Assembly (NCBI GenBank): GCA_951406725.2 | Contig: OX597818.1 | Coordinates: forward strand, 113,026,001-113,090,000 | From: Octopus vulgaris | Lineage: Eukaryota | DNA: 64,000 bases | Reading direction: 5' to 3' | Shown here: piece after piece, positions 1 through 64,000 of the stretch | Numbering within the stretch: the stretch's first letter is position 1 | Layout of the letters: each line of letters starts with the position of its first letter | Made by a program: the position numbers and the translations under genes | The notes under the pieces: model-generated | Databases searched by the model: none | The model's input: the letters and a program-made list of their open reading frames with translations, nothing else | What the model was told of the DNA's origin: nothing

Positions 1-125
1 ATATATTTTGGTTTGTGGACAGCGTATTCTAAACAGATCTTCCAGTTCATTTGTTTTGCACGTTCATTGGATTGGACAACGATTCTTTGATAGGGAATAT
101 ATTTTCCTATTTATTTCCTTTTCGT

Positions 126-288
126 GGCGCAGGTGCGATTGTGCGTTAAGAAGGAAGCTTCCCAGTCACATGGTTCTGGGTTCAGTTCCGCTTCGTGGTA
201 CCTTACACAGCTGTCTTCGACTATTGTCTTACGCTCGACTAATGTCTCGAGAAGAGATGCGGTAGACAGAAACTGAACGAAAACCGCC

Positions 289-365
<77 letters not shown>

Positions 366-588
366 TGTGTGTGTGCATTTGTGTCTGCGTTTGTCCCCCA
401 CTACTGCCTGACAACCGGTTTGGGTGCGTTTACGAACCCGTAACTTAGCGCTTCGTCAAAAAGCTTCAGATAGAATAAGTACCAGCCTTTAAAATATTAA
501 GCACTGGGGTCGATTAGTTCGACTAAAATCCTTCAAGGAGCTGCCCTAATATGACCGCAGTCTAATGAGTGAAAAAGTAAAAGATAAA
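126..588 (+). mobile_element. tRNA-derived SINE, family A (CORE-like central motif, internal microsatellite), diverged copy
   Basis: Colinear with the best copy at 36388-36805: head ggcgcagg..ggttcagttcc, internal (TA)n(TG)n, tail gtaaaaga. Confidence 0.8.
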
Positions 589-1569
589 ATTAGATTCCAA
601 TAATAGGGTGGAGAAGGATCGAACTCTTGCACAGTCATCATCTATTTATACGCACCGTGTCACCTAAATATGACGCTGAGCTTATTAACGCACATCATTT
701 CATCTTAGTTTGAAAGTAATGTTATTGTTCCTGGAGAAATTAACTTCTTTTTTTTTTAGCTCCCCGTATTTCCACACGTATGTACATAATTCTGTCTAAA
801 TATTTATAGTTGATATTTAAATTTTATATGTTTTACTAATTAATGTGTTTATCATCTGAGATGATCATGTTTTGTGCTTCTCATCAGTTGAAAAGATCAC
901 GTAGATTTGAAACTGTTATACCATCAGAGAAAATGTGACAGACAGTATTTACACCTTAATTACTTTTACTGTACATTTTTTTCTCGTCAAAGTTTCGTAT
1001 TTCACCAGCCGGCTTAATATGATTAAAGTGAAGTACATGATTGATATTATTTTATCCGTGATATATCAGTAAGCATTTCATAGATTTAATTGTTGCAGAG
1101 GAGAAATAATTAAAGTTGTAAAGAACTTCTAAAATAATTAAAATGTCTTGACATAATTAACAAAAACGTGTTAGCGTCGTATCTATTAGTACCAACTTGT
1201 TTTTATGCTCCGTGACAATTCATGACATGTTATTCATCAAATAGCTCAAAAACTTTAAGAAGATTTACACAGAAGTAATATCATAAATCAAATTGTTAAC
1301 AGGTAATTGTAAACTAAAACTTCAAACACCAAAACTGTTCTGAATATACATTTTCGGAATGTTTTTCTTTACTTGTAATTTCTTAAATTTTATAGATTTT
1401 ATCAACCGGTATCATCTTGTTATCTGCAAGCATTTTTAGATATATACAAATATTTGTACTTGTAGATAAGGAGAATAAAACAGAAACACAACTGATGCTT
1501 TTAGGAAGACAATATCAAATTATACTTCAAGAAGTTGAGAGACATATTTAAGAATTGTATATAAAAATG

Positions 1570-1933
1570 TGGCACTCCGTCGGTTACGACGGCGAGGGTT
1601 CCGATTGATCCGATCTACGGAACAGCCTGTTCGGGAAATTAACGTGCAAGTGGTTGACCACTCCACAGACACGTGCACATCTTAACGTAGTTCTCGGAGA
1701 GATTCAACGTATCACAGAGTGTGACGAGGCTGGCCCTTCGAAATACAGGTACAAGGGACACCGAGGGAGAGAAAGTTGTGGTCAAAGAGTACAGCATAGT
1801 TCGCTACCACCACCACCCTGCCGGTGCCTCGTGTTTTCGCTCAATAAACACTCACAACGCCCAGTCTGGGAATCGAAACTGCGGTCCTACGACCACGAGT
1901 CCGCTGCCTTAATAACTGGGCCATTGTGCATCC
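1570..1933 (-). mobile_element. tRNA-derived SINE, family C
   Basis: Minus-strand head with A/B-box-like tggcccagt..gtttcgattccc; body shared with 46398-46700, 13990-14123 and 28590-28920. Confidence 0.8.
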
Positions 1934-2230
1934 ACGTACAAATGTAAATAAAAAAGATACAAGGCGATTTTCTATATGTTTGATTCGTGCTGCAATGAAG
2001 AAGTAGGATATGATCTTTGCTATATGTAATGTTTTTCTCCGCGCTAAAGAATGACTTCCAGGAAATTCGAAATTTGCTGTGAGTCATAGATTTATGCACA
2101 ACCTTACAAATACACTGCACATATGTATGCAAAAATATATAAAGATGCTTATACATACATACATACATGCATGCATGCATGCATACATACATGCATACAT
2201 ATAAATACATGTGTATGTTTGTGTCTGCTT

Positions 2231-2510
2231 ATTTCTTTTCTACACTAGGCACAAGGTCTATATATATATATACAGGAATCATATCGAAAATGAAAGCTAG
2301 CTATATATGCTCCTCCCTCTTTGGACTGTTCGCTTTCCCATAAAAAATTTCTGTGAGGGAGCGGCCAGTCGATTAGATCGACCTCAGTGCGCAACTGGTA
2401 CATAATTTATCGACCCCGAAAGGATGAAAGGCAAAGTCGACCTCGACGGAATTTGAACTAAGAACGTAAAGACAGTCAAAACACCGCCAAGCATTTCGCC
2501 CGGCGTGCCA
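2231..2510 (-). mobile_element. SINE family B carrying a ~95 bp insertion
   Basis: Contains tcgaccccgaaaggatgaaaggcaaagtcgacctcg, matching 33880-34086; interrupted at 2259-2352. Confidence 0.8.
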
Positions 2511-3218
2511 GAGAAAAGAGTATACCTATTTTTACTTTTTCATGTGATTCTTATATTATTATTATTAGAGTAGTTGTGGACGGTGTGATTCCGCCTTGGT
2601 TTTAGGATCTTCAGCACGACAGAACTGTATGTTTTAAAGTTTGTCCACCTAAAGTCATTTAAGAGTTGAAATTGAAGATGATAAAATTTTTTCCTTAATA
2701 ACTTACAAAAGATGGAACGAGTGACAGAAACAAAGACAGAAATCCCTTTTGTGGTTCTTGAAGCTATTCTGCATGCCATAATTTATTCTTATTAATATTT
2801 TGTAGCTCCAGTATAACTTTGCCTAGCGTTATGTTCTGTGTAGTAACATTGACTGTTCTCGCTACAGGTAACACGCTGGCCAGCGTGTGTTCTCAGGTGC
2901 AAATTATGAATTTCTGGCTGTGTTCATTTTGCGTTATCCTGCCTGTTTCAACTCGCCATGGCCTCTTGCCATCAATTTCAATGGATAGAAACTGAAGTCC
3001 AGCCAATGCCTCAACTACACGTGTTCTGTTCGCAGGAGGGGGTTATACAATGGTAGCGAGAGAAAGAGGAAGAATGGTAAATGATTGTGTGACTGCGTAA
3101 ATAGATAGAATAGCGACTAAGCTTTTTTTTGTGTGTGTTGAGAAAATTTTTATGGGAGAGCGAACAGTCCAAAGAGGGAGGAGCATATATAGCTAGCTTT
3201 CATTTTTGCTATGATTCC

Positions 3219-3264
<46 letters not shown>

Positions 3265-3329
3265 GGGGTGTGTCTGTGTGTGTGTGTGCGCGCGCGCGCG
3301 TGCGGGCGTGTGTGTATGCGTGTATATTC

Positions 3330-3389
<60 letters not shown>

Positions 3390-3448
3390 ATAGATATAGA
3401 TAGATAGATGGTAGATAGATAGATATATAGATATAGATAGACAGATAG

Positions 3449-3488
<40 letters not shown>

Positions 3489-3566
3489 GCATACATACAA
3501 ATATATATACATAGATACATAGATTCAAACATACATATACATACATACACACGCACACACACACAT

Positions 3567-3601
<35 letters not shown>

Positions 3602-3702
3602 GGTTATGAGAGGGAATGTAAAGGGCTATTTATAAATGTTCTAAAATCCTCACAGCGTTGGTCTTTAATCTCATTCTGAAAAAAAAATAGATATATAAAA
3701 AT

Positions 3703-3973
3703 CCTTGTGAGAGGATTTGGTAGACGGAAACTGACGGTAGCTGGTAGTATATATGTATATTTATATGTATATGTGTCTATATGTTTGTGTGTTTGTGTTT
3801 GTCCCCCTCCCCCAATATCGCTTAACAAACGAAGCAGGTGTGTTTACGTCCCCGTAACTTAGCGGTTCGGCAAATGAGAACAATAGAATAAGTCCTTGGG
3901 TCGATCTGCTCGACTGAAGGGGGTGTTCTAGCATGGCCACAGTCAAATGAGTGAAACAAGTGATAGAGTAAAA

Positions 3974-3977
<4 letters not shown>
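3703..3977 (+). mobile_element. SINE family A, 5'-truncated
   Basis: ccttgtgag..ggatttggtagacggaaactga followed by the tail segment. Confidence 0.75.
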
Positions 3978-4024
<47 letters not shown>

Positions 4025-4026
<2 letters not shown>

Positions 4027-4435
4027 AACTTAGATAAACTTAGATATGTTTCCACCAAAGATTGGTCCAGGCTATGTCTAACTTAATAGCACCACCTGAT
4101 AGGATTATCTGAATCCTGTTTAAGTCAAGTTTTGCTTATGGTCCATTCAGGTAGTGAGTTTTTGTTGGATGAGTTGCATCCAATTATGAGTGGCTCATCC
4201 GGTATTCCTTGAAGAAATCTATCCAGACTCCGTTTAAGGTTGATGGGATCCTTTTCCTCTTTGATCTCTTTCGGGGCAATGCTAAACAGGGCAGGGTCTG
4301 TTGAGGAAAAGAAATTATGCTGCTGTGATCCTGAATTGGGCAGGTGACGTATGACCTGTGGTCCCAGGCTTGGATGAACCTTGAAACTAATGTTCAGGTC
4401 GTTTGGGCAAAGTTGGCGGTATATTCTCCACATTG
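4025..4435 (-). mobile_element. 3' end of a CR1-group LINE (L2/Crack/Daphne-like), ORF2 C-terminus plus 3' UTR
   Basis: Translation ends LKRSLDRFLQGIPDEP..NSL, typical of CR1-group C-termini; tail of short tandem repeats (atctaagttt)x2. Confidence 0.7.
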
Positions 4436-4450
4436 TATATATATATATGC

Positions 4451-4487
<37 letters not shown>

Positions 4488-4585
4488 GAGAGAAAGAGAG
4501 AGAGAGAGAGATTTGTGTGTATATGTTAGTGTGAGTCGGTGCGTGTATATTTATAAATACACTCATATATGGAAACACACGCACG

Positions 4586-4628
<43 letters not shown>

Positions 4629-4656
4629 CAGCATATCGTGCAGCGTATCGAATTAT

Positions 4657-4739
<83 letters not shown>

Positions 4740-5282
4740 TTATATTATATTATATTATATCATATTTCGATATGCTCTACGTCTTCTGTAGGTATATATT
4801 TCAGAAAGTTCACCACTCCATTAAAATATAGAATACCCATTATTTATTGCTCTCTACCTTTTTATACGTTATTCTTAATGAAATATTCTGAGTGTAAATC
4901 TAAAACGGAGACAACATTCTGTAAGTTTGGAAAACCTGAAGTCCTTATGCATCTCTATTATAAGATGAAATATTCATCAAATAATAAATGACCAGGAAAA
5001 GCGTCGTCATTGAAAAATCCCATGTGTTATTTAGATTCCCATCATGCACTACTGTAAGATGTACGTATCGTTGGTGCATTAATGGCGGTTAATTCTTTAC
5101 GAATATGCCATTTATCTATGTTCTATTACTACTTCGATCGCATTTATTATTTAAGTATATTAAGAGTACAAGCAGACACACACACATACGCACACATACA
5201 CACTAACAAACAAATATATATGTGTGTACTTATACTCACAATATGCATTCATTATATATACATACATATATGCATAAGTACA

Positions 5283-5592
<310 letters not shown>

Positions 5593-7124
5593 AGTTTCTT
5601 TATTGGCCACACAGGGCTGCACACAGATGGGACAAAATACAAGGTAGAGCTCTTCTTTTGGGGGATAAAAAAAAAACAAAAAACAAAAAACAAGAGAAAC
5701 AAAAAAAAATTGCGTAGGTTTTCGCTCAAAAGGGATCGTGAAAGGGGAAAAAAGGAGAAAAAAAGAAACAAAAGAAGAGAAAAAGGAAAAAAAGAGGAAT
5801 AAAGAGGAAAAAGGGGGAAGAGAAAAAAGCGATCAATAGGGATCGTGTATCACAGTGTCATGATGTACGGTGTAAAGGGGGAAGCAGATAAGGTTTATCC
5901 GTGGGAAGAAAAGCCTACGAAAAAGACCACGTTAACCTCGGTCAATATTGTTATATGTTACCACATTTGTTTGCAAGTGGGTAACCCTCTGTTTTCAATT
6001 TCTGGGTTCATAGGACTATGCTCAAGGTGGCTTCGTCATTCATACGTGCCATCCTTGCTACATTCACCCATCTTTTTTTAAATCATTCGCTAGACAAAAC
6101 TTGCCTCTCTACTCTCACTTTCCTTTTCAAGTGGTACTTGAAGAAGTTGATGAGAAATTGACCAGAGAGGAAAGTGTTTGTCTTCAATCCTTTCAGACGC
6201 GTCCACCAGATACGTTCTTTCGCCATAGCCACAAGGATGATGAAAATAGCTCTTCCTTCCCGTTTGAAGGAAGGAGGCGTGACAATATTAACGATAGACT
6301 CAGCTGATAAACCGACTCGTCCCACACGTGACAGCAGTTGTTCTACATAAGCCCACAGGTCGGAAATTGTTGGACAATGCACGAGTGCGTGCAGAACGGT
6401 TTCGTCGCTCTGACCGCATATAGGGCAGGTCGGCCCCGTGTTTCTCGAGCCGTGTCTGTAGAGCTTATCCCGACCGGGTAGCGCTTCTCGGTAGCACTGC
6501 CAGGCCAGGGATCTCTGGAAGTTGTCCATGGGCCCTGGCCCGAAAGTCGTCCCGAACAGACGGGTCAGGTATTCCTCGTCGACGTCCAGGTTCGCCCCGA
6601 GCTCGTCGTCGTACCTCCCCTCCACTAATCTCCTATAGAATGCTTTGGTTGTGATGGAGTCACACAAGGTCGATCCAGGACGGCAGAGTTGCTTGAGAGC
6701 AACGCGACACTCGCGGTGCCATTCGCCCTTCCTCGGCCTCTTTTTGATCTACGACTGCAGTTCGGTCATGGAGATGAGTTGCGGGAAAGCGTGCCCCACA
6801 AACGGCGACCAGACCTGTTCACCGTCGTCTCCGAAGAGCCTGAGATGTCGCAGTCTCAGCGCGTGTCTGCGCATCATCAACTACGGCATGCCCAGTCCTC
6901 CTTTTAACGGGTGTTGACGGCAAATGGATCGCCTGACCATCGGGACGCATCCTTTTCACAAGAAGCGAAAGAGAACGCGTTCTAGTTTGGTGATGGTAGG
7001 GTCGGGACAAGGCACGACGGTCAGGCGGTAGTAGATGACGGACGCGATGTACGTGTTCGCCACCTCCGCCCGACCTTTTAGTGACAGTTTCTTTCGGCCC
7101 ATTGCCGGGCGAGAGTGACCAAAC
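5593..7124 (-). mobile_element. 5'-truncated Tx1/L1-like non-LTR retrotransposon within (GATA)n
   Basis: GC-rich island; ORF2 remnants [25 protein letters not shown] and CPICGQSDETVLHALVHC (C-terminal CCHC knuckle); 3' UTR ends aataaagaaact and runs directly into (TATC)n. Confidence 0.85.
6083..7120 (-). pseudogene. Frameshifted C-terminal part of Tx1/L1-like ORF2 (post-RT region and zinc knuckle)
   Basis: Track ORFs 6083-6667 and 6956-7288 (non-microsatellite part) lie in different frames. Confidence 0.8.
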
Positions 7125-7180
7125 AGATTGATTGATAGATAGATAGATAGATAGATTGATAGATAGATAGACAGACAGAC

Positions 7181-7268
<88 letters not shown>
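7125..7268. repeat. (GATA)n microsatellite
   Basis: Read directly from the sequence. Confidence 0.95.
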
Positions 7269-7269
<1 letters not shown>

Positions 7270-8086
7270 TGCATACATATATTTGCATTTATTGGTGCGG
7301 CTGATATTAAAGATACTTTCTCTTTTTTCTTATATTTATCGTTTGCTCCCTTCGTATTTATCGTTTCCGATCTGTGTGCGTGCAACAGAGCGATGCAAAG
7401 TCGATACAGTTGAACATATGGATATATTTGAATATCGTATTGATTTGTTTTCAACGCGGAAAACAAAATATAATAACATGAGTTAAAGATATATACACAC
7501 TAAATTTTGAATAATATACAGTATTGTTTATTATGCAGAAACATCAGTGGATGAATAAAACACTGTTTTCTATCCATTAATATCATTTGCCCATATGTCC
7601 GAGGAGAATCGTGGGAGTAAGGTCTTCATGCAGATCTCCTATAAGGTCTTGTGGAAATCAATTAATTTGGTGATAAGAGGAGTGCATGAACGAAATATTC
7701 ATATTTCGAGGTTTGGAATTAAAAAACAAATGTATTTTTTATCCCCGGTTTCGCTCTCCTGCTCCTTCACTATCAAGCACTTTCGCTCTTCACAAAGCTG
7801 GCAGCACCTAACGTGTTTTTGCCTCGAATCAAGCATTAAACAAGTCCTGCATCTCTTGCAACATTGTATTACCTTTACTTCCTGGAAACTATATCACCTC
7901 TATCTGATTTCATTAACACATTTTCTCAATCCGTGTAAACTAACATTTTTGCGCACCCTGTTTATTAATATTCTTTTTAATATCCTTTCAAACTTCTCTT
8001 CAACGTATTATATATACATATACATACATACACCCCCCTCCACACACACACATACACACACGTACATACACACACATACATATATG

Positions 8087-8161
<75 letters not shown>

Positions 8162-8212
8162 GGAGAGAGAGAGAGAGATTTAGATATAGATATAGATTTA
8201 TATTTCTATGTG

Positions 8213-8700
8213 TAAAGTAACAGTTTAGAAAAAAAGCCGTTTCATAACTAGCGTGAACTAGACATATCTTCAGTTTTACTAAACGATAACGTTTCTCTGC
8301 AAAGAATGTTTTTTTTTCTAAACACAAGAACGCCGTTTATAGTTCAAGACATATTCCTCATAAAAAAATTATGGCTGGGCGTGTTGTCTTCCTTCGTTTG
8401 ATAACAAGTTTTTCTAATTTTGAAGTAAAAATTTTCGAAAATGTGGAGAAGTCCCCACGGTTTCCGTCCTGATGTTCAGGTAGCCTCCTGGCTTAGGCGA
8501 GGTCATAAGGATTATATATTTGTTTGCCATACACAATTTACATATCTTGTTCCGTTGCTATAGGGTCCATAAGTTTCTAGTAATTTTCAGCTGATGTTAA
8601 AGGGTGTATGCTGCAAGTGTCGTTCTGCTGCGTCTTTCGGTTCCCTGAAAGAAGATCTCCTCTTGGGATTACACCCTAAATATATCATGGCGTCTCATGT
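8213..8700 (-). mobile_element. Decayed 3' fragment of a PLE, second lineage (GIY-YIG C-terminus plus pLTR)
   Basis: Minus-strand remnants CKLCMA..YII and YLNIRTETVGTSPHFRKFLLQN* resemble the CxLCxxEK..LNxRxE..CRH terminus; followed by an HHR-like motif. Confidence 0.55.
8224..8283 (-). ncRNA. Degenerate minimal type I hammerhead ribozyme
   Basis: tttagtaaaa-CTGAAGA-t-atgtctag ttcacg ctagttat-GAAA-cggc-TT-tttttctaaa; stem III imperfect. Confidence 0.5.
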
Positions 8701-8726
8701 GGCTTTTTAAACCAGACGTTGTACTG

Positions 8727-8970
8727 AAATTCAAATCGGACCATGTTAACACCAAAAGTTATTTACATCAAAAAGGTGCTTTTTTTTAATAAAAATCCTT
8801 ATTTTTTTACGCTTTTTGACATTTGTGTCGCCATTTTTCGGTGTATTTCAACCGCAAAAATGTTCACTTAAAGAAAATAACAAGCTACGTAATGCAAAAT
8901 ATTTACTTTTCAAAAATTCCAATTCTAAAGGGTCGAAAGAAACCCGAGGAAAACCGGGCGTTACTGCTAG
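8727..8970 (+). mobile_element. Non-autonomous Helitron-like element, 3' part
   Basis: Closely matches 26581-26822; subterminal GC hairpin, then terminal CTAG followed by T. Confidence 0.7.
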
Positions 8971-8990
8971 TATATATATATATATATATA

Positions 8991-9069
<79 letters not shown>

Positions 9070-9650
9070 CATGTTTGTATGTATTATTTATGTATTTAAT
9101 GTATATGTATATGTAAACAGGAAATTGGAAGAAAAATTTTTCGCGATTACTTATTGAGCTGTTAACCATGTTCTGATGCAGAAAATATCGTTCAGTATTT
9201 GGAATCCCGGAATGAGCATTTGCATTCCAAGAAGACTGTTTGGATTTTCATCCTTCCTACATTATGTGTGAGTGTGTGTGTATGTGCGCGCGCTTGTGTG
9301 CGTGGATCGAATATTTTATAAATGAGGAAAATATCCAGACTTCCTTGATATATTTCGTAATAAGCCAGATGATGCCTTACAACTCTACAATTGGTGTTAC
9401 TTCAACTGCCCTTTGAAGAAATATAAGAGTGTGTGGAATCAATGGCGAATTTGTAAGTCTTCACTAACTTAATCGAAGAAATATCACCTCTACTTCTATA
9501 ACACAGTAAGGTATGGTCTCGTTGGTCAGTGAACGAGAAATAATATACGTGTATGTGCCACAGTGTGTTAATATTCATTTATTTATTCTTCTCGTGTTGG
9601 TATCATTTCACATACAACACTCGTAAGAGCACGGTATCCTAATTGCAATA

Positions 9651-10058
9651 CGGCGAGCTGGCAGAAACGTTAGCACGCTGGGCGAAATGCTTACCGTTAT
9701 TTCGTCTGCCGCTTCGTTCTGAGTTCAAATTCCGCCGAGGTCGACTTTGCCTTTCATCCTTTAGGGGTCGATTAAACAAGTACCAGTTACGCACTGGGGT
9801 CGATGTAATCGACTTAATCCGTTTGTCTGTCCTTGTTTGTCCTCTCTGTGTTTAGCCCCTTGTGGGTAGTAAAGAAATAGGTTTCGTCTGCCGTTATGTT
9901 CTGAGTTCAAATTCCGCCGAGGTTGACTTTGCCTTTCATCCTTTCGTTGTCGATTAAATAATTGTCAGTTACTGGGGTCGATATAATCGACTTAATCCGT
10001 CTGTGTGTCCTTGTTTGTTCCCTCTGTATTTAGCCCCTTGTGGGAAGTAAAGAAATAG
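9651..10058 (+). mobile_element. SINE family B, full copy plus a head-truncated tandem second unit
   Basis: Head ggcgagctggcagaaacgttagc; B-box gagttcaaattcc; body repeated from about 9883. Confidence 0.85.
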
Positions 10059-10745
10059 GTATCCTAACTACAATACAGGTTGTCAAGCCATGAGAGAAAC
10101 ATTGATGTACAAAAGCATTTACAAACAGACATAGATGTGTAGTGGTTTGTGGTCTGTAGCTAAAAGAGTTGGATAAACTATCTTCCAGAAAATTTTATAA
10201 ATTAATCTTCCTTGAATATGTTTCTCGAAACATATACGTCATAAGAAGTAATTCTTAACTATTGAAGGAGCTTCGCGTTTCTCCTGGAAGATTCTAGAAT
10301 GTCTAGCGTTCCATTAATAAAAACAACTTGCTTACCCTGCTCTTTGCTTCTTAGTTGACTAGATTCTGAACAATTCACGTCGTTGCCTGTCTTTTCTCTA
10401 TGCCACATGACTGAAAACCGCCACTTAGCTGTTATTTATACATTTCTGAACTTCCTTGCATAGATTACTTCATTCAGCTAGATTCTACCTTTTGATTATA
10501 TTTCATCAACAACCAATGAATAATATATACTTTTATATAGTAAATATATAGTTCGTGAATTTCCTCTTCTTCTTCTCTGTAAGGATTCTTCTAATAATAA
10601 ACATGCAGCCGTTTCAGTACTTAATACTGAACATATATTCTCGCTAAAAATACATACTTACGCATATTCGCTTCGGATATTATTCCTCAATCAAATTCCT
10701 TCACGAGGTATTAATTGTACAGGGCATATATAAAAATCTGAATTG

Positions 10746-10947
10746 CGGCGAGTAGGCAGTATCGTTAGCACGCCGGACCAAATACTTAGCGGAATTTCGT
10801 CCGCCGAGATCAACTTTGTCTTTCAGCTATTCGTAGTCGATGAAATAAATGCCAGTTACGCACTGGGGTCGATCTAATCGATTTAATCCCTTCATCTGTC
10901 CTTGTTTCTGCCCTCTATGTTTAGCCACCTGTGGGCAATAAAGAAAT
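10746..10947 (+). mobile_element. SINE family B, internally deleted
   Basis: Same head and tail as the 9651 copy. Confidence 0.75.
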
Positions 10948-10950
10948 ATA

Positions 10951-11312
10951 TAAGGTGATTCAAAAGTCTCCATACATAGGACAAAAATAATTTTTTATAA
11001 AAACAGTTTACAAGATCTCCAAGATCCCCTGACCTGACCCCTCTTGATTGCTATCTTTGGGGCATGGTGTATCGCAGAAAGATAAAAGACATAAATAATT
11101 TGAAGGAACGCATCACCAAATCGCTTGGATACGTGTCACCAGATGTGCTATTACGAGTTCACACTGAATGGATTAAACATATTGCAATGTGTATTCAAAA
11201 CAATGGTAACCGTATAGATCTTGTTAAATAAAAAAAACAAAGCTGTTCTTATAAACTGTTTCTTATAAAATGATAAATTGTTCCTATGTATGGCGACTTT
11301 TGAATCACCCTG
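10951..11312 (+). mobile_element. Internally deleted Tc1/mariner-superfamily DNA transposon
   Basis: ~30 bp TIRs (ggtgattcaaaagtc-ccatacatagg) flanked by TA; interior encodes RSPDLTPLDCYLWG, the third catalytic-residue motif. Confidence 0.85.
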
Positions 11313-11424
11313 TAGATTAAAATCTACACTCCTTAGTTGCCTCACAGTGGTACTTAACGCGATAAAAAAATATTGTGGCGAAATAAACTACTTAAACTGC
11401 ATCTATTTATACTTGTGTTTATGT

Positions 11425-11668
11425 GGAGGCGCCAGCTTTGTGGATAGAGCATTCCGTCCACGTTGCTCCTCTTCAGTCAGCTGCTAAAAACGAGTAGAAC
11501 CCGTAATCCAAAACGACCAGCCCTTTCACATTCTGTGTCACGCTGAATCTCCCTGAGAACTATTTGAATGGTAAATGTGTCTGTGGAGTGCTCAGCCCCA
11601 TGCACGTTAATTTACAAGCAGGCTGTTCCGTTCAGGGGATCAAATGGAACCCTCGTCATCGAACTCGA
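11425..11668 (+). mobile_element. SINE family C, diverged
   Basis: gtgtcacgctgaatctccctgagaacta..gtgtctgtggagtgctcagcc body is the reverse complement of the 1570 copy. Confidence 0.7.
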
Positions 11669-12131
11669 TAAACTGTCAGTTTTTGTTACACTTGCTTTTA
11701 TAAATATTTCCATATATGTATGTACGACTTCATGTAGGAATATTACAAAACTAGAAGCTAGAATTGTGGTGTTTATATTGCGAATACATTACTCTAAGCT
11801 TATTAATATTTACATGTTCATCACGTATCTTTACTCCATGTATAAAAACAATTCTGCACACATTTTTTTAGCATTTTTACATGAAAGCAATGCCTTTCCT
11901 TTTTTAAAATTACTTTTTGGTATAATTTAAAAAGTTCCCCTCTAAATTAGTTTCACAATGTTTCATATGAAACTGTAGTAATTTCCAGAATATATATTGA
12001 ATCGTGAGCATAAGGTGAGAGGAAAAAATGTTTATTGCAGTTAAAATTTTGACTTTATAGATGCATACATATATGTGTGTGTGAGTGTTTCGTTATCATA
12101 TCCAATTATAATAAAAGCAATTTTAAGTTAA

Positions 12132-12164
<33 letters not shown>

Positions 12165-12243
12165 ACGTACACATAAATAAATAAATGAATATATATATGA
12201 CTCTGTATTTACATATACATATGTATGTAGATATATATAAATG

Positions 12244-12301
<58 letters not shown>

Positions 12302-13109
12302 CATACATGTATATATATAATATAGAGATATAGGTAGATGTATTGAAGGAATAAGTATAATCATGGTTATTGATATATGGGGTGAGGAATATCTGTGTGT
12401 GTATGTGTGTATATGTATATAACTCGAAAAAAAGAGGATTTCATATTAGAAAGTGCACGCTATATGTTAATAATTGCAAATAGTGTAACATTTTTGAAAA
12501 AGAAATGAAATCCACCTTTACAGAAGGTTGTAAATAAAGTACACTTAATATCAGATATTAGTTATGATTAAATAGTAATCGAAAAAATATAGAATTCCAT
12601 TCAGCAAAATTTTAGAATTTTCTAAACTTTCAAATGATGAAAAACATTAGCTGTATCTGTTATATTTAGTAATAAATATTGAATACTAACATAATAAAAT
12701 TATATTAACTACTATCTAACAAAGTATGATATTATTTTAATGTCGAAACCGAACGTAATCTTCTCAAGAACAATGCAAAATTAATATGTAAATTATACCA
12801 TTTTTTTAATGTTCGTTATAACATGTTATATATATATATATCATTTGTAGTTTGCATATGATGCGAGTAAGTCAATTTTCTTTAAAAAGATTACTAAGTG
12901 TAGCATTCGAATATATGTAAAAGGTTCGGAATTCTGATTTTGTAATCCAAGTACTTTTTCAAGTATTTGCATTTTTTTTTCTCGTTGTGTTCTTACTTTT
13001 AGAGACTATGTTGAAGATATCTGCTTCAAAGTGTTCGCATATCTGGAAAGCAAGCAAAATCCCATTGGCGATACAGACTGATGCCCCTTCGAAGATGAAC
13101 TCTTTTTTT

Positions 13110-13485
13110 TTTTACTCTTTTTACTTGTTTCACTCATTTGACTGCGGCCATGCTGGAGTACCACCTTTAGTCGAGCGAATTGACACCAGGACTTATTCTT
13201 TGAAAGCCTAGTACTTATTCTATCCGTCTCTTATGCCGAACCGCTAAGTTACGGGAACTTAAACACACAAACATCGGTTGTCAAGCGATGTTGGGGGAAC
13301 AAATGCAGACACACGAACATATACACACATATACAAATATATTTATACGTATATAGGACGGGCTTCTTTCAGTTTCCGTCTACCAAATCCACAAGACTTT
13401 GGTGGACCTGAGGCTATAGTAGAAGACCCTTCCCCAAGGTGCCACGCAGTGTGACTGAACCTTGAACCATGTGGTTGTTAAGCTG
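13110..13485 (-). mobile_element. SINE family A
   Basis: Reverse-complement match to 36388-36805. Confidence 0.85.
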
Positions 13486-13989
13486 GTGAAAGAGACTGAC
13501 AAGTGGGTGATACTAGAAATAAAAGCAAGGTAGGTAAAGAGGTAAGCCCAGTGAAAAGCCAAACTAGAAAACGGAAACATGAAGAGACGTACTTCTAAGA
13601 TTAGAGAGTGAGACAGAGAGAGGGGGAGACATACATACAGCCATACAGACAGTCTGATAGACAAAGACACATCCATCTTGGCCCACTGTTGTCTTCTTCT
13701 TACAATCAGGACTCACGCCATTAGCCACAAAGAACAATCTCTAATTCGAACCTACTCTAAGCTACTAAGAATGCATGTGGCGACTTGAAGATCCACCTAC
13801 CACACGCGATAGACTGGAGGTTGCACGGGCGCAAAAGCTACGTTGTTATCCTCATTCCGTAAACGGTAGCTTTTAAAGGGTGGAGAGCTAAACCATCCTG
13901 GGATACAGAGGATTCGCAATCTAGACTAGGGTCTGAAAGTTTACCACACCATAGTGAGTTACACCATGGTTCCTCTGCTTTGTGGCAGG

Positions 13990-14123
13990 AGTAGGAAGAA
14001 AGAGTGAGAGAAAGTTTTGGTGAAAGAGTACAGCGGGTTCACTACCACCACCAGTCTGGGAATCGAAACCGCGTTCTTACGACTGCGAGTTCGCTGCCTT
14101 AACCACTGGGCCATTGCGCCTCC
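13990..14123 (-). mobile_element. SINE family C, head fragment
   Basis: gtctgggaatcgaaacc..taaccactgggccattgcgcctcc. Confidence 0.75.
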
Positions 14124-16744
14124 ACTGGTAATTTATTTATTTAGCTATTTAAGGCGGTGAGCTGGTAGAATCATTATGTGTCGGAAAAAATCCTGAACGA
14201 TATTTGTTGCGATTCTTTACGTTCCTAGTTCAAAATCCACTTGGGTCGATTTTGCATTTCCTTCTTTCGACTTGGATAAAATATACTAGCAATGATGTTC
14301 AGGGGATGCTAGTATCAATTCACTCTTTTTTTCCTAAAATTTCTTTCCTTTTCCTCTTTTAGTAAGAATTATCATCAACATTATTATCTCTATTAGAATG
14401 ATTGATTGACAGAGACAATAGGCTGCGATATAAAATCACTGCAGCATTCGTTACGCTTTAAAATCGTATAGAGAGTTTTTGTTGCGTTACAATTCACTTT
14501 ATGCCATACATCCTATGCCTTAATGTTCGATACAATTCTTTTAACGGCATATTGTTACAGTATCATGTATGTTCGGCGATATTTCTCTTTTAATTTCCTA
14601 CGCAGTCTTCTTATACATGATTTAGTTCCTTCGTGACTGCATTTCTTACCACCACTTGCACAATTCCAAAGTTATGCTTCAAACATATGTACGTTATTAC
14701 AGTTTTGGTCTTGGTAGTTTTCAAACATATCTCTTTTTTTTTTATTATACCTGAACATGCTTTTTTTATGCAGAATCTTTCCGTTTTTGCTAACGATAAC
14801 ATTGTCTAGTTTCTTGGTTCAATCACTTGGTCATATTAAGTTTTCAAATCCCCTAAATCCTTCATTTTCTTCAACTGCATGCCAACAATCAGCTTTGTTC
14901 AAATCCTGTTTGCTACAGAGCTTCCGGTGAAAGTCACGTGCAATATTACATAAGTCTATTTGCATTCATTTCGTACAGGTTTACTGCATTCACTCATGTG
15001 ATTGGCAATTTCCCCCACTTTTTTTCTCATAAGTATGATTTGCACTTTATTAACGACAGTGAGTTTAACACAGTTTCTTCTAAATATACTTATTTGTGCT
15101 ATGCTATCAACGATTCTGTGGCACCTGCAGTTCTAATTTCCACATTAGCTTCCTTACTCCTAGCTCATTATCACATTTGTTCCTATCTATGAAAACCACT
15201 CTACCCATTCTGTTTCTACTCATAGAGAAGTTGTTTATCATATGTCTTCACATTTCTAAACAAACGTGTATTCATTGTGTTTTCACTCATTTCAGTGGCT
15301 GTGTTTGCTACCTTTCTTTGTCACAGAAGTGTATTTCACATAGTTTCATCTAAGTTTGCTTGTGTTCCACAGATGTGCTCCACTGATCAACGCTTCTGTT
15401 ACACCTATAGTGCAGAATTTCACAACAATTTCTTCAGTCTTTGCTGCTTATCACATTCATTCATTCATATCTCTGAAAATCAGTTCACCCACCCATTGTA
15501 TTTCTACTGATCTGCCTCTTCACATTCTCTGATATTGTTTCTTACCAATGAAAATTACAGTCTCAGCCATATCAACCATCATTGGTTCTGAACTAGTTAT
15601 CCTTACAGCTAATTAGTTGTCCTTACAACTAATCTCCTACAGCAATTTTTGAGAACAGATAAAATCTATTTGATGTCCGTTATCTCTTGTAATATTCCAT
15701 AACTCTTGAGGTGCCATCAATTTCGCGTCTTTCTGTCTAACTTTTGAAGTTCTGCCTTCTTCCCGTTCACGATATTTCATTATTAATATTGCCCATGGGT
15801 TTATTGCTAATATCATATTTGTTCTGTCTCATTGATGTCGACGACTTCTAATATTCTTAAGTATTTATATCCACTCCGTTGACTGTCCTCCATTATTTCA
15901 CCTTTATAAGTATGCCACAGTCACTTATCTTTAATTACAAAATTACAGTATTGCTAAATATATTAATAATTTAAACTAATTTATCTTTCTGATTTACTTT
16001 CTTCCTGAACTCTTAATACAGTTCATATACAAAATTAAGTTGCGTATAATTTGTTTTCCACTTTCATAGTGAAACACTTTCTTTCACGAAATTAATATGG
16101 ATAACACATTTATTTTAGAAGATGGTATTTTGTATTCAAACATCAAAAATCTTTCCTAATACTATTAGTTCAGTCCTTCGTATATGCATAGCTACTGTAA
16201 TATATTTTCTATCAGTTTCAAGATTTTTTCTATCCTAAAATGATATTATATACCTTATATTTTGCTAATGCATAGACCATCTGCACCATCGCTTCTTTCC
16301 TTACGTCATTTTGTCCTTTGTTAATAGGGGGTGGTTTTATTTTCTGTGAATGATAGGAGAACACATCGCACTGAATTTTTTTCCCAATGGACTGAATTTC
16401 CCTATCATTGTGAATTGCATACGCATTTCCTGCAAACATTCCGATAAATAATTTTCATATAACTTGGAAACATGATATAAGAAGTAAGCTATCAAGTGCA
16501 TTCCCTTTGCCTGACCCTTTTGAGCACAAAATGAATTTATCGCATAGCATTGTGAGAGATAACAGTTCTTTAATATTTCAGTAGTTACTGAATATAGCTG
16601 ATGTTGTATTCATGAACGTGTAAATATCACTCCGTTATGTAATATATGATTCTAGTCTTTTATGCGCTTCAGACCAGAGACTGCGGCCATGCTAGAGCAC
16701 CACCCGTGTAATCAACTTTTCCGTAACCCTTCATATACAATTGG

Positions 16745-16990
16745 CTTTTGGTGAAGGAGAGAGTTGACATCGCTGCCCTCTTTTAAGTTTTTTGCCATGA
16801 TGTAGATTCATCTGGGATCTAGAAGACAATTGTTTCTTGAAAACATCTAAAATTTCTCCGTGTAGATCTCTCAGATATTTTGGCAACGTATTAAATAGCT
16901 GTTGGCTCTTTAATCTGAAGTTACTGCAGGACAGGTTCCTCTAGACGGGACAGCTAGGGCCTCTGGAACAGAGCATGCACTTCAGTTTTG
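16745..16990 (-). mobile_element. Decayed CR1-group LINE 3' fragment
   Basis: Minus-strand translation QLFNTLPKYLRDLHGEILDVFKKQL followed by a frameshifted IPDE. Confidence 0.55.
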
Positions 16991-17074
16991 GGTGAGGTGT
17001 TATGCATTTTGAGGCTAAGATCTTTGTTCATTTTTATCTCAGCAATTTCCTGTTTTTTGCCCTAAATATTCGAG

Positions 17075-17283
17075 ACTCTTTTACTCTGCCTTTTACTTGT
17101 TTCAGTCATTAGACTCTGCCACGCTCGGACCGCCTTCAAAATGTATTAGTCGAACAGGTCGAACTCAAGATTTATTCTTTTAAGCATAATACTAACTTTC
17201 TTTTGCTGAACTGCAAAGTTACCAGAGACCTAATCAAACAAAAAAGTAGTGTAATGGGAGACAAACATAGACAGAAATACACA

Positions 17284-17351
<68 letters not shown>

Positions 17352-17545
17352 TACAAATACACACACACATATACATATATATACGACGGGCTTCTTTCAG
17401 TTTCCGTCGAACAGATCCACTCCCAATGCTTTGGTCGGTCCGAAGCTATATAAGAAGATACTTGCCCAAGGTGCCACGCAGTGAGACTGAACTCAGAATT
17501 ATGTACTGTTTGGGATGCAAGCTTCTTACCACGCACCCACTCCAG
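17075..17545 (-). mobile_element. SINE family A, diverged
   Basis: gacgggcttctttcagtttccgtc..cttgcccaaggtgccacgcagtg. Confidence 0.8.
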
Positions 17546-17899
17546 TCTCTCTACTTTTTTATATTTGTTCTATTTGGTTCTTTATTTGTAATAATAAATA
17601 TCTTTTTCCTTTTTAAATTCATGTTCGATCTTTAACCTTTCTCAAATTATTCAAGACATTATTGTTATTTTTATTCTTGCGAATGACAACATTTTGCCAG
17701 TTATTTAAATATTCTTTAACTTTTCTGAAATGAAGTTTGCAATGTTTTTAACGGTGTCGCTTAGATGGACTATTTTAGTTAGATTTAAATTTAGAAATAA
17801 ATTACATCTACTGTTTATAAATATCCATTACCATTTCACGTAACCGTATCACTCTGCTATTTGGTTCTCTCTCTTTAAAATGTTCAGTAGAATCGCTGC

Positions 17900-18023
17900 C
17901 TATATATATATAAGGATATATATATATATAAGGATATATATATATATATAAGGATATATATATATAAGGATATATATATAAGGATAAATATATATATATA
18001 TACGGATATATATATATATATAA

Positions 18024-18061
<38 letters not shown>

Positions 18062-18064
18062 TTA
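17900..18064. repeat. Compound minisatellite [AAGG(AT)n] x ~7
   Basis: Repeated taaggatatatat units; ends with an inverted atcctta. Confidence 0.85.
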
Positions 18065-19484
18065 AAATGATGCTTGTTGAGAGTTTCGTTAATATAATTT
18101 TATATCTTAACGAAATATATGTCGTTTGATGGGAATCTTTTCATTTAAGTATATGCATTTATTACACACCACTTTCATTTTAGTGCAACCATGCCTTATT
18201 GTTGCTGGAAATTAGTGTATATCGTTTGGTAATAAGTCGAAAAAAGAGTCCTGTCGCAAACACTCTGAGGGTATTTTTTTTTAACATTCATGGTAAATTA
18301 AGCTTTTGTTTCTTATTCTTGTTTATAACACAACGGTATATGACCGAGTCACTTGGGAAGAGGTTATGGAACACGTTTTGTTTGAACCCCCTTGCTACGG
18401 TTGACTAACATTTGATTTGTGTAAGATTGTTTACAGGAGAAAAGCTTTGAATTGAGAAGTGGTTAAAAGTAGTATATAGAGTGTTTCCTTACCCCTGAAA
18501 CCTTACGAATTTTGCGCTCGAGGAATGAACAATTTGTTAAATAGATGATATTATGTTACCAATATTAAGGAGAAATTTTATCTTGATTCAAAATATCATT
18601 TAACACGAAAGAAGTATTTGTTACTTTCTCATCGTGAAATGTCACGTTACTTTCTTTTAAAACATTATAAAATTACTCAAATATATTTAGAGTTCTTAAT
18701 GTTATTCATGGAAGTTGTATTTAATGTATATTAAATCATTTCCTGTATTATCTCTGGGAAAATGTGTCCATAAATATTTATTTATATTAGAGTACAAACA
18801 AACTAACCTTCAGAAATTATATGACTATTGTATCATTTGTCTTCTGCAGTTAAAAACTCTTTGCGTCATTACTTACTGCAAGTCTTCACATTTGTGCTGA
18901 CATTTGTATCGAATTAAATTAACCCCAGAATATTATTTGCAATTGTTATATTTATCCAAAACTTCTAAAAACTGTATGTTGATCTCCACATAACTTCGAC
19001 TCAGCAATTTATGAACGTCGACAAATGCCAATTGATAATATAATATTTCACCTACGTCACCTGTCTTTGATCATGTTATAGGTTATCATCATCATCAGAG
19101 CAAATATGATATTTTCTTTTGGTGTTTTACAAACTGGCGCCATCTCACTATAAACGAGAAAACGTGGGTAGTTTTGTATAGGTATAATTATACATAATTG
19201 ACAGCACTTGAATCAGTAGAATGGAAGAGGGTAACGTAATATGAAACATAACAATCTATTAATACCATTTGTAGTGTATTCATAATGTAATTCGACAATG
19301 CAATGCTTAGACACAGAGCTGGAGTATATGAATAGATGAGGTAAATGTAGACAACAGAAATCAAAATATTTTGTATAATATTCTCATAGAAATATATTTC
19401 CGCAAACATTGAATAAATTAAGTGGGAAGGGATTTTGTAACTTTATGTATCTGGAAATAATCTTTCATTATTTGTTACCATTAT

Positions 19485-19552
<68 letters not shown>

Positions 19553-19601
19553 AAACAAGTCAAAAATAGAAAATGCTAAAATAATTTTATAGTGAACATT
19601 T

Positions 19602-19639
19602 CAGTACCGGTTTCGGTCATTTTGAGACCTTTTCAACTG
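19602..19639 (-). ncRNA. Minimal type I hammerhead ribozyme, U3:A8 core variant
   Basis: cag-TTGAAAA-ggtc tcaaaat gacc-GAAA-ccgg-TA-ctg. Confidence 0.75.
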
Positions 19640-19997
19640 TAACGATTAAATAATTAAATTTAGAAAAATTAGAAGAAAAGTTTTTTTAAAGGAATATTTC
19701 TATAGTAGTGTTCAGATATAAGTGGCATTCTGCCTTTCTCTGACTCCCTTGTTTGCACTTGTGTGTTCGAGGTCGTTGTGAGTTCTTGGTAGGGTAGTAG
19801 AGGAAGAGGGCTGGTGAGGAAAGGGGGTGGGAGAATCTGGGAGTGCCCTGATGGTCGTATTTTGAATGGTCAGTGGCGGCTGGCAGTCTCAGTTCAATTC
19901 AGGAGAATATTTATATTGACAGGCTTGTTTATAGAATTAGCGTAGGTGTTATACTAAAAAACATTAGTGACAAAGTTAAGGGGTAGGGGGTGGAGAA

Positions 19998-20234
19998 GTA
20001 GAAGAAGAAGAAGAAGAAGAAGAAGAAGAAGAAGAAGAAGAAGAAGGAGAAGGAGAAGATGACGATGATGGTGATGGTGGTGATGATTATGACGACGATG
20101 ATGATGATAATGATGATGATGAAGAAGAAGAAGAAGAAGAAGAAGAAGAAGAAGAAGAAGGAGGAGAAGGAGAAGATGGTGGTGATGATGGTGGTGATGA
20201 TGATGACGACGATGATGATGATAATGATGATGAT

Positions 20235-20267
<33 letters not shown>

Positions 20268-20275
20268 AAAAACAG
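19998..20275. repeat. Compound (GAA)n/(GAT)n tract, duplicated, inside the PLE 3' UTR
   Basis: Read directly from the sequence. Confidence 0.9.
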
Positions 20276-20397
20276 AGAAGGGAGAATATGAATGGGTGTA
20301 AATATAGCTATGAAGGGGCTGATTAGTAATGGATTCTATGGAGTGTAATATTTGTGTGTGTATATATATTTTTCTTTTATTCTAAAGTTGAGGTATA

Positions 20398-21764
20398 TTA
20401 ATTGTTTGTCGTAGACCCGTTAAGAAGTGGCTTGTATTTTGTAATAAAGAGATTTTCTTTACTTATTCGTTGTCTCGAGGTTGTATCGTCCCTAAATTGG
20501 TAGAGGGGAAAATTCTGAAGTTTGGTGTTTTTTTGTTGGCGCAAGTATCTATGTGTTGGCTAAAAGCTATTTTTCTGTTTTGGGGAATTTTTATCTGGGA
20601 TCTGTGCAGGGCCATTCGTTTACGCAAACCATTTTTTGTTTGGCCTATGTACTGCTCTTGACACCCGGAGCAGGTTAGTGAGTATATTAGGTTCTCCGAA
20701 GCACATGTGAAGTTGCTTTTCACTGTAAACCGTTGTCCCTGTTTGAAGGAGAACTCTGATCCCTCAATAAGATAGTCGCATATCCCGCAATTGGGTCTTC
20801 CACATTTTTTTACTGTCGGCTTCTGTGTTGAAGAGTGAATTCGGGCTTGTGTAAGGAGACTTTTCATGGATCTAGGCTGTCTTTTGCTTTTTATGATCGT
20901 GTGTGTTTGGAGGATTGTGTTCATTCTGTGGTCTTTTTTTAGGAGGGGTATGTTGTGGAGGATGGTGTCGAAGGCTTCGTTATTGAGAGGGTTGTGTGTG
21001 GAGATGTATGGTAAGGCTTTTGGTTGTAAGTTTTTCTTGGATTTGGGATGTCTCAGTTCCTTGATGTTAAGTTGAACGGCACGTTGAATGCACTTGTCAA
21101 TAAGTGAAGGTGGATAGTTCCTGGTGATTAGGGTATCTTTTAGTTCTTGTAGTCGTGTGTCTCTGGTGTTTGCGTTAGAGACTATAGTGCATATCCTTTT
21201 TGCTAGATTGAAGGGGATATTCATCCTGGTGTGTCTGGGGTGGCATGAATTGAATGGAAGATATTGCTTAGAGTCTGTAGGCTTATAGTATATGTCTGTT
21301 TCTATTATATTATTAGCTTTCTTAATGAGGATATCGAGGAAGGGGAGTTGTTGTTGGCTATATTCCATCGTGAATTGGATGTTTACGTCCAGTCCGTTTA
21401 AAATTTTCTGGAATTCTATGAGTTTTTCTATATTTTTATGCCAAAGGATGAAACAGTCATCTAGATATCTCTTCCAGTTGTTTTCTATGTAGATGGAGAA
21501 AGGGCTGCCATATCTTTCTAGAACCTTACGATACAGACTGATCTCTAGGTATCCTATGACTAGGTTGGCAAAGGAGGGGGCCATTCGTGTACCCATCGCA
21601 GTCCCCGATTTTTGTCGGTAGAAGTTGTCATTGAAGGCGAAGAAGTTATTTTCCAGGATGAATTTAACCCCTTCTATCACAAATTCTTTTTTGATGCGGT
21701 GTGGTAGTTCGTTGGCGTGATTCTCTAGCCAGAATTGGATTGCCTCTAGTCCTAGGTTGTGGGA

Positions 21765-21766
<2 letters not shown>
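20398..21766 (-). pseudogene. PLE reverse transcriptase / GIY-YIG endonuclease, N-terminally truncated, one frameshift near 20505
   Basis: [56 protein letters not shown]; after the frameshift YQF..KENLFITKYKPLLN..stop at 20398. The N-terminal part of the 511-aa track ORF is microsatellite. Confidence 0.92.
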
Positions 21767-21839
<73 letters not shown>

Positions 21840-21847
<8 letters not shown>

Positions 21848-22125
21848 TATATCTATATACATATATATATACACATATACATATATATTTATATATATAT
21901 ACATAGATATATATATATATTTGGGTGTGAGTGTGTATATATATAGATGTTTGCATACATATACATAAACATATGCACGTATGTGTGTATATATACATAT
22001 ATATATGTGTGTGTGTGTTTATGCCTGTCTGTCTCTGTGTATATGTGTCTATATATATTTATATATATATATATACAATATATATATACACACACACACA
22101 CACACTCTCTCTCTCTATCTCTCTA

Positions 22126-22209
<84 letters not shown>

Positions 22210-22477
22210 CATATATATATACACATATACATATATATTTATATATATATACATAGATATATATATATATATTTGGGTGTGAGTGTGTATATATATAGAT
22301 GTTTGCATACATATACATAAACATATGCACGTATGTGTGTATATATACATATATATATGTGTGTGTGTGTTTATGCCTGTCTGTCTCTGTGTATATGTGT
22401 CTATATATATTTATATATATATATATATACAATATATATACACACACACGCACACACTCTCTCTCTCTATCTCTCTA

Positions 22478-22516
<39 letters not shown>
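21840..22516. repeat. Tandem duplication of a ~350 bp low-complexity unit (2 copies)
   Basis: ttgggtgtgagtgtg..gatgtttgcatac..atgcctgtctgtctctgtg at about 21921 and about 22273. Confidence 0.9.
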
Positions 22517-22520
<4 letters not shown>

Positions 22521-22910
22521 GTGCAGTGACGTGGATGTGTTATTTCAAACAGGTGTGCAATTTCCTTTACCTGTCATAATAAAAGAGGCATTACGCAAAG
22601 AATAGTAATAAATAACATCTCAGTTATAAATTATTGAAGAGAATTCTTGAATAATATAATCGCACGTCAACAGAAATGCATTGCTAATACTTCTCAAGAC
22701 CAATTGACATTGAATGGAGAAGCAAATTTTCCTCACTGGATATGATAAAATACAAAACATAAAGCGATTGCAAAATATTTCAGGATATAAGCGAAATTTT
22801 CTATAACATATATGCACACACACACATAGGTATATGTGCGTATTTACAAGTATAAGTACATACATACATGTGTGTGTGTATACACACGCACACACACACA
22901 CACACACACG

Positions 22911-22978
<68 letters not shown>

Positions 22979-23199
22979 CTTATATTTGGTGTCGCTGGAA
23001 TTTTGATTCTACATTTATCAACACCATGTGATTAAACTTAGTCAATAACTCCGCATTTTCCTGTAGCCAGCTTCGACTTCCTGCACTTCTCAATAAGGCT
23101 AGCTGGCTCAGTGAGCCAGGGTTCTTTACGACACCAACCTACCGTTAAGTTCCATGGGGTCAAATCCAATATTAAACAACAATAAAGATGATGATGCTG

Positions 23200-23217
23200 A
23201 GAATAATAATAATAATG

Positions 23218-23256
<39 letters not shown>

Positions 23257-23277
23257 TTAATAATGATAATAATAATA

Positions 23278-23308
<31 letters not shown>

Positions 23309-23347
23309 TAATAATGATAATAATTATTATTATTATTATTATTATTA

Positions 23348-23381
<34 letters not shown>

Positions 23382-23386
23382 CATCC

Positions 23387-23417
<31 letters not shown>

Positions 23418-23422
23418 CATCC

Positions 23423-23465
<43 letters not shown>
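23200..23465. repeat. (AAT)n directly followed by (TAT)n, a fold-back microsatellite
   Basis: Strand switch at about 23323. Confidence 0.9.
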
Positions 23466-23687
23466 GACGATTATGAGGAGAAAGAGGAGGAAGAAGAGGA
23501 AAATGAGGAGGAGGAGGTCCGCAGCGAATAACATATATGACGGACGTGTACGGGTGAGGTCCGTGCGAAGTTGGATGAAATACGTGATAATCGGCTAACA
23601 GGATTTATGAAACAGCAAAAATATGAAAGACCTAATGCCTCACATTAAGTACATAATTCAACTGATTCTTAATTATATCTATCTATC

Positions 23688-23730
<43 letters not shown>

Positions 23731-23734
<4 letters not shown>

Positions 23735-23880
23735 AGATCGTTAGCCACTACACACATTTTTTCTCCTTGTTTTTCCTGTGTTCCTTTCTGTAGAAGAGCG
23801 TAGGCTCGAAACGGAAAATACTTTTTCTATTCCTGAGCGTTATACTAATATATCTGTTTGTTTTGTACACCACCTGCCTC
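23731..23880 (+). mobile_element. Short non-coding repeat with an HHR-like relic
   Basis: ttt-CTGTAGA-a-gagc gtag gctc-GAAA-cg-ga-aaa; 3' part resembles 41600-41685; preceded by (TA)n. Confidence 0.45.
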
Positions 23881-23926
23881 ACATTAAGTACATAATTCAA
23901 CTGATTCTTAATTATATCTATCTATC

Positions 23927-24041
<115 letters not shown>

Positions 24042-24901
24042 CTATGTATGTATGTATGTATGTATGTATGTATGTATGTATGTATATACACATATATACA
24101 TGTATGCATGCTTACGTACACATACACATGTGTGTGCACAGTCAATTACAGGATCTCTGTCTGTGGATTTCACCTAATTCTCTCTTAAGCGTCTTTTTAA
24201 ATTCAAGTACATACTCCCTTGAAGATCATAGTTATTCTTACCATTATCACCACAAGCAGCAACATCATCATGTTCACTAGCGTCGCCGCCATCATCACCA
24301 ACAGCAACAGCAACGCCGTTTTCATCATATTTGTAGACATGCGAATCTTTTAAATGCATCATATTTGTAGACATGCGAATCTTTTAAATGTAACATATTA
24401 CTCTCTAACTGAAATGATGAGTAAAAGAAATATCAAACAAAATCACAATAATGCAATGTGTAATGTAGAGTTTAAAACCAAATTACGATTCTTACAGCGA
24501 GTCGTCTTACTTCACCTTATATAACCAATATCTCTTGTATATTTATCGGTAGCTGCCATCTTACGTGAGCTGCGCTACAATTTCTTGAATGCACTATTGA
24601 CATGTTCGATAAAGTGAGTGCAAGTTATACAGCGCGGTCGATTTAATCAATAATACCAATCTTCAAGAAATGTGTGACGTGTATTCATATAAGAAATCAA
24701 TGTGTACCATAGATATGTTATGTAACGCCATGGTTGCAAAGGAGATGTTTTCCAATCTATAACCTCTGTACAGTTATTTAACATAAATTATTTCACATGA
24801 ATGGGTATTAATTATTTGTTACAATAAATGTTAAATAGAACGTCAAAAGGACGCTCCGAGGTCAACTCCACTACGTGACATCTTCGCATGTATATATTTA
24901 A

Positions 24902-24935
<34 letters not shown>

Positions 24936-24937
<2 letters not shown>

Positions 24938-25452
24938 TGATAAATTTAGGAAGGACTTGATAAAAATATTTAAGGATTTCGGCCTGTTCGTAACGATTAC
25001 CAACAACTGGACTACGGTCGATTTCTTGAACGTAACCTTAGACCTGAATAAGAGCAAGTATTGTTCGTACAAGAAGCCTAACAGGGAAACAATATACATC
25101 CACGAGGGTTTAACCCATCTCTCCGCTGTAAATAAAAACCAGGTTTCAGGCATTAGTAAGAGACTCTCTGATCAGCCAATAGAAAGGCATTTAACAAGGC
25201 CTCCCGACTACAACGATGCTTTGGCTAGAAGCGGGTTTCCCGAGAAGCTCACGTACGTGGATCACCCCCAAGCAACTTCTTCTCTCACGAAAAGGATTGG
25301 AAAAAGGAAAATTATATCATATAACTCTCCTTTCAATTTAGAAGTTTCTTCTAACGTGGCTTGAGGTTTCCTGTCGTTAATTAAGAAACACTACCCCAGA
25401 AGCCACAAGTATTACAAACTCTTCACCCCAAAATTATCAAGTGTGTGTCCAA

Positions 25453-25455
<3 letters not shown>
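24936..25455 (+). pseudogene. PLE RT thumb/linker fragment (second lineage) bounded by (TA)n
   Basis: KDLIKIFKDFGL..VDFLNVTLDL..YKKPN..YNDALARSGF..RKIISYNSPFNLEVSSNV, then FLSLIKKHYP. Confidence 0.8.
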
Positions 25456-25517
<62 letters not shown>

Positions 25518-25519
<2 letters not shown>

Positions 25520-25913
25520 TCTTTTACTCTTTTACTCTTTTACTTGTTTCAGTCATTTGACTGCGGCCATGCTGGAGCACCACCTTTTAATCGAGCAAAT
25601 CGAACCCGGGACTTATTCTTTTGTAAGCCCAGTACTTATTCTATCGGTCTCTTTTGCCGAACCGCTAAGTAACGGGTACATAAACACACCAGCATCGGTT
25701 GTCAAGCAATGCTTGGGGGACAAACACACGCACGCATATATATATGTACATATATACGACGGGCTTCTTTCAGTTTCCGTCTACCAAATCCACTCACAAG
25801 GCTTTGGTCGGCCCGAGACTATAGTAGAAGACACTTGCCCAAGGTGCCACGCAGTGGGACTGAACCCGGAACCATGTGGTTGGTAAACAAGCTACTTACC
25901 ACACAGCCACTCC
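25518..25913 (-). mobile_element. SINE family A, near-intact
   Basis: Complete reverse-complement match including the (cttttact)n tail. Confidence 0.9.
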
Positions 25914-25933
25914 TATATATATATGTGTGTATG

Positions 25934-26077
<144 letters not shown>

Positions 26078-26430
26078 CATTTGACAACTGGTGTAGGTGT
26101 GTTTATGTCCGCGTAACATAGATGTTCGGCAAAAGAAACCGATAAATTTGAAATCCATGCTTAAAAAGTACAAAAAAATAAGTACTGAAGTTTATCCCTT
26201 CGACTAAGATTATTCAAGGCGGTGCCCCAGCATGGTCACAATTTAACGACTGAAGCAGGTAAACGGTAAAAGATGAACATAATAGATTTGAAAATGAATT
26301 GATGAGAATGTTTATTGAAATCATAGAGAAGACCTGATTGCAAAGAAACACTCGACGTTAGCTGGCTGCTGATTATTTGATTTCATAATGAATTTTCTAT
26401 ATTAACACAAAATTAAAATTTTAGCAGAAA

Positions 26431-26822
26431 TCTCTATAAATATAAAGGTGAAGTTGTCTGTGTATGGCAGGTTTGGTAGCCTTCAACTAACACTATCTCC
26501 TCCGAGACCCTGCGGCGCAATTTAACCGAAATTGAGAGTATGATAGAAGAAGGCTTGCTCTCCCTTCCGTAGAAGAAAATATTCAAATCGGACCATGTTA
26601 ACACCAAAAATTATTTACATCAAAAAGGTGCTTTTTTTTATGAAAATCCCTATATTTTACGATGTTTTTATTGCTGTGTCACCATTTTTCGATGTATTTT
26701 AACCAGAAAAAATGTTCACTTAAAGAGAATAACAAGCTACATAATGCAAAAGTTTTACTTTTCAAAAATTCTAATTCTAAAGGGTCGAAACAAACCCGAG
26801 CAACGCCGGGCGATAATGCTAG
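26431..26822 (+). mobile_element. Non-autonomous Helitron-like element, full length (~390 bp)
   Basis: 5' TC after A; subterminal hairpin cccg..cggg; 3' CTAG before T; no TSD; related copies at 8727 and 50330. Confidence 0.75.
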
Positions 26823-28589
26823 TAATTAAATAAATGCTTTTTTATACATAAATACTCCTGGGATTTAATGAAGGAAAGTATCTAAGTTATTAAAATTTGC
26901 AAGGCATGAGGGGAAGTAGCGATATCGATTAGCTATTCCCTAGTCATACATTCTCACGCATGGATCATAAAAACACACCATTATATGATAATTTCAATAC
27001 GAACTGTAGCAGGAATATATTAGATATTATCAGATATATATTCTTTACTTTTACACGTCTCAACTGATTTTCTACCGTATTTGATCAAAATCATTATTTT
27101 GTCCTCGCTATTATTATGTTTTCCCGGGGAAATATTATATTCAATTAACTAAACATTCCATTTAATATTTAGATGTCATTATGAGATTTGAAAATAAAAC
27201 ATATCTTCATTTTCACACGAACTAAAGCATCAACCTACTATCGCATGCTGATAAACAGCATGTATCTAATGCTATTTGCATAGGAATGTCTTTTAGAGAA
27301 CACGTATACTATATATTACACCAAAGTAAACTTTTTACGAAATTCTAGAGATGTTATATAAATCTATTATTGAAGCTTTTATATCCGTTCATACTAATTA
27401 TCCGTATTCATATCGGAGAGACTTTAGAAATGTGGAACATTATAATACGATCTTCCAATTTACTAATAGTTGAGAATTTGTTCAATCCGGGAAAAGCTGA
27501 ATCAATCGTTCACACCATGGGTGTAAAAGAATGAAAAGAGGTAAACGAAATTTTAGTAAATGGTAGGTTGGAAAGAACTTCTGGTTTCATATAAATTCAT
27601 TTTTCTTGAAACTACTCACACAACATACTGCTGCTTAGTTTTATGAATTACTTTGTCAAACTCTCTTATAAATGGCCTCAAAAGTAAAAGTAATATCTAT
27701 TTTCGATTTTAACTTTTGTCTCTCCTATGCAGAAAGACCAATTAACAGACATGCCAAGTCATGAACAACGCACAACATAAGAAGTTCAGATATAGTTTAT
27801 CCAAAGATAATCTATTATTTTAATATTTTATCATTATAAACGCTAAAACAGTGGTTCCAAAAATATTCACTAACAAGGACCTTTTGTATTTAGATAAATT
27901 ATCCCGTGAATCCATAGACATTTCGAAGATGAAGAAGTTTACATTATTAGACCCAAATTTAGTTTCCCTGTTTCATCTCTGAAAGGAAAATCACCTGCAC
28001 TGAAATATGCAATTAAAGAGTAGAACGTTAGTTTTTCAACTTTTATTTAATGGTAAGATTGATTCTTGTTTTCGAATCTATGTTGTAGATTCCAGGATAT
28101 TTGTAGTTAGATATCATCCTCCACATCCAACCAGTTTCTGTAATTGGATTTTATACAAAGCATGCGAACAAAAACCTACACACAAAAATACCAGTTAAGA
28201 ATAGCATTAGATATTTCAGTTCTCCAGATATCAATTCATGCTTACACAATATTTCCACGAAGCTATTTTCTTTATTTGACGTTAAATATTTGACATTCTT
28301 AACTTTTACATCCAACAGTCCCCTAATCCAATAGTTATTGCTATCTAGAAGAGATAAGTAGTCTCTCACACTATTCTTTGACTTTAAGTGCTGAATACAA
28401 TCGTTTCTATTTCTTCAGAGAAGACACCAGGGTATTAGAAAGCACTGTAATACTGTGCTCTGCAAGCGTTCAGATCACAACGCTAACATCATAATCATGG
28501 TTTCCATTTAATCTTGAACTACGACATCATTACGGACCACTCTTGTTGGTTCAAATTTAGGTATTTCTGTAACATATATATGGGTAGGA

Positions 28590-28920
28590 AGCACTCCGTT
28601 GGTTACGACGACGAGGGTCCCTGCTGATCCGATCAACGGAACAGCTCGCTCGAGAGATTAACGAGCAAGTAGCTCATCACTCCACAGACACGCGTACCCC
28701 TTTTGTTTACACATTTCTCGGGGAAAAACAGTGTGACACGGAGTGTGACAAGGCTGGCCCCTTGAAATACAGGAGATGCTGATATTTGCCAGCTAAGTGG
28801 ACTGAAGCACCGTGAAATAAAGAGTGTCTTGCTCAAGGACACAACGCACCGCCGAGAATCGAACTCGCGAACCTACGATCGTGAGCTGAATACTCTAACC
28901 ACAAAGCTCACATACCTTCA
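28590..28920 (-). mobile_element. SINE family C body with a variant tRNA-like head
   Basis: gcactccgttggttacgacgacgagggt..ggctggccccttgaaatacagg, then gtcttgctcaaggacacaac..gaatcgaactc. Confidence 0.75.
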
Positions 28921-29754
28921 CATATATATATACCAGCTGAGTGTATATATACACTCACTCCTCTGGGATGATCACACACACGGTAAATGCGGAGACGTAT
29001 TTCTAATGTGATAGACTATGGCCTCGAGAATAAGCAATCAGCTATTAATGGGGGAATGTCCGTTCCCTCATAAATAGCGCTGAAATACGAGAATTTAATG
29101 GCTGAGGACTTATACATTTCACTGTTTTTACTGCTTACCTTAATGTTGTCTTCAGTTTCCCCGACGAGCTTCTGGCTGTCATTGTATCTCTGTATTTAGC
29201 AATGAGAATTTTAGGCATTTAGTATTATTGAATATTCGGATTGATTCCAGTGTCTTTTTTCCAATATTAAAGGAGCCCCGTCACAAATTGCTCCAGCTTA
29301 TTTTGAACACAATTTCGTTTAAATAATAGAATCGTTCAAGCTATCAAACACAGATTCATCGCTAAATGCCTTAACAATGAATGGTAAAGCAGAATTTTTT
29401 TTTCAGCTATAGTTTAATTAGATTCAATAAAAACTGTCATACTCAGAAATATTCGTACTTTCATCTAAATGTCAGGAAGGGTATTCACCTTTAAGCATGC
29501 ATTTCACTGACTGATTCTTTACATTGTCAGTCGTATTTTGTGTTCGCGGAGTTAGAGTGTTTTTTGTTAAGGAAATCACATCACAAATCCTAGCTATTCT
29601 CTATCTGTGCATTCAAGACATAATTGCATTTGGAACCGGTAGAATCAGTTTCCCTTAAGTGATATCTTCAATACCATACGATGCAAACATCATCACAGAC
29701 AGCGACTATTTTCTTTATTGACTTTCCTCTTGAAAGTTGTTCTTGTCGTGTGGT

Positions 29755-29891
29755 TATGACCACATGGTTCCGGTTTCAGTCCCACTGCGTGGCACCTTGG
29801 GAAAGTGTCTTCTACTATAGCCTCGGGCCGACCAAAGCCTTGTGAGTGGATTTGGTAGACGGAAACGGAAAGAAGCCCGTCATACATTTGT

Positions 29892-29923
<32 letters not shown>

Positions 29924-30162
29924 TTATATGCGTGTGTGTGTATGTGCTTATGATTGTGTATGTGTTTGTCCCCCCTACATCACTTGAAAACGGATGCCGG
30001 TGTGTTTACGTCCCTGTTACTTAGCGGTTCAGGAAGACAGATCGATAGAATAAGTACTAGGCTTACAAGGAATAAGTCCAGGGGTCGATATGTTCGACTA
30101 AAGGCAGTGTTCCAGCATGACCGCAGTCAAATGAATGAAACATGTGAAAGAATAAAAGAATA
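29755..30162 (+). mobile_element. SINE family A
   Basis: cacatggttccggtttcagtcccactgcgtggcaccttggg through the tail. Confidence 0.85.
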
Positions 30163-30179
30163 ACCTTGTTTATAGTTTT

Positions 30180-30402
30180 CCTTTCTTTATCCTCTTATTT
30201 GTTTCAGTTATTTGACTGCGGCTCTACTGGAGCTCCGCTTCTAATCGAACATATCGACCCAAGGACTTAGCATTTGTAAGCCTAGTACTTACTCTTTTCG
30301 TTCTCTAGGGTTCGATGACGTAAACACACCGACATCGGTTGTCAAGCGGTGGTAGTGGACAGAACAGTCAGACACACACATGCAGATATATATATATATG
30401 TG

Positions 30403-30463
<61 letters not shown>

Positions 30464-30546
30464 GTATATATAGACATATGTATATATATACATATGTATA
30501 TACATATATATATATATACATATTTATATATATATAAACATACATA

Positions 30547-30597
<51 letters not shown>

Positions 30598-30726
30598 TTA
30601 TATTTATATACTACGCTATAACGTCGTACCCTGCTCCGTCTGCCACAATTACTGAAAATCGGAATTTATCCCTTTTAGATTTACATTGCGTATTGACGCC
30701 TTTGTTATTTCGCACGCACCCCCACA

Positions 30727-30779
<53 letters not shown>

Positions 30780-30927
30780 GACGGATTACTTTCAGCTTCC
30801 GTCTACCAAATCCACAGACAAGGCATTAGTAAGCCTGCAGCTATATTAGAAACAATTGAAGTGCTACTCACTGAGACCGAATTGAGAATCGTGTGGTTCG
30901 GAATGAAGCTTCTTACCGCACAGCCAT
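30180..30927 (-). mobile_element. SINE family A pieces (tail 30180-30380, head 30780-30927) separated by expanded (TA)n
   Basis: Reverse-complement matches to both halves. Confidence 0.6.
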
Positions 30928-31436
30928 ACAAGTTATATAGAAATTTCCATTCACAATGGCTTCCTCTTATGCGGTGAATAATTACTAAGATATCTGTAGC
31001 AGAGAGAGTTTATTCACGTATCACGAACTGAAACTAATCAAACGTCGTCATTCACATTAATGGTGTCCAAAAATATGTATCGTCATTATGCATTGTAGTC
31101 AGTTTTTACGTCAGTGTGCGCACGTCGGAATGCCCTATAAAGCGTCACTACTATGCAGTAGTCATAGAAACAGTTTAATACGTATGACTAATAAACGCTC
31201 TGAAATGAAGCATACATTCAAGTGATTCTTGCTTTCACACCGAAATATAAATATATTTCTAGTCCCCATCAGCAACATATTGCTAAGTAGCTAAACACAT
31301 AGGTGGGCAATAGATAGTTAGATACACGAAATATGGGTAGGTAGAGACACGAAATAGGTGTCAAAATCTCTATCTCTGTGAGTCTCTGTGGGTATACCTC
31401 TCTGTCTCTCTGGGTATAACTTGTTGGTATTTATAT

Positions 31437-31667
31437 CGGCAAGCTGGCAGAAACGTTAGCACGCCGGGCGAAATGCTTAGTGGTATTTCGTCTGCCGTTA
31501 CGTTCTGAGTTCAAATTCCGCCGAGGTCGACTTTGCCTTTCATCCTTTCGGGGTCGATTAAATAAGTACCAGTTACGCATTGGGGTCGGTATTATCTACT
31601 TAATCCGTTTGTCCGTCCTTGTTTGTCCACTCTGTGTTTAGCCCCTTGTGGGTAATAACGAAATAGA
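31437..31667 (+). mobile_element. SINE family B, near-intact
   Basis: Full head, body and tail; flanked by the short direct repeat tatttatatcgg. Confidence 0.9.
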
Positions 31668-31931
31668 TATTTATATCGGATGCTATATATATTTGGCGTT
31701 ATGTATATGTGTGTGTGTGTGTGTGTCTGCGTGTGTGTGTATACATACATACATTTCTTTTATTCTTTTATTTGTTTCAGTCATTTGACTGTTGCCATGT
31801 TGGAGCACTGCCTTTAGTGGAACGGATCGATCCCTGAGCTTATTTTTTGTAACTCTAGTACTTATTCTATCGGTAAGTTGAAATTTACACACACACTAAC
31901 ACACACACTAACACACATACACACACACACG

Positions 31932-31963
<32 letters not shown>

Positions 31964-33060
31964 CACACACATACGACCGCGTGTGTACCGTTGGCGATTT
32001 TTTTTCCTCCGATCTTATTTGAATGGGCGTGACTTACATTTTACTTATATACCAATTGCGCTGAATAAAGATCGCTCGTGGTAATATCCATCACCAATCT
32101 GTCTTAAAATTTGATGTTCATGTCGGGAACGCTTTTAATTATCAGGGTTAATGGGTTACATAGCTTTTTGACATCATACATTTATTTTGATTCTCTTGTC
32201 TCTTCCATATTAATCTCCAAGAATACTGTAATTTTGGATCGGATGTACATTATACTAGTGTAGATTCCCATCTTACTTTACTAGAGTTATTCAGTCAACT
32301 ACAGCAACAATTAATCCGCAAGACGTAATCACTATTATCATCCCCTGTAATCACACAGAGATTTAAATCGATATGAATTCAAGTAATGATACGAGGAAGA
32401 CAAAAGCATATGGCCGCATACGGTTGGCATTTTATAGATTTGGTTTACTAAAATATTACCATTCCTTGTTATGCAACAGAAAATACATTCATACAATTTC
32501 TTCAACTATTCCCTTTCAAGAAGCGATTTATTTCATGGACGGATTAAAAAGTTTGGATTACACCTGGACGTTAATCTGATCAAACGTACTTTTCTCTTTG
32601 TGTACCAACTGCTCTTTCCTAACAGATTCTATGAGTATAATATCGCAGGCAGGAAATTTAACCATCTACCTGCGATTTAAAGAATATATATATATATTTG
32701 TTAAATTTTAATTTATATAAATTATTTTATGTATTGGCTTAAGTCTTTCTTTGTTTGATTTGCATAATAGTGGTTTTGTCTCTAATTTATTATAATATAT
32801 ATATATATATGTGTGTATATACATAATTTAGAGGACTAACCACTAGAAAAATGGACAGCCTATATGCTAGATATAGACGTCAAAATCGACATTTTCCACG
32901 AAGAATGTATTCTCAAAAAAAGATTTCAGCAAAAAAAGCATAGAAAACTGAAAATATACGAAATTCGGAAAAAAATCTTCGGATGTTTTTTTCAAATATG
33001 CTAAGCCACTGGTTTTAATTGATTAATATCAATTTCTACCCTTATTTAGTTTTAAATATT

Positions 33061-33095
<35 letters not shown>

Positions 33096-33879
33096 CCACG
33101 TGCGGTCAACACAACTTCACCATTTATTGATTTATATATATATATATATATATTGATTCGGCATTATTTAGACTAAAGTTTTGTAGGTTTCCTACCGAAA
33201 CATAGCTCGTTCTGGTTCAAATTACGGAATGGAAAATTGCAGAGGTCCAAGGTGGCCACTGGATTACCCAGACGGCTACTAGAAAATAGGCTGTTATTCG
33301 TCAAGATGGGTCACATGGGGGTGTTAGGAAATGGTTTAGAAATGAGCACTGCTTGTAACGCTTGGTTGTACAGAAAACTGATGGCGACTTGATGTCTGAG
33401 CAACCTCTGAATGAAATTGTAATCCGTGAGAGAGAGAAAGACAGAGAGAGAGAAAGAGAGGGAGAGAAAGAGAGGGAAGGGGAGCATGTGTGTATGTGTG
33501 TACGTGTCTGTGTGTGTGTGTGTGTTACCTTAGTGACTGCTGTATAAACATGAGTTCGCGAAATTGCTCATTTCGCTACGACAAGCGCTCTTGGGATGAC
33601 TTCTTCTTAGCACTGAGTTTTGAAACACCTGGAAGTCATAGAGAGGCAATTCAGTTCATCCCCAGTTCGATTCATGTACCTCATATTTATATGCCACAAA
33701 ACATGACGAACTTTCAATAGGCATCACTCCTGAATGTGATCCGAGGCGCGTTGTCTCGCCTGTCTATGACGTTCAGGTGTTTTAACCCCTAGTGCTATGT
33801 AGGAGAGGTCCTCAAAGGACTGAGCGTCAGGGAACCGGCGAGTGAGCAAAATATAAATTGAATGTGAGACCGACAAATA

Positions 33880-34086
33880 TTCTTTTCTGCTCTAAGCACA
33901 AGGCCTGAAGTTTTGGGAGAGGGGCCAGTCGATTAGATTGACCCCAGTACGCAACTGGTACTTAATTTATAGACCCCGAAAGGATGAAAAGCAAAGTCGA
34001 CCTCGGCGTAATTTGAAGCCAGAGTGTTAAGGCTGACGAAATACTGTATTTCGCCCGCCGTGCTAACATTTCTGCCAGTTCGCCGC
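33880..34086 (-). mobile_element. SINE family B with the alternative tail
   Basis: Same core; tail ggcccctctcccaaaacttcaggccttgtgc. Confidence 0.8.
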
Positions 34087-35917
34087 CTGAGACCAACAAA
34101 TTCTAATTCATATTTCAAAGCACACACATGCACACAGACACAGCACATAGACGTACAGAACATATGCACACATATGTGTGTGGGAGTGTGAACATCTATA
34201 TATATATATTTAATGTCCGTGTGTGTGTGTGTGCGTATGTGTTCACTCTGGGACCTCAACTGTAAAATCTCTGGAATGTTTTACATATTTTTAATGTATC
34301 TCTAATTGACTGCATTTGGAAGACGCTATTTAACTTCGTCCCTTCAATGTGTATGCATATAACTATGAATGTGTATGGGTATATATAAATACACGTATTT
34401 ATAGAAGCGGTAAATATATATTTACATTTGCTGACATAATTTTATCTTCATGAAACGAAAATAAAGACGAACGAAAGTTGAAAGCAGAGCAACATTCGAA
34501 AACTGCTTTTCTTTGTTGACGTCTCAATATAAATGTTTCAAGATTGTACTTCTTTGACCCCTGGCTAACGGGGACTTTTTCTTTTACATTTGTTTAACAC
34601 TTATATTTGAATATTATTAGCCCGATGTGGAAATTTAATCTAAGATGCTTCCCCCGTTATTTTCACTGTCCAATAAGTACTTTCGTGTATTCTGATCTTG
34701 TGATATCGAAAGAAAATCAATTCGATATTAGTATCATATATCGATTTAGTAATGTGAAAGCCATCATTGGTAAACATGTTTACGTCTCTTTTCATGAGGA
34801 AACTATTCATGTAATTAAAAAGCCAACATGAATAATTGCTTCAAAACAATTTGCGATTTTTATTGTAGTAGCTTCCACATTCAACACACACCTGTTCACT
34901 AACTCCCAAAATCTACATCACGGTAAGTTACTCAGTGTTGACCAGAACACATTGCTGTATATTCGATCGCCATTAAACCCCTACTTCTGAATTTTGATAA
35001 TATGTATCGGCTGATCACGTAATTTCGAAGATGTGCACAAATTTATTGTTAGATCTTAGTTACAAGACATAAACGAGGAAGTATTGTCAGGGTTTGTGCT
35101 TGGCGTAACTATATCTATATCCGAGTATTTACGAAGGACGATTAGATTTAATTCTCATCAGAGGTAACCCTTTGAAGTTACTACATAGAGCCACATCAGT
35201 CTTAACTGATCTGAGCAGTATCCAGATTGGATAATGAACCGTTACAAAATTTAATGTTTGATAATGTATATGCGTAAGTTACGTTATTTAAAGATCCTCA
35301 TACGACGCAGATATATCCATATAAGTAAGAGTCTCTACATTCAAATTTAAATTCTAAATGGATTATATAAAGAAAGAAGCTTTAATATTCAGTTACACAG
35401 TAAAGAGGATAGGCGATTGAGCCATTCAGGAAAAAGGGCAAGTTATTTCAAAATGTCGGTATCAAATTTTCATTTTCTACATTCATATCTATACACGCAC
35501 ATAGACCATACACAGACACAGATGCATAAGTCGAACTAGGGCAGAGCCACACCAAAACATACAGCCCCAGCAAATACTTTTAAACATACTTATACGCACA
35601 CACAAACACAAGCACATACACACACACACACATACAAAATCATCTGGGTAACAATCACACAATGTGCATCTAAAAACTCTTTTTATCGTTATTGACTATA
35701 GCGTACCAATATACATCAAGTTTATTTTCTGAGTTCTGCAAATTTGAGGGTCTCCGTTAGTAATGATATGAGAATTAAAAATCAGGGACTTAAAGCTCGA
35801 GCAACGACACATAAACAAATGTTGTAATTTGTAATTAAAGCTGTTTCTCCATCTCTCTCTTCCTATCTATCTCTATCTCTCTATCTCTCTTTTCCTCACT
35901 CTCTATCTCTGTCTTTC

Positions 35918-36079
35918 TCAGGAGTTGCTGTTTGGTAAGTAGCTTGCTTATTAATCCCATGGTTCTGCGTTCAGTCCCACTGCGTGGCACCTTGGGCAAA
36001 TGTCCTATAGTAAACCCCCGGGCAGACCAAAGCCTTGTGAATGGATTTGGTAAAAGGAAGCTGAAAGAAACCAGTCGTA

Positions 36080-36139
<60 letters not shown>

Positions 36140-36318
36140 TGTATGTGTGTTTTGTCCCCCCACCATCGCTTGACAACCGATGTTGGTGTGTTTTACGTCC
36201 CCGATAGAATAAGTACCTGGCATACATAGAATAAGTCCTGGGGTCATTTTGTTCGACTGAAGGTGGTTCTCCAGCATGGCTGAATTGAAATAACTGAAAC
36301 AAATAAAAGAATAAAAGA
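35918..36318 (+). mobile_element. SINE family A
   Basis: Colinear with the adjacent 36388 copy, with an internal deletion. Confidence 0.85.
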
Positions 36319-36387
36319 ATATATATATGTGCATTCATGCATAAACATGTATGCATATATGTACAGGTATATATATATAGTTATATA

Positions 36388-36805
36388 GGCGCAGGAGTGG
36401 CTGTGTGGTAAGTAGTTTGCTAACCAACCACATGGTTCCGGGTTCAGTCCCACTGCGTGGCACCTTGGGCAAGCGTCTTCTGCTATAGCCCCGAGCTAAC
36501 CAATGCCTTGTGAGTGGATTTGGTAGACGGAAACTGAAAGAAGCCCGTCGTATATATGTATATGTATATATAAGTATGTGTGTATATGTTTGTGTGTTTG
36601 TGTTTGTCCCCCTAGCATTGCTTGACAACCGATGCTGGTGTGTTTACGTCCCCGTCACTAAGCGGTTCGGCAAAAGAGACCGATAGAATAAGTACTGGGC
36701 TTACAAAGAATAAGTCCCCGGGTCGATTTGCTCGACTAAAGGCGGTGCTCCAGCATGGTCGCAGCCAAATGACTGAAGCAAGTAAAAGAGTAAAAGAGTA
36801 CAAGA
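36388..36805 (+). mobile_element. SINE family A, best copy
   Basis: tRNA-like head (tggctgtgtggt A box, gggttcagtccc B box), ccttgggcaag CORE-like motif, (gtaaaaga)n tail. Confidence 0.9.
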
Positions 36806-36823
36806 GTATATATATATATATAC

Positions 36824-36875
<52 letters not shown>

Positions 36876-36901
36876 GGATATAGATATAGATATATATACA
36901 C

Positions 36902-36936
<35 letters not shown>

Positions 36937-37896
36937 TGTATGTATGTATGTATGTATGTATGTATGTATATGCGCATTTGTGCGTGTCTTTGTAATTATG
37001 TGAGCGCGCGTGTGTAAGACCTAAACATTTACTGTATCATTAACGTTCATCATTCCGGTCTGTCTGGTGTTAATTTTGTGTACGAAATATTATAATCACG
37101 AAACCAATAACTACGTTCTCTTCTATATTTCTGAATTCTGTTACGTTCTTAGATACGAAGTCTAATTTTAGCCTAAGCCGATTTCACTAACAATACAAAC
37201 TATGAGGAAACGGCTTGAAAACTGCTTGAAAAACAGTCGGCTCCTTTCTCGCAACACTTCTAACTGTGCTGCGCAGGTGCAGGGAAATACAGAAATCAAA
37301 TGACTACTCACTAAAATAGCATTAAATTTCACACTATTAATTCTTGAGTCTATGCAAACTTTTATGTAAACAAGCCAGCGCTTCAAATGGGTCACTAAGG
37401 CGTTAATGGCAGCAGAGTAGAACGATGACTGTGTAACCATGAGCAAAATGAAAGACAACATTCTTTTATAAATAAAACAGCTAGCAAGATAACACTAACC
37501 TCCACTTCCCGATTCACCACTTCTTCTTCCTCTATATCTCTCTCCTTATCACTCTCAATATTTCTTCATCGAATCATTTTCTTTCATTATATTTGAATCG
37601 TTTCACCACTTCGATTTTTCCTTTATGGTTTCCTTGATATCTCCATCACTTCCCCTCCTCCTCGGAGATTCTTATCCCCCACTTCGCACTCTCTCTTTCT
37701 CTTTCTCTCTCTCCTTCTCTCTCCAATTCTCTCTTTCCGTTATATCTCTACATGTCTAATATTGACTCTGCTCTCTTTCCATTTGTTATCACTCCCCACA
37801 TTTATATCTTCCTATAAGTGTTCCAATGAATCTGTCTTCATCACGCAGAAGCAGATACATGCAAAGGAAGATGCACACACATACACACACACACAT

Positions 37897-37932
<36 letters not shown>

Positions 37933-38055
37933 GCACACGCGCACACACATACGCTCACACACGTGCATATATACAAACATTGAATATATACAAGCTTACA
38001 CATTCATTTATATGTCTACATGTCCGTGCGATGTATATCATATACACGAAGGGGT

Positions 38056-38151
38056 GTGCTGCGCCTCTGTATATATCAATACACAGATAAAGACAGACGT
38101 GTATATATATATATATGCATGTGCGTATCTCTCTGTCCCTCTGTGTCTCTG

Positions 38152-38190
<39 letters not shown>

Positions 38191-38279
38191 TTCACTAAAT
38201 ATGTGTTTGTGTACGCATCTATCTCAACATATCTCTCTGTGCTGCGCCTCTGTATATCAATACACAGATAAAGAGAGAC

Positions 38280-38329
<50 letters not shown>

Positions 38330-38422
38330 GTGCGTATCTCTCTGTTTCTCTCGCTCTCTCTCTCTCTTTCCTTCTCTAAATATGTGTGTGTGTGTACGTA
38401 TCTCTCTCAACATATCTCTCTG
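38056..38422. repeat. Tandem duplication of a ~183 bp unit (2 copies)
   Basis: gtgctgcgcctctgtatat..caatacacagataaaga..ctcaacatatctctct occurs twice. Confidence 0.85.
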
Positions 38423-39000
38423 CTTATTTAACCCCCTCTCTGTGTTTCTTTCATTCTTTTCTGCTTCCCACGTTCGATATTAAATTGCTCTTTGAACTAC
38501 GCCATGCATGGCGTTTATTATTCATAGTTTCTGGCTTTCTTCCAACAGAGGTCATAACTTTGAATCAGCGATAAAAGCAATTTGTTCGAAGCAAAAGTGT
38601 GTACACTATATCAATCTTTCTAATATAGTACATTCTGAGAACCTCACATAAAGACATCTTTAAACTATCAAACTTTACAAGATTCGATTAGTTTTGATGC
38701 CATGATATTTTTCTTTTGTAATATTTTTTTCCATAATCATGATATGTGGCTATCAAATATGTAGCATGTATTTGACTGATTAATCGATAAAATTCAAACA
38801 AAATTCTCTTACTAAGAGATACGGAATGATAGATTCTGATCTTAATCTTTTAAACAATAGGCTTTCTCTATTTAATTACATATTTATTAAATAATAAATA
38901 TTGTATATTTGTACTTCACATACGCACCCACCCACTGATACACTCACACACACACTCACACGCACACACATACACACACATACACACACAGACACACACA

Positions 39001-39103
<103 letters not shown>

Positions 39104-39681
39104 GTATAGGCAGTTTCTATATCTAACTCTATTCGCTTCTTTTTATGAAATATGACTGCTCACACGTTGTGAATGAAATATTTTTATTTGTTTATGAAAT
39201 TACTTCGATATAGTTTAAACAAGAGAAAACAATTACTTATGTACGGCTATTATATATATGGTCTCTCAATCGCATAACAGAGGGAGTATATAATATTAGA
39301 TGACGTATTTACTGTAAAGAATTATGCACAATGCTTGTGAGGCTGAGGTCATTTAATTAAATTTAGTGCTTTATTTCGTGAGAATCGAATAAAGGTTCAT
39401 GGCATTTACAAATCTCTCCGGTTGGTGAACTTATGTATACAAGGCAATGGAATACATATCTGAAGATGTATGACTGTATGAAAGGCGTTTGAATGGAGAC
39501 TTGCATTAAAAGTCGAAAGTATTCGATCACGAGTAAACAAGGCCTATATCGCAGTGAAACCAGTGGAGTAGTTTGTAGAAAAATGCAATGTACAGAGTTA
39601 CTCATTGTTTATTCTGCTTGGCATTGCAATGATGTGGGAAAATCTCCCGGCCTTCTGATTGTTAGTTACCTCTACTTAGTA

Positions 39682-40233
39682 TTGGGTTGTCCGGAAAGTT
39701 CGTACTGATTTACAGTACCTTAACTTTCGACTTATTTTAGAACATGTTTGAGTCCATAAAATAGGATTTGACTACATCTCCATCATTTAGAGCACAGTTT
39801 AAGCTATCTTTTCGTGGAAGAAAGTTTATGTTCCTATAACCTGTGTTAATTCTGTAACCCTTTAAATTGAAAGATAAGAAAGTTCATTTTTGGCACTTGA
39901 TGCTTTTCTTTTTCCGTAAAGGGAAAACTGCCTCACAAGCAACCAAAGAAATATGCGCAGTTTACGGTGATGTTTCTTCATCTGAAAGAACTGAACGGAA
40001 GTGGTCCGCAAGGTTCCGAGCAGGTGATTGTAGCCTTATTGATGAAGAGCGATCAGACAGACCATCCACTACAGAGGATGACCAAATCAAGTTATTCATT
40101 GAGAATAACCCACATTGCTCAAATCGAGAATTAGCAGAAAGCCTTCACACATCAGAATCCGTCGTTCATGAGCACCTGTTAAAGCTTGGGTAAAGGCAAG
40201 TATTAATTGGCTCGAACTTTCCGGACAACTCAG
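39682..40233 (+). mobile_element. Internally deleted mariner element
   Basis: TIRs ttgggttgtccggaaagttcg / cgaactttccggacaactcag flanked by TA. Confidence 0.9.
39867..40193 (+). pseudogene. Mariner transposase N-terminal DNA-binding (HTH) region
   Basis: HFWHLMLFFFRKGKTASQATKEICAVYG..RKWSARFRAGDCSLIDEERSDRP..RELAESL; catalytic domain absent. Confidence 0.88.
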
Positions 40234-40767
40234 TACATTAGAAGATGTTCTTTCGAGTACATGATATCTGGGGCTTAAGATTTTCAGAATTGCTTGTTTT
40301 TGTTTCCCTAAGGAATAAGAAGTGGGTTATCGTGGATATGACATCGGTCTCAAATGCAATTGAAAAATGGTATTTAATTCTTCCCGGCCTATATTTATTG
40401 TACAAGAATTGGTAACAGAGAGTGATTATGTTATTCGAAACGCTTCGGGTGACATTGTCAGGTGACTCCAGACATATGTTCGTTTAAAATGAAGGTAGGA
40501 TCATGAATCAAACTTCTTCCACCTCAAAGACTCGATGAAACCTTAGTCTTCTCAAAATAAGCTTTCATTCATGTCTTTAATCAACAACATAAAATATTTT
40601 TCTTAAACGATCATTCGTCTCGATAATCATCTGCCCTACTAACCTACCACACACACACACACACAAACACACATATCTGTCTGTCTATCTATTTAACTGT
40701 CTATCTATTTATATATACATCTATCTATTTATCTATCTATCTATCTATCTATATATATATATATATA

Positions 40768-41176
40768 GTAAAGAAAAATAAGTTGGCTAGCAGCAAGCTG
40801 TTTCGCCTCATACCGAAGGAATTAGAAATGGCAGTCAAAGACCGTTTTTTCCATTTCTATAAGTGGAGGTTCCAAAAACGAAGGCCCTTGCGGCTCACAT
40901 ACACAAAACCGGAGTGGCAAATACACGAATTCAGTCACTTACCGTTAATAGCGGACACGGTGTTTCTGGATCACAAACATATAAAAAAAAAAGGGTGAGT
41001 TTGAATTCCTTCATCAGCGCTATATTCGTTAGCTTTATCAAATGCTACCAACCCTCACTTCTGACCCAGCGACATCAGATAGTGGGGGGAAGTGCGCAGA
41101 TGTTAAAACCAAGTAAACGACTGGGAACGTAAATTTTCCCTCCAAAATTCTGCCATGCGCGCCTTCTGGGTAATCG

Positions 41177-41178
<2 letters not shown>
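40768..41178 (-). mobile_element. ~410 bp non-coding (TA)n-bounded element carrying an HHR
   Basis: GC-richer island between (TA)n tracts; no recognisable ORF. Confidence 0.6.
40948..41023 (-). ncRNA. Type I hammerhead ribozyme
   Basis: atagcg-CTGATGA-a-gga..caaac..gtttg..tcc-a-GAAA-cac c gtg-TC-cgctat. Confidence 0.75.
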
Positions 41179-41222
<44 letters not shown>

Positions 41223-41371
41223 TTAGAGATAAAACCACTATTAGGCAAATCAAACAGTGAAAAACATAAACCAAAACATAGAAATAAAATTAATTAATTA
41301 ATATAATATACAAAAAATATATAAAATATAAAATTCAAAATTTAGATTATTAAATTTAAAGTTAAAATTTA

Positions 41372-41453
<82 letters not shown>

Positions 41454-41473
41454 AGAGAGAGAGAGAGAGAGAG

Positions 41474-41573
<100 letters not shown>

Positions 41574-42157
41574 TGATTGATTGATAGATCGCTAGACATT
41601 CTCACTTCTCGAACGTTAAACTAATACATTTGTTTGTTGTTTACGCATCGTTTCGTCTTTGCTTTATTTTGTAAATTCTCACTATATACATATATATATA
41701 TATATACACACATATCAATTTATGATCCAATTTATATGTATGTCTGTATGTCTCTATATGTATCAATCGTTCAGCCTAACTACCGACCTACCTACCTACC
41801 TGCCTATATATTTATCATATTTACTAATCCATGTAGTGAGATGTCCGTTTGATCGCCCAAATGTGCATGTATGTTTCTGTGTATTGGAATGTTTCTATGA
41901 GTGCGTATGCCTGTAAGAAAAACATCAACTGTTACCGAACTAATTTCAGTATTAGGTTAACTCTAACTTGCTCATCGACTTCAGAGTTGTGGTACATATT
42001 TTAATTATTTTACATATTCAAGAGAAGAAGAGACAATGACTCTTGAAATTCAGCGCTTAAAAGCACTTTCAAAAATAACAACGTAGTTTCTCTATTATAA
42101 AACTCGTCTGAATGCGTGTGTGAGTTTGGACATGTGTCTGGAAGTGGGCGCGTATGT

Positions 42158-42425
<268 letters not shown>

Positions 42426-42567
42426 TATCTATGCATATATATACACACACATGTATATATGTGTATGTATATTACTTATGCATGTGTTTATATTTGTATA
42501 TGAACGTAGATACTCACAAATACATATATACGTACACATATACATGCATATATGTATACATGCACAC

Positions 42568-42602
<35 letters not shown>

Positions 42603-42984
42603 TATATGTATTTATGTATGCATGCATGTATTATCTATGTATTCATGCATATGTGTGTGTGTTTATGTATTATGTAATCAGTCTGAGTAATTACTTTCTT
42701 AATCTGACGCCTCTGTGAAAGAGAAGGAAATGGTAACATCGCTGATTCTCTTATGAGTTATTATAAATTAATGATCAGTTGATTTATTGCAATACCTCGC
42801 AGAGAAATATATTAAACACTTTCACAATTTATGTCGTATTACATAGTTCTTCCTATCCTTCCCCGATACGCATGTGTGAATGTGTGAATATATATATATA
42901 TATATATGCGGGAGGGGGAGAGGGAAAGAGAGAATATGTGTGTGTTTGCGTGTAGGTTTGTATGGGTGTGTGAATCTCCTTTCT

Positions 42985-43130
42985 GTGTGGTATGAAACTT
43001 GCTTCCCAAGCACCTTGATCCGGGTTCATTCCTATTGCGTGGCACCTCGGGCAAGTAGCCTCTGCCATGGTCTCAGACAGACCAAAGCTTTGTGAGTGGA
43101 TTTAGTAGACAGAAACTGGAAGAAGCCGTC
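42985..43130 (+). mobile_element. SINE family A, head half
   Basis: gggttcattcctattgcgtggcacctcgggcaag..gtgagtggatttagtagac. Confidence 0.75.
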
Positions 43131-43165
<35 letters not shown>

Positions 43166-43166
<1 letters not shown>

Positions 43167-43765
43167 GCAAAACATTCAAACACTAAGATTTGAAATCAGT
43201 TGTCATTACTGTTCATATCATCTGTGGATAAATTTTAAAATCAGAAAGGATTAGAACATTTAGTAGCACAAATAAAATATTATGCGATTGGGGGTGTCCG
43301 CAAACCAGGTTTCGGCTTTTGGATATTTAAACCCTGAGCCTCGTCAGTGTGGCCAACCGGGTAATAATCCATAAGAGTCATTTTAAACTCTGACTGTGCA
43401 ACTAGTTTTGTTTTGCGCCAAAAGCAGAGCAGAAGGTACATAAAATTTTATAAGTAAAACATTCAAACACTGAGACTTTAAATCAGATGTCATTACTGTT
43501 CATATCATCTGCGGATAAATTGTAAAATTGATGATATCACCAGCAGTGAAATAGGTGGATCGCAGGCGCAATAGCATTAAATAGCTATGAATTATAAATT
43601 TGCACGGAGCGTAAGGATGTTTAACAAGCATCTATCTGCTAGAAATAAGAGGTAATGTCTAAAATTTATCCACCGTACCGCACCAGAAAACAGAGAAAAA
43701 CAGTATTTTGAGGAAAACAGAAAGCATTAGAACATTTAATAGCACGAAAAAATAAAGCAACTAGG

Positions 43766-43769
<4 letters not shown>
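43166..43769 (-). mobile_element. ~600 bp non-coding (TA)n-bounded element with partial tandem repeats and an HHR
   Basis: 72 bp direct repeat 43169-43240 / 43456-43528; second repeat 43241-43278 / 43718-43756. Confidence 0.65.
43298..43352 (-). ncRNA. Minimal type I hammerhead ribozyme
   Basis: ccaca-CTGACGA-ggct..agcc-GAAA-cc t gg-TT-tgcgg. Confidence 0.72.
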
Positions 43770-43796
<27 letters not shown>

Positions 43797-43800
<4 letters not shown>

Positions 43801-45678
43801 GTATGTGAATTTTTTCAATGTGTACAAATATCAAGGAAAAATAAGTAAATATTTATCATGGTAGCAAAAATTTACGTAAGTGCCAAAGATATTACAGCCT
43901 ACTTATAAAGGTAGAAATTCCAGGGTTAAGTGAAATGTTTTTGTATGCCATGGATAAATTAAGAAATTGAGTCAAACGCAGGGGTTATTCAAATCTTCAT
44001 ATTTCCGTCATATTTTTCGAAGAAATCATTGATATTATTCCGGAGTGAATAAAATGATGTAAAACAATGCAATCATCTAATCAGGGAAAGAAAAGAGAAA
44101 CAAAGCATCAATAAGCTTTTTTTACCGAATGTGATTACCGCGTATATGATGAAGGGGTAACACTAGCAAGTTGTTTTCTAAAAAAAACCGTTAATAGATT
44201 TAAGGTAATTTAGAGAAAGAGAAGGCGGAGAAAGAAAGAAATTAAAAGTAAATGAAGTGTGAAAAAGTGTAGTGTGATACATGAATGGGAATAAAGCTTA
44301 ATATTGTAGGAATAAATATGTGTAGTGGAAATGAAATATAAGAAGACAGTTTAAAGATCGAATTTTATAGATTGGTAGTCATTACATGTTCTTTAAATGT
44401 GTTTACAAGAGTATTCTCCGAGAAAAGGATGAGAAATTGTTCTTCATTACAGAGCGGACAAAAAGATGTACTTTTATCATATGGGAAGGATCTACATGGA
44501 CTATACCATTCCAAATTGTATAATTTGTTCCTTTAGAGACCAAATTAATTTATTAAGCTCAGTATTGTTGCATTTATTGATATGTCTTAATGTAGAGTAA
44601 TAGTTAGATATACTTTTCAAAAACTGGGACGTTGAACTACCTATGTAAAAAAGACATCAGGTCTGGTTGTTATTTTACGTTGAAAACCCGAGTTTCTAGT
44701 CTTAGAATTACTGCTAAGGAAACGAATACGATTCGAATTGATATCAAAATATTAATATTGTTGTTATTATTGTTCTTCATAGAATGGTTAGCGTTAATAA
44801 TATCAATGTTATTATTTTCATCAAGTGTGTTTGTATTTAACAAATTATTGTTGTGCAAAGAAATGATTTGTGAAAGGTTTTTGTTGTTTGAAAAACCTAT
44901 CCTAATTCATTGTGAACTAATAATGGAATGGTATCCGGAATTTTGGGGGATGTTTTTAACTATAGCGTCATGAAACTGGTAAGTGGGATTGGATTGGATT
45001 TGCTTACCATATGGAATTATCAACCATACAATTTTCTTAGAACAACTTGTTACTAGGGTAATTATCTTTAAAAGTCCTAGACTTATTTTTATTACGTATA
45101 AAGGGATGTAAAGAACAGTTATCTCCCTTACGCTGCAAAGTTACAATTTTTCGATTTAGTGTAGTTATTCGAACTAAAATATATATTGTTATTACCGTTA
45201 TGACGTGTTTTCATGTCCTGATTAATAAGAGGTAGAATTAATGTCAATAGGTTTGATATAGGTAATTTTTTTCTTTATAGCCTGCTTTAAGTAAGTCAGA
45301 GTTATAAAATTCGTCTTTATCGTTAAATATATCAACATTAGCAGATAATCTAGGAAGTCTAAGTGAAATATTTCTAACTAAACTCCTTGTAATAGCCTTT
45401 GAATGATGAGTGAAATTAGCTAATATATTTTAAATTAGTTGGTGGATTATGGTATAAGAAATATGAATCATTATATAAGTTCAGAGTAATATAAAAAAAG
45501 TTGGCTCTAGTTATACCGTCATCGAAATCAATGCTTAAGCCCATGTTTCGGAAAAATTTAAGCAACCTATTTTTTATCCTTTGAAATGTTTGGTTAGAAA
45601 TAGTTTGAAGGTAGAGTAGACAATCATCATGATATAAACCTCCATTGATGTTTGGGAATTGGTCAGCCATATCATATA

Positions 45679-45716
<38 letters not shown>

Positions 45717-46080
45717 CGACCAAATCAGTCAATTGTGCTGAGTCAGAACTTCCCATCGTGACATCAAAACTGTTAGGCGTATATTTACGGACCCACAGTT
45801 TGTTTTCAAATTAAATGATCGACTTTCTGGCTGCTAACACCACATTAATTTCATCCCGGTTGAATTCTGCTTTGTTGTGTATAAACCAGAGCGGTTTTTT
45901 CAGTACAACTGAGTTAATAGAGGAATGGTTACTACAGATATCGAACTGGATAAACTTAGTGCACTTCTTGTTATTAATAAAATTAAACCAGTCGACCACT
46001 TGGAACGAATTAGAACATAAACTAAGCTTTAACTTTTTAAATAAAGAAGGAATATATTTATCTAGAACATTTTTAGTAAG
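43797..46080 (-). mobile_element. Heavily decayed PLE (second lineage): RT, GIY-YIG remnants and 3' non-coding region
   Basis: VVDWFNFINNKKCTKFIQFDI, FDVTMGSSDSAQLTDLV, GGLYHDDCL, RANFFYITLNL, RSFPYDKSTSFCPLCNEEQFLI; many stops and frameshifts. Confidence 0.82.
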
Positions 46081-46397
46081 TACTATAAAACCTTTTAAGG
46101 CGGTGCTCCAGTATGACCTCTTTCAAATGACTGAAACAAGTAAAAGACTAACAGAATATATGTTCGAATACTTTCTCGCAGAATGGGGGTAGTTGTACAA
46201 AAGACAGAATGCTCCAAGATTTCGATTAAAAAGAAAAGCAGCCATAAATGTTACATGTATAACATGACAAATGTATTTTAAATATTTGCGGGTTTCAGAT
46301 TTTAATCTCTTCGAGATTAATGGCATAATTCAGAATATGTAGTCAGGGCAGATGAGTTTTAGAATCTGAAGCTTTTATCAAAAATATTCGCCTTTGC

Positions 46398-46700
46398 AAC
46401 GGAACAGCCTGCAAGTGGCTGAGCACTCCAGAGATATGTGTACCCTCAACGTAGTTCTCGGAGAGATTCAGCGAGACACAGAGTGTGCTAAGGCTGGCCC
46501 TTCAAAATACAGGTACAACGGAAACAAGAGGAAAGAGTGAGAGAAAGTTGTGGTGAAAGAGTACAGCAGGGTTCGCCACCACCCCTGTCGGAGCCTCGTG
46601 GAGCTTTAAGTGTTTTCGTTCAATAAACACTCACAACGCTCGGTCTGGGAATCGAAATTGTGATCCTGCGATCGCGAGTCCGCTGCCCTAAGCACTGGGC
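46398..46700 (-). mobile_element. SINE family C
   Basis: Matches 1570-1933. Confidence 0.82.
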
Positions 46701-47834
46701 CTCGATATTCATTGGTAAATATTACATCAATAATAGTAGCAACTGAGTTTTAAAAATATATAATTTTGCATAAGGTTTTGCCGGTAGATACGAAAGATAC
46801 GATTAAATAATCTATAATAATTTATTCAAAACTTGTCATAAACGAATTTCCACTGGTTTTAATATGCACTACGTCATGCTATCTGAAATTTATAGCTACT
46901 TCGCTCATTGTAACTATAATTCATTACTGTGTAGCTACATAGATATACAGAAAAAAAAAAGTTTTTGCTCAGAAAACTAAAACAAAAGCTTTAATCTTCT
47001 TGTCAGTTCATATCTTACGAATATTTTATGCTGCTCCTCAGGATAAAATGTTGCTGAAGTAAGAATTACAATATAAGTTAAAATTTATCGGCGAGGATCA
47101 AAATAATATCGTTGAGTACATTCACTTGTAGAAGTAGTTGTAGTAATTTATGCGAGGTTTTAACTAATATACTCCGGAAATAACTTCCTCACTGCATGCC
47201 CAATATTTCTTGCAAACGGAATGTGAATAATTCATTATCTCGCGTGAATTATAAGAATTTATGTTATTTATCTCAGTGGTAAAGTTATTGCACCTCAATT
47301 AATTATTTATAAGGACGAATCTCTGTAATAACTGTCTACAATTTATAGTTATTGAAATTTATTTGTTTAAAAGTGAGGGCGACCACAGTGAATCAATATT
47401 CCTACGAGATTAACACTCGACCCTGTTCAATTCATATCTGTATATAATCATGACCTTTACTCAGCTAACAAACATGAAAACATTACGAATATCAAACCGT
47501 ATGCCTTCCCAATCATTTAAAAAGAATTAAAACACTCATAGGTGTTACGGTGGGCATACATTTTCTTTTCATCTGTTATTCAAATGATATGTTGTGAATC
47601 TACGAGCATGCAGAGTAGATTGATTTCAGTATAATATACTGTTAGCTTGTACATTGTCAGAATCTCGAAGGACCAATGTAACTTGAGGAGGACCTGGGTA
47701 TCTACGATGTTCTAAAAGTTATAGTCTACATTTTATTTCTAAAAACACTTTACATGGACAATTATAAAATCCTGAGTATTATAACTTCAACTATGAAATC
47801 TAGCATGCGATTCATGGCAATTTTTTGCAAATAT

Positions 47835-48037
47835 CTATTTCTTTGTAGCCACAGGGGCGGCTAAACAAAGAGAGGTCAAACAAGGACAGACAAAGGGAAT
47901 AAGTCGATTACATCGAGCCTAGTGCATAACTGGTACTTTTTAAATCGACGCCGAAAAGATGGAAAGCAAAGTCCACCTCGGCGGAATTTGAACGAAGAAC
48001 GTAACGGAAGACGAAATACCCCTCAGCATTTCACCCA
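47835..48037 (-). mobile_element. SINE family B
   Basis: Reverse-complement match to the 31437 copy. Confidence 0.78.
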
Positions 48038-49764
48038 AATATTTTTCGCAAATATTGTACGATATCACCGTATTCTCTAATGAGGTTTAGGAGAACGAAA
48101 CATTAAGCAACCCTTTCATCTAAACACCTTACACAGCTAATTTGTATAGTCTTCTCAACGTATGGACCAATTTTGGAAGATTCACTGGCAAAATATACTT
48201 CATCGCGTAGTATATAGCGGCGTCAATAACCACTTTTCTTGATAAAAAAGATGCTCGTATTACAAATTTGTCACGTGCGTTCTGCCTCATAAAATCTAAA
48301 CGTGCAGTACTAAATCTAACATTTCATAATATTTAGATATTAGGTCAAGTATGAGATTTGTAGTAAGGTATATGGTTAACTTTGACAGCTGCTCATTTCC
48401 TGTTATTTATCACCGTATTAAGTTGGATTTGTGCATTTAAAATATTTGTTTTGAAAAGTATTTGTTGAATATTCATTTTATATAATTGTCAAAACTAATA
48501 CAAATTAGCCGATTAAAGCTTCCATAAATAAATAATCATAATAGTATATATGTATATTTTAATATTGCGGTAAAGAAAACATCGCCTGGAACATTAAATA
48601 ATTGTATGTTAATTGCTTTTGTGGCTTGTGACTGCAATATTCGAGATTTATTTTACGTGGCTCATATATGAAGCAAATATGTTCAATTTTGATATAGAGT
48701 AATGCATTAAGATAGCTCTTTGTTTTTTCGAAAGAAAGTGATCATCAACTCTCCGAGAATGTACTACTAATCTTGAGTAACCTGGTACGGAAACCATCCG
48801 GGAGAGAAACGGCAATTTCTAAAATAATCATCAAAATATCTATTCTGTATATGCAATAGTAAACCAGCAGAGAATAACCATTTTCTTCCTACATCAATCC
48901 CCGTATATGTATTGCATTTTCATATATTTACATATAAAATTGCAGTTCTACTGTATGAAGGATGTATTCTTCAGACAAGCCGAGTATTTTCCTGTAATTT
49001 GATTCCCAACTTGCTGAATATATTTGTTTTCTGAGAGTAGCTTCACAAATGTCTAAAATGACTCCATCACAAATTCCTTTTATATTATAATATTATATTA
49101 CCTGCTATGTTGTTTTACTGTTGTAGCCCAGCATCCGCATCAAATTTATTTCACATTCTTACTTTAATGTTAGTTTTCATTATATTTTCTAATGATGTCT
49201 CCTTAATGTAAGACAAAATATTAAGTTTTTTTTTGTGTTTAGCAGATATTTATAATAAGTCGAAGTGTTATGGAGAATGGGTAGTAATATACAGTAATAT
49301 CTATGTTTGGCACAAATATTTAATGCTAGTAATTTTGATAGCCAGTACTTTTTTGTGCAGCTTAATGTGTTAATAAAAAGGAGACGCCAATGTTGAGAGA
49401 GACGGTAAAAATGCGATGTAAGTGGTTGATTCATGGATCACTCTAATGCCCCTTGTTAGGAGAATCCTAAATATCTATTGGGAGGTGAACCGAACGATAA
49501 GAGGAAAACAGAGTTGAGTTGCAAGACTAAGTAATTGCTCGTTGTGAGTGTTATAAATTTTGGGTGTCATGTGAGATTGATTTACGTTTGTGAGTGTTTT
49601 ATCAATTTTGAGGTCTGAATTATTCATTGGAATGTTAAAAGAAATTTCACTGCGATAAACATATGACCAATAAGTGATCTTTCGATCGTCCGTTAAATTT
49701 TCTACATTTTTAGGGCGTTTTAAGGAAAATAAATATTTATCTTCTCTTGTACGTTTACCATATA

Positions 49765-50150
49765 TTCTTTTCTATAGGGCTCGACATTTTGGGGGAGGGT
49801 CCAGTCGATTAGATCGACCAGAGTGCGAATGTGATTCTCAATTTATCGACCCGAAAAGGATGAAAGGCAAAGTCGACCATGACGGAATTTGAACTCAGAA
49901 GGTAAAAACAGACGAAATGCCCATTTCTTTACTGCCCGCAAGGGGCTAAACACAGAGAGGACAAACAAGGACAGACAAACGGATCAAGTCGATTATATCG
50001 ACCGCAGTGCGTAATTGGTACTTATTCCATCGACCCCTAAAGGATGAAAGGCAAAGTTGACCTCGGCGTAATTTGAACTCAGAACGTAGCGGCAGACGAT
50101 TTACCGCTAAGCAGTTCGCCCGGCTTGGTAAAGTTTCTGCCAGTCGCCGC
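49765..50150 (-). mobile_element. SINE family B dimer (full unit plus a second unit with the alternative tail)
   Basis: Two aaggatgaaaggcaaagt cores. Confidence 0.82.
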
Positions 50151-50295
50151 CTTACATTTACCAGATATTGGGTCAGTAATGATATACCTGTTTAATCAGG
50201 CATTTCGGCACATCATATACATCAGGCATTTTGGTACACTTACCAACCTTTTAAATGGAAGTGAAAGAAAACCAACAAACGATATTGTTTATACT

Positions 50296-50329
<34 letters not shown>

Positions 50330-50338
<9 letters not shown>

Positions 50339-50722
50339 TGAGGTTGTGTGCTGTCTGTCTCCTACGATTGAGATTCCTAACTACTCCCACATTTTGCGGT
50401 GCAGTTTAATCAACACCGGGTATCTTATAGTCGTTATTCATATCGAGCCTTTCTGGGTATTAGCGCGCGTCTACGATGAGTCTACGATTTAAAAAAAAAA
50501 TTACCACCATTTTTGTCCATTTTAATGCATTTTTTTCGCTATTATATAAGGGAAGTAACTCTCTAAAAATGTCTACGATGAGTCAACGATTTAAAAAAAA
50601 ATTTACCATCATTTTTTTCCATTTTTAATGCATTTTTTTGCTATTTTTGGGCTATAACTCTCTAAAAATGCTTATATAGTTATTTCCCTTACAAACCCGA
50701 GCAACGCCGGGCGATACTGCTA

Positions 50723-50723
<1 letters not shown>
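50330..50723 (+). mobile_element. Non-autonomous Helitron-like element with a different interior
   Basis: Termini shared with the 26431 copy (aaagtgaggttgt.. and acaaacccgagcaacgccgggcgatactgCTAG); internal ~102 bp duplication 50469-50670. Confidence 0.72.
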
Positions 50724-50756
<33 letters not shown>

Positions 50757-51316
50757 TCTTAGCCAGTGTTCCATTTGAACTTAGTGTCTGTCTTAATATT
50801 GTGATTGATCTACTCATCAGTAAACTCTTAATACTAAAACAAATATTCACCGCCACACATCTGTTCGTGTGAATCCATACTCATATTTACATGACATGAG
50901 TGTGAATACATGGGTGTGTGCGCGCGTGTATGCACGTACGAACTGAATTTATATTCTATGGCACTCTCATTTATGGCTGTGTTAATATGCATATATATTT
51001 AAATTCGCCTCATTTGCTTATGCATTTATTTACAAACTGAACGACATACCGTGCAAACTATTTGAAGCTTGAATTATACACGTGACACTGTAAATGGTTT
51101 TTATGATGTCTTCCAGAGCAATGCAAAGAAAGTGCCATCCTCAACCTTGCATAAATTTATGACACATTGATGAGATATTCTGACACATGAAACTCTCGTC
51201 TATTGTATCATCTGTAACTTCTTCTGATTATTAATAAAAAACAAAGCATACCGTCAGTTTTTGTTATTTTTTTTTGTTTCATTCTGTTTCTAACGATAAT
51301 AATATTGTAGGAAAAA

Positions 51317-51720
51317 GGCGACAAGCTGGCAGAAACGTTAGCACGCCGGACGAAATGCTCAGCAGTACTTTGTCTGTCGCTACATTCTGAGTTCAAATTC
51401 CGCAGAGGTCGACTTTGCCTTTCATTCTCTCGGGGTCGATAAATTAAGTACCAGTTACGCACTGGGGTCGATATAATCGACTTAATCCGTTTGTCTGTCC
51501 TTGTTTGTCGTCTCTGTGTTTAGCCCCTTGTGGGTAGTAAAGAAATAGGTAAGGTTAGTGGTCTTTACGTTATCAGTTCAAATTGCGCCGAGGTCGACTT
51601 TGCCTTTCATCCTTTTCGGGGTCGATAAATTAAGTACCAGTTGCGTACTGGGGTCGCTCTCATTGACTGGTCCCCTACCCCAAAATTTCAGGCCCTGTAC
51701 CGAGAGTAAAAAAGAATATT
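51317..51720 (+). mobile_element. SINE family B dimer
   Basis: Full unit 51317-51548 followed by a second unit with the alternative tail. Confidence 0.85.
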
Positions 51721-52681
51721 ATTGTAGGAAAAAACAAAATCCAGCCAATTACAGTGATGTTCAAAACTGCTCCATGATTCGAAATTTGCAGATCGGAACG
51801 TTTGCCGAGAAGGATATATTTCAATTCCATGATTTTTGGTAATAGTGAATATGTGTATTCGCTGAATGTATGAGAACTTGTTCTAAGGGTTAGATGTATT
51901 TGATGTAATGAGTGTCCAGTGAGGAAGTTCGATGGAACACCCTACTTACAGCCGAAGCCGTTAGAAAAAAATAAAAAAATGTTGCTGCAGGTTCTCTAGT
52001 CTCGGTTACTGCGCTCAACTCATCCGTTTATAATGGTTCAACTACCATTGTATCTAGAACACTTGTAGAAAGCAAGCATAATTGAATAAATGTGATCCAT
52101 TGGGATAATTTAATTCTAGTTCACATAATCTTGTGCAGGATGAAAAGCGAACTCTGAATTCAGAGAAAGAAATCTTGCTTTTTTAGTCTGTTTCAAATCA
52201 GCGTTACAATCATTATTGTCATTTTGCTGTGTGTTGTAGATAATAATTACAATCTAAACTATGTCTGGAAAGCTAAATTTTGAGAAAGAAAAACTAACGA
52301 AATTAATGAAACGGTAAAAAATCAATTTCAACAGGAAAATTTTCTAGGTGAATGACACTTTCAAAATTGAACAAAAAATCGGGGAGGTGTAACAACTAAT
52401 TTATAGTGAAAGGTAAAACAAGATTTAATATTGGTTCAGTAATATAGATTGACACAGTTTGAAATTCGACATTTGAGAAAAATTTACAAATCTTTTTAAA
52501 TCATGAGTCAGTACCAATTAAAGAAAAGATGTACAACTCTGTTCATTTCTAGACAGTGATGTCATGTATGAATAAATATTTATTCATCAGTAATTAACAT
52601 ATATGGATATATACAGAGAAACACAGAAAATCCCAAACATGCATATGTATATACATACATATATATATAGGTATATATATT

Positions 52682-52763
<82 letters not shown>

Positions 52764-53610
52764 AATATATATATGCACACATATATACATATAGGTATAT
52801 ATATTTGTATGTATGAATGCATGTGTGTATAAATAGAATTGTGGGCTTATGAGTGAAGACACTCTTATATATAGATTCACAGTCACACATGCACGCACAC
52901 TAATAGATACATTTGTACACATAGGCACATATGTATGCATTCCGTAGTCAATGTGTTGACCATTGAAATGGAAGCATAAATATTTATGACTGAATTATTT
53001 CGTTTGAGGTAAATTTGATCGAATGATTGATATTAAAATCAAATTATCTTGCAACATAAATCTGTTACCTCTTAAAAGGAAACTTCGGAGGAAAAGGTAA
53101 AAGAAACAACAAATATAGATTCATAAATTTGATAAATCAGATGTTGAGAAAGAAAAAAAAAACTGAACGTTAATATATTTACACCTGACAAAGCGGTATG
53201 AATATTTATAAGGATAAACAAGTTGTCATTGCTGATAACTCACATTAGAAAAGTATTACATATGCAGAAACATTTGGAAAGCAAATAAATATTAATTGGA
53301 GTAAATACGCACAAACAAACACACATATACACACATATACGCATATATGTATTTATATATGAATGTATGTATGTATACATCCATATATATATATATGTAT
53401 ATACATATATGTATCGTTAGACAAAAAATATTAAGTAGCTTATTTAAAAATGTTGTGAATTCTAAATTTAATAATGTTTTAAATCTAAACAGCTTCTTAT
53501 CAAAATGTACCACGTGATATATTCAATCTTTGAGAAATCTTACTTCAGCAGATTGCCAGATTCATTTAACCTTAGCTAATCACGGGTTCATTATGGAAAT
53601 CAAAACAATG

Positions 53611-53677
<67 letters not shown>

Positions 53678-53973
53678 ACTTACCCACATATTCATATTGC
53701 CTTTGTTCCTCCTTTTTCTTCTCTTTGTTTCTTCGTTTTCTTTTCTGACGTTTACATTTCAGCACGTCACGTAATGATAAGAAAAATATAAGGATGTTCT
53801 TCTCACGACACTAATAAATGGCTTCTGGGCAACAATAGGTGGATCTTAGAGTGGCAAGAGACTGAATCCCCCCACACAAACACACACAAAATATATTATA
53901 AATTCTACTATGGAATCGAGTTCTCATTTTTTCAACACTCAACCATAATGGTTTATATATATATATATACATT

Positions 53974-54009
<36 letters not shown>

Positions 54010-54125
54010 CCCCATATTATACATATATATATATATAATATGAGGGAATATTATTCCAAACATACAGGCAAAAATGCAATTTAGAAATATTAACTCAAAT
54101 TTCACAAAATATAACATATATATAT

Positions 54126-54385
54126 ATAAATTAGAAAAAAAACATCTTTTATCAATTAAAACTGAAAAATTAAATTACACCACAAACAATACTTAATCAT
54201 AGTTATATTTCTTATCTTATATTTAATCTTTCTATTATATATAATTTTCTGGATGGTGTAATTTAATTTTTCATTTTGAATTGATAAAATGTGTTTTTTT
54301 TTCTAATTTATAAAACTGTCCGATGAACGGCAACGTGAAACTCAGAGTAACAGGTTTTGTTGAATTTTCTGCTGCTTTAAATAAA

Positions 54386-54386
<1 letters not shown>
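54126..54386 (+). mobile_element. ~260 bp (TA)n-bounded element with a 5' inversion and an HHR
   Basis: Inverted repeat 54126-54182 / 54254-54311, then HHR, AATAAA and (TA)n. Confidence 0.7.
54312..54358 (+). ncRNA. Minimal type I hammerhead ribozyme, U4C core variant
   Basis: aaaactgt-CCGATGA-acg gcaa cgt-GAAA-ctc a gag-TA-acaggtttt. Confidence 0.72.
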
Positions 54387-54436
<50 letters not shown>

Positions 54437-54439
<3 letters not shown>

Positions 54440-54891
54440 GTGTGTGTAGAAACTCCGGGTTAAGTTGAAATGTTTTGTATAATGCAGAGAAATAAATATA
54501 TGGAGTTAAACGCAGTTGTCATTCAAATTCTTCTACTTAAAACTAATTCCACGCTTTTAAGCTTTATTCTAATCCACCCATTGCTCCATATTTCTTTATT
54601 TGTTTTCTGCTAATTTCTTTCTTTCTCCTCCTCTTTCTATAAGCTACTTTTGACGTTATATCTATTAACGGGTTTTTTAACAAAAAAACCGTAATAGCGT
54701 TCCCTTCATTATTATGCGCAGTCATCGCATTCTGATGAAATGTCTTATTGGTGTGTTTCGTTTCTTTCTTTCCCTGGTGACATTGCATTGTTTTACACCA
54801 TTTTATTCCTTTATGGAATAATATCAATGTTGTCTTCGAAATATATATTGAAAGTAAAGGAATTTGAATAACACCTACGCCTAACTCCATT

Positions 54892-54893
<2 letters not shown>
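54437..54893 (+). mobile_element. Rearranged non-coding 3' fragment related to the PLE at 43797-46080
   Basis: 54445-54530 matches 43913-44000 in the same orientation; 54560-54890 matches 43965-44250 inverted; (TA)n on both sides. Confidence 0.65.
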
Positions 54894-54946
<53 letters not shown>

Positions 54947-54949
<3 letters not shown>

Positions 54950-55464
54950 ATCAATATAGGGTGGCAAAAAAAATTTTGTAGAATTCTTTTGCCACCAGCG
55001 GCCTAGTGGGAAAAAATTAAATAGTCATAAACCATTTTTAAGTTCAACATCACAATCAAGGAACGGCCATAATAGGCCATTCACCCACTAGAAATAACAG
55101 CCAAAAGCTTTAACCGCAAAATAACGTCAATTCCGTAAACCAGGAGAAAATTGAAAAACATTTACCCTGTAATTTCTTAGACGATGCACCGTTTCATCTT
55201 CTGTTTAATGGAAAACTAACCTGATTAAATTAAATCAAGCCAATCTACCATAGGCCCTTAGATTCATCAGTAAGAAATAGCCAAGCCGGAACAGATATTT
55301 TTCACGAGGCATTCTCGTTGCTACCTCGTCAATATCTGACCTAAAATTTTCAAATCGTCGCAGTACGGAATTTTGTCAGTGATCAGATCGCGGTCTCAAA
55401 GCGTCGAAAATATATTGGCAAATAAATCTTAATGTTGAAGCTAATCTAACTGATTTTGTGTATT

Positions 55465-55467
<3 letters not shown>
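54947..55467 (-). mobile_element. ~520 bp non-coding (TA)n-bounded element carrying an HHR
   Basis: Island between two pure (TA)n tracts. Confidence 0.65.
55172..55278 (-). ncRNA. Type I hammerhead ribozyme with a long loop 2
   Basis: atttctta-CTGATGA-atct[~60 nt]agat-GAAA-cggtgcatcg-TC-taagaaat; perfect 8 bp stem I. Confidence 0.78.
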
Positions 55468-55501
<34 letters not shown>

Positions 55502-55584
55502 TCTTATTTTCTATTTTCCTTAACTTCTTTCACACCTTTTAGTTGAACAAATCGACACCAGGACTATGTAAGCCTAGTACTTAA

Positions 55585-56271
55585 GGTACTATGGGAGATT
55601 TAAAAGACAAATCTCCCACAATACCGTCAAATTCCATTCAGTTGCCACATAGACTCTTGCGCTAGAAATAAAAATCCCAAATCCCAAAGAAAGAATCAAC
55701 AAGGAGAATCTTTTTGTTGAAAAATTCCAAACGCTTCTTAATATGCAAACTCCACGGTGACCGTATTCTTTTTTCTAGCATCCTGTCTGACAAAAGATAG
55801 ATATAAGCATTCTGTTTGACAAAAATCCCAGCTTTCCAATTAAAGAGTATAAAATCCACAGAATTGTCTCACCTTACTCACAGGAACTGGATAACTCCTA
55901 CCCCATTTCCTGTTTTGACACACAAACATCCAACCTGTTCAAACAAAACACTACACCAAAACACATGCACCCTAATCCTCCAAAGAGGTTTTTCCAAGGA
56001 CTAATATAGAACTCTAAAAACATAGAGACACTGCAATGTATTGATATACTTAATAATTAATTTTTGTATATATTCATTATTTTTTTTAAAAAACATTGTA
56101 CATTTCTTTTTCCCATTCCTCAATTTAAAAAAATATATTCCCTTTCAAATCTTGAAAATTTGCCTTGCAATGAAAGCCGTTCTGATTTCGTTTTTTAATT
56201 TTTCATACACCCATTTTTATTAAAATTTACTTTCAGTGTAGCATTCTGCCTTATTATTTTTTTGCTCTCCT
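55585..56271 (+). mobile_element. 3' fragment of a third Neptune-like PLE family
   Basis: QYRQIPFSCHIDSCARNKNPK and KERINKENLFVEKFQTLLN align to the GIY-YIG C-termini of the other two PLEs; ends in (TA)n. Confidence 0.72.
56147..56188 (+). ncRNA. Decayed hammerhead with UUGAAAA core
   Basis: aaatc-TTGAAAA-t ttgc ctt gcaa t-GAAA-gccg-TT-ct-gattt. Confidence 0.5.
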
Positions 56272-56288
56272 ATATATATGTATATATA

Positions 56289-56367
<79 letters not shown>

Positions 56368-56534
56368 GAAAGTTGGTTTGTGAAAGCACGTGGGTGAGTA
56401 TATAGAAAATAGTAAAGAGTGAAAAAACGACAGAAGGATTAAATGTTAAAAATTATATATATTTGCGTCAATATGTCTGAAGAATATTAGAAAATTAAAA
56501 AAAAAAGGTTTTTCCTTTATAATGACATAATTAA

Positions 56535-56573
56535 AAGAAAGACCGGTTTCGCGTGTAGCTTTTCAAATTTCTT
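56535..56573 (-). ncRNA. Minimal hammerhead, U3:A8 variant, in the inverted pLTR
   Basis: aagaaa-t-TTGAAAA-gc tacac gc-GAAA-ccgg-TC-tttctt. Confidence 0.72.
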
Positions 56574-56910
56574 GTGACGTTATGTTTATGTTGAATAGAG
56601 TTATCGTTGTGTTTATGTTCCGGATAGTTCTAAATAAGGGGAGGTAGTGGGTGATTTCTTCCGGTGTAAGGGAGATAATCGCTTAAAATTTTTTTTGTTT
56701 CCCTTAATGTGAATTTCTCTGTATCAGTATGTTCGGATGGTTGAGTCTGGGCTTGTACTTTTCAATGAAGAATGTTTCCTTGTTTAGTCTAATTTGTGTT
56801 GATGATCCGAAAGCACATTGGTAAAATGGAAAGATTAAAAATTGTGGTAGTAGTTGCTTTGCGCATTTCTCAATGTGCTCACTAAAAGGTATCATTCTAT
56901 ATTCTGGGAA

Positions 56911-58895
56911 CTTTCCCTACCATACTATACATAAACAGAAAGCTAACTCAAATTTTAACACTACACAATGGAAAGAACTGATAAAACTTCAAAATGATGA
57001 GGATATAACCATTAAGGAAGCAGACAAGGGAAATGCAGTTGTAATAATGGATACATCATACTACAGAAATCTTGTAATTTCCTTGCTTGATGACGACCTA
57101 CATTATGAAAAAATTACCAACTACACCCCACAAAAAATAATGAAAACTCTATCTTCACTAATTAAAACCCATGAAAAGGAACTAACAACCAAAGAGATTG
57201 ACTTCCTAACAAACTTTAAATGCAAACCTAGCCTTTTCTATGGTCTGCCAAAAATTCATAAAAGTCAAATTATAAATGAAACCATTAAAAAATCACCAAA
57301 GACATACATACACACACCTAACCCGGGGGACCTAAAACTACGACCCATTGTAGCTGGCCCAACCTGTGAAACACACAGACTAAGTTTATTTATGGACATC
57401 CTCCTGAAACCCTTCCTTAAACATATCGATAGCCATATCAGAGATGACTTAGATATGTTAAACCACCTTCCAAAAAAAGCCAAGGAAGAAACAATCCTGG
57501 TCTCATTTGATGTAGTTAACTTGTATACCAGTATACCTCATAATTATGGACTGGAGGCAATACAGTTCTGGTTAGACCAATTTCCGGAAGAAATACCAAA
57601 AAGGATCAGTAAAGAATTCATTACTAAATCAATTGAATTCATCCTACACAATAACCACTTCATGTTTGACAATACATTTTACCGTCAAAAATCCGGAATT
57701 GCTATGGGTACAAGGGCAGCACCAGTCATTGCGAACTTAACAATGGGATACATGGAAATAATCATTTACCAGGAATCTTTATCAATACATAAAAGAGAAT
57801 TGGAAACGATTCTTAGACGATTGTTTTATTCTCTGGAATGAAGACACAGATTAACTCCTAAAATTTAAAAACCTATTGAACAGCATAAACCCAAATATAC
57901 AGTTCACAATGGAATACAACCAAAAGGAGCTCCCGTTCTTGGATATACTAATTAAAAAAATAACCTTAAAATAGAAACAGACATCTTTTACAAAGCCACA
58001 GACGCCAAACAATACCTTCTTTTTAATTCATGCCACCCAAGACACACTAAAACAAACATCCCCTTCAACCTTGCAAGAAGGATATGCACAATAGTGTCAG
58101 AACAAAATACCAGGAACTTTAGACTGCAAGAACTCAAAAACACCCTAATTGACAGACATTACCCAGCTCAACTCATAGAGGATGGGATCAGACGTGCAAC
58201 AGAAATAAACATAGAAACTTTAAGAAAAGTTCAATACAACAACACACCTTCCCCGAAAATACTACCTTACATATCTACATACAACCCCAGAAACAAAGAA
58301 GCCTTCACCATCATCACCCAGAATTTACCAATACTTCATAAAAACCCCAAATTAAAGGAAATTCTAAACATACACCAAATCATTAAAAGCTACAAACAGC
58401 CTAAATCACTTAAAAAGATTCTCAAAAAGGCAAAATTGTCTTCTGAAATTACGGATGCAATAGTAAAAAAAATGTGGTAGATCGAACTGTGCAACATGTC
58501 CTAACCTGCTAGAAGGATCAGAATTCCTCTTTAAAGAGGGACAGAAATTCAAGATCAAATCTAACTTTACTTGTGCCTCTGAAAACGTAATTTATGTCAT
58601 AAAATACTCGGGCTGCCACCAAGACTACGTGGGTTCCACGGGACTATCACTCAGACGTAGATGCACACTGCATCGACAACAGATTGAATTCCCAGAATAT
58701 AGAATGATACCATTTAGTGAGCACATTGAGAAATGCGCAAAGCAACTACTACCACAATTGTTAATCTTTCCATTTTACCAATGTGCTTTCGGATCATCAA
58801 CACAAATTAGACTAAACAAGGAAACATTCTTCATTGAAAAGTACAAGCCCAGACTCAACCATCCGAACATACTGATACAGAGAAATTCACATTAA
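56911..58895 (+). pseudogene. PLE RT / GIY-YIG endonuclease, frameshifted (about 57780, 57960, 58470)
   Basis: IKEADKGNAVVIMD, FYGLPKIHK, LRPIV, SFDVVNLYTSIP, GIAMGTRAAP, RFLDD, CGRSNCATC, VIYVIK..YVGSTG, KYKPRLN. Confidence 0.92.
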
Positions 58896-59025
58896 GGGAA
58901 AGGAAAAAAATTTTTAACGATTATCTCCCTTACACCGGAAGAAATCACCCGCTACCTCCCCTTATTTAGAACTCTCCGGAACATAAACACAACGATAACT
59001 CTATTCAACATAAACATAACTTCAC

Positions 59026-59064
59026 AAGAAATTTGAAAAGCTGCACGAAAAACCGGTCTTTCTT
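59026..59064 (+). ncRNA. Mutated copy of the same hammerhead in the 3' pLTR
   Basis: ttgaaaagctgcacgaaaaaccggtc: the gcGAAA junction has changed to gaAAAA. Confidence 0.55.
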
Positions 59065-59609
59065 TTAATTATGTCATTATAAACGAAAAAAAATTTTTTT
59101 TTTTAATTTTCTAATATTCTTCAGACATATTGACGCAAATATATATATTTTTTAACATTTAAGCCTTCTGTCGTTTTTTCACTCTTTACTATTTTCTATA
59201 TATATATATATATACATACATATTGGTTGTTAATTTGCTTCATAAAATATTAGCAGTGTAAATAATGAGATCAAATGCGCAATGTTTTGAATTGTAATTA
59301 TTAGTTTTATTCACTGTGTCCCACGTGTGTTCTTAGTATACGGTTTTTTATGGCTGACATTTCCCGTGCTTTTGTTCAGTTAACCATCAATGACATGTCA
59401 CCTTAACGGCTTTAAGGCTTTCGGTCTTGGTAAGATAAAAATGTGCATGTAAATACATTCATATATTCATCTGTAAGTGCAAAATACATACATATGTTTG
59501 GGTGTGGGTGTGTACGCCTGTGTGTGTATGTGTATGAATATATATCTATGAGTATCTGTACGTATGTATGTATTCATCTACATATATATGTGTGTGTAAA
59601 TATATATAA

Positions 59610-59640
<31 letters not shown>

Positions 59641-59948
59641 TGTATATATGTGTGTATGTATATAAATATATATGGATATGTACGTAAGCCTAAGCATTAT
59701 CTTGCAGGGTTAACTTTTATCTTTTCCTTGTTGGACTGCCGCCATGCAGGGACACAGCCTTGAAAAATTATACTCAAGATTATCAACCTCCGTACTTTTT
59801 TCAGCCTGATAGTTTTCTCTCTGTCTCTTTTGCTGAGCAACTAGATTACAGGGACGAAAACACACCAAGACCGGTTGTCACGCACTTGTGGTGGACAAAA
59901 ACACAGAAACACAGACATACAGACACACACAATTTTATATATATATAT

Positions 59949-60245
59949 GGAGGCGCAATGGTCCAGTGGTAAGAGCAGCGGTCTCGCGGTCGTACGATTG
60001 GGGTTTCGATTCCCAGACCGGGCGTTGTTAGTGTTTATTGAGCGAAAACACCTAAAAGATCCACGAGGCTCCGGCAGGAGGTGAGGATCCCTGCTGTACT
60101 CTTTCACCACTCATTCTTCCACTCTTTCTTCTGTTGGCCTGCTCGCTTAGCCAGCGGGGTGGCGTCATTCGAAGGCTAAAACAATGCGAACGCATTGTGA
60201 CCAGCGATGTGTAACTACATCTAATGGACTGGTCGGTCACGTGAT
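59949..60245 (+). mobile_element. SINE with a family C tRNA-like head and a distinct tail
   Basis: ggaggcgcaatggtccagtggtaagagc..ggtttcgattcccagacc; flanked by (TA)n. Confidence 0.8.
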
Positions 60246-60251
60246 CACCTG

Positions 60252-60309
<58 letters not shown>

Positions 60310-60310
<1 letters not shown>

Positions 60311-60600
60311 CATTATTTGCATGATTTACCTTTTGACGGATATTTATCCTTATCTTGTTTGTTGTTAACACAACGTTTCGGGTGTTATACCCTCCAGCCT
60401 TCATCAAATGTATTGGGGAAATTTTGAACCTGGGTTCTTATTCCTAAGGTATGTTTCGATGTTATCATTATTGTTATTATTATTATTATTATTGTTATTA
60501 TTATTATCATTATTATTATTATTATTATTATTATCCAGGTCAATGCCTGGAATCGAACTCGGAATCTGGGGGTTAGTAGCTCGCGCTCTTAACCACTACG
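60310..60600 (-). mobile_element. Candidate SINE: tRNA-like head, (AAT)n, then a degenerate HHR tail
   Basis: Head cgtagtggttaagagcgc..gagttcgattccaggca (60600-60543); HHR-like acat-TTGATGA-aggctg..cacc-c-GAAA-cg-TT-gtgt (60411-60368); ends in (TA)n. Confidence 0.55.
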
Positions 60601-60604
60601 GCGA

Positions 60605-60760
60605 GTTTCTTTCGGGCTCCGTCTACCAAATCCGCTCACAATGATTTGGTCAGGTGGAGGCTATCGAAGAAGGCACTTACCCAAGATGCTACACTGTGGG
60701 ACTGAACCCGGAAACATATAGTTACGAAGTAAACTTCTTACAACACAGCACTGCCTGTGC
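60605..60760 (-). mobile_element. SINE family A, head half, diverged
   Basis: ccgtctaccaaatcc..gtgggactgaacccgg. Confidence 0.7.
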
Positions 60761-60951
60761 TTCTTGTGACAAATAAAACATGACATATCTATAAGAGAAG
60801 CCAGAGAACACAAATATGGTTTCTCTGTGGGACATTAGGCGCTGAATTCGATATGCTAGATACGGTAGCGATATATTTGTCTATCTGTGTGTGTATATCT
60901 GTGGGTGTGTGTGTGAGTGTGTGTGTGCGTTTGTGTGTGTGTATGTGTGTT

Positions 60952-60992
<41 letters not shown>

Positions 60993-61494
60993 GTGTGTGT
61001 TGAATATAATCTTTATGATTCAAATACAAAGAATGAAATATTTTGCAACTTCCAAATGAAACAGTCAAGACCTTGCGTAGTCAAACTTTGTTTCTTTTTT
61101 TCTTTTTGGTCTCTTTTCCAGGAAACGAAGTTTTGTTTTGAGTTGCTTTGAAAATTTAGGAAACGCTCGAAGCAACAAAATTGTGCTTCAATTTAAATCA
61201 GATATGAAACGATGTTAAAGACGTCACTTGATGCGTTCAAATTAGATGTAATTCAAATTTGATTACTTTATGGCAACGGAATTTGTAAAGAAAAGAATCC
61301 ACTGTTAGACAGTGTAAGGCACAACCTTACACGTTACTTTGCTTCTCTTTTAAACACAGAATTTTTTCTTTAATTGCGATGCAAATTTATTGTTATCATC
61401 TTTATATGCAAATAAATGCTATCCGTTGATGTCTCTGGGGGAAGACCTGAGCGCAAAATGTGAAAATTAGAGCAAAGCTAAAGTATATTATATC

Positions 61495-61514
61495 ATTATT
61501 ATTATTATTATTAT

Positions 61515-61591
<77 letters not shown>

Positions 61592-61630
61592 ACAGCTGCA
61601 GCAGTAGTAACAGTGGCAGCAGCAGCAGTG

Positions 61631-61673
<43 letters not shown>

Positions 61674-61674
61674 C

Positions 61675-61733
<59 letters not shown>
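61495..61733. repeat. (TAT)n(TAG)n(CAG)n compound microsatellite
   Basis: Read directly from the sequence. Confidence 0.95.
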
Positions 61734-61734
<1 letters not shown>

Positions 61735-61735
<1 letters not shown>

Positions 61736-62110
61736 CGCAGATTTGCTTGTCAGCTGCATCACCTTAACAGGTTGAGCATGTTCATTGGTTGCTGACCATA
61801 TGTGCACACTGATTACAGCGGAAGTGGTGTTGGGACAGGGCATCATAGCCACGTGTTGAGAGAAACTCTTTCGAGTTTGAATAATTCACCTCTGGAAACA
61901 CGGGTGTTTCGTTCAACATCTTTTAACAACTCTTATGCGCTGTTTATCTTGATATGAGATCATCATATCGCGCACATATGGTTGTGATGCATCCGCCTGG
62001 TGAAGCCTTATCAGACGGGTATTCCTGATGGACATACTGGGCTTCGTATATTTGTACTCCCCTGTCTCTTTCCATGGTATGCGCTGCTCTATCACTTAAT
62101 AATAATAATC
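61735..62110 (+). mobile_element. Interspersed repeat (family D) ending in (AAT)n
   Basis: Inverted homologue of 63293-63800 with an internal deletion. Confidence 0.75.
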
Positions 62111-63292
62111 ATTTGTTCAGTTTTCAAAATCATGGCCAATATAGTAATGCAGAGACGCTTTCTAAACGTTTACGAGGATTTTTTGATGAAAGATAGACAA
62201 GACTACAATTAAAATGTTTTGAGAAAATGTGGGAAAGAATATCCTATTTCAAAAATTCATATAAGTATAAATAGAAATCAATACAAATGTCCCTCATTGC
62301 TGAGGGGCTTCCACCAGAGTATCTGAGGATTCTTTCAGCTACTCCTTCCTCGTTACAGAACTTGATATATACAAATATGTACATAATCTATTCTGGGGAC
62401 AATGAAAGTGTGTCCCCTCAGGTCTGACGATTTTTTTATTTGTATTCTATCAAATTAATTATCATTTTGCTGTCTACTATACAATCAGCAAATTTCGTAA
62501 TATATCTCCCTTCAAAATAGCTTCTTATTTCAATCAAGATCATTTAAATATTTTCTATAAGCGGGTACCTGATGTCTTCCGGGGTAATGTTGTCAATTTT
62601 TGTGCTTCCTAAATATTTGTGGTCTGAGTCATAATTTCCCTTACTGCATTTTCATCTTCTTCGTTTCCAATGGCAGTTTGCCCTGCAGCTTTCAAATTCA
62701 CCCCATGGTTACATTGCGTTAAGGTGTTAAAACTGGGAGTTGAAACTTCACAGTTCTGGCAGTAAGAGATGGTGTACATTTTTAGGATATCCCCAAAACT
62801 ACAAACAGTCGCTGACTGGAAGTAGTAAATTTAAGAGCCTGTAATTGAATGGTTATATTATTACCTGTCATTATCCAATACGGATCGTATTGCCAAAAAC
62901 GTAACAACCTGAATCTCTGCTATGTACTAGGGCACTATTTGCGTCAATTTTTGTTTCCACCCGAATCGTATCTGCAGAAAAATATTATACCCAGCCACAA
63001 AAATTGGGAGGAAGCAGTGCCTCTGACGAGTACGCTCATAAAATGCCTTTTCATATATAGTGTCAAAGAATGTAACGAAGAAGTCTGGAACGAATGATGG
63101 GAATGGAAATGGAAGGTGGATTCACTAAAAATGTTAAGAATAAAACGAGCACACCGTTTTTAAGGTTTAACTGCAAACCAATTTAGAATTTGATATTGCA
63201 GAGATCGTAGAGTTGTTCTTAAAATGTTTTTCCCCCTTAGTGGCTCAATGTTATTTTACAGCAAACGTATTATCATTATTATTATTATTATT

Positions 63293-63800
63293 GAGTGAGA
63301 GAGAGAGAGTAGTTTATGCCATCAAAGTGACACTGGGGTAAAATATACGAAGCCCAGTATACCCATCATGACTACCCGTCTGATTAGGGTACACCAGCCA
63401 CATCAATCACAACCATATGTGCGCAACATGGTGATCTCATATCAAGATAAACAGCACATGACCTTCTAGGTGGGGCCCAGTTAGAATGTTCTTCTGGTCG
63501 AATAGCCCATCCCTCTCAAAAGATCCTTGAATAGGGGTTGTTTAAACATGTTGAATGAAACACACATGTTTCCAAAGGGGAATTATCTAAACCCCAAAGA
63601 ATTCCTCTCAACACATGGCTATGATGCTCTCCCACTACTTCTGCTCGTGATCAGAGATGCACATATCGTCAGCCACTAAGGGGCATTGTCAACTGGTTAA
63701 GGTCAAACAACCGACAAGCAAATCTGTTGTATTGAGCAGAATATTTGCTGTTGCCCATCTTTTATACCAAGACAAAACAATGTAAATTATAAAACTTATC
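63293..63800 (-). mobile_element. Interspersed repeat (family D) flanked by (TAT)n
   Basis: Shares atatacgaagcccagtat, gatctcatatcaagataaacagc and gacaagcaaatctg with the 61735 copy. Confidence 0.75.
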
Positions 63801-64000
63801 ATAAAACGTTTACTATTATTATTATTGTTGTTTTTGATGCTGCTGCTGCTGTTGTTGTTATTGTTGTTGTTGTTGGTCGTCTTATTATTATTATTATGAT
63901 TATTATTATTATTATTATCATTATTATTATTATTTCATGTTTACGTCAAATAAATTATAATCAATCATTTCAAAGTCTTTCAGGACATATTCCTGCTAAT

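What the first reader, a model, noticed from the sequence alone, without database searches (positions are those of the whole stretch)
19602..19639. Compensated non-canonical hammerhead core (UUGAAAA) shared by three related PLE families
Seen: families 1 (19602), 2 (56535/59026) and 3 (56147) all have TTGAAAA in place of CTGANGA, with different stems I and II; families 1 and 2 keep a palindromic ccgg stem III. Established: C3 and G8 form a tertiary Watson-Crick pair in the active hammerhead fold, and a U3:A8 double change preserves that pairing. Inference: covariation kept across divergent families indicates selection for an active, probably dimeric, lineage-specific ribozyme that a CUGA-pattern search would miss.
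Basis: partly seen in the sequence, partly recalled or inferred. Interest (0 to 1): 0.72.

Follow-up and report, generated by a model that had tools for sequence, protein, structure and literature searches.

The report
Swapped-core hammerheads that cut in vivo
Penelope-type jumping genes in this animal genome end in a small hammerhead RNA motif whose key core pair is U-A instead of C-G, a swap already described in blood-fluke elements; sister families use A-U and G-C, and copies of U6 RNA joined at the exact predicted cut site show that these variant ribozymes likely do cut in living cells.

Summary
The motif is real: a type I hammerhead (minus strand, 19602-19639) with a U3:A8 core and palindromic ACCGGU stem III, in the 3' pLTR of a Penelope-like element (PLE). 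It has 1,974 exact genomic copies. Corrections: 56535/59026 are two pLTRs of one element, 59026 is decayed, and three related families sharing U3:A8 show inheritance, not covariation. U3:A8 in PLE hammerheads is published (Cervera 2014), so it is not lineage-specific. Genome-wide the pair does covary: with an ACCGGT stem III, U:A 11,583, A:U 1,811, C:G 315, G:C 177. One family splits 84 A:U / 10 G:C / 6 others. U·G and C×A subfamilies also spread, so pairing is not strict. U6 snRNA is fused at the predicted cut in 14 loci of five family groups; two junctions led blind to unseen hammerhead families. This suggests cleavage in vivo, then ligation. Ordinary copies run past the cut, so they came from uncut RNA. 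Cleavage and dimerisation are untested. The scan noted the four-pair series (another genome) and U6 junctions (this genome and another) before; I found both before reading those notes.

The parts
19602..19639 (-). Family 1 type I hammerhead, U3:A8 core, ACCGGU palindromic stem III; predicted cut between 19605 and 19604
   Evidence: 1,974 exact copies; U6 fused at this position in 7 other loci of family 1/1b
19549..21767 (-). 5'-truncated family 1 PLE between (TA)n tracts: RT thumb, CX4CX2C linker, GIY-YIG (20463-21767), 3' UTR/pLTR, ending about 55 nt past the cut site
   Evidence: full-length relative L073 has a 784-aa ORF
56534..56573 (-). Family 2 hammerhead in the inverted 5' pLTR copy (U3:A8, 2-bp stem II, one unpaired U before the core)
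56399..59202 (+). Family 2 PLE: inverted pLTR 56399-56910 plus 5'-truncated broken RT/EN and 3' pLTR
59026..59066 (+). Decayed family 2 hammerhead in the 3' pLTR (G12 and C11.1 lost)
   Evidence: sequence
56147..56188 (+). Family 3 hammerhead, U3:A8 core, U·U at 10.1/11.1, stem III decayed in this copy
   Evidence: U6 fused at the family's cut in L337 and L340
55602..56260 (+). Family 3 PLE remnant (end of GIY-YIG and 3' pLTR)

Best explanation
The motif is a type I hammerhead in the 3' pLTR of a Penelope-like retrotransposon, with the tertiary core pair 3:8 written U-A, and it likely cleaves weakly in vivo after A17, probably as a dimer paired through the palindromic stem III. Shown: the anatomy, the copy numbers, all four Watson-Crick forms of 3:8 among PLE-related families, and U6 joined at the predicted cut. 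Inferred: selection keeps 3:8 paired and tolerates transition intermediates (U·G, sometimes C×A) but not transversion mismatches. Inferred: cleavage leaves a 5'-OH fragment that an RtcB-type ligase occasionally joins to U6, and the PLE machinery then inserts the chimera. Most insertions are copied from RNA not cut at the 3' hammerhead, so cleavage is a minority or side step rather than what defines the copy's end.
For: Counts with GAAACCGGTH, matches (reversed-pattern control): U:A 11,583 (97); A:U 1,811 (349); C:G 315 (45); G:C 177 (69); U:Y 257 (158); A:V 663 (880). U:A with a compensated ACAUGU palindrome: 2,826 (257). One family with 3 and 8 left free, first 100 of 121 listed: A:U 84, G:C 10, A:C 3, G:U 1, U:C 1, A:G 1; A:U and G:C copies form one endonuclease clade, 100/100. 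Hammerhead-blind GIY-YIG sample: 23 of 29 PLE loci show a motif, 22 U:A and 1 A:U. N7, stems I and II and the palindrome vary while the core stays. Dimer minimum-energy fold is a double hammerhead for families 1 and 2. U6 (Rfam match in 11 of 14 loci) is joined at the predicted cut in 14 loci, 11 of them from lists not targeted at that junction; none of 75 examined junctions hit elsewhere in 7 element bodies. Two blind tests: sequences after U6 led to a C3:G8 family with an ACGAUCGU palindrome and an A3:U8 PLE family with ACCAUGGU, both joined exactly after N17. RtcB needs a 5'-OH partner (PMC6789731 passages).
Against: No cleavage assay. Copy counts are dominated by a few families and are not independent events; the Fisher p of 2e-10 for one search counts one subfamily many times. 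U3·G8 subfamilies 94-98% identical in protein to window family 2 transposed, one with a 775-aa open frame; a C3×A8 tandem subfamily spread. Plain 5'-truncated copies are not clearly enriched at the cut: 16 independent against 8-9 in a matched control, p = 0.23. Family 1 copies extend about 55 or 90 nt past the cut. In an Anolis PLE, hammerhead mutants did not impair insertion in vitro and no RNA ends were seen at the cut (PMC11167929). Many U6 junctions in this genome lie at SINE-like 5' starts, so U6 may mark RNA 5' ends of any origin. Family 3 and A:U/G:C junctions have 1-3 shared T's, and L339 is off by 1-2 nt or ambiguous. No U6 junction was seen for family 2.
Confidence: 0.8

Rival explanations
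1. The motif is a catalytically dead relic. C3 to U and G8 to A are AT-biased drift inherited from one ancestor, and the fold is kept only for a structural role or not at all.
For: Window is 35% GC and both changes are GC-to-AT transitions. U:A is shared by related families. U·G and C×A subfamilies replicate. A13C occurs in two copies of one family. Cleavage is dispensable for insertion in vitro.
Against: AT drift does not yield A:U (two transversions from U:A) or G:C. G5, G12 and the C/G-rich palindromes are kept. U6 junctions sit at the scissile bond in U:A and A:U families.
Confidence: 0.08
2. Position 1.1 is an RNA 5' end for another reason (a pLTR transcription start or a protein nuclease site), and U6 is added by template switching of the reverse transcriptase rather than by ligation.
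For: Many U6 copies are followed by SINE-like starts, where ribozyme cleavage is not involved. Template switching cannot be excluded from DNA.
Against: The junction coincides with N17|1.1 in five family groups with different sequences and first bases (C, G, U). There is no extra G and no microhomology in family 1 or the two blind families. Both arms of fold-back insertions carry the same junction (L327, L328, L337, L341, L342, L350). Template switching alone would still need a 5' end at the cut.
Confidence: 0.1

Closest known systems
Minimal and small-palindrome type I hammerheads in pLTRs of metazoan PLEs, including the U3-A8 variant of Schistosoma mansoni Cercyon (Cervera and De la Pena 2014, PMC4209133; parts 1-2 of 4 read, supplement file 2 searched, file 1 not searchable)
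   Same: pLTR location, type I topology, palindromic stem III implying a dimer, U3-A8 core, many dispersed single copies, inverted pairs.
   Different: Here U:A is the majority state. A:U and G:C families also occur (not in the parts read). Stem II is short (1-6 bp) and mostly lacks the extra base after A9. U6 junctions give indirect in vivo evidence, which that paper says is lacking.
Natural U3:A8 hammerheads (Perreault et al. 2011, PMC3088659; passages read)
   Same: Natural U3/A8 covariation, described as already shown active in vitro; insertions near C3 and within GAAA are also described.
   Different: A3:U8 and G3:C8 natural families are not mentioned in the passages read; no PLE context.
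PAc Poseidon hammerhead of Anolis (PMC11167929; passages read)
   Same: PLE hammerhead in which engineered C3G/G8C partly rescues cleavage; uncut RNA is the main insertion template.
   Different: Canonical C3:G8; protein-assisted cleavage shown in vitro; no RNA ends seen at the cut in vivo.
U6/LINE-1 chimeras made by RtcB (Moldovan et al. 2019, PMC6789731; passages read)
   Same: U6 ending in 4-8 T's joined to retroelement RNA before retrotransposition.
   Different: L1 junctions are scattered; here they fall on one nucleotide, the predicted ribozyme cut.

Membership tests
Type I hammerhead ribozyme | Three stems around U4 G5 A6 N7 A9 / G12 A13 A14, A15.1-U16.1, H17 | tested here: met
   (Rfam HH9 19.7 bits, below the gathering score of 52)
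Type I hammerhead ribozyme | C3 and G8 identity (strict CUGANGA consensus) | tested here: not met
   U3 and A8; a described variant
Type I hammerhead ribozyme | Watson-Crick complementarity of positions 3 and 8 | tested here: met
   U:A here; A:U, G:C and C:G families; exceptions U·G and C×A
Type I hammerhead ribozyme | Self-cleavage after N17 | not testable with these tools
   Indirect only: U6 junctions at N17|1.1
Metazoan PLE pLTR hammerhead (Cervera 2014) | Located in the pLTR of a PLE | tested here: met
Metazoan PLE pLTR hammerhead (Cervera 2014) | Palindromic minimal stem III, unstable as monomer, paired as dimer | tested here: met
   ACCGGU, ACAUGU, ACGAUCGU, ACCAUGGU; closing stem III in the monomer costs 5.2 kcal/mol, dimer gains 7.5; computed only
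Metazoan PLE pLTR hammerhead (Cervera 2014) | Long stem II with an extra base between 9 and 10.1 (min-HHR consensus) | tested here: not met
   Family 1 has 4 bp directly after A9, family 2 has 2 bp; closer to the paper's small-palindrome variants
EN+ PLE, Neptune/Nematis type | Single ORF with RT, DKG motif and C-terminal GIY-YIG | tested here: met
   L073 784 aa, RVT_1 plus GIY-YIG (22.4 bits, cut-off 22.6)
EN+ PLE, Neptune/Nematis type | CX2-5CxxC linker between RT and EN | tested here: met
   [18 protein letters not shown]; definition from PMC8557442
EN+ PLE, Neptune/Nematis type | RT phylogeny with reference clades | not tested
   No reference sequences fetched; Neptune versus Nematis left open

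The most novel reading that the evidence does not exclude
One animal genome holds a natural mutational scan of the hammerhead 3:8 pair (U:A, A:U, G:C, C:G, with U·G and C×A as stepping stones), and U6 fusions are a fossil assay showing that the U:A and A:U forms, one with an extra U in GAAA, cleave in vivo and feed 5'-OH ends to an RNA ligase.
Probability: 0.65. Interest if true: 0.7.

Novelty: new variant of a known kind. Interest (0 to 1): 0.56.

Why it matters
Whether PLE hammerheads cut in cells, and what for, is open: activity in vitro is low (PMC4209133), cleavage was dispensable for insertion and no cut ends were seen in vivo (PMC11167929). Natural sister subfamilies that differ at 3:8 give ready-made test pairs, and U6 junctions give a genomic readout of cleavage. 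Practically, CUGANGA descriptors miss most pLTR hammerheads in this genome (0 of 23 in a protein-ascertained sample). The U3:A8 swap itself is not new.

Tried and rejected
1) Enrichment of plain 5'-truncated copies at the cut: 27 hits, 10 internal deletions, 17 junctions (16 independent, 2 of them U6) against 8-9 of 12 in a matched control, p = 0.23. A second control gave 0 but passes fewer flanks; a third was swamped by indel variants. Not used as support. 2) RNA data: no RNA holder listed; only contigs, which cannot show ends. The family is present in contigs of runs from organisms coded B-E, with no core change among the rows shown (16 rows hidden); not used as evidence. 3) A recurring A3×G8 repeat (L208-L215) has no stem I next to the core and no PLE protein match; excluded from the covariation argument but listed. 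4) A recurring CTGATAA match inflating the C×A count (L088, L216, L217) lacks stem I, and in L088 lies among LINE-type APE/RT ORFs; excluded. 5) The parent family of U6 chimeras L343/L344 was not found; L349 unresolved; none of the three is counted. 6) Not held in the library: Lunse et al. 2017 (PMC5785218), Przybilski and Hammann 2007 (PMC1986816), Nelson and Uhlenbeck 2008 (PMC2271363). The first may already describe A3:U8 or G3:C8 in PLEs. 7) The tree has unresolved deep forks and a midpoint root, so the order of 3:8 changes is not claimed.

Full report
Observation. The stretch 19602-19639 read on the minus strand is a complete type I hammerhead: CAG, UUGAAAA, GGUC-loop-GACC, GAAA, CCGG, UA, CUG. 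It lies about 830 nt downstream of an RT/GIY-YIG frame (20463-21767) in a 5'-truncated element flanked by (TA)n. The general pattern has 2 window matches and none in 100 shuffles. Rfam HH9 aligns at 19.7 bits, far below its gathering score of 52. The motif has 1,974 exact copies in the 2.8-Gb genome, control 0. A full-length relative (L073) has a 784-aa ORF with RT, DKG, a CX4CX2C linker and GIY-YIG, the Neptune/Nematis layout as defined in PMC8557442 (passages).

56535 and 59026 are the inverted and 3' pLTRs of one element (96% identical), and the 59026 copy has lost G12 and C11.1. Family 3 is a real third PLE family: 28 of 29 other copies have UUGAAAA, none CUGANGA, and its stem III is near-palindromic across the family although decayed here. 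Families 1, 2 and a fourth are about 57% identical in protein, so a shared U3:A8 among them is most simply inherited.

What is known. Cervera and De la Pena 2014 (PMC4209133, parts 1-2 of 4) describe hammerheads in PLE pLTRs, palindromic stem III, low dimer activity, and a U3-A8 variant in S. mansoni Cercyon with about 1,300 hits. Perreault 2011 (PMC3088659 passages) reports natural U3/A8 covariation and cites in vitro activity. The swap is therefore neither new nor lineage-specific. Searches for natural A3:U8 or G3:C8 returned only a passing G3-C8 variant remark (PMC3884650); an engineered C3G/G8C rescue is in PMC11167929. Three key papers were not held and one supplement file of PMC4209133 could not be searched.

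Does 3:8 covary? With the stem III fixed as GAAACCGGTH, matches (reversed-pattern control) are: U:A 11,583 (97), A:U 1,811 (349), U·G 430 (51), C×A 334 (53), C:G 315 (45), G:C 177 (69), U:Y 257 (158), A:V 663 (880) (gap 6-24 in four searches, 5-24 in the other four). G:D, C:Y and other stem III types were not counted, except U:A with ACAUGU, 2,826 (257). These are copies, not events. Three less biased views follow. (a) Thirty loci picked by the Pfam GIY-YIG model: one looks like a host nuclease (my recall), 23 of the other 29 show a motif, 22 U:A in three families and 1 A:U, none C:G; two are decayed and four show none. (b) One family searched with 3 and 8 free: of the first 100 of 121, A:U 84, G:C 10, A:C 3, G:U 1, U:C 1, A:G 1; A:U and G:C copies share flanks and one endonuclease clade at 100/100. 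(c) In the larger A:U family only 24 copies have a non-U at 8, spread over A, C and G. The tree used 50 rows; 10 duplicate or misassigned rows and 23 redundant family 1 and family 5 loci were dropped first; deep forks are open. Against strict pairing: U·G subfamilies 94-98% identical in protein to window family 2 have transposed, with both pLTRs carrying U·G and one 775-aa open frame, and a 360-bp tandem family has C:G, C×A and a U:A relative. So transitions pass through tolerated intermediates, while I saw no hammerhead-shaped family with a transversion mismatch in the 200 rows listed (one repeat without stem I excluded).

Dimer. Closing stem III in the monomer costs 5.2 kcal/mol; the two-molecule minimum-energy fold of families 1 and 2 is the double hammerhead, 7.5 and 6.1 kcal/mol better than two monomers; family 3's window copy and the 59026 copy do not give it. 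Palindromes differ among families (ACCGGU, ACAUGU, ACGAUCGU, ACCAUGGU). This is prediction only.

Does it cut? Family 1 copies end about 55 or 90 nt past the cut, so ordinary insertions used RNA uncut at the 3' motif, in line with PMC11167929. Prompted by note e1-9086993, I searched for copies starting at the cut. Plain truncations were not clearly enriched (16 against 8-9, p = 0.23), but two began with the 3' end of U6 snRNA. A U6 survey followed: 204 matches with 100 listed, 30 AT-rich followers, and 14 hits of a pattern aimed at the family 1 junction. I fetched 74 loci (the first 30, all 14, 30 picked by eye as not SINE-like) holding 75 junctions. U6 with five T's joins exactly at C1.1 in 7 family 1/1b loci (4 from untargeted lists), whose PLE parts differ. 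It joins at the cut in 2 family 3 loci (shared T's) and 2 loci of the A:U/G:C family (L338 within one shared T, L339 within 1-2 nt). Two unknown followers were tested blind. One led to a C3:G8 family ending GAAACGAUCGUA, junction exact in 2 loci; no RT was found in its 8 short loci. The other led to an A3:U8 PLE family with an extra U in GAAA, junction exact in 1 locus. A third blind test found no parent. No examined junction mapped elsewhere in 7 element bodies. Rfam confirms U6 in 11 of these 14 loci; the other three keep only a short 3' remnant. Several are fold-back insertions with the same junction on both arms, which suggests that the joint existed in the template. RtcB joins U6 only to 5'-OH ends (PMC6789731 passages), the end a hammerhead leaves, and it ligates cut retrozyme RNA in vitro (PMC7229834 passages). 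A four-term search listed no paper on U6-PLE chimeras among the 20 of 25 shown. Caveat: many U6 junctions here are at SINE-like starts, so template switching at any RNA 5' end remains possible.

Earlier notes of the scan. I read them after finding each pattern: e1-9970279 (four Watson-Crick forms, another genome), e1-8799442 (U6 junctions, this genome) and e1-8159350 (another genome) say the same. They are unchecked and are not counted as support.

Verdict. New variant of a known kind, interest 0.56.

Noticed in passing
L251-L280 and rows: Many U6 3' ends in this genome are followed within a few bases by what look like the 5' starts of several SINE families; route (template switch or ligation) unexplained.
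   Followed up: no
L035-L041, L087, L218-L223, L085, L206: Retrozyme-like tandem repeats of about 360 bp with hammerheads in C:G, C×A and U:A forms.
   Followed up: partly
L148:2677 and L154:2504 (element strand): A U3:A8 PLE family whose two sampled copies read GCAA for GAAA (A13C).
   Followed up: no
L375-L382: A3:U8 PLE family with an extra U after G12 and an 8-nt palindrome; some copies have 9-10 nt variants.
   Followed up: partly
window 56159/56171; L078, L101-L109, L121-L125: Several U3:A8 families close stem II with U·U at 10.1/11.1 instead of the usual G-C; others keep only a 1-2 bp stem II.
   Followed up: no
L208-L215: Repeat of about 170 nt with a hammerhead-like A3×G8 core and ACCGGT but no stem I and no PLE protein match.
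   Followed up: partly
window 24879-25364 (+): 161-aa RT-thumb-like fragment unrelated to families 1-3 and without a Pfam match; possibly another retroelement.
   Followed up: partly
window 6083-6748 (-): zf-RVT fragment of a LINE-type element (Pfam E 8.7e-8).
   Followed up: no
window 30066-30277: 212-nt imperfect hairpin scoring weakly to MIR841; likely an inverted repeat of a dispersed element.
   Followed up: no
L075, L083: Direct pLTR-hammerhead pairs 3.7-3.9 kb apart with no PLE ORF between them; possibly non-autonomous elements carrying cargo.
   Followed up: no
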